The notes beneath the pieces were generated by a model, which had not been told where the DNA came from, searched no databases, and saw only the letters and a list, made by a program, of their open reading frames with translations. 64,000 bases of DNA from Phyllosticta citribraziliensis (lineage: Eukaryota). This document shows positions 1-64,000 of this stretch, piece after piece. The position numbers and the translations under genes are program-made. The DNA is taken from the NCBI RefSeq assembly GCF_038025025.1, contig NW_027117344.1, positions 2,046,001 to 2,110,000 on the forward strand, read 5' to 3'. Each line of letters starts with the position of its first letter. Positions within the stretch are counted from its first letter, which is position 1.

Positions 1-1782
1 GAGGATGGCAGCAATCTATGACTGTTAGTAATTGAATGGACGAGAACGCGGTCATGACTTACATCGGGATCCCTTTGGATGCGCTCCATGGTCTGCTCCT
101 CGGTCTCGCCCTCGCGCGCCGCGAATTGTGCTTGCAACGCCTTTTGTTGCTGCTGGTCAATCTCGCGCGCATTCTTGCCACCCTCGTCGTGCCCCGAGGC
201 CTCAGCACACACGTCAAGACACTTGTTGTACTCGCGCATGGCAAAGAGTGCCTGAGCCTTGCGCAGGTAGGCACGGATGAACTTGGGGTCGCGCTTGATG
301 GCCTCGTCGCAGTCTTGGACAGCCGTGGGGAAGGCAAGCAGCTTGATGTAGCAGGCAGCGCGGTTGCTGTAACCGCGCGGGTCGTCGGGGGCACGCTTGA
401 TCATCTCGCTGTACGCAGCAACGGCCGCGGGCCAGTCGGCCTCCTTGAACTTTTGATTTCCAAGCTCACGAGCCTCCTCAGCCTTTTGAGGATCGATGTA
501 CGCCTCCCTCTCGGCCTTGATCTTGGCCTTTTCCGTTACGCGCAGCTTGGAGAGAATGTCGGGAGTGCGGTGCTCAGTAAGGGAGCGGTTGTAGTACTCG
601 ATGGCGCTGCCGAGGTCGCCCTTCTTCTCGTACGATGTACCGATACGACCAAAAGCCCTACTGGAGTCAGTAAATTTGTTGACACAGGACTAGGAGCACT
701 TACTTGGCAATGAGCTTGAAGTCAGCATGGACCTCGCGGCCGTGCTCGATGGCCTTGTTGCAAGCTTCGATACAGCCGTCGTAGTCGCCCTTTTCAAACT
801 TGGCGGCGCCGAGGTTGGTGAGGTAGGTAATGTCCTGGTACGTCTCCCAAGCCTCATTGTACTTGGCAATAGCCTCGTCAAACTTCCTCTGCTTGTAGAG
901 TTGTGTTCCCTCGGCCTTGATGGCATCAGCCTTGGCCTTGGCCTCCTTCTTTGCTTTGGCCTCCTCGTCTTCAGACTCAGGCTCCGGTTCGGGCTCGGGC
1001 TCGGGCTGCTTCTTCGGCTCCGCAGGCTTAGCGTCAGGCATGGGCACGTCTTCATCCTGCTCTTTCCTGTGCACCTCCTGCGCACCCTCAGGCGGCTGGC
1101 CAAATGACATGTCGATACCCAGAAGCACGCTCATGACTTGTAGGAAACGAGGATCGCTCATCGCCGCGCCAGCGCTCTGGGGGTTTTGCTTGATGGTCTG
1201 CAGCTTCTGCATGAATTCTTGGTCGGCGAGGAGCGACGATGTCTTGGGGTTCGCGGCAAGCTTCTGGAAGAGCGCAGGGTCGTTGAACATGTTTCCGAAT
1301 CCGCCAGAGGGATCGTTGTGTTCCTCGTTCTCAATGGCACGCTTGACGGCGTCGAGGCCAGACTTGGCTTGCGCGTTGGTGGGTTCCAGCTTGAGCGCGT
1401 GCTCAAAAGCATCAACAGCAGTTACTGCTCCCGTCAGTACCATGTTGTGCGTCTCTCAAGAGTGTAGACTCACCCAAATCACCCTTTCCATGGAGCGCAG
1501 AGCCTTTGCGGCTCCAGCCTTTGGCCCAGTCGGGCTTGAGTTCCGTCGTCTTTTCGGCATCCTGGTACGCGTGTTCAAAGTCCTTCATGGAGGCGAAGCA
1601 TCCGGAGCGGTTCGAGTAGAGGACATGGTTCTGAGGGTCGAGTTGGATTGCTTGGGTAAACTTGTCACTGCGCACGCGTCAGTAAGGTTTGGCGGGGCAT
1701 GACGAAATTGCACGTACATTGCCTCGGGGAACTTCTTTTCGGCAAAGAGCTTGTTGCCCTCGGCCTTGAGCGCGTCGGCCAT
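1..1782 (-). CDS. STI1: Hsp70/Hsp90 co-chaperone Sti1/Hop (TPR-DP protein); runs off the window start
   Basis: Spliced exons 1782-1718, 1667-1474, 1424-704, 657-63 and 15-<1 with GT..AG introns. Translation [13 protein letters not shown]..., TPR repeats ([19 protein letters not shown]) and DP motifs (DPRF, RIQRDPD/IAAIL). Confidence 0.95.
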
Positions 1783-1922
1783 GTTTAAGTCGTGGGGTGG
1801 AGAGCTTGTTGGCGATGTAATTGGAGATGGTTCTGAGCAATGTGAACACCGAGATGCGAACTAAGAGGGTGAGAGCTCGGTGGAGTTTATGACCAAATCC
1901 TGGTACCGGCGAATCGCCAGCC

Positions 1923-1942
1923 AGAAAGCTCTAGAAGGCTCG
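1923..1942. promoter_or_regulatory. Imperfect heat-shock element upstream of STI1
   Basis: aGAAagCTCtaGAAggCTCg: four nGAAn-phased units, two perfect, about 140 nt upstream of the STI1 ATG. Confidence 0.55.
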
Positions 1943-3754
1943 GATCATCGATACCCCGCGTCCGTGCTCGCGAGTCAGGTCAGCCGCGCGAGCGAAGATC
2001 CTTGGAGCTCAACACCATCGTCCCTTTCGACCTTTTCTATTTTTGACATCCCATGTCCGACGCCGCCTTTCGACCATTTTCGTCTCCCCCAGTGCAGCAA
2101 CGAATCAACGATGGACAGAGCCACAGATGGGCGTGATTGCATCGAGCCAGAAAAGTCTGCGTCAGACAGTAGGTTCTTCGCAGCGTCTGTTTCCTCGACA
2201 TATCTTCAGCCCTTTTCCTGCCTGGTTGATGCAATCCCGACATTTCCATCAATGGTCACATCTCTTATTCCAAGAACACTTCAGTCTCAAAGTTACGCCT
2301 CCGCACGAGACAGAGACACTTGATTCGAAATGTCTCTGCTCGTTGCCCGATTGAGAGCTTGAATTAAGACGACGTGTTGAATCCGTCATGGACCGCCGAT
2401 ATCGTGCATAGGATCCAGTTTGCCACAGCCATACGGAGCCCATCCAACGAAAAACACGTTCCGAGTCGACAACAAACTTGGTCTCCAAAGTTGCACATTT
2501 GTTGCGGTGTGCCCAGATCGTGAGACAGACAATTGCACTGTTCGTTCGCCCTTGTAGTCAACAGTGTCGATGCCCTCTTGGCTCATGAAAACCTCTAATT
2601 CCGTCTCGCGAAAGACGAGAATAGTACGTGGCCGCGAGTATCTGCACTTGCAGAAAAGACCGACGCGGCTGAAAGGAGAGCCGCAGCACTACACGTGATG
2701 GAGGGCGATTGGTCCAGCCCAAGGCCGGAGTGAATTGTTGCACGAGCTGACAGGTGGTTAGATGCTGACGTTGGTGCCTGGCGCCCTGCCAAGGACGGCT
2801 GGAGAGCGCTTTGTTGGACATGGTAGAACCCCATGTGGAATTCGCCGACCATGGCATCTTTGGCCCATGTTGGCCAATGGCGCAGCAATGCATGAACGGA
2901 CCGGCGAGCCGCAGGGGGCGGAGACAAATGCCGACGTGTGCTCGTGGTGATAGTCGGGAGTGCAAAAGTCGGAGGCTGGGGGCTGGCGAGGCTTGCAGTG
3001 CAGTGACGGATGCAAGCTGCGGGAGAGATGGGCTTCGACTGGCCAGAGTCGTCCATCAGCCCTGTCGGTGCATTTCCAGACGACGACGCTGCAATAGCTC
3101 AGAAGAGGAGGACTTGGACGTCAGTCTATCAGCTGGGCAGCATGACGGGGAAACGAAGGCCGCAGGACAAGGGTGCTGCTGTTGGCAAACCCCGCACGAC
3201 AATTGGCCCACGCCCCCGTCCTCTTCCTGTGGCATCCGCCTTGATTCCTCTCTTCACCTCTGCGTCTCGTCCAGGTCGTCTCCACCCGAGCCCGTCATTG
3301 CGTGTCGTCCAGTCTGGCACCGCAGCCTGAACCTGGGACCGTTTGGCGACTCGGCCCGCCCCCAACCAAGCTCCCTCCCGCGACCATCCGACCCGTACGC
3401 CAATCAACGCCGCCTCCCGCTACCCCAATACCACCTCTCCCGCCCGTCAGACTTGCCCGAGCACGCGTTTCAGATAACTTTTAGCCCCGTACTCTCGACT
3501 TCTTGCCCGACCTGCCCCTGCCACAGCTCTGCTTGCGCTCGTTGCTTTCTTTTTCTTTCCAGCTTCTTTCATCATCTCGTTGGAACATCGCCAAATTCTC
3601 GAGTCCATCGACGCCGCCTATTCGACTCGATGCGAATGACTGCCGCAACAAGTCCCCGGAGGCCACATCTCGCTCGTCCGGGCTTTCGACGTCAAGGCTG
3701 TAAAGCGCCGTTGTACTGAGGACAAGAGACGCTCGACCTTGCGCCTCGTCTGCC

Positions 3755-6700
3755 ATGCCGTCCGCCCAGCTCGCCGCAAGCGCCAACGGCGTCCTGGAGC
3801 GCTCATCTCGAGATTCGTCTCTTTTTCGAGCTCACAAGCCACTCTCTAGGAAAGGTGACTTTTTGCGCTTGCCCGGCGCATTTCCTCAGACGACTTCTTG
3901 GAACGACGATTCCTGCACAGACTTCAGCGACGACTCGACCCCAATCGGCTCCCCCTTGCAAAATGGACCAGAGTCTGGTCTGCCACCGACCCCACCGTCC
4001 CACGAAACACAACGGCCTCCTAGCGCAGTTGATGTGACCGACGGCGTCGTGGCGAAAAGACCCTCCTTGCGCACTCCCATAAATCAAAGAAGTCCCCCTA
4101 CTCCCGAACCAAGTCCACCGCGACGCCCCGAGTACCCACAGGCAAAGCTCCAGCCACCTCCCACCTTGCGCTACCCTTCGTCTCGAGCAGAATCTTTTAC
4201 CACGGCCAAAAGTCATTTGGGATCCGATGACGACGTTTCCCTGGGATCCTACTACGACGCATTGACTCCGGTCCAGCAGATTGTCATCAAGGCAAAGCAG
4301 ACTCAGGACATGAGCTTCGGGTTGGGGTTACATCTTGAGGCGGGAGACGATGTGACTCCAACGGAACGTAACCCTTTCGGGCGGTCGTCCAATAACACGT
4401 GGGAAACAAGCAATGGCGGGACTCTGAAGAATGGAACAGTACGGCCCCTTGCATCCCGGCCGCCTCATTCTATTTCTGTAACAAAGAGAGGGCAAAATCC
4501 GCGCGAACACGAAGATGGGAAACGGCTGTCAAAGAGCCCAGGGCTGGAAAAGTTTGCACGCGAGATTGGTTGGACCAGTGATGCCTTGGATGACACCACA
4601 GACTCCAAGCGCCTTTCGAGCACTTCAACCACCTCTACAGTTGTGGAGGCTGTCGTGGTTTCTACTTCAACCGACCAGAAGCGACAACTTCGTCATGCTG
4701 GGAAGAACTTGGCTTTTCGGCATACCAGTGACACGACGGCTGATCGTCCGTCCCCTCGTCGGTCACACCGCATGCCTGTAAATGGAGTGGATCATACCCA
4801 TCGTCTATTACACCACTATGACCGGATACCTGACAGGAAGCGGGACAGCCTAGGGACAGCCTTGCCCACTGAAGCAGTTTCTAGACACGACACGATTTCG
4901 ACAAATTCCAGCACCGCCACGGTCAGGGCCTTGGACGATGTGGTTAAAAGCGAAAAGCAGTCCAAACTGGGAGCAGATGAAAATGGCTCCCCCGGCTACT
5001 TTGACGTACCCAAAAGACGGTTGAAGAGGGCTGCAAATGGAGATTCGCCCATCTCAAAGCAGGCCGAAGCTCCACAAGACCGCCGAATTTTCACAGCACC
5101 AGCCATTGTAAATCGTCACAACCAACGGGTAACTTTGCAATATTCTCCAAAGGAGCATTCTCACGAAAGCTTTCGGCGTTCCTACGAAGGATTTCGACGG
5201 ATTTCAGACGACGCTTCGGACAGGTCTTTGCAGTCTACTCCATCTCCCGACAATTCGAGATTTGTGCCCTCGCCTCCCGCTAGCAAGGCAGCCAGGAAGC
5301 TATTGCAGGAGCAGGCTACAGATGCAGTCAAGCCTCTCCCACAGCCTGGCCCAACAGAATTTCTGACTCCTGATCGAGCCAGAAAGGCTGAAAGCGTCAA
5401 ATCACGTGCGAGTGACCGCACGGAAGACATTCGTCGTCCAAGTATGGACCACGACCGAACCTCGCCTGTCTTTCTGCACACTGGGCGCACCAGCTTTGAT
5501 CGAGCGACCCTCTATACCTCACGGTATCGGGATGCCTCACAAACTCCCTATTCGCAGCACTCGCAAGTTTCGGGGGTTTCTGATGGTCTCGAAGTTCACG
5601 AGGCGACGGCTATGGCGATATATCCGCACAACAACAACAGTCTGGTCGTCGTTCAACAAGTCGCCCGCGATGGCTCCCTTTCCAGCAGTGGCAACCAGAC
5701 TTTTACGACCGCCGGTCCGTCCATGTCACAAGCAAATCTTTTTGGTAACTCTCTGTCTCCTCCTGCATTAATGTTCAACGACAAACCACTGCCAATCCCG
5801 AAAGAAGAACCGCCGACCCCACCCATCTTAATGTTCAACGACAAGCCACTACCAACTCCGCGAAAATTCGACGATGATGATGATGCACTCGACTTTGCTC
5901 TGGAAAATCCCCGCACGCCTCCTTTGCCCCCAGCACTCAACGTCATCCCGCCAACACCCCATAATGATAACGAGAGCGACTCCAAAGATCCTGACAGGCC
6001 GAGCCGTCGCCAATCCTTGACGAAAAAGGCGAGGCGCTATTCGGACAGTTTGATACAACCCGTCTTGGAGCGGACTGCAACGATCACCAAGCGGATGAAC
6101 ATTACCTTGCCCCAAAGACGACAGTCGCTCTCGGGCAAAGATGTCCTTGAGAAACAAAATGCTCTCCATCCTTTTTGGCGTCCACGCGGCTTTTGGGATG
6201 ACTTTGCCAGCGATTCAGATGAAGATTATGACAATATTGACGCAATGCCCATTGGTCGCTTGCCCAAGGGAGGCGACACGAGCAATGTCGGAGCCGAAGA
6301 AACTCAGCGCCAACGCATCGCGGCTCTTGGTCGCCGCCTTACCAATGGTTTCAAGGGCAGTGGAGGCTTCTTGATTGGCAACAGTCTCGGTGTTGAACGC
6401 GCTGGGAGCAATGCTCGTCGGCACCACATCCAACTGCCCTCGGTTCCCATGGCTGACGTTCGTGCTGGACTACGCAGCGGATTGGTAAAGACCAGCACCG
6501 GCCTCGGCCGCGCCAAAGCGACCACTCTGGAGCGTGCGGGCGTCCTGGCTCGTCGCATTGGGCGCTTTGAAGGTCGGATTATGAAGCAGCGCTCGCAGGC
6601 CACACTACGCCACAACGTCCACCAACCCGACAACACGGCCGTGACCAACATCACTTCGACCACAAGTCCACCACCACAGCCTCCCAACAACGACCATGAC

Positions 6701-7345
6701 GCCGCCCTTGTTGACGCCGCAGACCACCGCCCCACTGTCATCACAACCATTACGACCAGCTCTCCCCACGCCAAGGCTACTCCAACGTTGCGTACTGAGT
6801 CGTCGATCGATCTTGCATTGTCGGGCGGCGCTGGTGGCGTGTCGCGCTTCAGCACGGCATCCACTTCGACCGCCACTGCGGGGCCAGTGCAGACAGATGA
6901 AGTCGACATTGAGCAGCAGTACGAAGACTTTCGTCGGGCTCGCGAGCAGGCGCGGCAAAAGTGGCACGCATACCACGACCGCAAAAATAAATTCAAGGAT
7001 CCGGAGAGGGGTCGCTCCGCTGTAGCTACTGGGGCCTCGACCTCTGATACCGCAGGGGCGACTGCAGCCAATGATTCTGCTCCGGGTGGTACGCGCCGCA
7101 GACGCAGCCTCTCCCTTCCTGGCACGAGGTGGGGTGTCGAGTACGTTGGCCTGACGGGTCTGCGCGAGAAGCTTGCAGAAGCGCGATCGGAGAGGCGGAG
7201 AGACCGTTTGAGGGGCAGTATTCGCGTGAGGCCCGTGGAGCGCGAGGGAAGCGGGAGCAGTCACGGCGGGAGAGATTCACTGGGCTGGGGCTCCGTTTGG
7301 GGTGCCGGTGGAGGAGCAGCCGGTGGCACAAGTGCGACGCGTTGA
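3755..7345 (+). CDS. Large S/P/R-rich, likely disordered hypothetical protein (1196 aa)
   Basis: Uninterrupted 3.6-kb ORF with good start context (gccATGc). Short aromatic motif LHPFWRPRGFWDDF; no recognisable catalytic domain. Confidence 0.8.
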   Translation: MPSAQLAASANGVLERSSRDSSLFRAHKPLSRKGDFLRLPGAFPQTTSWNDDSCTDFSDDSTPIGSPLQNGPESGLPPTPPSHETQRPPSAVDVTDGVVAKRPSLRTPINQRSPPTPEPSPPRRPEYPQAKLQPPPTLRYPSSRAESFTTAKSHLGSDDDVSLGSYYDALTPVQQIVIKAKQTQDMSFGLGLHLEAGDDVTPTERNPFGRSSNNTWETSNGGTLKNGTVRPLASRPPHSISVTKRGQNPREHEDGKRLSKSPGLEKFAREIGWTSDALDDTTDSKRLSSTSTTSTVVEAVVVSTSTDQKRQLRHAGKNLAFRHTSDTTADRPSPRRSHRMPVNGVDHTHRLLHHYDRIPDRKRDSLGTALPTEAVSRHDTISTNSSTATVRALDDVVKSEKQSKLGADENGSPGYFDVPKRRLKRAANGDSPISKQAEAPQDRRIFTAPAIVNRHNQRVTLQYSPKEHSHESFRRSYEGFRRISDDASDRSLQSTPSPDNSRFVPSPPASKAARKLLQEQATDAVKPLPQPGPTEFLTPDRARKAESVKSRASDRTEDIRRPSMDHDRTSPVFLHTGRTSFDRATLYTSRYRDASQTPYSQHSQVSGVSDGLEVHEATAMAIYPHNNNSLVVVQQVARDGSLSSSGNQTFTTAGPSMSQANLFGNSLSPPALMFNDKPLPIPKEEPPTPPILMFNDKPLPTPRKFDDDDDALDFALENPRTPPLPPALNVIPPTPHNDNESDSKDPDRPSRRQSLTKKARRYSDSLIQPVLERTATITKRMNITLPQRRQSLSGKDVLEKQNALHPFWRPRGFWDDFASDSDEDYDNIDAMPIGRLPKGGDTSNVGAEETQRQRIAALGRRLTNGFKGSGGFLIGNSLGVERAGSNARRHHIQLPSVPMADVRAGLRSGLVKTSTGLGRAKATTLERAGVLARRIGRFEGRIMKQRSQATLRHNVHQPDNTAVTNITSTTSPPPQPPNNDHDAALVDAADHRPTVITTITTSSPHAKATPTLRTESSIDLALSGGAGGVSRFSTASTSTATAGPVQTDEVDIEQQYEDFRRAREQARQKWHAYHDRKNKFKDPERGRSAVATGASTSDTAGATAANDSAPGGTRRRRSLSLPGTRWGVEYVGLTGLREKLAEARSERRRDRLRGSIRVRPVEREGSGSSHGGRDSLGWGSVWGAGGGAAGGTSATR
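5761..5860 (+). repeat. 60-nt-period tandem duplication encoding LMFNDKPLP twice
   Basis: ttaatgttcaacgacaa(a/g)ccact at 5768 and 5828. Confidence 0.85.
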
Positions 7346-8068
7346 GGTAGGTTTGACGTGAGGATCTTTTCCATCTTGTTTCGATTGTTCGCAACACAGC
7401 GCTGGGTGCAGCAACGACGATACGACGACACGACTTACGACGGCTGGCTGTTTCTCTTCTCATGGCTTTTTTCGCATCTTGTCTTTCCAACTTCACCCGT
7501 CTGTCTTCTAATATAGGTATTGCTTTTTGCATCTTTTCCAAGCGTCTGGTTTTGCGAATACGCCTCGATGAATGCAACGACGAGTTTCGACTTTAGTGAT
7601 GACATCACGGCGGAAAAGCAAGCAGGGGGTGAACGGGTGAACCCATGCATCTTGTCTTGGCAGGGGATGATGTTTGACAAATGACGGCTGTCCATTTCTT
7701 ATAGCTGACGGCTGTAAGTCATTTTGTACGCAATTCCCAATGAACATGTGCAGAAAAACAAACGCAAGGCGACAAGGAATCAATGCATATCCCGGCGTCT
7801 TCCGCAAAGTCTATTGTCTATCAAAAATGCCGCACAACGCGCGCCCCGTCGGCCTTTTTGCGAAGCTTTTCGCGCGCTGTTGGCAAGGAAACACGCGTCC
7901 GCGACGCGCTCACCTCCTCACCTCAAACTTAGTAGCACCGCGTCGCTAGACTTGCGTCCAGGTCACACAAACTTTGCAATTGTTGAGACCGTTATATCGA
8001 TCTTGCTCTCTTCTGTTTCCGCGGCCCTTTTTCTCAGTCCATCTGTTTTGGAAGACGTGACGTTCGTG

Positions 8069-10012
8069 ATGAGGAAAGTTGATTCGTACAGGCCGCTGTC
8101 GCCTTCGCGTTCCGGATCGGGCAGGGCGACGCCGTCGACCTACGACAGCGCCGACGACGACGCGTGGAGGCGGGGCGACTGCACCATCCGAGGAGCATCC
8201 ATGGCACGCACGCCGTCCCACGAGGAAGAGGACAGAGCCATCCCTCCGACGAAAAACGACAGAAAAGACAGCGGCGTACACTTCGACAACCACGACGTGC
8301 AGAAGAAGTGGAAGGCGCGACAGAATTTCAACTTCAAGAGCCTCATCAAAGTGCCGGCGCCAAAGGCTCCGAAGGAATGGCCCCCGAAGCAATGGCCAAA
8401 TGTGGAAAGGTGAGTCGATCGATGATGCTGTCTGTTTGGGCGGCTGGAGACGTTGATGCGTGCGTTGTCTAGCTGGCGGAAGGACTGCCCTCGTTGCGGT
8501 GGCATACGTCACACGGCCGTCGCGCAACAATGCAATCGGCTTTGTCGGCTTTGCGGTACTTTTCAGCACATTGGAGGTCGGTGTCCGCGAAACAGAGATG
8601 GGAATAACAGGAACGAAAAGAGTCCAGGGAATGGGACTCACAACGGAGACCTTGAAAAGAAAAGGGACCTGTTTCCTGAGAGGGTTACCAAAGCTGAGCC
8701 CGTGGAGAAGAGACAGGACCAGAAGGTGATCAACCATTCGTTCGTGGAGAAGAGACAAGACGAGAAGAAGGTTGCCAAACCTACTCTCGTGGAGAGGAAA
8801 CATGATGCGAAGAAAGTGGTCAATCCTACACTCGTGGAGAAGAGACATGATGAGAAGAAAGTGGTCAAACCTACTCTCGTCGAGAAGAGACTCAATGACG
8901 GGAACCACGGTAGAGACATGGAGCTCGACGAGCCTTGGAGAAACTTCTCGTTCAAGTTGGGGGCGACGGATCAAAAATTGATAACACCCACGCTCAGCAA
9001 CGCGGCCCAGAATGAAGGAATGCATCGAGACAGCGGGGACTATGGCGGTAGGTCAACGGCCAGCAGAACAGATTCTGTGTCTGAACGACGGAGCTCTACA
9101 AGATGGGATGTTCGTCCCAAAGACGACTGGGACCAGTCCAATCGACTAACTCCCATTGACTTTGGCAATGACGACCGACGCCAATCTGGTCGACTGACTC
9201 CTGTCGACTTTGGAAACAATGACCGGAGCCAGGCCAATCGACTGGGACCACCCTTCGAATATGGAGACAATGATCGCGGTCGGTTCAGCCAAACGCCTCA
9301 CATGGACCATCATCAGCACAGGGGTTGGGAGGAGCCTCCCCTAAGATCGCGCGCGGACCAAGACATCGACATGGCGTACCGACGAGACGACGGAAGCCTC
9401 CCAGATCTGCGCACCGAGAACGAGCAGCTGCGCTCCAACTGCGACAACTTCCGCACGCGCAGCGAAAAGCTCTTCTCGCAAAACCTGACGCTCCTCCGCG
9501 ACCGCGAGATGCTGCGGCGGCAGCTGGAATTGGTGGGCATGGAAAAGAGGCGACAAGCCACCACCGCAACCTCCACCACAAACCCCAACTGCTTCGACCC
9601 TTCGTTTTGGCTGCGCCAGATGCAGATGGCGGAGCTGGAACGGATGCGGGCTGCCAGTTTCGACGCGTCGGCGTCGCTGCGTCAGCAGCAGCTCGAGATG
9701 GCTGAGGCGGAGAAGAGGCGGTCGAACGATTCGGACGCTTCGCCGCAAATGCGAAAGGCGGATGTCGGAGACATGAAGGATAGAATGGCGAGGAACCCTG
9801 ATAATCCTTTTGCGCTGCGCCAACAGCAGCAGCATGACATGGCCGGGATGGAGCAACGACCGGCAAACGGTTTCGACATGGCCCTCCCCGTGATGATGCC
9901 CCCCATGTCTTTGCCCGGCATGCCGTTTGGCGCTGCTTTTGCTCCTCCCCAGTTTCATCCGCTCGAGATGGATCGCTCGTGGCTGGGTGGTGGCTTTCAT
10001 TATCCGATGTAA
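8069..10012 (+). CDS. Hypothetical protein with CCHC zinc knuckles, peptide tandem repeats and a coiled coil
   Basis: ATG 8069; intron 8410-8472 (GTGAGT..TAG) joins the 7724 and 8453 ORF frames in phase. Motifs CPRCGGIRHTAVAQQC and CRLCGTFQHIGGRC (C-x2-C-x4-H-x4-C). Confidence 0.75.
8701..8890 (+). repeat. About 4.3 copies of a 42-45-nt coding repeat (VEKRHDEKKVVKPTL-like)
   Basis: Units begin cgt(g/c)gaga at 8701, 8743, 8788, 8833 and 8878. Confidence 0.9.
9133..9276 (+). repeat. Three copies of a 48-nt coding repeat (QSNRLTPIDFGNDDRR-like)
   Basis: Units begin at 9133, 9181 and 9229. Confidence 0.85.
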
Positions 10013-10824
10013 ACGTTCCCTTGGCAGGATCCTCAAGTTGTGCAGTCTCTTGCTGGATTTCGTGTCTCTTTGCTGCGGAGTGGGCTTCTTGTAGGTGAGT
10101 TGGGAGTAGAGTTGTGTCAGGCCGGCTTTGGGCTGCACCTCCTGTGTTCTTCTGGGTTCTGGCACAGTACTTCAGTCCAAACTCATTTACCTGATGAACA
10201 AGTACCCTGTGCCATGTCATAACTGAATGAGCAGCAACAGGCTCCCATTTGTTTATTGTCCTGCAGCCCCACGCGCCTGTCGGTCAAGCATTTTCCAGGC
10301 TCTTCGCAACCGTAACTGACAACCTCACCTTCACACCCCGCGATACGACCTGCCATCGCTCCAAAGCCGCCGCTTCCCGTCTCACACACTAAAAGACAAA
10401 AACAAACATCACTCATAGACACCAAAGACAAAAAAGAATGCATATACTGCCCCAATAGGGCCGGTACAGCGATCAATTCGCCCAGGGCAAAGACTGCACT
10501 GGACAGCAACAGTACCGGGAAACAGGTGACAGACGGCACAACACCACCGAGGGGTGTGGGGCCTTTGCTATGCGACTGACAGTTGACAAGCGCGGCACGG
10601 CGCAAAAGCCAGGCTTGCCTTGAGGTAGTCGCGACACTACTGTTTGCTGAGTCACTCACTCGCTGTATCGAGCGAGCAGAAATTTTCCTCGTCGCTTCCT
10701 TGACGGGAAGGACGTGTCACGATAGCAGCAATCATGGATGCTGACAGCGCGACGCGGCGCGACACTGCGTAGCGATCGAAGCGCAAGAAAAGAATCCACA
10801 CCGACAAAGCGAGCTGTCAAAGAC

Positions 10825-10830
10825 AAAAAA
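10825..10830 (-). terminator. RNA polymerase III oligo-T terminator of the tRNA-Asp gene
   Basis: TTTTTT on the minus strand, 17 nt downstream of the discriminator base and preceded by TTTC. Confidence 0.8.
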
Positions 10831-10860
10831 GAAAGGATCATTGAATCTCTCCGACGGGGA

Positions 10861-10923
10861 CTGCGTGTGCTGTTAGTGAAACTGCGCCGGACAAACACCT
10901 TGAGTGGAGGGGCGGCTACTTAC
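10861..10923 (-). other. Spliceosomal (U2-type) intron, 63 nt, inside the tRNA T-loop between positions 59 and 60
   Basis: 5' GTAAGT (10923-10918), branch site CACTAAC (10878-10872), 3' CAG (10863-10861). Exact removal restores GGTTCGATTCCCC. Confidence 0.88.
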
Positions 10924-10944
10924 ATCGAACCCCGGTCTCCCGCG

Positions 10945-10961
10945 CTTGCAAGACACTGTCA
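10945..10961 (-). other. Canonical tRNA (TSEN-type) intron, 17 nt, after position 37
   Basis: TGACAGTGTCTTGCAAG lies one base 3' of the anticodon; its TGACA is complementary to the TGTCA of the anticodon loop. Confidence 0.88.
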
Positions 10962-11418
10962 TGACAAGCGGAAATCATCACCACTAGACCATCGAAGACC
11001 TGTTTGTTGATGGAGGAGGCCCCCGTTGGTGTGGGTTATGAAGCGAGAGAGGGTCTGTTGTTGTGCCGAGATGCGCCGGAGCGATGCGCCGCTAGGCCAG
11101 TCTGGGTGATGTGTGGACAAGGATGGCTGGACTATTTTGCCGATTGTGGCCGAGCAGGCACTGCCACTGACCGTCGCTTTTTAGGGGGAGGGGAGCGTGG
11201 AGTTCTTTTGAGGGCTGTCTCCCTTATCTATGCTGGTCGACGTCTTTCAAAGCTGGAGACTCCCAGTTCACCAGGACCATCATTCCAATTTTGTTGTCCC
11301 CGTGCGAAGAATATTATATTAACTCCAAGACTACCTATTACCATCTATGCATGCCACGCTTATGAACAACGAAGCTCTACGTCTAAGATTACACCCGTGT
11401 TGAACGAGTTCAGCCAGC

Positions 11419-13545
11419 TCACTCGCTCCGCTCCCCCGGCGGCGTAGGAGCCTCGAGCACCTCCTGGATCCTCTGGCTCGGAAGCCACTGCTCAGCAGGA
11501 ATGACCCACCACGAGACGAGGGCAAATATGGTAACAATAGCCATGATGACGGGCGCATAGTTGAGCGTCTCGGCCGTGACGGGGAACTCGTACGGCGAAA
11601 AGAGAACAGCAACGACCCAGCCGTTCCAAAAGACGGCGATGAACTGGAACGGCTTGCTCAGCCAGCCCAGGCTCCATGCCGGCTTGGGGAAGGTTTTGGG
11701 GGTGCACAGGAGGCGGCCGAGGCAGATGAGGCCGTATGCTGCGACGGTTGGCACGCCTGCGGCGGAGACGAGCGATGTGAAGGCCACGGCGGATGGGAGG
11801 ATGCTGCAGCTGATAAAGGATGCGACGCCCCAGACCACCAGCACTGCGTTTCTCGGTTGGCCGTCGACGACTCGGGCGACCCAGCTGGACCATGGGAGAA
11901 CGCCGTCACGAGCTACGGCAAAGACTAGGCGCGAAGACGCCAGAATGGCGATTGCAGTGTTCTTCTAGAGTCAGCGCACGTCATGAGGGAAAGCTCACCG
12001 ACTTACCAGCCAGAGTGCCACGACGCAAACAACGTTCATGAAAATGTGGCCGCCTTTTCCGAGGATAACTGCATACAGGGGGACAAACGGCTGCTCTCCT
12101 CCAAAAGAGAACAGCGTATCAGCGTCCGGCTGGACACCCTTCATCAGCTCAAGCAAATCAAAGCATACAGGGGCAAACGTACAACACAGAACAGGAAGAG
12201 AATCATGACAGCAAATCCACCAAGACCACTGACAATCGTGCTCCAAAAGATCCCACGGGCCGCCGCGACGGACGCATTCTTCGTCTCCTCAGCCACATGG
12301 CCAGACGCGTCGAAACCGATCAGGATGCCGGCGGTGGCGAGGTACGACAGACACCAGTTCCAGCCAGCAGGGGCGCCCGTGCCGTTGTAGGTCGTCATGA
12401 AAGCCTCGTGCGCGGTGCGGAAGCCGTAGGTGTTCTTCGTTCCGATGGGTAGCCAGATCATGTTCAGCGCAAAGTCGAGAAGCACGACCATCGATGACAA
12501 CCAGAAGATGTGCCGGAAGTATTTTGCTGGAAAAGATCAGAATCGTTTGATAGGCAAAGAAGGTGAGGTTTACGTGGCATCAGGTTTGCCAATGCAGCTA
12601 CGGCCAGCATTACTTCTGTGCATATCCACTGGACCGCCCTGAACTTCACAGAGCTGCTGTCACTGGGAAAGTCGACGCTGAAGACGACGATTTCCTGGGG
12701 CGGCGGTCAGACAAGCCGAAAAGTTGACCAGAGGAAAAGCTTACCGAAAGAAAATAGTTGACAGTCGCTTGGGTATTACCTGCAACAAGGTCAGCTTGGT
12801 ATCATCTTCAAACACGTCAAAAGAACTGACTGGCACAAAAGGTCGTCCAAGCCGTGGTACTCCACCACGCAACGATGAAACCAAACAGCCTGCCAAACCG
12901 AGGACCGCCAGCCTCTGCAGCCCAGAGGTAAATGGACCCGGCCAACGGCAGCGATGAGCATATCTCGGCGATAGCAGCGGCAGTGATGAACGAGAAGACG
13001 CAGGACACGATAAAGCTCGTCCTACATCGGGATGTCAGAATTGGACAGAACCAATGCCTTTGTGTAAAAGAGCATACCAGTATGCCAGATTACCACCGGC
13101 TGCAATTCCGGTGCTAAACGTCGTCCTGACACCGCCGACGAAATACAACGCCGCTGATGGCTCTGTCAGCGCGAATCGGGAGGGGAAAGAAGGCGAAAAC
13201 GAACCAAACGACGTCGCAAAGTTGTGGAAGATGCTGTACGTCCGATGAAGCACCTACAATTCACACCTCACACATCAACATCAACATCTCGAATCGACCT
13301 CCAATCACGGGATTTGACAATCGCAGCCCAGCAATGCAAAACAACAAGGGTAGAATTACAGGCTTGTACCCCAAATTTCTCTGCAAATTCAGACATCAGT
13401 CATTTCATTCGCCAGAGTAGGACGAATGGCTACGAACGAGAACGGCAGCGTCCTTGGTGTTGTCGAACGACTCTCCCTCCGACGAGTCGTAGTCGGGCAC
13501 CGCTTGGCTGCTGCTGGCCTGCGCCAAGGCGTCGGATCGAGCCAT
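11419..13545 (-). CDS. APC-superfamily amino-acid/GABA/choline/polyamine permease, multi-exon
   Basis: ATG 13545 (MARSDALAQ...). Exon pieces RNLGYKP / VLHRTYSIFHNFATSF / AEICSSLPLAGSIYLW / GFDASGHVAEETKNAS / NYAPV; about nine short GT-AG introns including 21- and 35-nt micro-exons. Confidence 0.9.
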
Positions 13546-15868
13546 GTCGGGAGCGTGGAGGCGAACGGAGGCGGACGAGATAGATGTGGGGATGATGGGA
13601 TGGGGGCGCGGTCGTGATGCCCAAAGCGGCGCTGGGTTCCTGCCAATTGCCGACGCCTTTCGCTCGTGTTCTGGTGTGGATCTGCCGCCGATGCTGCTGC
13701 TGGTACGGCAGGCGAAAAGAAGAGAAGATGATGTTGGAATAGAGTCGCTGCTTTCGCTACCAAACAGAAAAATAAAGTAGCTCGTGCCACCATACGCGCG
13801 GATAATTAGATGTAATTTTTGATTTTTTTCTTTTCGCTCTACTTTTTTGCTTTGCTCCCGCTAATCACGACAGGGCGCGCCATATCTCACCCGTTGAGTA
13901 CGTCACCACGGCAATTTTTTCTCTGCGGTGTCGGACCGGCCAGGACTTTCACGCCAGCGGCCCCTCTCTCAAACAATACAGACGGCTCGTTTGAAAGATA
14001 CAGTCGCGCTGCATGAAAGCGTTGTGAATATGAGGCAGAATGTATACCGAGCAGCGCGCAGCATCGTCACTGTCGTGCTTCTCGCTGCGTAGCGGTAGCG
14101 TCCGCCGCCCGGAAGCAATCGCGTGCCGGCCCTTGATTCCGCAATTGAGACAGCGCCGCCGCAAGCGTTGCCTATCTCATTGAAGACCGGTAGGGCACGA
14201 AGGAAACCAACGGTAACAATGGCTGACTGGCGTTCTCGCTGCCCCCGGAAAATGCCAATTTGGGAAGACGTGTATGCACGCCGCTGTCTTTGTCGTGGGC
14301 GTCGCGGTTGGGTTGCTGCCGCGCTGCCACTTGTCGACGCGCGACTGGACTGGATGGGCCGGAGTTGCTTCCTGGCGAAGGGTGAGTCTTGCGTGTCGCG
14401 AATGGTGCGGTAGAGGGGACAGAGAGATGTGGGAGGGAGCAAAGTGAGAAAAGGTTTCAACACCAAGATCCTGAACTGCCTTGAGTGAGGTTGGTGGTAG
14501 ATGCGCGCAGCAGACGGCAGAGAGAGGATTGCTTGTTGAAGAGACCACCATGATGAAACGAAAGACCAAACTGCTTACCCAACGAACAAAGACTCGGACT
14601 CCCACGAAGAGACTCCAACACACAAAGCACACGCCAAACCAGCAAACATCTTCCTTCTCCAGCCAGCCTCAACGAGTAAATCCCGCTCCGCCCATGTCCG
14701 CTCCGCCCTTTCCTCCGACTTGACTCAGAACCCACAACCAGCCCACCACACTGGCACTCACCAGCCACAGACAACCCATGCCAGACAGACAAGCACCATG
14801 CCCGCTCCGCAAACTCTAAACCGGCGCGCCAGCGAAGCTTGGCCGTGAGGTAAAAACGTCCGCCTGCTGTCTCTCATCACCCAACCTTAACCTCTACCCT
14901 TCTACCACTATCACAGGCGCGCTTTTACCACTGAGTTGATGGAGCCCATCGATTGGATGACGCAGTTTCACACTCATATCTGAACCCCCCCTTCCTTATC
15001 AACGGTTACCTGCAGCAGGCGTCCGCTTGCTGCATCCCCCGGATCGACGGCACATGCATTGATAGATTAATCTGGGGGACAGCGGCAAGATAGACGCGAA
15101 GAAAGCATAAACGCACATCCACAAGCGACCATCATAATATTTGGTGGGTCAGAGGAAAAGGAAGAAAAGAACATTATATTCTCCCGCAGGCTGACGGACA
15201 CAGACAGACAAAAGGCAGCAGCAGTGAGGTAGGTAATCCGTTGTTTTCACTGTTCGAATGCCATGAGAATCGTTACACAAGTCAATCCAATCGCAGTCGT
15301 CGACTCATCATATCAGAAGCGCTGCGTGGTCATCGACCTCGTTCCCAAGCAAATCCTTCGACTTTGCCGCTCCGTCAAAACGCACCCAAGCCGCCTGAAA
15401 TGCAGCAACTTTTCAAGAAAGACCAAGAGTCTCATCGACCATTGCCGCCAGCAAGCGCTCGGAGAACCACCCACCTCGCCTCGAACTCATCGTCAGCAGC
15501 CGAGAATCTCTCCATGTCTGAGTGGTCCTCGGCGGTGCGCCAAGTTCCAATTAAAACCAAAACAAAACGCCAGAGCCCATGATGCGCCCAATGCAGGTGT
15601 TCAGATGCGATCCCAATCCCGTCTATGTATCGTCGTCCGGAGTCCAAGGAATTGGCCGCCACCGCCTGTGCGTGGGTTGAAACAGCCAACCAGACGAGTG
15701 CTGCATCTGCCAGGCTACCACGTTCGGGGCGACGGCTCAGGGAGGAGGAAAATCGTCAAAAACAAAATATTGGCCAAGAAGAAAATGAAAAAAGACCCAA
15801 TCCGAATGCTGCCAATAACAACGGAAGAAAAGCGTCATTACCCGTTCCAATCATTGAAAATTTCGTCA

Positions 15869-17787
15869 TCACCATCCGGCTAGGCAAGCCACAGCGGCGC
15901 ACAGCGCCATTGCTGACGCCCCCAAAGCCCGGCGCGAGACCCATCCCTTGGCCACCATGGCAACGGCAGCCGACGTGACCTTGGCGGTCGGCTCCGCAGC
16001 GCCACCCGTCATGGTCAGCGCCAGGCCTGTCGCAGTAGCCGCAATCATGGCCGACGTTGTGCTGGGCTCGCCGGATCTTCCGCCCGAGCTCGTGTTTGGC
16101 GTTTGGCTGTCGGCGGCAGCGCTGGCGGACTTGGAGCCTAGCTGGAAGCCAACATTGGCAATGACGGCCTCGGTGTCACGGACCGTAAAGGTTGCCTTGC
16201 CGTTGCCGTCAATGGTGACAGTTTGCGCATCGCTGACCTTGGTCGGCTGGCCGTTGCCGCTGGTCTCGTAGCTGATGCCGTTGAACGTCGTGTTCGAGGT
16301 CGACTCGGCGCCGGGTCCAGTGAGGTAGCTGAGGTACAGAGTCTTACCCTTGGCGTTCGGGAAGTTTGCGGTAAAGGTGACGCTGCCCTTGTTGGCGACG
16401 CTCGAGTTTGCCATTTTGTTGTTGATGACCGTCAGCGAAGACAGCTGACCATTGGCGTATCCAGCGTATGCGCGCACGTACGGGCTGTACGCAGAATCGA
16501 GGCTCGAGGCACTCACCGGAGCAATGCGCGTGGTGCCGTTTCCAGCTCCAATGAGTTGCGCGACTGCGGCGTAGGCATAGTAGACTGGACGCACGTTGGG
16601 ACCGAGGCCTTTCCGGGTAATAGGCTGCCACGGAGCAGCATACGAGTTGTCCGTCATGTGCATCTGCACCGATGACACATTGAGAGAGGCAGCGTAAAGG
16701 AAAAAGTTCAAGCCCCAGATGCCAGCGCCAAGCGTGTCGCTAACGCCGTGCGCACCTGTAGGGCCAACGCTCTGCATCTCGCGCAGGTTGTAAGGGATGC
16801 CCTTGTCGAGAGCAATCTTGATCTGGTTCTTCCAGTAGGTGAACTGGGAGACGGTGTTGTCCAGATTCATGACCCAGTCCAGCGTCAGGGGTGTCGTGGA
16901 AACGTCGATAAAGTAGAGGTAGTCGTGCTGATTCCACGACGCCAGGAAGTCGTCCGAAGCGCCCGTCACCTTTTGCTGAACGCCGTCCGAGACGAGCTGG
17001 TTGACTTCAAATGTCGTCCCAATAGTACTGGCGGTGCAGGGACCTTCAAAGGACTGGGGAGTCCAGCCTCCGGCGGGCTGCAGCACGCGCTCCCACACGG
17101 CCTGAGCTCGTGTCTTCCACTCGTTGACGTAGGTGGTCCCGCTCCAGGCGCCCGTGCGGAAGCCGTTCTGGGCGTACAGATCAGGCTCGTTGCCGATTTC
17201 AAACGACACGAGGTCCACGTTGGAGAGGTTGTTGAGTGCGGCCGAGGCCATGAGCGAGATTTGGTCGAGGTAGTCGTCAAGGTTGTAGGCCAAGTTCAGG
17301 CCCAAGGTAATGGGGGTGCCCTTGGGAAACCGGCTGACGGCCTGAAAAAAGCGCGGGCCAACAATGTCGGCATCGCTAGCGATTGCGCCCTGACCTTTGG
17401 AGTTGGGGTTGGTGGCCACCTTCCAGTCATTCATGTCGGCCTTGTAGAGGAAGTAATCCTGCGTGTTTCCTCCCAGGCGAATGTGGCCTGGCTTGCCAGA
17501 GTAGCTTGCGAGGTTTTGCATCAAGTTGACCGAAAACTCGTTTGCAGTCGCAGCTCCGGTGTATGAGAACAGGTTTGAGGGCTCGATGCCTGGGGAAAAG
17601 GTTAGCAGAGGAACAAGAAGTCAGGGAAAGGCGACGTACCGAACCCAGCAAACTCGGGGGCCATGACCTGTGCTATGCCGCTGGCCTGCGAGGCCGAAGC
17701 GACGAGCGAAAAGGACGGGTTTGCCGCGTTGGCGGCGCCGGCCAACAGGGCCGGCAGAAGTATTACTGCTCTGGAATTACTGCGCAT
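15869..17787 (-). CDS. Secreted, probably GPI-anchored glycoside hydrolase family 79 (beta-glucuronidase-like)
   Basis: Signal peptide MRSNSRAVILLPALLAGAANA; intron 17639-17590; motifs IRLGGNTQD, FEIGNEPD, GVSDTLGAGIW, VRPVYYAY; S/T-rich linker and hydrophobic C-terminus. Confidence 0.88.
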
Positions 17788-18174
17788 TTTGGGATGGTGG
17801 AGTTAGGAAAATGGAAAAAGAGGCAGGCAGGCTCCGGGGGGTGGAGATTTTGATGTAGGTAGGTTTGGGCCAGGCAAGATGGATGGTGTGGAGCCGGAAG
17901 TGGAAGAGCGAAAGACTTCAAAGGCCGTGAGAACCGGACGCAGGCAGCCAAGGAAGGCTACGGACAAGCGAAGGGTCGTTGGATGCAGGAACGAAGAGAG
18001 CAGGTTAGAGGGAGGGGGGAAGGATAGAAAAAAGAAGAAGCAGCGGAAGGGCCAGTCGAGGATTGCCTGGAGATTCCTTGGTCTCGGAGCAGTGACGTCT
18101 AGGGGACGGGGAGCGCAAGCGACCTGAGCATCCATGTGGCTGAGCGCGAGAGAGGAGAGGAAGGGGAGAAAGGG

Positions 18175-18212
<38 letters not shown>

Positions 18213-18308
18213 GCGGGGAGTGCGACGGCAGCCGTTTGGTGTCAGCCGGTGAGCAGAGCCAGGGCAAGACTTGGTTGGCGTTGGCGTTGGCGTTGGCGTT
18301 GGCGTTGG
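18175..18308 (+). repeat. A34 homopolymer (18175-18208) and (GTTGGC)5 microsatellite (18274-18308)
   Basis: Read directly from the sequence. Confidence 0.95.
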
Positions 18309-20616
18309 TGCGCCGGGAGCACCGGGGGCAGTGAGGGAGGGCGTCTGACAGCGAAACTGGGTGGTGTGGAGGTCAGTGCAGGCTCAGGCGCAGGCTCACA
18401 GGCCCGGCCATGTGGATCTGGAATGCCGCCAACCTTCTCCCACTGCAGGTGTTGCATCGCACAGCCTCGTCCAGCATTTCCCTGCTGTCGTCGACCGTCG
18501 ACCGTCCTCCATTCTCCCTCACCACCACCACGATATGTATACGACCCAACGGCCTCGGGCGATCACCCCGCGACCGAGACGGCCAGATGCAGCCAGTGCA
18601 GTGCAGAATCCCCACTGCTCGAGCTCCGCTGGGCCATGCCGTCATTGTGCCGCAACAAAGCTGATTGATTCTACGCAGTCTTGAAGAAACTGATGCTGAC
18701 GTCGGCGCCTGGCTGAAACCCGACTCATGTCAGGCCGACGTCTCTTCCTTGGTCTGTTGTCCTGCCTTGATCTCCAGAGTCCTTTTGCTGCGCTTGGCTG
18801 CGCTCCGTCCCGTCAGGCCTTGGAGCGGTCTGGCACGCTTTGTCGTCCTGTTGCTCTGCACCCTTCTTCCAGGCCCGACTTTATGACATGCGGAATCCAC
18901 AAGATCTTCCATTGCCCGTTCTTCTAGGTCCTCCCTGACAACGCAACCCCTCCACGCCATCCCATTCGCTGCGCTCCCAAATGTCTAAGAAGATCCCCCG
19001 ATTATGCGCCGCCTTGACTACAGCCACATGCACACCGCCGACGTGCCAATCGCGACGGTGCGCGTCCTGGCCACGTCCTCCAGCCCCCAACTACAAATTC
19101 TACAACCACCCGCGTCTCCAGCTGTCCTCACCCTGTTGATCAATAAATGTCCATCGGCTCAAGTGACGCCCGCGCTGACCACCATGATCCATGTCCAACA
19201 GCCTCGCGCCATCCATGACTCGTCCTTGGCTGCCACGACGCCACACCAGCCACAACGTCGTCCACCTCGACCCGACCCGCTCGCGCCCGTCCCCGTCCCC
19301 ATCCCCGTCCCCATCTGGATTCCTGACATTAATTAGACTTTTGCCCTGCTCAGGAACCGTGTAACCCGCCCTCGTCCAGAGAGGACCAGACACACCCTTC
19401 ATTTCCACTCCCTGTGCAATGCTACGGCACATACAGCCGCTCGCCGTTTGCTGCACCGGTTCGCAGTCCGAAAAAACGCTCGCTTCGCTCGCCGTCCGTC
19501 ACACCAGCAACGCAGCGCAACCGCAGCAGCCTCACCCTCAGGGTCCTGCCTGTGAATAAAATCCATGCATGTTCCCCAGAAACCTCTACATGGCAGTCCC
19601 TTGACGCCATCCAAAGGGCGCCGCACGCCATGCCTCATCATTTCCCCCCCGCATTCTTCAATCTCCATCATGCGTCGCGTCGCACCGCACGACGCTCCTC
19701 CCCAACAGGCTCCTCCCCAGATTCAATGCGGCCTCTTGAAACTTTCGCGCGGTACTGGCCAAGCTCATTGCCGCTCCGGCCAAGCCTCACCGTATGGCCA
19801 TCAACCGGGTAAATGGCTTCTGTCGCACGTGAAATCCAAGGAAATGAGGCGCGCGCTCTTGTGCTGCCTTGGCTTTTGCCGTTTGACTGCGGCACCTTGT
19901 GTTTGGAAATTTTGTTGAAGACCTGCAGCCAAAATCATGATTGTGTTGGTGTCGCGTGCGCTGACGGTTTCGCACTCCTGCCATTTTGCATAGACTTCCA
20001 ACGAGATGGGTCTTTTACGACGCTGTCACTCCTTAGCATCCCACGATGCCAAATCATGTTTGAACAATTCAAAGTCAGGGGTAGATGATGATAAATAGAA
20101 GCGGATGCTCTGGGAGACTTTTACGCGAGACTGGCAACAAAAGTCCCATGAATGTCGAAATGATTGGCGAGTTCTTGAATGTCTAGAGATGAAAGCTTTA
20201 CTGCTGTTGAATTGCTTGAATGCTTTACGTTGCCAAGTCCAATTCCAAGTCTGCTGCCGCTGCGACTAAATCACAAATCAAGCAAACTGTGTGTAAGAGT
20301 ACAGGCACTTCCAGCGCAATGAACGATCAAGTCCGATTGAAGCTGAGAATTTGGTCTACCAAAGAGAGCGATGTCGGCGGAAATTCGCAGTGCATACAAA
20401 ATTCTGGAAAAGGAAGTTCAAAAGTTCCGTTCCAGTGCTTCGGTGCCATGACGTCATTGGCAAGGATCAAGGAAACTGGTGCTTGTCACCTCCGCGTTCC
20501 TGGCAAGGAACTCCAACGACCACGACCACGAACCCCATCATCTCCGCCTTCTCGTCGACAATTCTGCAAGTCGTTCAAGTCCGCCGACTCGACGACTTTG
20601 GCTTCCCGTTTCCAGG

Positions 20617-21651
20617 ATGGGCTTCCGTGACGCCCGCATCAGCCGCTCCATCATCCGCGCCATCTTCCACCAAACCAATCCCAAGGACGCAACCCTGGTC
20701 GGCCGCATCCTCGCCTTTTTCTCGTTCCTCCAGCTGCTACTCATCAGATTTCGCCCCAGAGTATTTGAACACCTCCGGAAAGATGTGTGGAAGTTGGACG
20801 AGGATGAATACCGTGAGAGCTTTCGCAGCGCTGATAAGAGCGGCGGCTCCTTGAAGCCCGTGGGTGACTTGGGATACTCTGGATCCACCTTCTTCACCAC
20901 CCCAAACTCCAAGTATCTGATCAAAAGCCTGCCCAGGGCGTTTGAATACGAGTTCTTCATGGAGGACCTTTGCGACAAGTACGTCGAGCACATGACAAAC
21001 AACCCCAACAGCCTCTTGGTCCGCATCACCGATTTCCTTGAAGCCATCGGCCCGGCCATTGGGAGCTGGATTGGGACCGCGCCCGCACATCACGTCGTCA
21101 TGGAAAACGTTCTATACGGAAAAGAGACGGACGAACAACAAGACAAATGGGAGACGTACGATCTCAAGCCTTCGAGCTACTTTTATCCCGAGCGCGACCT
21201 TGCCGGCGGGAGACTGGCGCCGGACAGCGTCAAGGAACGCCTGGTCGATCACTTCCCGGACAAGATGAGATTGTCGCCGCACGACCACGCCGAGTTGATC
21301 AAGCTACTGGAAGCGGACACGGCCTTGCTGAGATCAGCAAACGCAGTTGACTACTCGCTCTTTCTCGTTCGATACCCGGCAGAGCCTGCGCGTGAAGTTT
21401 CCAGTCCGGCAGCGAATGAGCGCTCCTGGCGCAATGGAGTCCTGTCTCGGGATGGGAAATGGGTCTATCGCGCCGTAGTGCTGGATTTCTTCTGGGCCAA
21501 GCACAAGATGCAGCCAAAGCTCATGACCAAGCTGATCAGGAGCTTCAATTTCTTCGCACACAAGGGACCCATGAGCATTACGACGACGCCCGATGAGTAC
21601 CGTGGCCGCTTCCTGGAAATGGTTCAGGGCTACATTGAGGCATCAGAGTAG
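20617..21651 (+). CDS. Minimal phosphatidylinositol-phosphate kinase (PIP5K-like) domain protein
   Basis: Motifs GDLGYSGSTFF, YLIKSL, HVVMENV, YDLKP, DYSLFL, P.EYRGRF. The likely start is ATG 20617; the ORF track starts at an upstream GTG. Confidence 0.85.
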   Translation: MGFRDARISRSIIRAIFHQTNPKDATLVGRILAFFSFLQLLLIRFRPRVFEHLRKDVWKLDEDEYRESFRSADKSGGSLKPVGDLGYSGSTFFTTPNSKYLIKSLPRAFEYEFFMEDLCDKYVEHMTNNPNSLLVRITDFLEAIGPAIGSWIGTAPAHHVVMENVLYGKETDEQQDKWETYDLKPSSYFYPERDLAGGRLAPDSVKERLVDHFPDKMRLSPHDHAELIKLLEADTALLRSANAVDYSLFLVRYPAEPAREVSSPAANERSWRNGVLSRDGKWVYRAVVLDFFWAKHKMQPKLMTKLIRSFNFFAHKGPMSITTTPDEYRGRFLEMVQGYIEASE

Positions 21652-22565
21652 TTGTGCCTCGACGTTGTTACCCCAAAGCGGCCTTGGGAGAACGTCCGCT
21701 GTGGATGATTATTGTTGGACGATCGGCTTTCATTTCTTCCGTTCTAGAAATATTGTGCTTTTCGAGCTAGTAGATACCCCTGACCATGTCCTTTTCTCAC
21801 GCTCCTGACAAGCCATGCTCCCAATGTTTTCCAAGCGATTTTCGCGTCTATTCTGGGCACGCAAAGGATCAAGCCGCTGATCGCCTGCTCCGAAAGACTA
21901 TCATTTTTTTGGTGTGAGAGCAGTTCGAAGCCGATTGTTCTTCTGGCTCATTCTTCTCCCTTTGCAGACAAGAACCAGACTTGGGATGTCAGCTTGTGGC
22001 ACAGTGGGGCAGCTGTCAGCCCGCCGGTCTGCCAGCCATTGACGACGCCTCAAATAAGCCTCTACTGGGAGCCCAATCGGATTCTTTCACAGGGCTGTAT
22101 AAGAAGATAGCCCTATCAAGCTATGCATGATCTTCGATATGAGGGTCCATTTTGCGAGACGCGTTCTGCCTACAAACGCACGTTTCTCTCACTATCAACA
22201 CTCATCTAACCCAATGTGGCAACAAACAGAGAGCTGCCCCTCACATCAGCACTGCCCCGCCTACCATAGCTTCGGCAAGCTACTGATAGTGAGCCAGCGG
22301 GCGGCCATCTGAGGTGAGGCGTTCAGAGACAGCCGCCAGTAGCGTCATTCGTGCAACTAGAACTTCAGCGGCGCTAAAAACCGAAAAAGGGTCACCGCAC
22401 AAGATAAATAGCGACACCGCGACGCCCCACATATGCTTCCTCCGCGGCAGCATTCTATTTCTCCACCACTAGCAGCATTCTCTACATAAATCTGTTCCCA
22501 AGTCCCCGGCTCAAGTAGCAAAACACCAATTCGAAAGCCTCCCACCTCAAGCTCTCTCGCCCAAA

Positions 22566-23132
22566 ATGTCCGACACCAACGCCTCCACCTCGGCCCCGCC
22601 CGACAGACCCAAGTTCTCCTTCCCCAAGCCCACGGGCGAATCGACAACGCACAGCGGCAACTGCCACTGCGGCGCGATCCGCTTCACCTTCACGCTCTCG
22701 CCGCCGCTCCACGAGTACCCGGTCATCAGCTGCAACTGCAGCTACTGCACGCGGGCCGGCGCGCTGCTCGTGTACCCGCACCGCGAGGACTTTGTGCTGG
22801 AGAAGCCGACGGCGGCCGAGGGCGGCTTCGACGCCGACGTCGTTGGCAAGTATGGGTTTGGCGACGGCACGGCGAGCCATCGGTTCTGCAGGAAGTGTGG
22901 CAGTAGCGTCTTTACGGTTTGTGTGCCGGGCATGTGGGAGAAGTTTGTGGGGCCGGGCGCGAAGGAGATGTTGCCTGTTAATGTGAGGGCCTCTTTTCTC
23001 TTTTCTTCTCCGCCAGGCTGACGTGTTGCGCTGTAGCTCCGCATGGTCACGGGCTTGGATCTGGACGCGTTGAACCTGCGCAAGGTCGATGGGTGGGGTC
23101 TGAGGGGCCCCCAATACGAGCTGAAGGATTAG
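22566..23132 (+). CDS. GFA/CENP-V (Mss4-like) zinc protein
   Basis: GNCHCGAIRF, CNCSYC, HRFCRKCGS; intron 22983-23036 gives VN/LRMVTGLDLDALNLRKVDG; stop TAG at 23130-23132. Confidence 0.9.
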
Positions 23133-23729
23133 GAGATGGAAGTTTTTGACGAGTTGTTGACGGAGTTGGAGGGGCGCCGTGGAAAAGTCTGGGGATGCTT
23201 TCATGTCTCTCTTTCCCTTGTCAATTGTCTCGTCTACGTTAGTGAGTAGATCGCCCTCGTTTAGTGGTCATCTTTCTAGGTTGAACCGAGCTTAGATGTT
23301 CTTCTGCTCAGTACTCAGCGGGGTTGGGGAAGATCGAGTTGCTGAAGATCGATTCAATCTTCTTTGCTCCACTGTCCCCCGCATGCAGTAGACCCGAGGT
23401 CAATTTATGGCGTATTGTGACAGGCAAGACAGACAAAGAAAAAGCTACACGGTACCTTACTTATGTACCAATTCATCTTAATTGACGTGGATTGGTTGGC
23501 GCTGGCTGGTCCCTGACAGCCGAGCTAGGGACGGGCCTGGCCGCGTCGGCCCACCTGCCGAACCTTCAAGCGACTGTCGTTCGGCCCAAGCTCCCCTCCA
23601 TCCATCCACTCGCCCTGCGCTCATTGACTTCCTCTCATCATCTTATTCCTCCATACCTCACCTCAGCTCCCTACCGACGACGCCCTCACAACCCACCGTA
23701 CCTCTCTCGCTCTCTGACCCCACCCAACC

Positions 23730-24951
23730 ATGCCACCGCGGCTCCTCTCCTTCCGCCCGCACACCGCCGCCCGCGCCTTGCGGCCCCGCGCCGCCCTCAG
23801 CCTCCCCGTCCAGCGACAGCGGCCCTTCACACAGTCTGCCCCCCGCGCCAGCAAAGGCAAGTCAAGCCGCAAGCAGAAACGGCGCCAGGAGGCCGCCGCC
23901 AAAGCGGCCACTGCTGCCACCACCACCACCACCACCTCCTCCGCGGACCCATCACAAAATCTGCCTTGGGGCATCTACCGGGGCGAGCGGCCGCTCGTCC
24001 TCTTCCCTGGCTGGCGCAAGCTCGTCGCGTTGGGCGTGACCGTGTTTCTGGGGTACCTGGCGGCGAAGCCAGTGCGGGAATTCCTGTCGCCAGACACGGC
24101 GGCGAGCGACGAGGAGGAGCAAGCGGCTGGATTGGGCGAGACGGCGCAGCGGCTGGACGAGCTGCCGGTCGTCAAGGCGCTGCGTGCGGAGGAAGGGTGG
24201 GTGGAGATTGCCCGCAAGCCGGAAGAGGAGTCTGCGGATGGCAAGGAGCCGGCAGGCCTCGTTGCGCGGCGGCTGGCTGCGTCGGCGCACCTGCTGGGCC
24301 CGCGGCGCGTGTGGTGGAATGGGCAGAGGCGCGAGGGCGTCAGTGTTGGGTGGGCGGGGCCGGGCGTGACGGGGTGGCCGACGGTCGTGCATGGCGGCGC
24401 GATAGCGGCGGTCGTGGTTGAGGCGGTGGGACTGGGATGGGAGAGCGAGAGGCGCGGTGACAAGGGTGAGTTTGTTCAATCTGGTCAATGAGCATCGTCT
24501 GCAGCAGACCGCGGGAGCAGGACACCCGACTAGATCATAAACTGACAAACTGACAGGACCAACCCCATCCGTTCCCGAATCGAACACGCCTCCCCTCCCC
24601 TCCCATCAGCCACTCCAGCTCGACCTGACCTACCTCGCGCCAACGCGCGCCAACGAGTTCTACGTCCTGCGCTTCGCGCCCTCGCCGCCCGCCGTGCCGG
24701 CCCAACGCGGTGCCGAAACGGACCTCTCGCCGCGCAAGGACATGACGAAGCGCGAGGCGGACGTGGACAAGCAGCCGGCGCTACTGGCACCGCGGACCGA
24801 GGAGTGGACGGCGACGCTGGAAAAGGCGCTGGATGGCAGGGTGTGCGTCAAGGCGAGGGTTGTCATGCCTGACCATGAGACGAAGGGGAGTTGGGAGTTG
24901 TCTGACAAGAGCGAAGGGAAGACCTGGCGGAAGCGGTTGTGGGCGAATTGA
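23730..24951 (+). CDS. Mitochondrial hotdog-fold thioesterase-like protein (Fmp10-like)
   Basis: R/S/L-rich presequence, one TM segment, GWPTVVHGGAIAAV motif; intron 24466-24556 leads into LDLTYLAPT and the 24694-24951 frame. Confidence 0.75.
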
Positions 24952-25734
24952 GGAGGGCGTGGATGCGGTTGAGGGAGGTAGGTTGTGGATGGTGGAGTTA
25001 TGAATCCCTACTCAGGACTGCGAATCAGAGATGGGGCAGCGATCACCTACCCTTACAGAGTCTCTGCATAAAAACCAAGAAGCAAGTGACGAGACAATTT
25101 GATCGACACGAGCACAGGGATCACAGAAGTTGGTGTAAGCCATGAATTACCACTACCATGCTCGCCAGCCGTGGCATATAGCCAACTCAGACAAAAAACA
25201 CCGCAGCCGATGAAGAATGCCACCGCCGCCAACCAATTAAAAGTAGAGCAAAATGGGTATTGCATTGATTGATTGATCGTGAATAGTGCGAATTGGGGGA
25301 TGTGGGAAGGGGGGTATCATCTGCTAATTCTCCTTTTCCTTTCGTTTCCCCGAAAACAGCGTTGCCCATCCGTCGTAATGCAATGCAATGCAATGCCAGT
25401 CGCCAAGAGAGAAGAAAGAGAGGTGGGGGAATCAAGAGGTGGTTGTGCTGCTGCCAGTTGTGGTGGTGGTTGAAGGAGGCAGACAGCGGAAGAAGAAGAA
25501 GAAGATTCGTGTCGTGTCGTCGATGGAGACGTGGTATCAAAGAAGAGGAGGAGGAGATGGTGGTGGAATGCGTAGAGCAAACGGTACAGAGGTGTGAGGC
25601 GGACAGTTGAAGCGGCAGTGAGCGAGTTGATGGCGAAAGAGTTCGGTTTGGTCCAAGATGGCAATGGTCTCTCTTCCCGGCGGCGCTCACTGGATCAAGC
25701 AGTCCTTGTAGAGGGTTTCTTTCCCCACACCTCT

Positions 25735-25985
25735 CTATACTGTGCTGCGCATTCTTCTGCGGCGGCCGCCGGCGCGGTTGCAGGTCAGGCAGCCGACGAT
25801 GATGTCGAAGACGGCGACGATGCCGTTCAGGATGGCCTTGAGGATGCCGGCGATGCCGTTGACGACGGCCATGATGGCGGCGCCGATGGCTTGGAAGACG
25901 GACTTGATCTGGAGAGGGCGTTAGTTTTGTTGCGTTTGCGACTTTAGGCGGGAAAAGAACGTACGCAGGACACGACTGCGCCCAT
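25735..25985 (-). CDS. 64-aa small membrane-associated protein with an N-myristoylation motif
   Basis: Exon 1 25985-25965 (MGAVVSC); intron 25964-25909 (GTACGT..CTAAC..CAG); exon 2 25908-25735 (IKSVFQAIGAAIMAVVNGIAGILKAILNGIVAVFDIIVGCLTCNRAGGRRRRMRSTV*). Strong C-ending codon bias and Kozak accATGg. Confidence 0.85.
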
Positions 25986-27249
25986 GGTGACGGTGTTGTG
26001 GTAGGTTGTTGTGTTGGGGTATTCAAAGCGGTGGTAGGTTTGATCGAAGCGTAAGTCGATTCGGTTCGGGGTATCTTTGTGGGTTGAGTGGTGGATGTGT
26101 TGTGTTGTTGTGATGCAGAGGCAGAAGAAAGGAAAGCATTCCTTATATCTGTGTAGGCAGCGCGCACCATCGTCATTGCGGGCACCCACCCAGCCCTGCC
26201 GCCGCGGTGCCAGTCCGGGTGCCATGCAAATGTGACGTAACAGGGCCGGACAGGGCAGGCAGGACAGGAAGAAACGCTCGGACGCGGTTCCCGTCAACAA
26301 CAGGAACCAACCAACAACATGAACTTGAACAAGAAACCAACCGCCCCAGATCCCTCTTCGGCCTAATCTGCACTCCAAAAGCCCACCTTCGTCCGCTCAC
26401 CAGCCACACCCTCTTCCCCATCCGGCGTCACGCTGCCCTGTTGCCCCGTCGGCCATACTCCATCCATCGCGACCTGCCGCCACCATGATGCAGCCGCGCA
26501 GGGAACCCGCCAGAAACCGGATCGGATACATACTCCTACCGTACTGTCACGTACCCAGCAGGCCCCGTGGGCCCCTTCGTCTGTTCCTTCCGCCTGCTTC
26601 ATGCATCTCACGCAAGTCAGTCCTGTTTGATGGATTGATTGTTGCAGCGCCACCTCTCCCCCTTGCTGATGTCTGCACGTGTTGGCTGGAAACGGCGAGC
26701 CCGCGTCCGCTTCGGGCTGCTGAGGGTGGGCGCCGTTCGATTTGCGATGCGATAGATCGCGCGCCCGTAATGTATATTCCCGACTGGACGGCGGCCTCTT
26801 TGTTTCACACGACTTTGGGGACCTAGGCGGGCAGCACGCGTGCGCAAGGTGTCCAACGATTGATTGATTTGAAGAATCGCCAGTTGAGATGCATCGATGC
26901 TGCCGGTTTCCTCTGCCTGGAGAAAGCACCCAAGCGAGCGAGCAGCCGAGCACAGAAAAGTGTGGCGCAAACAATGCATCCTGCTCACATCTCCATCTCC
27001 AGCACATTCCACCATCTTCGCTTCCACCAACCAACCTGACCTTGCATCGTCATCATCATCTGCACCATCTTTCTTTGTTTCCCGCCCGCATCCCGCAATC
27101 CCACTTCCCGCCTGCATCCCGCCACCGCAGCCTGCCCTGCCCTGCCCTGGCTCACCTCAGCGGCGCGCATCCGACGGCTGGGCTTCTTCAATCATGACGT
27201 CATCCGCCCTTCATCCTGTCCTTTTTGCCCTGTCCTTCCTTGCTCTCTC

Positions 27250-27252
<3 letters not shown>

Positions 27253-27296
<44 letters not shown>
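27253..27296 (+). repeat. (TC)22 microsatellite
   Basis: Read directly from the sequence. Confidence 0.95.
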
Positions 27297-27299
<3 letters not shown>

Positions 27300-28684
27300 T
27301 GCCAGGATGTCTGGCGCGACGGGCGGGCATTATCCCAGCCCTTCTTTTTTTTTTTTCTTTTTTTCTCGTTCGCTTTTTTTCTTCCTTGCCGTCGGTCCGT
27401 TCCTTTTGACATCAGACGCGCTGGGATGTATCCCTGTCCACGCAATTTGCGTAGGGCAAAAGGGCGAACGCGAGCGAGGATCCCTCAGCACCTGGGCTTG
27501 TCCTCTGTCGCACGCGTCGGTGCGATGGGTAGTCGCGGAGAAGAGCGCGCGGCGGCGAGATGTGGAATGCACAAAGCTTCCGCTGCGTGGACCGAGGGCA
27601 CAGGTGAGATGGAGACTTGGATCATCGGCGGTTGCGGAGCGAGCGCATCGTGACGTCGGTCCCTCTGGCCGTCCTTTCGGTAGATCAACGAGAGCGGAGA
27701 GCAGCGGCGCGTGGGTAAGATGAGCGGCGGGATCGTCTCTGTGATTTGAATTTGGTCGCCAGTGGAGCATGAGCACGAGCGCTCCGTCACATCCCTCTGA
27801 CAGTGCCATCTCTTCCCGCCGTGACGCTCGACGACGATGATGCCGCTCATGATGCACACCACAAAAGACAAGGCGAGACCTCGTGCGCACATGTAGGTAC
27901 CCACACACTCGCCACCCACTCTTGATCCGCATGCTCTCCTCCCGCTGGCCCACCCGTCAGTCCGTCCTGTGTCTCCCGCACCCCCACACCGTTCTCCCAG
28001 ACGGGCAGCGCGCTCAGTCGCTCCGAATGAGACGACAAGAGCAGCAAAGAAGAAGCATTAACATGACCAAACACCACGAGGCACAAAACAAAGGGAGAGC
28101 AGGAAAGAGAGAAGAGAGTGGGAAAAGAAATTCCCAACGCGCAGCGCGCTGATGCTATTTATCTTGGGCTGGTAGCCAAAGGTGCTTCCTGATTGATTGA
28201 CCGGTAGATAGATGCCCATCTCCCATCCCTTCCTCTACCCACCCCACACCGCGCCATGCCACACCATGTCATGCGATCATGGATGCTGCCGTCATGGATG
28301 CTCCTAGAAACACGACCAACTCAACTGTCGATGAAAGAAAATACCAGCCGAGACGAAAAAGAAAAAGAGACTCGGAGAGTATGCTACGCCATGTCCCATG
28401 CTACCCGATGCCACTCCCATGCCAATGCCACGCTCGTCCACACATCGCGTGCTCTGCCGAAATGCTGTTCCGCTTGCTTGATTGATTGGACCAATCCAAA
28501 TTATGTAACCTGTCCAAGTCGACTACAGGGGGAGGAGATGGTCCCCATCCAAACGCAAAAGAAAAAGGCTTCGTTTTGACTGCACCACCACCGGAAAGAA
28601 AAACTCCAGTCCCATATGTTCTTTGCGTCAATCGTATACTGTCGTTAAAGAGTAAAAGAGAAGATGCGACGGCGTGCCAGCTGG

Positions 28685-31678
28685 CTAGGTGCTCGACCGC
28701 TTGCTGCTGTCCGCAGGGCGAATCTGGTCGTCCAGTGTCGAATTTGCCTGCTGCGACTGAACAGCCTTTGCTGAATGATGAGTCTCGGCCGTGTGCATGC
28801 TCTGCGGCGATTGGGGGAGCTCCGTGTCCTCGGCCATCTCCTGGATCCGCGTGTCAATCGCCAGCCGGCTGTCGTTGAAATTGGGCGTGGGTGTGCCAGC
28901 TCTGCTCCTGTTCCGCGACAAGCTGTTGGTGCGCGAGCGGCCCCCAGTCTGCTTGTTGCCCTCTTCGGAGAGGAGCGTTGCCGAGGAGCCGCCTATTCGG
29001 TTGCGCTCTGGGTCTGCCCACTCGAGAAAGTCGCGGGAGCTCCAACTGGCGCGGTGGACACGGGCAGTCCGTGGTAGGCTGGTGTACGACATGTTGCTTC
29101 GAATGCTGGCGCGACTCACAGCTCTTGGGCGACCTGTTTGGGTGGGTGCATCTGCCGCTTGCTCTCCTTCTTGAGCCTGTCCATCTGAATAAGGGGGAAT
29201 GCTAGTTGCGGATTCCTTTGGATCACCAATTTCGGCCATGAACTCTTCGTCCTCGTCTTCAATCTTCGCTACGCGGCGTACCGAAGATACGTTGAATCCA
29301 ATCTTGGGCTCCTGGGGCTCTTGAGGAATTACCGGCGCAGGAGGCTCAGGTGGCAGATCCTTCTCAGCCTTGTCGAGGTGCGTAAAGTACTTTTCGCGGT
29401 GACCTCTCCAGCCACGAGGTCGAAACTCGTCCGTCGGGGTGTGCCTCTTGAGGGAAAAGTAGGTGGTGATGGCGCCGGTGAAGATGGCGAGCAAAAGGAA
29501 AATCGTCAATATTCCTTGAATCACGATGATGACGATGCCAATCACAGTCGTCGTGATTCGCGCAAGATTGAACCGGATGTCAAAGGCTGCAGACAATGCA
29601 ACCGTCGAGACTTTGCTGAAACCAAGCAGGTAAACCATCAACGCGTTGAGCCTCTGGGACTCGAATGGTCGCAGGATGATCGTGGCCACAAAGGCGATGA
29701 ATTCAATGACCAATAGGCCAAACACCTGGGTCATAGGGTGTCCGGAGGCGCCAGCAAGGAAGCAGGCTCTGACAAATTCGTAGCCTAACCAACACGAGAA
29801 GAACCACCACCTGGTCCGCCTGAAGCGCGAAGCAAGCCAGCCAAATTTCCTGGTGTACTCTTCATCGTCGTGGATTGACTTTTGGTTCTCCGGGTCAACT
29901 GCACTGACCCTCCAGAAAGGGAGGGAGCCGGCGTAAACTGTCCCAGTCTCATCCTTGTGTGCGCTTGCTCGCGTGAACCTATACCAAGGGACAATTCCAA
30001 GGACTCTCCGACGTTCCATGTTCACACGGTCCGGCTCCGACACGTAGTTGCCCACCCTGATGCGGTAGCGGCATGCATATGCAGCGGCAAAAAACATTCC
30101 GCAAAAGAAGATGATGAAGACTAGGGCGGCGACGGCGGTAACTCCAGCGGATCCCTTGTACGTGAATTGGAATAGCGTCAGGAACATGAGCATGAAGAAG
30201 CCAATTACGAGCACCCGGAGAACAGCCAAGATCGTGTAGCCGATCCAGTGAGTGCGGAAAGAGGATAGGCGATCTTTCCTCACGACCTTGGCCATGGAGA
30301 GCAGTTCCAGGGTCCACTTCAACAGAACGATGCATGCTGCGACTATTACGACCAGGATCAGGAACCACAGAAAGCCAGTCGTAAAGGCATTCGAGGCAGG
30401 TATGCCCTCTGTTCCAAGAGTGCCAGCGAATCCAGAGTAGTTTCCGGGCAACGGAAGGCCAGGCTTGACGGGTTGTCCATACCAGGAGTAGCCGTCGGTA
30501 CTGTTGGCGAGGGCACGCTTATGCAGGGCGTGCTCAAGCTTTGGGGAATGCATAAAGTGGACGTCCTTCCTCCAGAGCCGGCGAACTCCTCTTTTGTAAA
30601 TCTTGGTAATGTCGTAGCCACCTCCGACGCTCGCATCATTTGTTCCAGTGCTGGCTGCCCCGACGGCCGTGGTGTTGCCCTTGTTGGATCCGATGAACTT
30701 GTTGATCGAGTTTTGCATCTCTTGGGTGTAAATCATGCCGCCGGCCCATGCATAGTTGCTCCAAAAGGCAACCAGGACGCTCGGCCAATTCATCGAAAGC
30801 GCGCCCGTGAAGTAAATGTGCTGCAGGACCGAAAAGACGACAAACACGGACATGGAGTGGGCGTAGTGTTTGCGAATGACGGGAATGTCCGAGCCATAGA
30901 TTGCCGCAGCCACCGACGCCACACAGGCCACTGCTGTGAATATCCCCAGGATCGAGCCAACGGCGGCTTGTTGCGAAAAGGTGTTGCCGTTGGTAATGGA
31001 AGCCGAATAGCAGCCTATCATTTGCTGGGTCGAATTGGCAAAGATGCGGAGAATTGCCTGGCCCTCAAAGTCGGGAATGCTGTACGCGATGGCTGCCATG
31101 CGTCAATTCCGAAGATCCCTGCAGGATGCACAAAGTTTTTGTACTTACTCGGAATGTTGGCAACGTCTCCCGGGGCGATTGGTATGATGCCGTTGGCCTC
31201 GATGGACACGTTATTTCTCATTGGACATAGACTGTTGATGTTGGCGTTGCAGGGGTTGAACACGAGCTCGAATTGGGACTCGCCGTATGCATAAACGGCA
31301 ATATACACTTTGAACATTAGCCGCGAAGAACCAAAAAAAAGAGCTGAAGAGGCACAACTTACTCATGAGACCTTCATCGACGATGCTCGTGTCGCCCGCC
31401 AAGTGGAAGAGAACCGTCATGTTGTCCTTGTAGTAGGCGGCGTCGAAGCGGGTGACGTTGATGCTGCTGTCGCCCAAGCAGTCGCCATAGTTGCCCGTGT
31501 AGAGCGAGGGCTGGCGATTGTCGCGGACGTAGATCGAGTTGCCGTCGTCGTCAGTGGCCGATACATAGCGAACACCATTGATGGTCGTGACGTCAGCTGT
31601 CTGCGCAAACGAGCGTGGCACAAGCAGCAGCAGGGACAGAATCAAGAGCAAAGGCGAGAGAAGCGACCTCGACTCCAT
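28685..31678 (-). CDS. TRP-like channel / flavin carrier (FLC/Pkd2 family) with an N-terminal ML-like domain
   Basis: Signal peptide, PSLYTGNYGDC, CYSASITNGNT, GALSMNWPSVLVAFWSNYAW and multiple TM segments; two 5' introns near 31360-31310 and 31148-31090. Confidence 0.88.
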
Positions 31679-34600
31679 GGTTGCGCGAGAGATGCAACGG
31701 TCAGGCTGGTGTCATGGAGGAGGGACGTGCGAGTGAGGTATTATAGTAGTCGGATCTACGCGTGTTAGGCGGGCCGGAACGCAGGTAGAAGCGAGGGAGG
31801 GTCGACGCGTTGGAGGGCGAGGTACACGGCCCCAGACAGGATTCCGAGGCGGCGGGAGTGGGTGTAGTTGTACCAGGTAGGAGTTAGGGTGGCCGAGGAA
31901 TTTTGAAGCAGCGGCTCCCGGGAGAGGTTTGATATGGGAAGGTGAGGCTTGGTTGGTCGGGAGTTTGGGCGGGCGGCCACAAGACCGTGCACCTGTCAAG
32001 TCAAGCCGGGGCTCACCGACGCGGCGTGCGGAAGAGGGCGAGAAGAGGTCAGGTCCCGGAGAGGTGAGAGACGGGGACCAATAGAGGGACCGAGGGTGGC
32101 CAAGGGTGGGTGACGAGAGAACGAGTCAGCGGAGGCCAGGTGGATGAGGATAAGAGGCGGGCGAGAGGCGAGAGGGTGCGGTGAGGGGAAGAGTAGGAGA
32201 ACAAGAAGAAGAAGAAGAAGAAGTGAAGAGTTTCCTGATCGTACGTACTCTACTCTACCTGTACACACGATGGAAACCCACAAATCCAATGGCTCCGCGG
32301 TCCCTCATTCCCTGATTCCCTGCCAGCCACCGGCACCCGCGCGCTACCCTCGCGACGCACGCCGCGACCTTATTTTTAGCCTTAATCATCACCACGGCCA
32401 TCGCTCACCATCAGCTCTGTCCCTCTGTAAATTCCTGCCTCGACGACGGACCTTGCACCGACGGCAGTCTCAGCTCGACTCGACCCAAGGCACAACGGCC
32501 TGGTCGTCAGCCAGTCGTCAGCCAGGACGGCGTGGGCCGACTTGTACCACTATTGGATTTCAGCCACGGTCGTCACAGACATCCAATGTTGATGTTGACT
32601 GAGGCGGAGGCGCACAAGGATAATCCCCAGGGCCATGGACGGCATCAGTGCATCAGCCAAGCCGCCTGGATGCCGTCTCTGGATCCATCTCTGCGGCTGC
32701 TTGAAACCGCCTACCAAAGCTTAGCCCGCCCCTCGAACCCTCGAACAACATGGCCGGATGCACCACCAGAGATCCTCTCGCCTGTCTTCCTGCCACCTTG
32801 CTCTTCCTAGTCGACATCTGCCAGTGATCCTTGGCATCGGTGTTGGCATTGGTCACTATCGCTGTCGCTTGAAGACAGCGACGTCTGTGCTCCGCTACAC
32901 CGTTTCCATACCACTGTGCCTTTGCGTCAGCTGATGGTACCTTGACCTTCAGACGCCGTCGCTATACGGGCACTGTGCAAATCCCCAGACCCGTTCCGTC
33001 TTACGTGCATGCCATGTTTCTACACGGTCGAAACAACAATGGGGAACGCCAAAACCCGCTCCTCTTGTGCAAACTCAAATTCCCAAATTAGATTCTACAC
33101 GTTAGATATACCTGGCTTTCGGCCTCCTTCGAAGCATCCATCACCAATCCCTCTCTTTCCCCACTTGGCCGTTCTCCTCTTGTTTCTCTCAGGCCACCGC
33201 CGATCCGCCCCACGCGGAAGCTAGAGACCTGGGGAAGCGGGCCCGAAACTGTCCCCGCAAGACAACATCGCCACCTCGTGCTTCGATCGATGCTGAGTTG
33301 ATCATCTTGCCCAATGCCACTGCTCCACCCGCTACTCAGATATTTCCTTTTCTGAGCCCGTGCATCTCTTACATGAAAGTCCTGGAATTGAACGTGCTGA
33401 ATATTTGAGGCAAAATAGTCCGGCATACTCGGCATGAACCAAAACTCTCAAGTGTGACCGAAGCGACAAAAGAAAGAGCAAGGAGAGTGTTCCAATCAGA
33501 ATCGCCTTTACCTTGACCATCTTCGGAAAGGGCAACATTGAGATATGCCAGATGACTCGGAGAACCGCAGAACGTGAAGGTCCTGGCAGGAAAGACTGAT
33601 CCAACATTCGAAAGCTCCCACCTGTCCATCTCTTCACATCTCTCGAACGTCACCCTACCCTTTAAGAACCAACGGATCCTAGACCAGTCCGTCGCTACCA
33701 CTGCCGCGGGACCAACACCAGATGGTAATGGGCCGCATTCCAAGGCCTTGGCTCCCCAATCTGTCAATCTCGGGGGCACAGCGACTGGCGATACCCCTGA
33801 GCCTTGAACAGAGACGGCAGAAGAGGTTCGCTCCACGAGGCCAACAACCAAGCGCCATTGGCCAACACTACTCAACTCAGTGGACACGAATCAGGAACCC
33901 GTCGGGAAGGACAATATTGTGATTGCTTGCAGAGACACAATGATGCACCTGGTCCAGACGCAGGCCGACTTACTTGGGCGCTTATGCATGTCCGCACGCA
34001 GCCGGGCAGAGGAGCGGATCTCGGGCCCTGAGCCCAAAGCGACCTGACAGCATCCATGCCCAGTCCACGAAACCAGGGACGGAGGCAGGTTCGCTAGCGT
34101 GTCTGTTTAGAGTTTGACGGTCCGCGGGACCATTGCAAGGGACTGGGGCCAAGGTAGAGTCTGGTCAAAGGGACCACAAGTGCCGGAAAAGGCATTTCGC
34201 CCAAGCTGCTCTCGCGACGCAGGCCAGCAGGTCTCGACGCTTGTCCTGAATCCAAATGATCCATGGGATCCATACGGCGACACTCTATCGCATCAACGGG
34301 AGCGGCAGACGCGTTGGGAATGTCCCGACTGATGTTGGTGTTGCTGTGTGCCAACCGAAAAGGTTGCCGCTCCGGATCGACGGACGAGGCTAAACGTCGG
34401 GAGGCGTCCGCGCTTACAGTTGAGCCATGATTGGTTTGGCACCAACCAACCACGAACCTCAACTCCACACTCCACATCACACACGGTCTTCGACGCAGGT
34501 CCTGACGGCTGTTCCAGTCCCAATTCGTCGCCCGTATGTGCGTGCCGTCGCCTTGTCCTCTCTGGGTCGTTGACCTCCGCAGAGAATCGCTTCTCCGCAT

Positions 34601-35631
34601 CTGATTGCTTGACCGACCTTTACAGCGTCGGGAACCTGCTTGACCACTCTTGATAAGTCGACGCCTCTCTCCATTGGCAAATCTCGTCATTGCCACTCCA
34701 GCCTCGACATGTGACCTCTTTCGACTCACATGCGTGTGCCATCTTACGGGTTGGGGCAGTGCGAGACTGAAGAAGGTGGGGTGGTCGACGAGACAGGACC
34801 AGTGGTTCAACAAGTTACACGGTCGGCCGCTTTGAACGGCCTTGCTGCGGATAGGCCCTATATCCCGGGGACGGCTGCATGTGGTCAAGGAAGCATCTTT
34901 TGCTTACGGCCTGCTGGTGATCTGCTACCGGCGCACAGCCAACAAAGACATGCATTCTGCCGCCAAAATCGACGCAATCTCTGCGGCATGACAGACTCTC
35001 AGATTTGACAACCACGACCGAGAAGTGGAGCTTTGCAATTTCATCACAGCATAGAGCGGCTCAGCCGGTACTCGGTTGGCTTGATGCCGTGTGCCCGTGA
35101 GCATGGAGCAAACTGACACATTGTGAGCGTGCCGCGCATAGACAACCCACGCTTCGAGCCCGGAGGACTGGACCCTTGCATGCATGGCTTCTCCACTCCA
35201 GCTGGGGCCACTATATGTGACGACGCCACCCATCGCGACTGCTGTATCACTTTTCCTTGTGTCTTTGTGCCGCCGCTCTCCATCTCACCGTCGCTCGTTC
35301 TATATCCGTTGTTGCCCTCGCCTCCCATCCTCGTCATCGCCATGGTTCTGCTCCACGCACCTCGGGACCGCTGAGAGTATCAAGTGAGCATAAGCTGAAA
35401 GAGTCGGATTTGTACAACCATCACACGGATCATTTCGACTGGAGCCGAGGTACCGGGATAATTCACCGCTCCACGTTCAAATTCGACGACACCGCCGTGC
35501 CATCCCGAGCAAGTGATTGTTGTAATCTCGACATAATCGGCTCTTTGACTTGCTAAAAGCCATACCAAATTCAAAACTCAAGCTGGATTCCGCAAAGCGA
35601 TCGATCTGGGGAGTGGGAGACAGCAACCACG

Positions 35632-38243
35632 ATGCCAGCGCTACCCGACAGCCGGGAAAATGACGCAGACAGTACTCTGGGACAGCTCGAGGCTGCGGCC
35701 GCGTTAATCGGTAGCGGAATATCAGACACAATGTCGCAACTCGCCAAACGCATCAACGTACCATACAACAGCACGAGCCCCGCAGGACTTATCGAAGCCA
35801 ATACGGTTGATCCATGGAACAAGAGTGGGAAATATGCGCTTGCGGTGGTTTATTTTTGTATAATACTTGTGGTTTTCGCATCACTCATGCGATCATACCA
35901 TTACTTCACGGACAAGACGCGGACCGCGCTCCATCAGGAAGAAGTATTAACTAGCTCCATCACCACATCACCCGATACGGACTACGAGCTGTCGGTGTTG
36001 AAGACTGACAAGTCGGCCGCCAAGTTTTTCCCTCGACATGGAGAACTGCCCCAGCCTGCCCCGATAGAGTCGTCAGTCTCTTCATTCAAACCTTTAAACG
36101 CCATCATCGCATTTGCCAGGTGGATTTTTTATCGCCCGACCCCGCAAATCAACCTCCGCAAAGGTTGGAGGCCTCTGATGTTTCCATCGCTGGCTATTTC
36201 TTGCGTCATTGCCGCTGCTCTGCTCCTGGTCGTCCTCTACACCTTTGTCCCTCAGCCGCTATACTGGGGAAGTATCAGATACGGTTCCCCGCCAGTCGCA
36301 ATCCGGTCCGGTATGATGGCGATTGCACTGCTGCCGTGGATTATTGCACTGAGCATGAAGGCCAACGTCGTATCCCTACTCACTGGAATTGGACACGAGA
36401 GACTCAACGTCCTGCATCGCTGGGGCGCATATCTCATGCTTTTCCTCAGCTTGGTCCACACGGTACCCTTTTACGTCACTCCAGTATGGGACGATGGAGG
36501 AATGCAATTTTACAAGGCTTTGCTCCGGGGCGAGAGTTTCTATCCTTACGGAACTGGTGAGATTGCTTTCGAGGCCCTTTTTGACTTGTGCTGATTTGCT
36601 GAACAGGAATTGCCTCGCTTGTACCTCTCATCTTTCTCTGTGTACACTCTATTCCGCACCTTCGCGCCTGGATGTACGAGCTTTTCGTCACCGTACACGT
36701 CCCCGTGTCGATACTATTTTTCGCCATGCTCTTTTGGCACTGCAACAATTACCTGACGTCATGGCATTACCTCTACTCAACCCTGGCAATTTGGCTCACG
36801 TCATATGTCGTGCGCGTCTTGTTCTACCTCAACTGGACCAATCCATTCAAAGTTTCCTGGTTGATCGGTGATGAGGCGGCGGTGACAATTCTGCCGGAAA
36901 ATGCCATCAAAGTCACGATTCCCACGCTGAAAAAGTGGCGCCCGGGACAATATGTGTACCTACGCATGCCTGGAATTTCTGTGTTTGAAAATCATCCGTT
37001 TACAATCGCTTCGCTTTGCAGTAAGGACTTTCCTTCGACCTATGGACCTGACTACAAGGACATGGTGCTCGTATTTCGGCCGTTTGGAGGGTTTACGCAA
37101 AAGGTGCTTCGTAGCGCCATCCAAGAAGGCCCATGGCAGACGTACAGAGCGTTCGTCGACGGGCCGTACGGCGGATTGCAGAGACGCCTCGAGGCATTTG
37201 ACGACGTGGTCCTCATCGCCGGCGGCAGCGGCGTCACAGCAGTAGTATCCCACCTCCTCGACCTCATCAAGCGTATGCGCGACGGAAAAGCCGTCACCAA
37301 GTCAGTCAAAGTCATCTGGGCGCTCAAGCGGCCCGAGACCATGGAATGGTTCAAAGAAGAGTTGCGGATATGCCGGGAATTTGCGCCGCCGGACACCGTG
37401 CAATGTCGATTCTTCATCACGGCAGCAAAGCGTCTGGCGCGGACAGGGCAGGTAGTCAGCGCAACGAGCCCCACGCGGCCCGTCAGCACCTTTTTCCACG
37501 ACAAGGTCGACGCGGCATTCAACGACATTGCCGACAAGCGCATCTCGGGCATCAGCACGTTCAAGCGGCAGTCGGCGTTGATCCAAGACGAGGCGCAGGG
37601 CGACGCGGAGCGCGAAAAGGAGTTGCGGCGCGAAAACGAAGACGCCATCTCTGCGCTCCCTCAAGCACACCTGCGGCCCTTGAATGGCGATTCTCCCAAC
37701 AGCAGCACCAACACGACGCCTCCTCCTCCTCCTCCTCCTCCTCCTCCTCCTCCTCCTCCTCCAGCACCAACACAACCTTCGCCCTCGCCCTCCACCCTCC
37801 CCGCCCCACAACCAACGCGCTCCCTCTTCGAAAAGCGGCGCTCCCGCAACCTCTCCATCGACATCTCGCACGCCATGACGACCAACCCTTCCGCCTTCTC
37901 CCCTACCGCCTTGCACCCGGCCAACCACGGAGCCTTCGACTTCGGCTTCCCGTCCACGCCCACCGAGTTCCAGAAGAACCTGATGCGCTTTGCGTTCCTG
38001 CCAGCAGCCGTCAAGGCCGCGCATGCCGGCGGCAACTGGAGTACCGAGTACGGCCGCCCAGACCTGCCGTACATGCTGCGGCAATGGGCGCGCGATTGGG
38101 GTAGGCGGACGTGTGTCTTCGTGTGCGGGCCCCCGGGCTTGCGGGTCGATGTTGCGGAGACGGTGGCGAGGTTGCAGGGGCGTGTATGGAGAGATGGTGA
38201 GGTTGCCGAGATATTTTTGCACACGGAGAATTACGCCATTTGA
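35632..38243 (+). CDS. Ferric/cupric reductase transmembrane component (FRE family)
   Basis: Heme His motifs (LHRWG, LVHT, VHV, FWH), FAD motif HPFTIAS, GPYGG, IAGGSGVT, VCGP, HTENY. Intron 36557-36606. The start may instead be ATG 35731. Confidence 0.92.
37719..37763 (+). repeat. (CCT)n tract encoding about 15 prolines inside the ferric reductase
   Basis: Read directly from the sequence. Confidence 0.9.
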
Positions 38244-38812
38244 TGTTTCTGTTTGTCGCGGCAGTGGATGACGTGGACTGCGTGCTGGTTGGAGCTTACC
38301 TATCTGTTGGATACCCTTGATTCGTCGACACTTCTGTCGTTGGCTTCGTTGTTGTATAACCACTCTCTTTTCTTTCCGCTTGCTCTCGAGCGTTTTCTTT
38401 CTGTCACATTGTTCGTCTTGTATCCACGACGCTTTACTGCGGCTAGCTGCAATATAGGCAGCGTCTCTCCTCATCATCGTTGTAATGGTAAAGACGCAAT
38501 CATTCAAGTCCTGGAAGGTGTGGTGTAGACTAGTTAATTTATAGCTCGCCGGTTTTATCGAGGCAGGCTAAGCTGTCTGGCCTACGGCCCCCATTCGCGT
38601 GAGCTTCTCCGGAACGTGGGCCTCTCGACTCGTCCGGTTGACCAGCTGAGGATGAGGTAAATACAACAGGGCAGCTATGCTGCGCTGTAATTGGTCTTTT
38701 GTGGGGGACTAGAGCCTTCTCAACACGAAAAGCCCGCCGCCAGGGGGCGCCGATGTGTTGTAGACATCTTGTCTCAGTAGATCTTGTACGCTTCCTTCGA
38801 GCCATGACGACC

Positions 38813-39961
38813 TCATCTGCCCTCATCTCCAAGCGCCTCGCTCCACTCTGCCCATCTGTCCTCAGATCTCTTCACAATGCTCTTGAGTAGGTCCCGTCCG
38901 ACGACTGCGCCGCCATGCTTTTCCACCCGGCGCACGACAAATCTGTCGTCGGCCTTGTCAACCACAACCGTCACCACCTCGCGACAATTCGCTTCCTCGA
39001 ACGCGTCCGGGTCAGCCAACACCCAGGCCCTGTTGTCGTCCTCGTCATCCTCTGCTCTCGATATGTTTTCCTGTCCCGTCAAGCCCTCCAATCCCAGGAC
39101 CTCAAAATCCTGGCCCCTCGATCCCTGCTTCGTCGTGGCAGCGAAAATCGCGAAACTGCTCGCCACGGGGCTGCCCCTCAAGCGTAGTTTCCTTGCCTTC
39201 TCGCGTTGGTCGTCACACAGGACCATTTGCGAGTCGTAGTCCCACCAGGCACGCGGCAGCACTGTGTCCCTCAGCGCAGCCAACATGGCTCCCCAAGCAG
39301 CGTCCAGCGCGTTGCCGTCGAGCGACATGAACACAATGTCGATGTACAGGGTCCAGTACGCGACGACCTCCCTCTTGTTCTCGCCATCGTCGTCGGCGTC
39401 ATCGTTGGTCGCAGGCGGCGTGTATGTGACGCGCAGGTCGCGCGCACGCACCAGGCGTGTCGAGTGCAGCAGGCCGAGGAGTCGAGAAGTCAGGACTTGG
39501 GCAGGGGCGCTGGGCGGCTGGCCGGGGACGATGGTCGGCGTTGCGCCCGTTGCCAGCTCGACGTTTGGCACCAGCAGACCCAATCGCTCCAGCTCTTCTC
39601 TGTCATCTTCATCTTCGGTGGTAGTGTCGTTGGCCTCGTCGTCGGCGCTGAGCGTGCGCGCTGGGTCGGCGTCCGTGTCGGGTGGGTTGGGCACGTCGCG
39701 TTGCAGAAGCAGCTCGCCGCGGACGCCGCAGACCACGGCCGTGTCGCCGAGGCGTACGACGGCGCTGCCGGAGCAGTGGGTCAGGGAGCTCGAATTGAGG
39801 CCTGGGGCGCGAAATGTCGAGGTAGTACGGCCATTTGGTCGGAGGAGTGGTTGTTTGGATGAGGAAAGGTGTGCGAGGAGGAATGGTGCGGGCGAGAGGG
39901 CAGCGAAGATGTCGGGAGGAAAAGACAACGCTGGCGCTGTAGAGGCTGTGTCGACCGTCAT
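38813..39961 (-). CDS. RRP43: Exosome RNase PH-like core subunit Rrp43
   Basis: ATG 39961; SFPPDIFAALSPAPFLLAHL, RPNGR..FR, GSAVVRLGDTAVVCGV, WTLYIDI, DGNALDAAW, DPDAFEE. Confidence 0.85.
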   Translation of the reverse strand: MTVDTASTAPALSFPPDIFAALSPAPFLLAHLSSSKQPLLRPNGRTTSTFRAPGLNSSSLTHCSGSAVVRLGDTAVVCGVRGELLLQRDVPNPPDTDADPARTLSADDEANDTTTEDEDDREELERLGLLVPNVELATGATPTIVPGQPPSAPAQVLTSRLLGLLHSTRLVRARDLRVTYTPPATNDDADDDGENKREVVAYWTLYIDIVFMSLDGNALDAAWGAMLAALRDTVLPRAWWDYDSQMVLCDDQREKARKLRLRGSPVASSFAIFAATTKQGSRGQDFEVLGLEGLTGQENISRAEDDEDDNRAWVLADPDAFEEANCREVVTVVVDKADDRFVVRRVEKHGGAVVGRDLLKSIVKRSEDRWAEWSEALGDEGR

Positions 39962-40781
39962 GCTGTGGCAGATTTGGGCGAAGTGGTGGTTAGATGTATT
40001 GTTGTTAGCTCTCCACCCAGGCTTTCGAAAAATGTCCGCTGTATCGATAAGAGAGCTACCGCGGATGACAATCGGTGGTCTTTCCGGACCTGGGCTCCTA
40101 AACAATCGCAACAATCGCCCAAGCAATCAACTCATGTTTCATTATGCAATTATTTTGCTCCTATTCGAGACCCTACACTCTGACGTCCGTCGTATGTCTC
40201 GCTCATGGTTGTTATGAAGGTCCCCAGCTGTGTTGAACCTCATCTTGTCAAGGCGCCCAGGCAGTCATATACAACAGGCATATGCTGCGAACGAGACAGC
40301 GTATCGCCAACCCCGATCCCTGGGCTTTGTATCATCGGCTCGGGGTCCAGCTCAGCAAGGCTTTTTGGTGCATATGTTACGCGACGCGTCAGCGTATCCC
40401 AATCCCGGCTTCCATACCATGTGCCATGAAGGAAGGCAACAACGGCCCAGGAAGCTCCCCAGACGTCATCGAATCAGCTCTGAGCAAGGGCCAGACTGTC
40501 TGACTTAGCGGTGGTACAATCGAAGCGCCAATTATACCTGAAAACCCCGCTCCGCGTTCCCAAGCTTTGACTGATGAGACATGCAAGAGCAGCTGAATCA
40601 TCGACCTTGGCCCCCATCTCGCGGCCCTTCCGACAAGGCTGACGTTGGATAGCCGAATGCAAAGTTGCCCCTGTTGAAGAATTTGCCTCTGTGTTGCAGA
40701 CTCGTTCCATAATCAGGTTAAAGGGAGTACCCGAGGGCCTAAACATTTCACAAGCAAATCCTGAATCATCTCATCGTCGCG

Positions 40782-42524
40782 ATGGTGGGAGTCCCGGGAC
40801 GGAGCAAAGGCTGCCATACATGCCGCAGAAGGCACGTCAAATGCGGTAGGCCCCGTTGTTTGCCCGGAAAACTGAAAGGCCAAAGCAATGACAACTGCAG
40901 ATGAGCGCAAGCCCACGTGTTTTCGATGTGAGAGGGCCGGATATGTGTGCCAGGGCTACAAGAAGACAATTCGTTTCTTGTTCCAGAACCCTGGACCTTC
41001 ACGCTCTTCGAGGCCGAGCCGAGAGACTTCTTCCGAATCTACTGACTTGACAATCATTCCTGCCGGCACCTTTAGACAAAAGCGCAAATCACAATCGAAT
41101 ACCGCTAAATCCACATCTGTGGCCAAGACGCCGAAAGGATTCACGATAAATCTTCCCTCGTCGGTACCGCAAGAGCTGAATCTCTCAGCTTTTCAAAACA
41201 ACATTGCCTTCTCGTTTACCTTTTCAAATCTAGTGTACAGCAGCTTTGGTCGACCATGGCTCCAAATGGCTGCTCAAGGGCGTGTAGACGAAGTTTCCGA
41301 AGCAGCCAGCAAGGCCTTAGCGTTGGGTTTCTTGGGCAATTCGAAGCGCCAAAAACAACTCCAAGATCGAAGCTTCAGCGAATATGGCCGTTCGTTGCAG
41401 ATTCTGATCAAGGACCTCTCAAACTTGGACCAGGAAAGGGCGTTGAGATGCATCATCCCGGTCATGATCATCCTGATGTACACTGTATGTCAAGGGATTC
41501 ATTCTGACCTGAAAAACAGACTGACCTGAGCCGACAGTTCTCCGTGCATCAAAGCTCTGATTTTGGCCACCACGAGGGTCTGAAAAAGCTCGTGTTGCTG
41601 TGCGGACCAGAGAGATTTCAGAAGCAGCCTTTCCTCGGAGCCTTCGAAGCTGCGCGCGACATTTTGATATCCAAGGCCATGCTTGAACACAAACGAACTT
41701 TTCTCGAAGAAGAAAAGTGGCAGACTATCCCATGGGCGCTCACCCCCGAAGCGCGATCACCGTCGAGCCGCCTGCTCGATATACTTTCCTACGTCCCAGG
41801 TTTGCTTGAGGATGAAGCTGCGCTCAAGGAGCATTCGGATGCCAGAGCTCTAAGGGCGGTATTGCTTGCTCAGACCCGACAACATTTGCAGGAACTCTTC
41901 AAATGGCGGTGGGAGTGGGAGACCCGGAATCCAGATGCTGCCCACGCTGTACCGGCAATCGTTGATCCAGGAGGCCCGACAGAGGTTCCACAAGGCCTAG
42001 AGACGGTGCTGCGCTACAAAAGGTTCATCCAGGCCAACGAAATTTGTCTGTACAACGCAGTCCTCCTATGGCTGTTGCGTTTCTTGGGAGATCTTTGTCC
42101 CTCGGAGCCGATCCCAAGTCCCAGTAATCACTCACCTGCTGCAACATCGAACTCATCCTCTGACGAATATGCGGAACTGACGCGAAGAATTCTCCACGAG
42201 ACCACACCTACGCCACTGCTCCTTCCTGGCCAAGCGCGGACACTGAAGCAACCCGCGCTCGAAATATGCCGATCATTCGAGTTTCTGCTCGAAAACTTTG
42301 CGCACACCCAGGACACCGCGCTGGCATGGCTGATGCCACTGAGCCTTGCGTACTATGTGCTAAAAGACGACAAGCCGTACGTCCAATGGGTACGGTCAAA
42401 GCTGGATGGTTTCGAAGGTAAGCCGCCATTTCGCGACGTCACCTTACCGGTTTGGAGCATTGGAAATGGTATCTCCATACTAGCCACAGTGAGAGCATGG
42501 TGGTGGACTGGAATGCGGACCTGA
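40782..42524 (+). CDS. Zn(II)2Cys6 transcription factor
   Basis: MVGVPGRSKGCHTCRRRHVKC, then intron 40846-40900, then DERKPTCFRCERAGYVCQGY; second intron 41485-41537. Confidence 0.9.
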
Positions 42525-43567
42525 ACGGCTTTTCCTTGTTCAATGCCCTGGTATTGTTTGGGTCGCACCCACCGCTGTTCAAGTAGCTGTCTACGCTAGC
42601 AATAGCCGTAGCAGTGGCAACCGGCAAGCTGTTGGTAGTCCCCTCCCATGGCGACGCAGACGGATGCTTCTCGTTTGACTGCGAAATTCTTTCGCTAACG
42701 ACTGAGGGTAAACAGACTTCTGGGCCGTCCTACGCAGTAGACCGTCTGGAGGAGGTGCTCATCGGTTGGCCCGCGTCTTTCCTTGAGCATTCAGACTCAA
42801 ATTGCTGATATTCCTACCAGTCATGAAAAGCCTCCCGGCCGAATCGACACCCTTCCGCCTAAGCGACGAAATGTAATGCAGCCAATCGAGCTCTCAGAAT
42901 TAGCACGAAGTGATCCTGCTCTTTCATCGCTGCAACCAGAAGAATTGGTGCCGCCGAGGAACCGTGACATCCCCTTTCACGGCCCCTTCACACAACCTCA
43001 TGCTCTAAATGACGGGGAGAAAAGTTCTGGCGTCGATGGAGACTTCATGTTTGGTGTTTGGTAACCGCTGTCTGTCTAGATTAGATCTCTTTATAAGGGT
43101 TGGTTCATGAAAATTTGCATGATGCAAAGGGGAATCAAAATGCTAACAGTCTCAGTGAAGCTGGAATACAATAGGTATCTGGATAGATTGCCGGTTGAAT
43201 CCATTCCCGTATTCTATCATTTGCCGACTCTATGTGTATACTCACATTCAGTTTGGCCGGCCTGGCGCTGATCGTTCTGGGTCTGTCTACCAAAGAATTT
43301 AGAAATTCTGGAGCCGTAGTCACTCCACGCTGCCTGGCGCTGCAAGCACACATTATAATGGGATGATCGCGCATAAGGAGCATTCAAACTTTCAACAGGT
43401 GATCAATAGGATGCTTTGAGATATTTCGAAGCCAAAGGACTCAGGTGCCTTCTGCCATCTATGAAGCGATATTACAAGCAACATTCAAATCCAAACTTTT
43501 GTGAGGCAGAAAACCATCTCAGCCTCCTAACGGGGTATCTCGTCATCATCCGTTCGTCTATATCCCT

Positions 43568-45417
43568 TCACGTAAAGAACGCTCTTTCTCCGTTCTCACC
43601 ATTGTTCCTTCCCCGCAGATTGAGAAACCTGTACTGGGCATTTGCCAACAGACCAAAAGACAACGCCAAAGAGTTCAACACGACCACAACTGTCCACCCA
43701 GTAATGTACTTTGGCGCATCACTCGATTGGAAGAGCTGAGATCCAACGATGCCGGCCAGGTTAGCGGACATCACAATGCAAGCCATCTTGATGCTGCGAT
43801 CGGCCGGACTGCGCGCGTTGATCGCCAACCAAGACGAGTTGAGCGGATGCCAAATGATGCTGAAGCTCAGCGACATGATAATCATGGCCAGGCGCGTGGT
43901 ATGGTTGGTACTCGTCGCCGCCAGCCGGCATCCAAGGGTAAAGGCCCACCAGAGAAGCAACGCGGCAACGACGGGGATGCCGCGGATCTTGCCCTTGTCG
44001 GCCCAGAAGCCCCAGACCATGGCTGTGAAGACTTGGATCCAGAGGCCGATGGAGAAGAGAGCGTTGGAGGAGAGCCGCTCGTATCCCCAGCTCATGATGA
44101 GTTTAGGCCCATATGACGTGAAGACAGATGTTGGTGCTAGCGCGCAAATCGTGAGCAGGACGTGGGGATACAGCGTCCAGTCGCTCAACTGGGAGTATGG
44201 TCAGTTTTTTGGCACTACGAAAAAGTCTTTGTTGATACTTACGCTCTCCTTGAGTTCCTGCATAGAAATGGTCTTTCTCTTGCTGCTGGGAGCCTTGGTC
44301 GGATCGTCGATGACGACGCGCGTGGAAAGAATGTGCTGCTCGCGCGCAGTAAAATACTTGATCCCCGTAAATGGACGCGGGTCATCGCGGTCTTTTGGAT
44401 AAAAGGCCAGATACAAGAAGCCAGCGCAGATCGTGAAGAGACCCTCAATCTACGAACAGTCAGCGAGCCATTCAATCGAATTGAAAAGATGAACATACGA
44501 TGAAAAGCCACTGCCATCCAGCCAAGCCAGCGACGCCCCTCATGTGCAAAACGCCGTATGCAATGAGACCAGAGCATGCTTGAGCAATGTAGTTGCCAAA
44601 GAAGAACAGTGCAAAACGAACACTCATCTCACTACTCTTGTACCATGTAGTAATCGCATATAGGGAGGCAGGGATGAAGCCAGCCTCCATCAGCCTGGCT
44701 TTTGTCAGATACATCGTTCGAATGCTTCTCGCCAGTGACACTTACCCGAGGAGCAGTCGTGTAGCCATGTATGCGCCAAGGCCCTTCTGGAAGGCTTGAA
44801 ACGTTGCCACGAGCCCCCATGCGAAGATCTGTAGGCTTATCCATGCCCTCGGGCCAACCCGATAAAGTACCAAGTCTGCCAGGTTTAGTAGGAAGATCGA
44901 GAATGGCGTGATTGGTCACGAAGGGGGCGTACTGCTTGGGATCTGCACAAGTTAGCCTGACCAATGGAGCTACCGTTTTGGGAAGGTGGATGTACCTCTA
45001 GGATAACAATGCCAGCGGACAAGAGCTGTTGTCCAATGTTGAACTGGTACTGCGTAATGCCAACATCTTGCTACTAGGCGTCAGCGATTGCAACACGCTG
45101 TGGCATTATTCACTGACGAGGAAGTTGTCTGTTTGAGCGTTTCCACTGAAGGTTGTGAGCGCCGAACAGTCGAGTCTTGGTAGGTAAACATACATGTTAC
45201 CCCGGTCTAACTGAAGAGCCATAAAGGGAAGAATGAGAATCGGCATAAGGACCAGGTCGATCTTGCGAACAAGCCTTTTCTCCTCCGCCTCTGTCCAGTC
45301 AACGTATAATTGCGAGGCGTCATGACTGGCAGTATCTGTCGATTGGCCCTCTTGATCGAAGGACGGCGACTCTTTGACGCCAGGTTCCTTGAACTTCTCG
45401 TCGGTCAAGCCCATCAT
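43568..45417 (-). CDS. MFS transporter, allantoate permease (ACS/DAL5-like) family
   Basis: WTEAEEKRLVRKIDL, LDRGN, EAGFIP, TWYK, GLAGWQWLF, DAPKY; multi-exon. Confidence 0.9.
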
Positions 45418-47958
45418 GGCGAAGCGCAGTTGCGATAGAGGAAGAAAGAATAACGCAATGGCACGGGGTGGGGAGAAGGATGAACGCAGAGACTGCAGGA
45501 TAAATACGGGCTCGCACGTCGGAACAGATTGCCAGTCTGATCAATTTTCAAAGTCGATGGCGCTCATCTTGCGTGGCAACTGGCAACAACGAACGATTTC
45601 TTCGACTAGCCTCCGGTCTGTGCCCCGGGTGGTGGTCAATCGGCCGCCCACAGCGACCGCATTGAGTGAAAGTGGGTCTGCAAGGCCATGGGCGCACAAG
45701 GGGCCAGTTCAGAGCTGAAGCGAAGGAATGCTCCCGGACAGGTCGCTCAGTGCTACCACAGTGGACGGATTGCTTTTTCTCAGAATTTTTGCCAGTCCGC
45801 TCCATTTTCCTGATCCTCAAGGTCGAAAATGGTTTGGATTGGTGGTCTTTCTTCTGCGTAATGGCCATTCAGGATCAATGACAGGATGCGCAAAGGCGAT
45901 GTACGGCGTTGTTTTGTTGTAGCAGGAGAAGCAGCTCACCATTGCCAGGCCCGATGATGTGATTGACATGACTCGTTGCACCTTCTCTGCCACCTGCATG
46001 GTCAACGCGCGTCAAACGTATCCCTGCATCTTGCATCGCCTCTAGCTCGTGCTCACCTCCTCTTTACTTTGCCAAACACCTGCAGGTAGAAATGCGACTG
46101 AAGTCTTTCACCTGTGATCAAACGCGGGGTCGCTATCAATGTCGGTCATTCCGTCCCCAGGTCCCGCGTCTGTGGCGCGTCTATCTATTCATCATCGGGG
46201 CCTATCTTTCTTCTGTACATCAGGAGATCGAGAGGTCTTGTGCGTGGCTTGAAATGAATGGAGAGTCCCATGGCCCGTCCCAGAAACTGCAGCCTAAGTG
46301 CGATACGACTGTCGAAGATCGAGGCTGGGTGAAAATCTTGTAAGGCACCAATATGTTGCTTCCACAGTTGAATCTCGAATGCTCCCTGATACCGCGCGTC
46401 AGAAGTGACTTAGGCTTCTGGTGTCGCCTGACACGGTACTTGGAGTTTGAATGCGTCCCACTGGCATCCTGCCTTTTGTGCGTGTTCCACCACTTTTGCC
46501 ACGCTTGGTCGTCGCAGACAAGACAGCCTCGGGTCTAACGCAGGCTAGCACAGTTTAGGATGTGAACGACCCGACAATGTAGAACCTTCAAGAGTTTGCG
46601 CAATATCGTAGGGCATCTTCCCCTCTCGACGGCAGGATATCGTGATCAACAAGTTTTTATGCGCGGGCCGGTGTGTAGCTGTTTGCCAAGCAAGTTGATG
46701 ACGGGTCAGGGACGGAGGTTGCGATACCGCCACAGGATCAGTAACCACCGCGCATTTGCGAAAAGGAAACAAGTTGACCGATGAGCGGTCCAATTGTACG
46801 ACAAGGCCGCGTCATAAACACATCGTGTTCATCCCAGCAGCGTGCCGCCAGTGAGATGTCAGACGACCATTCCGATTCAGAGTTTGGAGGTCTTGGGACT
46901 TTCTGCTTTGGGTCAGGAAAACAAAGTAGAAGACGGAAACAGTTAACGGTTTCAAGTGGGAGCGGGGGGGCGATATTGCTCGGCCCGCCTCTTGGAACTC
47001 TTCTCACGCTTGTAGTCAGGGACATCCTGCACATGGCGGCTCGCTAGCCGCTTACGGGTTTGGCGACTTGTCGTCATCAACGCTCATGCAGGACGTGTTC
47101 TTGCCAGCCTAATCTCGCAAGAGAAGCTTGAAGTTCTCTAAGCTAAATTCCAACATGTTTGCCTCGGTATGTGGAATGCTCCGAATGGCCGTTTCGTAAT
47201 GCGAGAACCCAGGTTGATACCGAGCGCTGGGCGAAGATAAATGTCGGCATATCCATGCTAAGGCCTCGAAAACATCAAGATGTTGGTTCTCGGCCGCCTA
47301 GCCCTTCGAAAGACCCCTCTCTTGCACGCAATCGCCCCCTCTCCCGTCTTCTTGAGTTTTCGTGGAGAAGTGATATCCACGTCGGGACCTCTTCCTCTTT
47401 CAGTTGCCCAAACCGCAATTATGAAAAAACGAGGAGCAGGCCTAGTAGCAGTAGTCGTGACACAAACATCTTTGGGCTTTCGCGGACGGGAGCTCGAATG
47501 CTCCCTGTTGCTGTTCTTCACCGAAGCTTGAATGCTTCTTGTCAGTTGCCTGCTGCAGTGGACGAATGCTCCCCATCTGCTCGCAGTTCATTGCGTATGC
47601 CACGATTTTAAAACCAAGTCTGGAAAGTTTTTCGGCCCGGTAAGCTTCTCCGGGCTTACTGTTCTAGGCAGGTTTCTAATCGCATGTGCTTAGCATGCAT
47701 CTTGACAATGGGCACTGCCGAGGCTCATCAACCACAACGCACCCCTTGTGTACGTCTAGGACGGGAACTAGCAGGGCACCCCCACCGTATATCGAAATCT
47801 CTACGAGGCCCCGTGATTTCTTTGCCTCAATCGTCTGCGAATTGAAGCCTGAGCCAGGCATCTTAGCAGCAGGGTTTGCCAAACGATCCTGGGAGACTTT
47901 TTGTCAGGGGTCCACCAAAACATCAGGAACGATCTCGCAGGCAGCAACTTCGAGCCCT

Positions 47959-47965
47959 TATAAAA
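47959..47965 (+). promoter_or_regulatory. TATA box of the lipase gene
   Basis: TATAAAA about 75 nt upstream of ATG 48036. Confidence 0.55.
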
Positions 47966-48035
47966 TGGCGGGGTACTTTGTTTCCAGTTTCGCTTGCTGC
48001 AGTCTGTTGTTTGAAGCTGGCCAAGCCGTCTCATC

Positions 48036-49712
48036 ATGTTTTTCCAAAAACTCCTCTTCGCATCTGCCGCATGCACCTCCTTCGCTTTGGCACAGTTTGG
48101 CGATGGACCATCGGTCGAAATCGAATCCGGAACCGTCACTGCCTTCGTCAAGAAAGGCGTGGAGTCTTTCAAGGCTATTCCGTTCGCAAAACCTCCAGTA
48201 GGGCAGCTGCGCTTGAAACCCCCTCAGCCTTACGCCGGAAACTTTGGAAAGCTCCAATCTGGTCCACTGCCTGCAGTAGGCTGCCCGCAGTTCCTGCTTC
48301 GCTTAGATCCCAACAATTTTGTTGGAGAGACTCTGGCCAATATCACGAACGGGCCCCTATTCCAGAGGCTCGAGGGAGCAAGTGAGGATTGTTTGACGCT
48401 GAATGTACAAAGACCTGTCGGTACCAAGCCCGGAGACAAACTTCCAGTCGTGTTTTACATCTTTGGAGGAGGCTTCCTGCTCGGGTCGAACCAACTTTAC
48501 TCCGGGGATGGCGTCATCGAAGAAGCCGTGAAGATTGGCAAACCAGTCGTTTACGTGGCGGCCAATTACCGTGTCGGTGGCTTCGGGTTTCTGGGCGGCA
48601 AAGAGATCAAGAAAGACGGCAGCAGCAACCTCGGACTCCGAGACCAACGCCTGGCCCTCGAGTGGGTCGCCGACAACATCGAAGCCTTCGGGGGAGACAA
48701 AGACCGTGTCACTATTTGGGGAGAGTCAGCAGGGGCGATTTCCGTTTACGACCAGACGATTATTAACGGGGGCGATATCACTTACAAAGGGTCACCCCTT
48801 TTCCGCGCCGCGATCATGAACTCTGGCTCCGTGGTCCCAGCCAACGACATCGACTCGGTCAAGCCGCAGCGCATCTACGACACCGTTGTCCGGAATTCAG
48901 GTTGCAGAGGCAAGAGAAACACTCTCGAGTGCTTAAGGAGGCTCCCTTACAAGGAGCTTCTGACAGCCTTCAACTCGGTCCCAGGCCTTTTCGATTACTC
49001 TTCTCTGGACCTCTCCTATCTCCCACGTCCGGATCCAGGTGACAACTTCTTTCCTCAATCACCGGAAGTTCCTGGTCTTGCTGGGAAAGTGGCCAGGGTG
49101 CCCATCATCATCGGAGACCAAGAGGACGAAGGCACCCTTTTCAGTATCGTGCAGTACAACGTTACGACCACGATGGACCTGGAGGACTACCTTGCGACGT
49201 ACTTTTTGAACGCTGACAGTAAGCTGATCAGCGACTTGGTCGACTTGTATCCCGACAACCCCATCGCCGGCTCCCCCTTTGACTCCGGCTTCTTTAACGA
49301 GATTCGCCCTGAGTTCAAGCGGCTGGCCGCAATTCTCGGCGACCTCACATTCACCATCACCCGACGCGCGTACCTCGACTTTGCGGCGCCGCAGCTGCCG
49401 GCGACGTGGTCGTATCTCAATACGTACTTCAAGGGCACGCCGATTCTCGGTACGTTCCATGGAAGCGACCTCCTGGTCAACTTTTTTGGCCTCAAGCCTG
49501 ACATTGCGGCTGCGACGCGCGCGTACTATGTCTCCTTTGCGACCGACTTGGATCCCAACACTGCCCCTAACAGATTTGAGTGGCCAAAGTGGACTCCTGA
49601 AGGAAAGCAGCTCTTGGAGTTTTCGACCTTTGGGCCTCGCTTGCTGGAGGACACTTTTAGGGACAGGGTGGGCCAGTTGGTTCTCGACAATACCGCGAGG
49701 TTCAGGGTTTAG
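48036..49712 (+). CDS. Secreted type-B carboxylesterase / Candida rugosa-type lipase
   Basis: Signal peptide, SEDCLTLNV, GGGF oxyanion hole, GESAG nucleophile, DEGTLF acid, FHGSD histidine. Confidence 0.95.
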   Translation: MFFQKLLFASAACTSFALAQFGDGPSVEIESGTVTAFVKKGVESFKAIPFAKPPVGQLRLKPPQPYAGNFGKLQSGPLPAVGCPQFLLRLDPNNFVGETLANITNGPLFQRLEGASEDCLTLNVQRPVGTKPGDKLPVVFYIFGGGFLLGSNQLYSGDGVIEEAVKIGKPVVYVAANYRVGGFGFLGGKEIKKDGSSNLGLRDQRLALEWVADNIEAFGGDKDRVTIWGESAGAISVYDQTIINGGDITYKGSPLFRAAIMNSGSVVPANDIDSVKPQRIYDTVVRNSGCRGKRNTLECLRRLPYKELLTAFNSVPGLFDYSSLDLSYLPRPDPGDNFFPQSPEVPGLAGKVARVPIIIGDQEDEGTLFSIVQYNVTTTMDLEDYLATYFLNADSKLISDLVDLYPDNPIAGSPFDSGFFNEIRPEFKRLAAILGDLTFTITRRAYLDFAAPQLPATWSYLNTYFKGTPILGTFHGSDLLVNFFGLKPDIAAATRAYYVSFATDLDPNTAPNRFEWPKWTPEGKQLLEFSTFGPRLLEDTFRDRVGQLVLDNTARFRV

Positions 49713-50162
49713 AAGGAGGGGCGAAAGCTTGGGGCGGCTTGATTTGTTTTTTGAGACCTTCACGCAGGTCGGATTGTATAGCGGGACGGCGCGTCTTTCC
49801 TTGATACCACTGTGAGTTGCTGTAGAGCGGGATGGGTTTGAAAACTGTTCATACTGGACCGACAAGTACTATTGCCAAAGAGTAGTAATCGTAGAGTTTT
49901 GATTTGTTGAAACAATCTTTGCCACGTCATGAGTTGTGCCACCACCTGAGCGCGGACTGGAAGCATTCAAGCTCCCAACCGAGACAGTGACGAGGAGAAC
50001 TCAGGCTCTCTAGAAGGATGGAAGAGTATGCCGGGCCAGAGAGCAGTCATGTGACCAATGTGTGCCACGTCTTCTATTGTCCAGTATCGCACTGTTGCTA
50101 TGCTTCTTGATCGATGGCCATCTTCTGCGGCAGCAGTTGAGGGAGCCGACGACTTTGTATGC

Positions 50163-51929
50163 TCAGGCAGCAGACAACTCTTTCCCTAATGCCAGACTTG
50201 TCACAACTCTCGACTTCATCTTTTCTTGATCAGCGCTTTTCTGGTCTTTCCTATTCCTCTTAGTCTGCGCCTGTCGCTCTAGTCTTAGGAATCTTTCTTC
50301 CCTCCACTGCGGACCCCATTTCATGACGCACCACAGCATGGGTGCCGTACATGCCATCAACAAGCCCAAGAAAGTATATGTCCAACCGAGGCCCCAGGCC
50401 GCAATGATGTAGTCAATCACGGCTGTCCCCACGGCTCCCATACTGCAACGGCAGAGGTTGAGCGCTGCCGTTGCCGTCGCAGGAGAGGCTGGATACAGGT
50501 CGACCAAAAGGCTGTTGAGCATGCTCATGGCGCCACTAAGCATGAAGCCGCCGACGAAAAGAACAACTAGCGGCGCTGCAAGAGTAGTCTTTTGCAAGAG
50601 CACCCATCCCCAGACAAGCACGGAGGCAGCCCCGATAAGAAGCGGTCCCATCACAACTTGCAGGCGTGCCATTTCGATGGGAAAGTTGCGCAAGTCAGCT
50701 GCGCGCTTGCGGTCGATTGCAAAACCTCGGGCGCGCGCCACGCGGCGAAAGTTGTAGTCGAGGAAGCGCCCGCATAGGATACTGCCTATCATTGAGCCAG
50801 CGCTGAAGGGAATGTAGCAAAGGCCTATTTGAAGTTCGTTGAAGGAGTACTTTTGCGCAAAGAGGTCGGGCATTGGAACGATGAGGCAGAAGAATCCAGT
50901 CATCATCAAAGACAATGAGAAGAGGACCAGGCTGACGTCCTTCTCGACAATGACGCGGAGCGCTTTTAGTGGGTTTGGGAGACGCAATTTGTGAGACTTC
51001 GCAAGATGAACGCTCCTCGTGAGCGCTACCTCTCGCGATGAGGTTCTGGACAGATTGTTTGGTCTCTGTTTTCGATCTTCGAGAACGTTCAACAAAGACC
51101 TATTCCAACGCTGAGACGGCAAGGAGCCATCTCCCACAATGTTCCTGCTTGTCTCTGGGATCAGAATGGTGTATAGCACAAGGTAAATGCCACCACCGAT
51201 GAGGAGAAACCAAAAGATGGAAGGCCAACCCAGGAATTGGGCAAGGATACCACCAAGCGTTGGCCCCAGTGCAGGTCCTAATTGGGTGCCTAGTTGAACC
51301 CATGCAATGTAGGACCCGCGCTCAGCACTGGTCGTGATATCAGCCACGACGCCGTTACCTAAAGCGATTGTTCCACTGCTACCGCTACTCTGAAGCGCCC
51401 GTAGTACGAGCAAGGCCGCGTAGTCGCGTTGCAAAGCCAGTCCGAGGTTGGCAAAAAAGTAGACGATGAAGCAGGCAATATATGTCGGTCGGCGACCCAT
51501 TTGATCTGCCAGGTCGCCAAAGAACATGGGTGCAATACCCTGCAGGATCATGTAGCTCGTTACAGTCAGATTTATATCCGAGACTGAGACATGAAATTGA
51601 GTTGCCAGATTGCTTAGAGTGGGCAGGTAAATTTGACTGCTAAGAGGAGAGAAGACACTTCCGAAAGCAGCAAACACAATGATGAGGGCCTTGGTCCTGG
51701 GCCCAAAAGCTGAGTGGATTGGAGGAGGCGCCTCGGGTGGGATATCCTCGACGTCTTGTATCGCCTCATGACTTGGCATCTTGAATGCTTCCTCCTGGGG
51801 TACAGCCGCATCGCTTGTGGCAGCTGGTAGTGTGGCAGAGTCCAAACTAATATTGTCTAGATCGCGTGTTTCCTTCATTGGCTCTCCAGTTTTAAATACG
51901 CTGTGGTGGTCCGGTGTCGGCGAGGCCAT
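50163..51929 (-). CDS. MFS drug:H+ antiporter (DHA1, Qdr-like)
   Basis: SPLSSQIYLP, GDLADQMGRRP, RALQSSGSS, DITTSAERG, GPTLGG, PET; about 12 hydrophobic segments; ATG 51929. Confidence 0.92.
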   Translation of the reverse strand: MASPTPDHHSVFKTGEPMKETRDLDNISLDSATLPAATSDAAVPQEEAFKMPSHEAIQDVEDIPPEAPPPIHSAFGPRTKALIIVFAAFGSVFSPLSSQIYLPTLSNLATQFHVSVSDINLTVTSYMILQGIAPMFFGDLADQMGRRPTYIACFIVYFFANLGLALQRDYAALLVLRALQSSGSSGTIALGNGVVADITTSAERGSYIAWVQLGTQLGPALGPTLGGILAQFLGWPSIFWFLLIGGGIYLVLYTILIPETSRNIVGDGSLPSQRWNRSLLNVLEDRKQRPNNLSRTSSREVALTRSVHLAKSHKLRLPNPLKALRVIVEKDVSLVLFSLSLMMTGFFCLIVPMPDLFAQKYSFNELQIGLCYIPFSAGSMIGSILCGRFLDYNFRRVARARGFAIDRKRAADLRNFPIEMARLQVVMGPLLIGAASVLVWGWVLLQKTTLAAPLVVLFVGGFMLSGAMSMLNSLLVDLYPASPATATAALNLCRCSMGAVGTAVIDYIIAAWGLGWTYTFLGLLMACTAPMLWCVMKWGPQWREERFLRLERQAQTKRNRKDQKSADQEKMKSRVVTSLALGKELSAA

Positions 51930-52508
51930 GTTTGCCAAACGTTTGGGTCTCTTCGGTTCCGGATGGGCTGTTTGGTCGTGAGCTGGTAGCGAAGGCCATT
52001 CTTTTCAAAGTCCCACAGATAAACACCTAGAGATGGGATGGCGAGAGGGCGGAAGCGGGGATTCGGTGCAGTCTACTCCCTTGGTGGCACGGGGAGAGCG
52101 GAGCTTCCGATCCACCGTCCAGTCAGCCAATGGGAGGAACCGTAGCGCGGAAATGCACGCCACGACATCGGATTTTCGATCATATCTCCGCAAAGGACGG
52201 ATAAAAGTGCCGAGCAGTCACTCTGGGGCTGACATGGCGCAGGTCTTGAGGTCCACTATTTGTTCGCTTCCGTAGCTGTAAATTACCAGGCGGCGGACAC
52301 TGACATGAGACCGTTCCCGATGGAGCAACCTCCTCGTGCGCGGGCGCTGTCTGACAGCGACGGCACAGCCTCCAGAATGGAAATGGAGCTGACTCTCGAT
52401 ACCTTGGTAAAGTCCATGCCGTTGTCAGCATAAAGCTGCGCAGGAGGACGGTTCAGCAAAGAGGGTCTTCTTGGGAGCATTCGAGCCCAGATCGAGCTGA
52501 GAGCGAAT

Positions 52509-53129
52509 ATGACCGCCTGGAAATACATCGAATACGGTCTTTCGTGCCTTCTTTTTCGCTTCAGAGGTCATGATCTCCAACTCTTTACCAAATCGCCCGC
52601 CTTCAAAGACCTTCCAGGCCCAACCTTTGATGTCGACTGCCCGGAATGTGGTCCATCCGGCTCGATAATGAGGATAAGCCATACGCAGCTCGGCCAGAGT
52701 GCACATCCACATCTCACTTGGACCAATTCTCCATTTCTCGACGTAAAGGAATATTTGCTCGTCGTCGAAGACGCAGATGCGCCGCTTCCCAAGCCCATCT
52801 GCCACGCACTCTTCTACTCCATCGCAGCGTACAGAACTGAGATCAAGGCTGAAGACATCGAACCTGTGGATTTCGAGGCCAAGGAGAAGAAACTGAAAGG
52901 TGGATTTAGATGGGTGCCAAATTTGAGAGGCAAACACTATGGTGGTCCGAAACCGCTCCTGGGGCATGGTCCTCACCGGTACTTTTACCAGCTGGTAGCA
53001 TTGAGAGAGGCGCTGGCAGTCGACAGGCTTGGGCCAGATCCTACAAGAGAGACGGTCGCTGAAGCTATCAATGGCAAGGTGGCCGGTTGGGGAGTTTGGG
53101 TGGGCGTCTTTGAAAGGAAATGGGAGTAG
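52509..53129 (+). CDS. PEBP (YbhB/YbcL-like) protein
   Basis: VEDADAP, YGGPKPLLGHGPHRYFYQLVAL. Confidence 0.9.
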   Translation: MTAWKYIEYGLSCLLFRFRGHDLQLFTKSPAFKDLPGPTFDVDCPECGPSGSIMRISHTQLGQSAHPHLTWTNSPFLDVKEYLLVVEDADAPLPKPICHALFYSIAAYRTEIKAEDIEPVDFEAKEKKLKGGFRWVPNLRGKHYGGPKPLLGHGPHRYFYQLVALREALAVDRLGPDPTRETVAEAINGKVAGWGVWVGVFERKWE

Positions 53130-53160
53130 CGTGGATGGTCCACAGAGGGCGTGACGCTCT

Positions 53161-53781
53161 TCAGGTCGGAGTATCCATATCAATGTCCTCAATAATCGGG
53201 TTCACCGCGGTTGAGTCGCTTCGTTCATTCACTGCCTCTTCTTTCTTGCAAGCGACACGGGCTTTGGGCATGTTGGTTTGTGGACGGTCCTTCTTCTTCG
53301 GCTGGCGTTTGGCTCCCACAGGAAAGCGTTTTTGAGTTTCGCATACTTCGCATTTGATCACAAGGACATCGGCCCACGGTTTCCTGCCCCCACGGCTGAG
53401 GTTTTCAATCCTGCTTGTCGAAGTTTTACCAGGAATCAAGACGGTGCTACAGCGTTTGCAAATGGAGCGCTTGACGTCTTGAGACAGCCGGATTTGGGTC
53501 TTTCTGGAGACAGATTGAAGATGAGAGATCAAGTGGTGTGAGAGTCCAGGTGGAAAAGCAGCCGAGTCGCTGGACCAGATTATATCTTGATTCTCCTCGT
53601 CCGCAGTTGTGATGACTTGGTTGTCTGTGGACGAGTCAAGTTCTGAGGCTCTTCCGCTTCCGGCGGTTGATGAATCTTGAGATGAGAGATGGCAGGCCGC
53701 CTGGTAGAGGTAGGAGATGCGAGAGTGCAGATGCTTGTTGGGCACAGGCTTGGAGCCCTTGGAACCATCCTTCTTGGCCAT
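53161..53781 (-). CDS. RPR2: RNase P subunit Rpr2/Rpp21
   Basis: HSRISYLYQAA, VKRSICKRCSTVLIPG, CEVCETQKRFP zinc ribbon. Confidence 0.88.
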   Translation of the reverse strand: MAKKDGSKGSKPVPNKHLHSRISYLYQAACHLSSQDSSTAGSGRASELDSSTDNQVITTADEENQDIIWSSDSAAFPPGLSHHLISHLQSVSRKTQIRLSQDVKRSICKRCSTVLIPGKTSTSRIENLSRGGRKPWADVLVIKCEVCETQKRFPVGAKRQPKKKDRPQTNMPKARVACKKEEAVNERSDSTAVNPIIEDIDMDTPT

Positions 53782-54180
53782 CGTGAGGTGGACGTTGTTT
53801 GCGATTTTGATGTTGAATTGACTGGCAAATGGGTCGTCTCAAAGATTCGAGATAGTCACGTGAGACGCACGGACTGCAACGCGCTTTCAGCTTCCGCCCG
53901 GACTTCGACAAACAGCAACTTCGCCCGGCCAACTCTCACCTACCATCATCCCACGTCCTCAGCACCAACCTCTCTTCCATCAACCACGTGTTGGTCCCTG
54001 TCAATCGCATCTTGGCTGCGGCTCGTCGCAACCTCACTCTACCCTTGAACGACACTCTTGCCCGCAACTCCCTTCGCGAAAACGCTCAACACGCCTCTGC
54101 CCAACTAGCACGCCTTGCGTCGCGTCCCAGACGACCCGAAAAAACTCTCGACCACGAACACCACATCTCAACCCGTCAAC
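53782..54180. promoter_or_regulatory. Compact divergent promoter shared by RPR2 and SUB2, with two CACGTG E-boxes
   Basis: Head-to-head ATGs at 53781 and 54181; CACGTG at 53857 and 53985. Confidence 0.45.
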
Positions 54181-56099
54181 ATGTCTCACGAGGAGGACCT
54201 CATCGACTACTCCGACGAGGAGCTTAACCAAACTGAAGCCGTTGCAACCGGCGCGACCGGCGCTGCCGCCAACGGTGAACAGAAGAAGGGCGACCTCTCC
54301 GTTACTGGTGCCGACAAGAAGGGCAGCTATGTCGGCATTCACTCCACTGGTTTCCGGGATTTCCTTCTGAAGCAGGAGCTCTTGCGCGCCATTACGGACT
54401 GCGGTTTCGAACATCCATCGGAGGGTCAGTTTTAACCTTTTCCCCTCAAGCTCCTCCGTCCCTCAAGAAGCGTCCGTCCATCTCCGCAAGCAAAGCCATC
54501 GATCGGGAAGCTGCGCCTCACAAGATACTCCTTCCGCGGAGGTGCGCGCTGCAAGAATTGTCGTCTTTCTGGATAGCGTTGGTGACGGATCCATGGCTGC
54601 CTCGACAATAAATCTCTGGAGGCTTCGTGGCAGTGTGCGGCTGGCCATTTGAATGAGCCCGAGATCGTAGAATCTCTTCAAGATCTGTTGGAGTGTGTCG
54701 AGGCTTGGGTCTTCACTGGGTTGGATTCCGAGGTCTTGCAACACCACCTGCGAGACTGCTCCAAGACGCCGAATTGCGAGATGGACGGACGCGACGCTCG
54801 ATTGCTTTCCACGTTACCGCTTTCCATTGGGCGAACTTTTCTAACTGCCTCGATTCTCCGCTACAGTCCAGCAAGTGGCCATTCCCCAAGCTATCATCGG
54901 CACCGACATTCTCTGCCAGGCAAAGTCTGGTCTCGGTAAGACGGCCGTGTTCGTCCTTGCCACCCTTCAGCAGCTCGAGCCCGTCGCAGGCGAGACGGCC
55001 GTCTTGGTTCTTTGCCATACTCGTGAGCTTGCCTACCAAATCAAGAACGAGTATGCGCGGTTCAGCAAGTACTTGCCCGACGTCAAGACCGCCGTCTTTT
55101 ACGGTGGTACACCGATGCAGAAGGACATTGAGCTTCTTTCCAACAAGGAAACTCACCCCAACATCATCGTCGGCACTCCGGGTCGTCTCAACGCCCTGGT
55201 CCGCGACAAGAAGCTTCGTCTAGGAAACATCAAGATGTTTGTCCTCGACGAATGTGACAAGATGCTTGACCAGATCGGTAAGACTCTAGCTGATGCAGCC
55301 TGGGCTCCATTCTAACCTCTGTTGTAGATATGCGCCGCGACGTCCAAGAAATCTTCCGTGCCACTCCTACCACCAAGCAAGTCATGATGTTCAGCGCCAC
55401 GCTCGCAAAGGAGACGCGCCCCATCTGCAGGAAGTTTATGAGGAACGCGCTCGAAATCTTCGTTGACGACGAGTCGAAGCTCACGCTGCACGGTCTCCAG
55501 CAATACTACATCAAGCTGAGCGAGGCGGAGAAGAACCGCAAGCTGAATGACTTGCTCGACACTTTGGAGTTCAACCAGGTCATCATCTTCGTCAAGAGCA
55601 CTCTTCGTGCCACTGAGCTTGACAGGCTCCTGCGGGAGTGCAACTTCCCTTCGATTGCTGTACACTCGGGTGTCAGTCAGGAAGAGCGGTATGTAATGAC
55701 CCTTTTTAACAAAACGGCGTGGCTGACTCCTCGGTAGTATCAAGCGTTACAAGGAATTCAAGGAGTTCAACAAGCGCATCTGCGTTGCCACCGACGTGTT
55801 TGGTCGTGGTATCGATATTGAGCGCATCAACCTTGCCATCAACTACGATCTGCCTGCGGACGCCGACTCTTACCTCCACCGTGTCGGTCGTGCTGGCCGT
55901 TTCGGTACCAAGGGTCTGTCTATCTCCTTCGTCAGCAGTGAGCAGGACGAGCAGGTCCTGAAGGAGGTTGAGAAGCGTTTCGAGGTGCCGCTTCCGTGAG
56001 TTCCTCCCTGCCATTTCCTATGGTAAACAGTATACTAATAATGTACGAAGTGAATTCCCCGAGGATGGCATCGACTCCAGCAGCTACATGGCCAACTAA
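54181..56099 (+). CDS. SUB2: DECD-box RNA helicase Sub2/UAP56
   Basis: [52 protein letters not shown]; four introns, the first at 54425-54866. Confidence 0.97.
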
Positions 56100-59000
56100 G
56101 CTAGCCGCTTGGTTACGTGGAGGAAATCTGAGAGGAGCCACGACGGCGCAGAGACGACAAGGAATTGAAGAAAATGCAACATCGGCAAATCACGGACGGA
56201 AAAATATGTTACGATTGCAATCGGGCAGGGCCAATGCACGGAGTCCACTCAGTCAAAGTCAGTCACAAATTCGATCCACCAGTCTTCGAACGGCTGGGTC
56301 TAGTCTATCCTCTGCATACCTATCTCGTGCCGAGAAGCATCACAAAAGCCTTCCTCTCGCTGAGTGTCGGGTGGGTTAAAAAAAGCAAGCATGTCTTCCC
56401 CACTCATTGGTGGTCGTTATCTTTGTCGCCTTTTACTTGGTTGTTCCTCCTTGTTTATCAATGACTAAAGGGAGAGCTATGAAAAAATCCTTTTTGGCGT
56501 TTCGTTCACGTACGACCTATCCGTCAACATGGCTTGTGCCAAGCGCTTCGTCATTCAGGCCCTCGAACGGAAGCGTAAAATGTAGATGATAGCTTGTTGT
56601 CCTCTTCTGCTTCATTGGTTGCAACTTAGCACTCGAATTCCAAACGACCGACATGATCAGCTACCGACCCAATGCGTCGACGCCGTTGAACTCGCAGCAC
56701 CTAAACACCTTGACCGGTTGCTGCGTAGCCTCTTTTGCCAACTTCATCTCTGCGCTAAACAAGCGATTTTGCATCAACGACCGCACCAAGGCATGTTCGC
56801 TCGCACTTCGACCCTTGCACGATCGCCGTGTCAATGGGGCCCACAAAGCTGTAAGGTAGTCATGGCGTGGCTTTCAAACGTTGGTGCGCTTCGTAAGCAT
56901 CTGTTCGATCTTGACATCGGCTCAGCCTTTACCCATTCACTCTACTCGGGGCACATCCATCTCAGTGTTCTGGGGAAGCTCTCAGCATTCGCGCAAATGT
57001 TGCTGCCTGCTTGGTTGCCCGCTTTTGTACCGTTTTGTCTGCGTGCCTTGCTCGTCCGTTTCTTGGTCCACTAACCAACCAGCGAACCAACCAACTGACC
57101 GACCGAGGGACCAATCAACCAACCAGCCAGCTCCAAGTCCGGCCCAAACAAAGCAAACCAGAACAAGACGAGCAGGGAGCGCGTAGTCGGGGCATTATGC
57201 AGGGCAACGACGCATCGTCGTCATCCATCGAGCGTCGAGACCAGCCGGCCACATAGCCAGCCAACCTACCGGCGCAGCGCGGAGTTGGCGTCAAGGCACC
57301 ATCTCATTGCACAAGAGGCAGAGCGTGGGGGTGGGGATGGATGGATGTGTGGGGAAGCAGACGGGCACACGGCGGGGGCTTGGCTTTGGGGATTTGGTTT
57401 TGCGGGTTGATGAGGGATGCGGTTAGTGCACACACAGCCCTGGAGCTCTAGAAAGAAGGGTTGGAAAGAAGAATGACCCTTTGACTTCAGACGATGGCTT
57501 CAGACGATGGTTTTCTGCATTGAGCGCCCTTCGACCTTCGTTTGATCATTTCAGGTTCAGAGACAAGCAGCTCGGAAGGGACAACCGCTCCGAACGACAG
57601 CGTCGCCAATTCTGTTTAGTGCCCGGACATTCACTCATTTCGCGCGAACTCGAATATCATTGCTTGCAGTGAGTGAGAGGCATCTCAAGAGCGTCTCGAA
57701 ACAACGGCCAAGAGCGAAGACGGCTTAGCAGCAGCTGTAAGTCCAATGCCCAGCAGCCGACGTGACTGTATTTGCGCAGTCCGTATGTGGTTAGTGCCGT
57801 ACGGGTTGGGAGAGGAGAGCTGACCTGGAGGGTTGAGCGAGACCTTGCTGTTTTGGGATTGGGTAGGTGGGTTAGTGAAAGATGGCTCTCGAGCAGAGTG
57901 TACATCAGGTAGGCAACAGGAGTATGCAGACAATGAAGTTAGGCTGAGGGCAGGAAAAGTCTTACTGAGTGAAACCCTTCTCTTGAGTGACCTCGATCTA
58001 GTCTGCGCAGTGAACTGGCACCCATCGCGTGCACTTTCAACACCACGTCCAGCCCAGCTCCACACGACCCGGAACACCGCCAACTCGCAACCCAATCGAG
58101 TCACCTACCTGCTTCCAGCACTTAATTACCTCAAACGCCAACTCCACTCCGCGACGATCCCCACACTCAGCTCAGCTCCCAAACGCCTACCAAGGACGCC
58201 ACAGCCGCGCCGCGCTACGCTACAAGCAGACGGCACGTCCCCGGGAAGCAGACGAACGAATCAGTCCCAGCCCTCGCTTCAACCTGCCTGGCCGCCGCTC
58301 GCTCCTCGTCGTCGTCTCAATCTCCGCGCCTGGGGCTCGAACGGCGCAATGCGGAAGTCGGATGTAGGCTGAGCCCGTCCTTCTTGTCTGCGACGCTGAT
58401 GCAGTCTGAATTTTTCTTATACGAGAGAGCGGGCATGCGAGAGTTGCGATGAGGTTATGCGCGGCAGAGTGGCGCTCTTGGTTGGGGCGGGACGCGGGCC
58501 GGCTATATCCGGGAGATCCGTGGAGATTGAAGGGAAGGGATGGACAGGTTGGCGTGGAGGGGAAAAATACGGAAGTCTTGATGTATGAGACGGTGAAGAG
58601 ACGGTGAAGGAGATGGACGCAAGAGTTGGGGCTTAGCAATAAAAATGTAAGAGAGAAGGCGATGGGTGAATAGAAATGTAAGCATGTAGTTAGCCAGGCG
58701 CGAAAACGGTGAGCGAATCAATGGCCGCAGCAGAGTCAGAAAAAGCACTGTGCGCTAAAGAGGAGAGTTTGGGTCAAGACGAAAAGCAGGGCGGCGTGTG
58801 GGTCAGAGGAGAGGAGCAGCGAGCTGAGAGGTGGTGGTGCTGCAGCTGGGTGAGCGACTGCGGCAAAAGGGCAGCAAAACACGACCGACGACGCGTGGAG
58901 CGCTCCACTTGAGCCCTGGATGCCTCTCGTTGGTCTGCACATCTTTTCTCCCCTCTTGCTTGCTCTCCGCTGGCACAGACACAGCAGCGCATGTGCGTAC

Positions 59001-62000
59001 TGGTACCTCGACATACCGCTGTGCCGCCAAGCGAATATTGACGCACGACTCGGATGGATGCGCCGCCAGGTCTTTGTAATCTGCAACCGTCTTCTCATCA
59101 TCGCGAAGCTGGGCCCTCAAAGTCTATGTCGATGACGGGTTGAGCGGTGCGAGCGGCGAGCCATGTGGGTGTGTATGGTGTTGCGGTGTGGAGGCGTCGA
59201 GGTGGCAGCGGTAACTGCGAACAATCCGAGATCCGACTCGGATTTAAAAAGCGAATACGGACGGGAAGGGGAAAAGAAGGGGTCCGTCGATGAGTGGGGA
59301 GGGGGAAGAGGGGGACTGAAGGAGCCAGGGTGGTGCCTGGCGCGAGGGACCGCAGCTGGGAGTTGGTAGGGGGAGGACAACGTCGGAGCATCTAGCGACG
59401 CGGTGTTACGGGGACGCAAAAGGCTGCTGCGGTGGGTGGATACCGTGTGTGAGTGGCATTGCATGAAGAGGCGACACGGCGGGCGTTGGCGAGCGCACGA
59501 GATAGGGGACAACATAGGAGAACAAGCAAGCCATGTTCCCCAGCATCGTGGAATGCATAGCTGCGTGCGAGTTGAAATGGCGATAGCAGAGGTGATAAAG
59601 GCATCAGCGGCTGGAACTGAGGCAGATTCCTGTGCGATTAGCGGGCGCGTGATATTGGAAACAAAGCAGAAGAGGAAGGAGGTGTAGAATGGCGCGTCGC
59701 ATTGTGTAGGATATCCTTTTGATCATGGACCAGTGGAGAGCCATTGTCGACAGTCGTATGCACTGCGCTACTCTAGGTACCGGGCGTGGTTTGGTGTGAC
59801 GTCATGTATCTCAAGCACCCGAGCGGCACGCGACTGCGGCAGACGGCCGTTGTTGAAGTGGATATGGAGGCGAGACCGGAGACGGAGCCGCTTTGGACGT
59901 CGAGATTTATTGCCGCGTGGACGCGATTCTGGCCTGGCCCATTGCCTAATTGGGATGTGGATAGAGGGCAGGGGAGTACATCAGTAGGCGTCGGACCGCG
60001 GTCAGTCAAGTCAGATCAGACCAGGGCAACTCGCACGTCCGGCACCCAGAGAAAAGATAGTCGTCTGGCTGACGCAAGAGTGACATACGCCACAGAACCG
60101 GCTTGACTGACTCTCTTCTTTTGAAGCTCTACGAGTGCAATTTCGCTTGCCGCATCGGGCCAATGCTATTTTAGGGCGGGCGGCGCGGCATGATTGGCTG
60201 CACCTGAGGCACGCCAAGGCTGCGTCGACCCCTTCTTGGAGGCACGGGTAGCTATCTACTCCATGGATGGATGCCCACTGCCAACCGCCGCCGTGCTGCG
60301 TGGCGCCCTGACACTTGTCATGTCAATGCCGTGTTTCTTTGATGCAGCAGCTGCTTTCGTGCGTGTTCTCTTGCTCGAGCTTCGGCCGGCGCGGTACGGG
60401 AGATGAACTGCCCTCGGACGCCCGGGCACGTTGCGGTCGTCGCCCAAGGCACGGCACGTCTTGAATCGTCCGTTGCCCGGGGCTTCTCTGGCCGTGCTCG
60501 AAACATCTCTGGTCTTGGGAATCGAGATCTACAAATGGCGGCCGTCAGATGAGGGGCCCGCCTGCTGCAGAATCTTGGGCCGTCTCACTTGCTGGCCCCG
60601 TCGCGGCGCCCTCTGTCCATTTCGAATTTTGCCATTTGCCATGTGTGCTTTTGCAGTCTCGCTGCTAAAAGGAAAAAAAATTGCCAATCTGCCCGCGATC
60701 CACCTTTGGTCCCGGGATCTGCCTGCCGGCAGCTGAGGTGGGCTGAGACGCGCCGATGAACCAGCGGCAACGCAGCCTGCCGGTGCCGACCTCACCGTCC
60801 GTCCACGTCGTGGCCCCCATTCCGGTTGCGTGGGCTGCCGGTGCTTGGGGTCCAGGACGGCGGCGTGCCTGGACCGAATTTCAAAAATAAATAAAAAAAA
60901 TAAAACCCTCGACATGTTCAAGGCTCAAACCACATGGCTGCGCCTCGCCTTGCACGAATCGACCGTGCGGTACAAAGCAACAAGGTGTGGCGGGCTGCGG
61001 ATACCCAGCTCACATTACTCTGGGTACTCTAGCATTAGTGACCGGGCCCTTAACTGGACAGGGCCTCCTACTCTACAGCCTCTCCAAATCTCAACGGCTT
61101 TGCTTGGCGCCGGCGGAGAGGAGCAAAACACCATTGTGACGATATAATTCCGTATTCGCTGGATCTGGGGGCCGGGCGTATTCGCGTCGACGTACGTTGC
61201 TCTGGTGGGACGGCATGGCGGGCGGGCAGCGGAGACGTCAGGCAACACGTTCCTGTGATCAGATCAGGGCTCCGGCCAGGCAGCGCTGGCGGATGCACGC
61301 AGGATTCCAGAAAAGAAGAGAGCAAGCCAGCAAGCCCCTTTTTCGCGCGCGCGCGCGCACGATGGGGACAAAAACAACTTGAGCCCCGGGGGGCCGCCAG
61401 TGCAACAGCGAATGCAGGCCCGGGAACCATGGAACAGGCCAGGCCAGGCCAGGCATGACGAATTGCCGTGCTCCAGGGCCGTTGGACGGGCGGGCGGGCA
61501 TGCCGAAGGCCAGCTAGCGTGCAAAGTGCGCTGCTGTTTGGACGGCACCCAAGCTCGCAATGTGCGTGCCATTGATAGGTGCGGACGACGGCATTTCGGC
61601 CTCGTGGAAAGGGCATGGCAGAAATCGGCTGCGCACGTCAAGACAATTTCAGGACCGTGTGGCGCAGAAGATTGCTATTCTCGTACGGCAAAGAATCGAG
61701 CTGTTGCGCAACGCTCAAGCTGAAACAGGAGATGACTTGGGCACGCAGCGGGAGGGGCACACAAGATACTACTGCTGCTGGTGCGCTGCTGCGTGCGGGA
61801 GAGACAGTGATTGAGACGAAACGACAAGACGCAAGCAGAGTTAGGTACCTGGAGCTTGCTCAAGTTTTGTTTCAACGCTGGCATTAAGCTCCTGTCTGCG
61901 GCTCCCGTCATCTTCATTATCATCCTTCGCCCGCCCGACGACGTTGGATTTCGCTCGAGTCGATTCGGGCCGGGTCGCGTGCTGGTCAGCCGTGGGTCAA

Positions 62001-63076
62001 GGTTGTTAGTTACATTATCTATACAATTGCCGTAGCGCCTGGAGGCCGCGCAAGGCAAGGCGAGCAGCACGCGGTGGTTGGTCAGGTCGGTCGTGAGGTG
62101 GCGGATGGGAGCAGAGTGCCGTCGCTGCAGCAGCGTTGGTTCGACCGGTGCAGCGCGTCGACGAGCCGTCTGTGATGTAGACGCGGTCCGGTCGAAGCCA
62201 TGGAGAACAGAGCTGGAGCAAGAGGTTCTCTCGAGTACATGTACCGTATCGTATCGTAGGCGGGCCACGCCCCCTGTCGGCCATGGTCGCCGCGCTCTTC
62301 CGCACACGCGCGCCCTGCCCGCGCTCTAGTGCCCGCCACCTCCATCACCCCAGCACCACCACTTCAGCGAACAGCGATCCGGTCCAGGACCAGGACCGAC
62401 AAGCACCAAGACCAAGCCCACGACTGTCGACGACCTCAACTGTCGACGACCAGAACAGCGCACTTTCTCCTCCGTCGACTTCTTCCATCGTCAGCGCCGC
62501 CGCCGACTCCCGTCAGTCACCCACGTCCACCGCAGTCGCTGCCCCGATACCTTACCCCGTGGCACAGGCGCAACGCACTAATCTCTCCCTGCGCCTTGGC
62601 TGTGGCTGCCATTCCTGCGCGGCCTGGTGGTGGGAGCTTCCGCTTCCTCTTGTCGCCCGCGACCGTTGAGAGACATCTTTCCTCGCCCGACGCCCGATAG
62701 TCTAATCCGCTGGCGCACCTCCACTCCGTCCGTCCGTCTTCTTACGACTTCACTACCACCACCACCACCCACTCTCCGACGCCCTCCAGCTCGCTCTCTT
62801 CCCCTTCTCCTCTCTTCCCCCCATCCCTCCCTCCGGCCCACCGGCACACGTCGGCCTTTTTTCTCGCCCGTGGTCGACTTTCGCTCGTTCTGATTCCGTA
62901 CCCGTCGCCTTAATTTCCTAATTCCCCTGGTGCTTGGACGTCGCGCCCGGCCTGGATACCTTCGCAACCACCTCACCTTCGTCCTGCCACCACTCTGGCC
63001 GTGATCCCCCAGCACTCCACGCCGACCTTCGAGGGGGGCAAAAAAGTTTCTCGTCCTTTTTCTTCACACGGCCATC

Positions 63077-64000
63077 ATGGCTCCTGCAACGCCGAGGCTC
63101 CGAATCCTGTCAGGTATGTCGCGTACCTCAGACTCCCGTCGTCCCGCCCTGACACCACTGGCCTCCGCTTGGGGCTCACGTCAACTTGGCTCCTTCAACC
63201 ACTTGCCACCTCGAGCCCTTGACTGACAATCGTTCTAGTTGGCGGCAATGCCGTCTCCGCCTTCCTGTCCTGGCGCCTCCAGGCCACAAACTCCTGCGAC
63301 GTGACGCTGGTATGGAAATCAGGCTTTGACCATGTGTCACAATACGGCATAACGATGAAGTACGTGCGCCTACAATCCACGGTTCGCCCCGTCGTACGGT
63401 AGTAGCTGACGGTAAACGCCTTCAGGTCCAAATTATATGGCACAGAACGTTTCAAGCCGCGCGCAGGTACGGATTGAACCTAAACAATGTTTCACTTGCA
63501 CGCGTCCATTCGCTAACCCTCGCTGCAGTTGTGCGATCCCCCGAAGACGCCGCCAATATCTCCAAAGCCCCGTTTGATTACGTCTTTCTCTGCGTCAAGG
63601 CCCTCCCCGACGTCTACGACATTGCCTCTGTCATCGAGCCCGTCGTTTCCCCGCAGCACACATGTATTCTCGTAAACACCACACACACCCTCGGCGTTGA
63701 AACGTATCTCGAGCAACGGTTCCCAACCAACGTCGTCCTGTCGCTCGTTTCTGGCGCCGAGTTGACCCAGGTCGGCTCGAGCGAGTTCGAGCATCAGGGC
63801 TCGACCGAAATCTGGGTTGGTCCGGCCAACAGAAACCCCTCGATCCCGCACTCGATTCAATCCGACATGGCAGATGCGCTGGCCATGACCTTGAGCTCGG
63901 GCCAGGTCGAATGCAAGGTTTCCCAAAATATCCGTCAGCAGCAGTATGAGAGAATGATAGGGTAAGAGATCCGCTGCCCCGTGCGCAATCGCCCACTGAC
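63077..64000 (+). CDS. Ketopantoate-reductase-like (ApbA family) Svl3/Pam1-type protein, 5' part only
   Basis: MAPATPRLRILS/VGGNAVSAFLSWRLQATNSCDVTLVWKS..., FDYVFLCVKALPDVYD; several introns; continues past the window end. Confidence 0.85.

What the first reader, a model, noticed from the sequence alone, without database searches (positions are those of the whole stretch)
10825..10998. tRNA-Asp gene interrupted by a spliceosomal GT-AG intron, so it would need both the spliceosome and tRNA endonuclease
Seen in sequence (minus strand): TCTTCGATGGTCTAGTGGTGATGATTTCCGCTTGTCA [17-nt canonical intron] CGCGGGAGACCGGGGTTCGAT [GTAAGTAGCC...TTTCACTAACAGCACACGCAG, 63 nt] TCCCCGTCGGAGAG, then T6. The second insertion has a perfect U1 donor, a fungal CTAAC branch point and a CAG acceptor, with the same size and signals as the mRNA introns in this window. 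Splicing at exactly GT/AG rebuilds the T-loop TTCGATT and pairs the T and acceptor stems, with Asp identity elements GTC, C38 and G73 intact. The exons show no decay, which argues against a dead pseudogene. Established: eukaryotic tRNA introns are removed by TSEN; spliceosomal introns are known in some fungal ncRNAs (S. pombe U6, U3, ascomycete rDNA). I know of no report of one in a tRNA. Inference: a tRNA matured by two unrelated splicing machineries, which standard tRNA finders would likely miss or call a pseudogene.
Basis: partly seen in the sequence, partly recalled or inferred. Interest (0 to 1): 0.96.

Follow-up and report, generated by a model that had tools for sequence, protein, structure and literature searches.

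The report
tRNA-Asp gene with mRNA-type intron
An aspartate tRNA gene of an ascomycete fungus carries, besides its normal small tRNA intron, a second 63-base interruption that looks like an ordinary messenger-RNA intron; the interrupted gene is transcribed and related fungi share it, but its removal by the mRNA-splicing machinery is still unproven.

Summary
On the minus strand, 10998-10847 is a tRNA-Asp(GTC) gene in three pieces. It has a 17-nt intron at the canonical 37/38 site and a 63-nt insert between T-loop positions 59 and 60. ARAGORN calls the tRNA only when both are removed. Only the exact GT..AG deletion restores it.

The insert has GTAAGT, CACTAAC 12 nt before CAG, the size of local mRNA introns and no BHB helix. 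These signals are not chance: 1 of 127,874 63-nt segments of the window carries them, the insert itself.

It is no artefact. Public contigs show it in an RNA-like run of the same organism, which covers only the gene body. A second organism has it at 62 or 64 nt. A relative in a true RNA library has it with no gaps. A third organism joins exon 3 directly to exon 2 at the syntenic locus.

Splicing is not shown. RNA depth rises fourfold exactly at the predicted 5' splice site, but paralogues without the insert could explain that.

I put functional spliceosomal removal at about 0.5. Eight literature searches found no such tRNA intron.

The parts
10962..10998 (-). tRNA-Asp exon 1, tRNA positions 1-37 (acceptor 5' strand, D arm with A box, anticodon GTC)
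   Evidence: ARAGORN calls Asp(gtc) once both interruptions are removed. An RNA-like contig of X1 covers 10924-10989 and then runs into Illumina adapter at tRNA position 10.
10945..10961 (-). Canonical 17-nt tRNA intron after position 37 (TSEN type). Its start holds GAC, complementary to the anticodon.
   Evidence: sequence printed. ARAGORN with introns allowed finds a 17-nt intron in the anticodon loop of the variant lacking the 63-nt insert, but places it at 34 and names the tRNA Leu(caa).
10924..10944 (-). tRNA-Asp exon 2, positions 38-59 (anticodon stem 3' strand, 4-nt variable loop, T stem 5' strand, first six T-loop bases: the first 8 bases of the B box)
   Evidence: In X1 the contig graph breaks exactly at 10924|10923.
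10861..10923 (-). 63-nt spliceosomal-type intron between T-loop positions 59 and 60
   Evidence: Unique GT..AG boundaries. Size and signals match local mRNA introns. No other copy in the window, and no run of four or more T. No special fold, z +0.37. Present in X1 (0 differences), in X4 (two length variants) and in X12 (0 gaps).
10918..10923 (-). 5' splice site GTAAGT
   Evidence: GTAAGT is the donor at 6 of 23 candidate mRNA donor sites in the window (my count from the list).
10872..10876 (-). Branch-site CTAAC (within CACTAAC); branch A at 10873, 12 nt before the intron's last base
   Evidence: The local introns listed with CAG or TAG acceptors mostly have the branch A 9-13 nt from the acceptor (range 5-16).
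10861..10863 (-). 3' splice site CAG
10847..10860 (-). tRNA-Asp exon 3, positions 60-73 (last T-loop base, T stem 3' strand, acceptor 3' strand, discriminator G73)
   Evidence: In X7 (organism C) this exon is followed directly by exon 2 sequence.
10825..10830 (-). T6 run, probable Pol III terminator; it starts 17 nt after position 73 and is the first run of four or more T after the gene start
   Evidence: the only T>=4 run in 11010-10815.

Best explanation
This is a transcribed tRNA-Asp(GTC) gene of an ascomycete that acquired a spliceosomal (U2-type, GT-AG) intron in its T-loop, between positions 59 and 60. It also has the usual 17-nt intron after position 37.

Proposed maturation; every step is inferred except that the locus is transcribed:
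1. Pol III transcribes the gene from just upstream of 10998 to the T6 run at 10830-10825.
2. The precursor cannot form the T arm while the 63 nt are present, so it stays in the nucleus.
3. The spliceosome recognises GTAAGT, CACTAAC and CAG, removes the 63 nt as a lariat and rebuilds the T-loop.
4. The RNA then folds as a tRNA, is end-processed and exported.
5. TSEN and tRNA ligase remove the 17-nt intron last.

The intron most likely arose by reverse splicing or intron transposition into a tRNA, as proposed for fungal U6 introns. It is present in some related lineages and absent from the joined sequence of another.
For: 1. Removing exactly GT..AG, and no other of 289 boundary pairs, gives a 72-nt cloverleaf that ARAGORN calls Asp(gtc).
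2. Donor GTAAGT, branch CACTAAC 12 nt from CAG and a length of 63 nt match the ORF-restoring introns of this window. Those are mostly 43-63 nt, use GTAAGT, GTATGT, GTACGT or GTGAGT with CTRAC, and those with CAG/TAG acceptors mostly have the branch A 9-13 nt from the acceptor. The list holds 42 candidate pairs at 23 donor sites.
3. Such a signal set at the very ends of a segment occurs in 1 of 127,874 63-nt segments of the window, the insert itself.
4. A BHB is impossible. No 4-bp helix forms between the insert's 5' end and the 3' exon's start, or between the 5' exon's end and the insert's 3' end. The folds show no special structure (z -0.55 and +0.37).
5. There is no Pol III stop signal inside the insert, and T6 follows right after the gene.
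6. The locus is transcribed as a short unit. In run X1 (same organism) contigs cover only 10852-10989, with none on 10600-10851 or 11003-11230. One 100-nt contig at depth 55.8 holds the whole insert with 0 differences.
7. X1 depth rises from 56-75 on the insert to 312 on exon 2 + 17-nt intron + exon 1. The contig graph breaks exactly at 10924|10923, the predicted 5' splice site. This fits an abundant intermediate that has lost the 63-nt intron and kept the 17-nt one (the unitig reading is my inference).
8. Relatives keep the insert. X4 holds it in two variants (62 and 64 nt). Their listed differences lie at 10901, 10906 and 10911, which are intron positions 23, 18 and 13, all between donor and branch. 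X12, a true RNA library, holds a relative with both interruptions, 26 differences in 161 nt and 0 gaps.
9. There is precedent. The Pol III-made U6 snRNA of S. pombe has an intron removed by the spliceosome, and many fungal U6 genes carry such introns (PMC5855946, section 14 read).
Against: 1. No read or contig joining exon 2 to exon 3 of this locus in this organism was seen, and no lariat. Only 4 contigs of X1 were laid, and the partner of the branch at 10924 was not among them.
2. In the DNA-like run X4, summed depth is about 1,540 on exon 2 + 17-nt intron, 273-300 on the insert and 3,552 on exon 1. One X4 contig runs from exon 2 straight into a T-stem/acceptor 3' half. So insert-free tRNA-Asp copies that share exon 2, and perhaps the 17-nt intron, exist as DNA. 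They could produce the X1 depth step without any splicing.
3. The insert splits the B box after its 8th base, replacing the conserved C61/C62. This should weaken TFIIIC binding (established knowledge; not tested).
4. With many tRNA-Asp copies, this one may be dispensable.
5. Organism C's syntenic locus reads exon 3 to exon 2 directly (X7), so the intron is not universal in the group.
6. The unspliced form is easily seen in two RNA libraries, which also fits poor or absent splicing.
7. Pol III transcripts were reported to be poor splicing substrates in animal cells (recalled, not read here).
8. That X1 and X7 are RNA is the tool's guess, supported by my reading of the coverage pattern and adapter-capped ends. 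It is not on record.
Confidence: 0.5

Rival explanations
1. Disabled or idle copy. A spliceosomal-type intron, or a fragment carrying one, landed in one of many tRNA-Asp genes. The locus is still transcribed, but the precursor is not productively spliced and is degraded. The splice signals reflect the insert's origin, not a current function.
For: No junction or lariat was seen. The X4 depth profile and an uninterrupted copy in X4 point to many insert-free paralogues. The B box is split. The unspliced RNA is readily assembled in X1 and X12. Organism C lacks the insert in the joined sequence at the same locus. Gene conversion could keep the 75-nt exon 1 + intron 1 + exon 2 block intact, and PMC5832005 (passage read) notes concerted evolution of tRNA families.
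Against: Exon 3, the donor, the branch and the acceptor are all intact in this organism. Yet a relative that shares the insert differs at 26 of 161 positions. At that divergence a neutral 14-nt exon 3 plus 14 signal bases would often carry a change. The differences listed for X4 all lie in the intron interior. An RNA with such strong signals in the nucleus is expected to be spliced at least in part, as U6 shows (PMC5855946).
Confidence: 0.35
2. The tRNA-like sequence is an exon pair of a longer Pol II transcript (a non-coding RNA, or read-through from a neighbouring gene). The 63 nt would then be an ordinary Pol II intron, and any tRNA would be released secondarily.
For: In X7 (organism C) a 2,004-nt contig covers the 3' flank 10600-10860 and then runs on into exon 2. 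If that run is RNA and the gene there has the intron, this is a spliced long transcript.
Against: In X1 (the same organism as the window) there is no cover on either flank: 10600-10851 and 11003-11230 have depth 0. The permease-side contig stops at 11231 with adapter. The gene has an A box, a T6 terminator and no internal T run. No ORF with a Pfam family lies over it.
Confidence: 0.08
3. The 63 nt are a non-canonical tRNA intron removed by the tRNA splicing endonuclease (BHB type), as in Cyanidioschyzon merolae or nucleomorphs.
For: Non-canonical positions, including the T arm, are known in those algae (PMC4090602 and PMC4033280, passages read).
Against: No BHB is possible: 0 candidate 4-bp helices in either arrangement. 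The minimum-energy fold shows none. Fungal TSEN works by a ruler from the mature domain (PMC4090602, passage read), and that domain cannot form while the T-loop is split. The full spliceosomal signal set would have to be coincidence (1 of 127,874).
Confidence: 0.03
4. Assembly artefact or chance resemblance.
For: None found.
Against: The insert stands in contigs of three runs from three studies: X1 with 0 differences, X4 in two variants, and X12 in a relative. The signal statistics argue against chance.
Confidence: 0.01

Closest known systems
mRNA-type (spliceosomal) introns in fungal U6 snRNA genes (S. pombe; many yeasts)
   Same: A short, highly structured Pol III transcript is interrupted by an intron with canonical 5' splice site, branch site and 3' splice site. 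These introns are otherwise unconserved and patchily distributed among relatives. Their proposed origin is reverse splicing followed by reverse transcription (PMC5855946, section 14 read).
   Different: The host is a tRNA, not a spliceosome component, so closeness to the catalytic centre cannot explain the insertion. The same RNA also carries a TSEN intron. Splicing is shown for S. pombe U6 but not here.
Spliceosomal introns in fungal U3 snoRNA, U1/U2/U5 snRNA and ascomycete rDNA
   Same: Normal spliceosomal introns in non-coding RNA genes of fungi, mostly inferred from sequence alone (PMC5832005, passages read; PMC5855946, section 14).
   Different: Different host RNAs, and none is a tRNA. 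In these papers I saw no mention of a tRNA host.
Non-canonical and multiple tRNA introns of Cyanidioschyzon merolae, nucleomorphs and Archaea (BHB type)
   Same: tRNA genes with more than one intron, and introns outside position 37/38, including the T arm (PMC4033280 and PMC4090602, passages read).
   Different: Those are defined by a bulge-helix-bulge motif and are cut by the tRNA endonuclease. Here the BHB test fails and the signals are spliceosomal.
Introner-like elements and recent intron gain in ascomycetes (Zymoseptoria and relatives)
   Same: Lineage-specific presence or absence of short introns with good signals (PMC5647799, abstract only, from a search listing; the rest recalled).
   Different: Those are multi-copy families in protein-coding genes. 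This insert has no second copy in the 64-kb window, and the genome could not be searched.
   Same: The same kind of claim: a tRNA gene with a spliceosomal-looking intron.
   Different: Another kingdom and another tRNA. I did not see its sequence or test it, so it is a lead only.

Membership tests
Spliceosomal (U2-type GT-AG) intron | GT at the first and AG at the last two bases, at the only boundaries that restore the host RNA | tested here: met
   1 of 289 boundary pairs restores the product, and it is GT..AG.
Spliceosomal (U2-type GT-AG) intron | Extended 5' splice site and branch site like those of the organism's own mRNA introns, with the branch A at the usual distance from YAG | tested here: met
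   The insert has GTAAGT and CACTAAC with the branch A 12 nt from CAG. Local introns use GTAAGT, GTATGT, GTACGT or GTGAGT with CTRAC; those with CAG/TAG acceptors mostly have the branch A 9-13 nt away.
Spliceosomal (U2-type GT-AG) intron | Length within the organism's intron length range | tested here: met
   63 nt, against mostly 43-63 nt for ORF-restoring candidates.
Spliceosomal (U2-type GT-AG) intron | Removal in vivo with exon ligation and a lariat | tested here: inconclusive
   The X1 contig graph breaks exactly at the 5' splice site with a fourfold depth step, but no junction contig was laid and paralogues can explain the step. In X7 exon 3 is joined to exon 2, but in another organism and possibly as DNA.
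TSEN/BHB tRNA intron | Position 37/38, or else a bulge-helix-bulge motif at the exon-intron borders | tested here: not met
   The 63-nt insert lies at 59/60 and has 0 candidate central helices. The fold shows no BHB. The 17-nt intron, by contrast, sits at 37/38.
Functional nuclear tRNA-Asp(GTC) gene | Cloverleaf with anticodon GTC and conserved D-loop and T-loop bases after intron removal | tested here: met
   ARAGORN calls tRNA-Asp(gtc), 72 nt, on the coordinate-built mature form.
Functional nuclear tRNA-Asp(GTC) gene | Intact internal Pol III promoter (A and B boxes) and terminator | tested here: inconclusive
   The A box and T6 are present, with no internal T run. The B box is split after 8 of 11 bases (consensus recalled). 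The insert-bearing RNA is nevertheless present in X1.
Functional nuclear tRNA-Asp(GTC) gene | Mature, aminoacylated tRNA derived from this locus | not testable with these tools
   A mature product would be identical to that of paralogues. It needs locus-marked precursors or genetics.
tRNA pseudogene | Stem-breaking substitutions, lost conserved bases, no transcription | tested here: not met
   All stems pair (one U13-U22 mismatch in the D stem, read by eye). ARAGORN calls the mature form. The locus is transcribed in X1. The interruption itself could still disable it.
Introner-like element / mobile intron family | Many near-identical copies in the genome | tested here: inconclusive
   The best other match in the 64-kb window is 11-15 nt. 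No whole genome is held.

The most novel reading that the evidence does not exclude
A clade of ascomycetes keeps one or more tRNA-Asp genes whose maturation needs two unrelated splicing machineries in series. The spliceosome first removes a T-loop intron from a Pol III transcript in the nucleus. TSEN and tRNA ligase then remove the anticodon-loop intron. This would be the first tRNA known to depend on the spliceosome. It would also show that intron gain by reverse splicing can strike abundant RNAs that are not part of the spliceosome.
Probability: 0.5. Interest if true: 0.88.

Novelty: new variant of a known kind. Interest (0 to 1): 0.74.

Why it matters
Textbooks and the reviews read here keep the intron classes of eukaryotic nuclei apart: spliceosomal introns in Pol II transcripts and a few snRNA, snoRNA and rRNA genes, and endonuclease-cut introns in tRNAs.

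A tRNA that needs the spliceosome would:
- cross that border;
- give a second, independent case after U6 of spliceosomal splicing of a Pol III transcript;
- bear on how new introns arise, since reverse splicing into an abundant RNA far from the catalytic centre would be implied;
- show that tRNA finders systematically miss such genes, so more may be hidden in fungal genomes.

The presence/absence difference among close relatives also offers a natural experiment on intron gain or loss.

Tried and rejected
- Whole genome of the window: none is held. I therefore could not list paralogues, other split tRNAs or copies of the insert.
- Metagenome scan with a pattern unbiased for splice signals (end of exon 2, 40-70 free bases, start of exon 3): 17 loci, and 0 of 17 is a split tRNA-Asp. 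All look like GC-rich chance matches. Six carry an uninterrupted T arm at the match start.
- The same idea with GT/AG added, in prokaryote genome contigs: 0 hits.
- Rfam at E<=10 on the whole window: 3 weak matches and no tRNA.
- Earlier notes of this scan by place, sequence and relatives: nothing. By words: one unchecked note of a similar claim in an alga.
- BHB/TSEN removal: rejected.
- Transposon with target duplication or inverted ends: none seen by eye at the insert borders.
- Repeat family: no second copy in the window.
Their small word shares say nothing about the intron.
- Parts of the stretch without cover in X1, X7 or X12 are not evidence of absence beyond the use made above.
- The positions of most of X12's 26 differences were not listed (85 rows were cut), so exon conservation in that relative could not be scored.
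- One literature search failed on a term that was too short and was repeated.

Full report
**What is there**

Cut by coordinates, it consists of:
- a 37-nt exon 1 (10998-10962)
- a 17-nt intron (10961-10945)
- a 21-nt exon 2 (10944-10924)
- a 63-nt insert (10923-10861)
- a 14-nt exon 3 (10860-10847)

A T6 run follows at 10830-10825. It is the only run of four or more T between 11010 and 10815.

Standard tools do not see the gene. ARAGORN finds 0 tRNAs in the 64-kb window. Rfam finds nothing at gathering score, and its 3 weak matches at E<=10 include no tRNA.

When both interruptions are taken out by coordinates, ARAGORN calls a 72-nt tRNA-Asp(gtc). With the 63-nt insert left in, it calls nothing under any of three option sets. 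With only the 17-nt intron left in, it finds a tRNA with a 17-nt intron but misplaces the intron.

By my reading:
- The 17-nt intron sits after position 37 and begins with bases complementary to the anticodon, as eukaryotic tRNA introns usually do.
- The insert sits between T-loop positions 59 and 60, inside the B box.

**Is it more than chance?**

Only 1 of 289 boundary pairs around the insert restores the mature sequence, and that pair is exactly GT..AG.

The insert starts with GTAAGT and ends with CAG. It has CACTAAC with the branch A (10873) 12 nt before its end.

I listed GT..AG segments of the window whose removal restores a long open frame and whose retention breaks it. This gave 42 pairs at 23 donor sites. 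They are typical ascomycete introns:
- mostly 43-63 nt long
- donors GTAAGT (6 of 23 sites), GTATGT, GTACGT or GTGAGT
- branch CTGAC or CTAAC
- branch A mostly 9-13 nt before the CAG or TAG acceptors listed

The insert fits all of these. Across the window, 26 (loose donor) or 6 (GTAAGT) of 5,881,790 segments of 45-90 nt carry the signal set at their very ends, real introns included. Of 127,874 segments of 63 nt, 1 does, and it is the insert itself.

**What it is not**

- Not a BHB intron. A bulge-helix-bulge needs a 4-bp helix between the intron's 5' end and the start of the 3' exon. No such helix can form, nor the mirror arrangement.
- Not unusually structured. The precursor and the insert fold no better than shuffles (z -0.55 and +0.37).
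- Not a visible repeat. The insert has no second copy in the window, the best other match being 11-15 nt.
- Not a transposon by eye. I saw no target duplication or inverted ends at its borders.

**Surroundings**

The gene lies in an intergenic stretch. On one side is a plus-strand ORF ending at 10012 with no Pfam family. On the other is a minus-strand amino-acid permease gene whose last exon ends at 11419-11421 (PF13520, E 6e-15). The nearest Atlas clusters of that permease are mostly Ascomycota. No whole genome is held for the window.

**Public reads**

Of 24 runs listed I could lay four, as contigs, on 10600-11500.

*X1 (same organism label, word share 0.73)* behaves as RNA, though that is the tool's guess plus my reading.
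- It has no cover on 10600-10851 or on 11003-11230.
- Its permease-side contig stops at 11231 with Illumina adapter.
- Its tRNA contigs cover only 10852-10989.
- There are three contigs that overlap by exactly 30 bases, as consecutive unitigs at k=31 would:
  - 10852-10951, depth 55.8, the whole insert with 0 differences
  - 10922-10953, depth 75
  - 10924-10989, depth 312, which then runs into adapter at tRNA position 10

So the locus is transcribed as a short unit. The graph also branches exactly at 10924|10923, the predicted 5' splice site. About three quarters of the RNA depth that carries the 17-nt intron and exon 2 does not continue into the insert.

The partner of that branch was not among the 4 contigs laid. 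I therefore cannot say whether it is the spliced form, a paralogue or a molecule end.

*X4 (another organism label, all 30 bins covered, DNA-like and mixed)* holds the insert in at least two variants.
- One has a base fewer and one a base more at 10906.
- Both have changes at 10901 and 10911.
- These are intron positions 18, 23 and 13, all between donor and branch.
- 7 of the 9 differences of its main contig were not listed.

X4 also weakens the splicing reading.
- Its summed depth is about 1,540 on exon 2 plus the 17-nt intron, 273-300 on the insert and 3,552 on exon 1.
- One of its contigs goes from exon 2 directly into a T-stem/acceptor 3' half followed by a T run.

Insert-free tRNA-Asp copies that share exon 2, and perhaps the small intron, therefore exist as DNA in that sample. 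Such paralogues in the window's organism would give the X1 depth step without any splicing.

*X12 (a true RNA library of a plant metagenome)* holds a 170-nt contig of a relative on 10836-10996. It has 26 differences and 0 gaps, so both interruptions are present at the same lengths. The positions of 25 of the 26 differences were cut from the table.

*X7 (a third organism label, RNA-like)* holds a 2,004-nt contig that lies on 10600-10860. It then runs on for 16 letters that equal the plus strand of 10924-10939, so exon 3 is joined directly to exon 2 at the syntenic locus. The contig stops exactly where a 31-mer becomes wholly tRNA sequence. This is either an intron-free gene in that organism, which I think more likely because the contig carries 2 kb of flank, or a spliced long transcript.

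**Selection**

The insert predates the split from the X12 relative, which is 16% different over the locus. Yet this organism's exons, donor, branch and acceptor are all intact.

This argues for constraint, but less strongly than it first seems. Exon 1, the 17-nt intron and exon 2 form a 75-nt block that gene conversion from paralogues could keep intact. Only exon 3 (14 nt) and the 14 signal bases are a clean test, and over that short a stretch neutrality is not excluded.

**Mechanism**

The best-supported reading is a tRNA gene with a spliceosomal intron, removed in the nucleus before the RNA can fold, be end-processed, be exported and lose its 17-nt intron to TSEN. That order would produce the species suggested by X1, in which the small intron is retained and the large one is gone.

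The precedent is U6. The Pol III-made U6 of S. pombe has an intron removed by the spliceosome, and many fungal U6 genes carry unrelated introns with canonical signals and patchy distribution. These are thought to come from reverse splicing (PMC5855946, section 14 read).

The main rival is that this is one idle copy among many, transcribed but not productively spliced. I put the two at 0.5 and 0.35. A Pol II host transcript gets 0.08, TSEN removal 0.03 and artefact or chance 0.01.

**Novelty**

Eight full-text searches returned no paper describing a spliceosomal intron in a tRNA gene.
- PMC5855946 (section 14 read) lists U6, U2, U5, U1 and rRNA as hosts.
- PMC5832005 (passages read) adds U3.
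- PMC4033280 (passages read) tabulates disrupted tRNA gene types with no spliceosomal case.
- PMC4090602 (passages read) contains no word starting with 'spliceosom', and describes eukaryotic non-canonical tRNA introns as BHB-dependent.

The library lacks most subscription journals, so absence from it is not proof. One unchecked AI note of this scan (e1-4091646) makes a similar claim for an alga.

**Verdict**

- The insert is a spliceosomal-type intron by every sequence test available.
- It is transcribed and shared by relatives.
- Its splicing and the gene's function remain open.
- The decisive data (raw RNA reads linked to the locus-specific trailer, and the paralogue inventory) exist publicly but were out of reach here.

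Noticed in passing
window 10989 (tRNA position 10), run X1: The RNA-like contig over exon 1 ends at tRNA position 10 and runs straight into Illumina adapter. This is what a reverse-transcription stop at a modified G9 (for example m1G9; recalled) would give, and would mean the precursor pool is already being modified as a tRNA.
   Followed up: no
window 10921-10953 (X1) and 10945-10946 (X4): Besides the main branch at the 5' splice site, X1 has a second contig break two bases into the insert. The X4 contig that holds the insert stops one base into the 17-nt intron. Both hint at a second insert-bearing copy or allele that differs in the donor's third base or in the small intron.
   Followed up: partly
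window 11231-11233: Contigs of the permease transcript in X1 and X7 both end here with sequencing adapter, about 188 nt after the stop codon at 11419-11421. This is probably the mRNA 3' end. The tRNA gene starts about 230 nt further on and is not part of that transcript.
   Followed up: partly
run X4, loose end before 10924: A contig with the same exon 2 continues directly into a T-stem/acceptor 3' half with two C-to-T changes (G-U pairs) and an AT-rich flank with a T6 run. It is an uninterrupted tRNA-Asp copy of the same or another organism in that sample.
   Followed up: no
window 3704-7345 and 8426-10012, plus strand: Two long open frames (1,213 and 528 aa), rich in low-complexity Ser/Pro/Arg stretches, have no Pfam family at E<=0.01. 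A candidate 63-nt intron at 8410-8472 may link 7718-8413 to the second frame.
   Followed up: no
window 14004-14061: A hairpin gives a weak match to the mir-4860 model (27.7 bits against a gathering score of 100, E 0.19). It is most likely chance.
   Followed up: no
L002, L004, L006, L012, L014, L017: Six of the 17 metagenome pattern hits have an uninterrupted T arm followed by an acceptor-like ...CTCCA at the match start. They are ordinary tRNA-like or tmRNA-like 3' ends of GC-rich bacteria, and the second half of my pattern matched by chance downstream.
   Followed up: partly

Follow-up and report, generated by a model that had tools for sequence, protein, structure and literature searches.

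How can a tRNA gene be transcribed and matured when an insertion has split its internal B box? This question is raised by a locus on the minus strand of the window (the whole stretch of DNA that was analysed, 64,000 nucleotides long), in which 63 nt separate the two halves of a T-loop. The reading preferred here, to which a probability of roughly 0.6 is given, is that of an expressed nuclear tRNA-Asp(GUC) gene, in an intron-rich fungus, with two unrelated kinds of intron; it would be transcribed by Pol III from a degenerate or relocated B box and from which the spliceosome would then excise the insertion. The features of the locus are summarized in Table 1.

Table 1. Features of the tRNA locus and its neighbour, in window coordinates
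Feature	Position	Strand	Basis or remark
Last exon of the upstream amino-acid permease gene	11419..11961	-	Pfam AA_permease_2, E 6e-15; stop 11421-11419
5' leader region CATCAACAAACAGG, probable start-site region	10999..11012	-	sequence
Whole gene, read as tRNA-Asp(GUC)	10847..10998	-	72-nt tRNA and two introns; ARAGORN cloverleaf after 10861-10923 is excised
tRNA positions 1-37: acceptor 5' strand, D arm, anticodon stem 5' strand, anticodon GTC	10962..10998	-	
A box TGGTCTAGTGG	10981..10991	-	sequence; within tRNA positions 8-19
Canonical 17-nt tRNA intron between positions 37 and 38	10945..10961	-	ARAGORN; register set by hand
tRNA positions 38-59: anticodon stem 3' strand, 4-nt variable region, T-stem 5' strand, T-loop to T59	10924..10944	-	
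Split B box GGTTCGATGTA	10921..10931	-	tRNA positions 52-59 and the first three intron bases
63-nt spliceosomal-type intron, T-loop positions 59/60	10861..10923	-	sequence signals and RNA junction
tRNA positions 60-73: T60, T-stem 3' strand, acceptor 3' strand, G73	10847..10860	-	
16-nt 3' trailer with TTCAAT (10845-10840), candidate auxiliary B-box core	10831..10846	-	
T6 run, Pol III-type terminator	10825..10830	-	sequence

Layout of the gene and signals of its second intron

The gene escapes standard searches as long as the insertion is in place. No tRNA was found by ARAGORN in the intact window, with or without anticodon-loop introns allowed, and Rfam gave no match on 9000-13000 at E values up to 1, nor over the whole window at the gathering score. 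Once 10861-10923 is removed, ARAGORN returns a 72-nt cloverleaf with a 17-nt intron in the anticodon loop, position 1 lying at 10998 and the discriminator G73 at 10847. This excision is the only one to yield a tRNA among 223 candidates of the form GT..CTRAY..AG on both strands of the window. ARAGORN's own register, with the intron at 33/34 and the identity Leu(CAA), was rejected; a manual reading gives Asp(GUC), on the grounds that a variable region of no more than 4 nt is present and that 37/38 is the canonical eukaryotic intron site. In the hand-set register the loop shows GTC with the intron at 37/38, and the Asp identity set known from yeast work (G73, G10-U25 and C38) is present as G73, G10-T25 and C38. 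Judged by these marks, the gene is probably a nuclear tRNA-Asp with anticodon GUC. The preliminary description had claimed that an insertion splits this tRNA within its B box, which is confirmed, every sequence feature it named being present; it was silent on the canonical 17-nt intron at 37/38.

Like a U2-type GT-AG intron, the insertion carries GTAAGT (10923-10918), CACTAAC (10878-10872) and CAG (10863-10861), with the branch A 12 nt before its end. Three introns of 45-53 nt in the neighbouring permease gene, verified by RNA contigs from which they are spliced out (11962-12006, 12130-12182 and 12527-12573), follow the same grammar with GTAAGT, GTACGT or GTAAAC, then CTGAC or CTGAT, then AAG or CAG, and the signals of the 63-nt intron are equal to or better than theirs. 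These signals point to the spliceosome as the probable agent of the 63-nt excision. In a test for introners, no second copy of the 63 nt was found in the 64-kb window (best other match 11-15 nt, E 0.64 or worse).

The two-intron layout is present in tRNA-Glu genes of other fungi. A metagenome scan gave ten matches, three of which (L003, L007 and L010) are tRNA-Glu genes with a canonical intron and a further intron of 54-55 nt at the same site, the common insertion site being imposed by the search pattern. The other seven matches contained no tRNA, and a negative control with the same pattern on contigs of prokaryote genomes gave five matches and no tRNAs. The second introns of the three genes read GTAAG[C/T]..CT[AG]A[CT]..CAG, their bodies are unrelated to that of the window intron, and their exons are intact. 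All four introns share GTAAG, CAG and, 8-12 nt from the 3' end, a CTRAY box; elsewhere their sequences differ. L007 and L010 are related to each other, which reduces the class to three independent members. Before intron removal, neither ARAGORN nor Rfam detects any of the four genes. An APS-kinase-like ORF was read by eye in L003; together with the intron grammar and the permease, it is the sole basis for regarding the organism as fungal.

It is very improbable that tRNA-splicing endonuclease and ligase take out the 63 nt and that the GT..AG ends arose by coincidence. Such a removal would have precedents, as archaea are known to have non-canonical introns at 59/60 and some tRNA genes of nucleomorphs and red algae have introns in the T arm (PMC4090602). 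However, the bulge-helix-bulge on which the endonuclease would act has only 0-2 of its 4 central pairs at the borders of the 63 nt, in either register, and the same holds for L003, L007 and L010. The 63-nt intron is also not unusually folded (z +0.37), and GTAAG, CTRAY and CAG are present in four out of four otherwise different introns.

Transcription and processing in RNA and DNA contigs

Contigs from several runs cover the locus. X1 and X2 are RNA, because both skip permease introns with CT..AC ends, and their contigs are unstranded; X4 behaves as DNA of a relative, because a permease intron is spanned unspliced. The unspliced form of the tRNA gene is represented by X1 record 1, a contig of 100 nt covering 10852-10951. 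Exact removal of the 63 nt is seen in X2 record 7, which joins 10860 to 10924 and in which the letters beyond the junction equal 10924-10938 in 15 of 15 places, rather than 10861-10875. The same contig matches the window over 9800-10860 with 0 differences, a stretch that includes the locus's own 3' flank, and the 3' trailer is still attached in it although the intron is gone. The locus-specific spliced junction is that of one contig in one run, with a 15-letter overhang. X1 has no contig on the neighbouring intergenic DNA. It also has none on 9800-10833, which is neither for nor against downstream read-through, as contigs cannot show absence.

The tRNA-Asp copy with the 63-nt intron is not silent. 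The preliminary description had raised the case of a copy silenced by the insertion and devoid of precursor RNA; instead, unspliced and exactly spliced contigs both occur in the RNA runs. In X2 an adapter directly adjoins 10998 (or 10997, with a one-letter ambiguity) and marks an RNA 5' end at tRNA position 1 or 2, in reads that are not assignable to the window copy as against a paralogue. No mature-tRNA read was assignable to the window copy either, its exon sequence being shared with paralogues. Removal of the 17-nt intron was not seen among the contigs listed: the RNA contigs on 10924-10989 retain the 17 nt and none is without it.

An assembly error as the source of the insertion, or a reverse-transcription artefact as that of the junction, is exceedingly improbable. 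A spliced junction on a single locus-specific contig would suit such an origin, but the insertion is also present in X4 DNA contigs from a second organism and in the X1 RNA contig, the 15 loose letters are exactly those of exon 1, and independent genes of the same layout exist. The borders of the 63-nt intron share no direct repeat that would account for a jump of the reverse transcriptase.

The gene belongs to a multi-copy tRNA-Asp family, as three X4 contigs with different upstream flanks meet at 10998 and X2 contains a second exon-1 contig with 4 differences. With other copies at hand, the intron could be a tolerated passenger of one redundant copy, which would be transcribed and spliced, would contribute little or no tRNA and would drift towards a pseudogene. 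A weakened B box, which should lower transcription, and the want of a mature product assignable to this copy would fit such a fate, which is nevertheless judged to be quite unlikely. X4 carries the 63-nt intron, and the changes within it among the differences listed (10901, 10911 and a 1-nt gap at 10906) all fall between the splice signals, so that, to the extent of this list, the intron body varies while the signals are kept. No exon change appears among the differences listed between X4 and the organism of the window, as against 17 changes and 11 gap letters in a flank contig at 10571-10814. The layout also persists in three tRNA-Glu genes whose intron bodies are wholly different and whose exons and signals are intact, and precursor and spliced RNA of the window copy are both detectable.

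Promoter elements and the choice of polymerase

A contiguous B box at tRNA positions 52-62 is absent. The split box GGTTCGATGTA has two mismatches to GGTTCRANNCC, as C61 and C62 are lost, and matches equal to or better than it number 320 in 128 kb (both strands of the window). C61 had been described as displaced by 63 nt and does lie at that distance, at 10859. The A box, compared with the A-box consensus, and the T6 terminator had likewise been called intact, and both are found so, TGGTCTAGTGG reading from 10991 to 10981 and the T run from 10830 to 10825 after the trailer. The leader CATCAACAAACAGG may resemble the start-site motif of yeast Pol III genes.

The 3' trailers are unusually long in all four two-intron genes, with a T5-T6 run 16-74 nt downstream in each (T5 at 38-74 nt in L003, L007 and L010). 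The TTCAAT of the window trailer recurs in the trailers of L003, L007 and L010, and in L003 this motif amounts to a perfect B box, GGTTCAATCCC. The trailer motifs of the window gene, L007 and L010 each have 3 mismatches to the B-box consensus and are singly not significant, only the shared core being so: TTCRA is expected in three independent trailers by chance with a probability of about 4.5e-4 (97 of 200,000 random triples reach it). A B box within the 63-nt intron, in the manner of S. pombe U6, was considered and rejected, the best matches there having 2-3 mismatches. The preliminary description had further noted that the insertion has no run of more than three T, as Pol III read-through would require. 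The longest run is indeed 3, but it has zero weight as evidence for Pol III, because a sequence of 63 nt with such composition would by chance contain no more than 0.11 T4 starts.

Since the A box is intact, a T5-T6 run is present in four out of four genes, the TTCRA core occurs in every trailer and GGTTCAATCCC is perfect in L003, the sequence tilts the balance towards Pol III, acting with a B box that is truncated or external. Two routes had been offered at the outset, and it is towards the Pol III one that the elements lean; the route through a Pol II transcript is less favoured, although we infer the polymerase in both cases.

In the Pol II route, which is unlikely, the tRNA would be cut by RNase P and RNase Z from a capped and co-transcriptionally spliced transcript, which would come from permease read-through or from a start of its own upstream. 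The spliceosome gains access most simply to Pol II transcripts, and the B box of the window gene is broken. The permease gene lies on the same strand, and the spacing of about 420 nt reported earlier is accurate, since its stop codon TGA (11421-11419) is exactly 420 nt upstream of 10998. The X2 contig with the spliced junction goes on for about 1 kb past T6. Known parallels are tRNA-like RNAs freed from long Pol II transcripts and the tRNA-Sec of trypanosomes, and Pol II-made tRNA or tRNA-like RNAs do exist as far as the available portions of two sources go (PMC2943599, PMC6152437). However, this unstranded contig runs, beyond T6, into the 3' end of a gene on the plus strand that converges on the tRNA gene (ORF to 10012), so that no single transcript is shown. 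The A box and the T5-T6 run are kept in all four genes, and a TTCAAT or B-box motif just before the T run of every trailer has no evident use in a Pol II unit. Spliceosome access is also not confined to Pol II products, for S. pombe U6 is a Pol III-type gene and yet is spliced by the spliceosome (PMC5855946, in part). The contigs themselves take no side on read-through. Permease contigs end at 11231 (X1, with adapter adjoining) and at 11297 (X2). X1 and X2 have no contig on 11022-11209, which is neither for nor against read-through as absence is not demonstrable from contigs, and no contig joins the permease mRNA to the tRNA, a link that contigs cannot exclude.

If Pol III is the enzyme, as is preferred here, transcription would start about 10 nt upstream of 10998 and would stop at the T6 run. 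To position TFIIIC, the intact A box may act in concert with a weakened B element, either the truncated internal box or the TTCAAT of the trailer. The T stem and the acceptor stem would keep both exons together, and the spliceosome, to judge by the signals, would excise GTAAGT..CACTAAC..CAG from the T-loop before the trailer is removed. Only an RNA freed of this intron could fold its T-loop and adopt the L-shape. End trimming, CCA addition and the removal of the 17-nt intron by tRNA-splicing endonuclease and ligase would then follow, as is general in fungal tRNA maturation.

Known systems and significance

To our knowledge, U6 of fission yeast is the known exception to the rule that spliceosomal introns are found in Pol II transcripts. 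Reviews keep spliceosomal and tRNA introns apart and assign the spliceosomal ones to Pol II transcripts, in those parts that were available (PMC12530127, PMC10275265, PMC4090602). The S. pombe U6 gene is of Pol III type and has a spliceosome-removed intron that contains the B block; it resembles the window gene in that it encodes a small stable RNA and has an A block, a T-run, a short GT..AG spliceosomal intron and a displaced B block (PMC5855946). In contrast to the window gene, U6 is a component of the spliceosome, whose catalytic centre presumably inserted the U6 intron by reverse splicing. The window intron has a tRNA as its host, the candidate B element is located in the 3' trailer rather than in the intron, and an endonuclease-type intron is present as well. 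In S. cerevisiae U6 the A and B blocks are about 200 bp apart, as against 30-90 bp in tRNA genes, according to the same partial source (PMC5855946). SNR6 shares with the window gene a B block outside the mature RNA, the trailer motif of the window lying about 144 bp from its A box. SNR6 is intronless and has its B block past the terminator, whereas the window motif stands before the T run and motifs of this kind are partial matches except in L003.

In 1990 Koehrer, Vogel and Domdey reportedly engineered a yeast tRNA gene in which the mRNA-type intron of a Pol III-made precursor was spliced by the pre-mRNA machinery, a result that would show the combination of Pol III and pre-mRNA splicing to be feasible. 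That gene was artificial and had its intron in the anticodon loop, whereas the window gene is natural and has its intron in the T-loop, where it splits the promoter. Non-canonical bulge-helix-bulge introns of tRNA genes in archaea (including 59/60), Cyanidioschyzon merolae and nucleomorphs are similar in that there can be more than one intron, with one in the T arm, and in that standard tRNA finders do not see them, as stated in an available part of PMC4090602. They differ in having the bulge-helix-bulge that is cut by the tRNA endonuclease, while the window intron is without this motif and has full spliceosomal signals. Introns of fungal U3 snoRNA and other snRNA genes are likewise normal short introns in structured small-RNA genes, recognised by computational analysis of signals; no tRNA case is mentioned in the accessible portion of their description, and these RNAs have no need of the tRNA endonuclease (PMC5832005). 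In the literature searched, which comprised articles without their supplements, no natural spliceosomal intron in a nuclear tRNA gene is described.

A broader proposal follows these comparisons, and its chances are put at slightly better than even. Some fungi may have an undescribed class of nuclear tRNA genes, seen so far for Asp and Glu, in which a true spliceosomal intron splits the T-loop and the B box. Pol III would transcribe them from the A box and a B-like element of the trailer, and the spliceosome would act in the nucleus before the tRNA endonuclease and ligase. Such genes would be missed by standard finders, so that fungal tRNA sets would be systematically incomplete; the annotation blind spot is apparent in that ARAGORN and Rfam miss all four genes until the intron is removed. 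If the reading holds, a natural tRNA that depends on the spliceosome would add a second and independent example of a probable Pol III transcript that undergoes spliceosomal splicing. It would offer a natural test bed for the handling of a split or relocated B box by TFIIIC, and one could test directly in what order the tRNA folds, has its ends processed and undergoes each kind of splicing. It would also bear on whether small RNA genes acquire introns through reverse splicing or through insertion.

Layout and identity of the tRNA gene

Neither ARAGORN nor Rfam reports a tRNA in the intact DNA of the window. Once 10861-10923 is excised, ARAGORN recognises a cloverleaf of 72 nt whose anticodon loop holds an intron of 17 nt; in the intron register that ARAGORN uses, the gene is named Leu(CAA). 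That name was rejected: 37/38 is where eukaryotic tRNA introns canonically lie, and the variable region measures just 4 nt, so the gene, with the register set by hand, is read from its sequence as Asp(GUC). G73, G10-T25 and C38, the Asp identity set in yeast, are all found in the gene. The upstream open reading frame encodes an amino-acid permease (Pfam AA_permease_2, E 6e-15). The preliminary description had placed the permease stop codon about 420 nt from the tRNA gene, with a split B box reading GGTTCGATGTA in DNA, C61 displaced by 63 nt, an intact A box and T6 run, and no run of more than three T within the 63-nt insertion; coordinates and sequence bear this out.

Parts of the tRNA-Asp gene and its 3' flank
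Feature	Position	Strand	Basis
tRNA gene in pieces	10998-10847	minus	sequence
tRNA positions 1-37, containing the A box TGGTCTAGTGG	10998-10962	minus	sequence
17-nt insertion, anticodon loop	10961-10945	minus	sequence
tRNA positions 38-59	10944-10924	minus	sequence
63-nt insertion	10923-10861	minus	sequence
tRNA positions 60-73	10860-10847	minus	sequence
3' trailer, 16 nt	10846-10831	minus	sequence
T6 run	10830-10825	minus	sequence

The 63-nt insertion begins with GTAAGT, contains CACTAAC with the branch A 12 nt before its end, and closes with CAG. The three permease introns verified by RNA contigs (45, 53 and 47 nt) have the signals GTAAGT, GTACGT or GTAAAC, then CTGAC or CTGAT, then AAG or CAG. 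Among 223 segments of the window that match a loose GT..CTRAY..AG grammar, excision restores a tRNA in one, the 63-nt insertion. A bulge-helix-bulge cannot be drawn at this insertion (0-2 pairs in the 4-bp central helix, in either register), its folding is no better than that of shuffles (z +0.37), and there is no second copy within the 64-kb window. Judged by its sequence, the insertion resembles a spliceosomal intron and not a tRNA-type one.

RNA and relatives at the locus

The RNA data consist of contigs only, which are unstranded. The runs X1 and X2 are taken to be RNA, since permease introns bounded by CT..AC are left out of their contigs. A 1234-nt contig (X2 record 7) matches 9800-10860 with 0 differences and continues beyond 10860 with 15 letters that equal 10924-10938 and differ from 10861-10875. 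This junction therefore indicates a transcript bearing the locus's own 3' trailer minus exactly 63 nt, and there is no repeat common to the two intron borders that might point to template jumping by reverse transcriptase. A 100-nt contig (X1 record 1) spans 10852-10951 unspliced and is regarded as precursor rather than DNA carry-over, since no X1 contig lies on the flanking intergenic DNA. The preliminary description had allowed that the insertion silenced this copy, leaving no precursor; the unspliced and spliced contigs in X1 and X2 speak against this. A spliced, spliceosomal-type intron inside a tRNA gene is well supported.

Contigs on 10924-10989 keep the 17-nt intron, and none without it is among those listed. 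In X2 the adapter adjoins 10998 (or 10997; one-letter ambiguity), which places the 5' end of an RNA at position 1/2 of the tRNA, on exon-1 contigs that are not assignable to this copy. In X1 it adjoins 10989, marking a stop at tRNA position 10 on an exon-1 contig whose copy is likewise not assignable; the stop would fit a modified G9 or G10. In X1 and X13 the permease intron at 12527-12573 (47 nt, GTAAAC..CTGAT..CAG) has been spliced out; an X2 contig retains it, while the other two permease introns are removed in X2 contigs; this looks like intron retention, or pre-mRNA in the run.

The run X4 is taken as DNA from a related organism, because it spans a permease intron unspliced. Its contigs cover the 63-nt insertion, and the changes listed there (10901, 10911 and a 1-nt gap at 10906) all lie between the splice signals, with none listed in the tRNA exons. 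These lists do not extend to a further 227 difference rows and 37 indel rows of the contig comparison, so conservation may be less than complete. A contig on the flank (10571-10814) carries at least 17 changes and at least 11 gap letters. Three X4 contigs with differing upstream sequence converge at 10998, a hint that the gene has several copies.

Related genes, promoter elements and polymerase

Metagenome contigs scanned for a T arm broken by GT..AG at 59/60 gave 10 matching loci. Seven lie in GC-rich coding DNA, match by chance and give no tRNA on excision; three (L003, L007 and L010) are tRNA-Glu genes (TTC or CTC) with canonical anticodon-loop introns of 20, 8 and 26 nt, respectively, and a second intron of 54-55 nt at 59/60, a shared site that is imposed by the search pattern and says nothing on other sites. 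The 59/60 introns start with GTAAGC or GTAAGT, carry CTAAT, CTGAC or CTAAC 8-10 nt before their end, and finish with CAG. ARAGORN finds none of these 3 genes in intact form, and 5 matches to the search pattern in prokaryote genomes yielded 0 tRNAs. The flanks of L007 and L010 align while their intron bodies have diverged with signals kept; the two are related, judging by this alignment, so the layout class comprises three independent instances. In L003 and L007 (plus strand), intron-final ATTCAG and the following exon bases form a B-box-like string (3 and 2 mismatches, respectively) that is absent from the window gene and L010; it could be left over from the way the intron arose, or serve as an additional weak B element.

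The A box is kept in all four genes, as is a T5-T6 run, and their trailers before the T run are unusually long (16 nt in the window, 74 in L003, 39 in L007, 38 in L010). TTCAAT, which is the core of the T-loop or B box, is present in each trailer. The L003 motif is a perfect GGTTCAATCCC; a perfect GGTTCRANNCC occurs nowhere in the 128 kb of both window strands. TTCRA would appear by chance in all three independent trailers with a probability of about 4.5e-4 (97 of 200,000 random triples of trailers of matching lengths). The motif in the window gene, L007 and L010 has 3 mismatches to the full consensus and alone is not significant. The truncated internal B box differs from the consensus at 2 positions, and the window (128 kb, both strands) contains 320 sites that match at least as well. 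L007 and L010 also have TCAATC- and CCAATG-like strings about 6-25 nt upstream of the tRNA that resemble the trailer motif; they may mark the start site or be a direct repeat that duplication of the gene left in its flank.

The favoured reading is Pol III acting with a weakened B element, internal and/or in the trailer, because in U6 genes the B block that serves TFIIIC can sit inside an intron or some 200 bp away from the A block, and the spliceosome can process the RNA of such a gene (passages of PMC5855946). The X2 contig with the spliced junction extends about 1 kb beyond T6, which fits Pol II transcription or read-through past T6; however, contigs are unstranded, and the extension could also come from overlap with the 3' end of a convergent plus-strand gene. 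Near its start, the long open reading frame of that gene (8426-10012) encodes a CCHC zinc-knuckle-like motif; it also has K/V/E-rich repeats, each about 15-17 residues long, and no Pfam match at E 0.01. Downstream, the terminator region TTCTTTTTTGTCTTTG (10818-10833) recurs exactly at 10423-10438, 395 nt away on the minus strand (E 0.002), and X13 record 5, an RNA contig from a related organism, covers 10431-10601, ending within this second T run. It may represent another small RNA of Pol III type, about 170 nt long, which has no Rfam match and a fold z-score of -1.1.

Known systems and proposed maturation

The nearest known system is the fission-yeast U6 gene with its mRNA-type intron, and an engineered yeast tRNA is said to carry a pre-mRNA intron. 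No description of a natural spliceosomal intron in a nuclear tRNA gene was found in the literature searched. Three reviews treat spliceosomal and tRNA introns apart in the sections available (PMC12530127, PMC4090602, PMC10275265), and the corresponding sections of a survey of fungal U3 introns name no tRNA case (PMC5832005). T-arm introns of archaea, red algae and nucleomorphs occupy the same position as the 63-nt intron but use another mechanism, as outlined in part of one review (PMC4090602).

Maturation would begin with transcription, presumably by Pol III. The spliceosome, as the intron signals suggest, would then excise the 63-nt intron with the trailer still attached; excision with attached trailer is observed in X2 record 7. 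The T-loop would form, the ends would be trimmed and CCA added, and tRNA endonuclease and ligase would finally remove the 17-nt intron, as expected from fungal tRNA maturation in general. The exons would be kept together by the T stem and acceptor stem, which lie on either side of the 63-nt intron.
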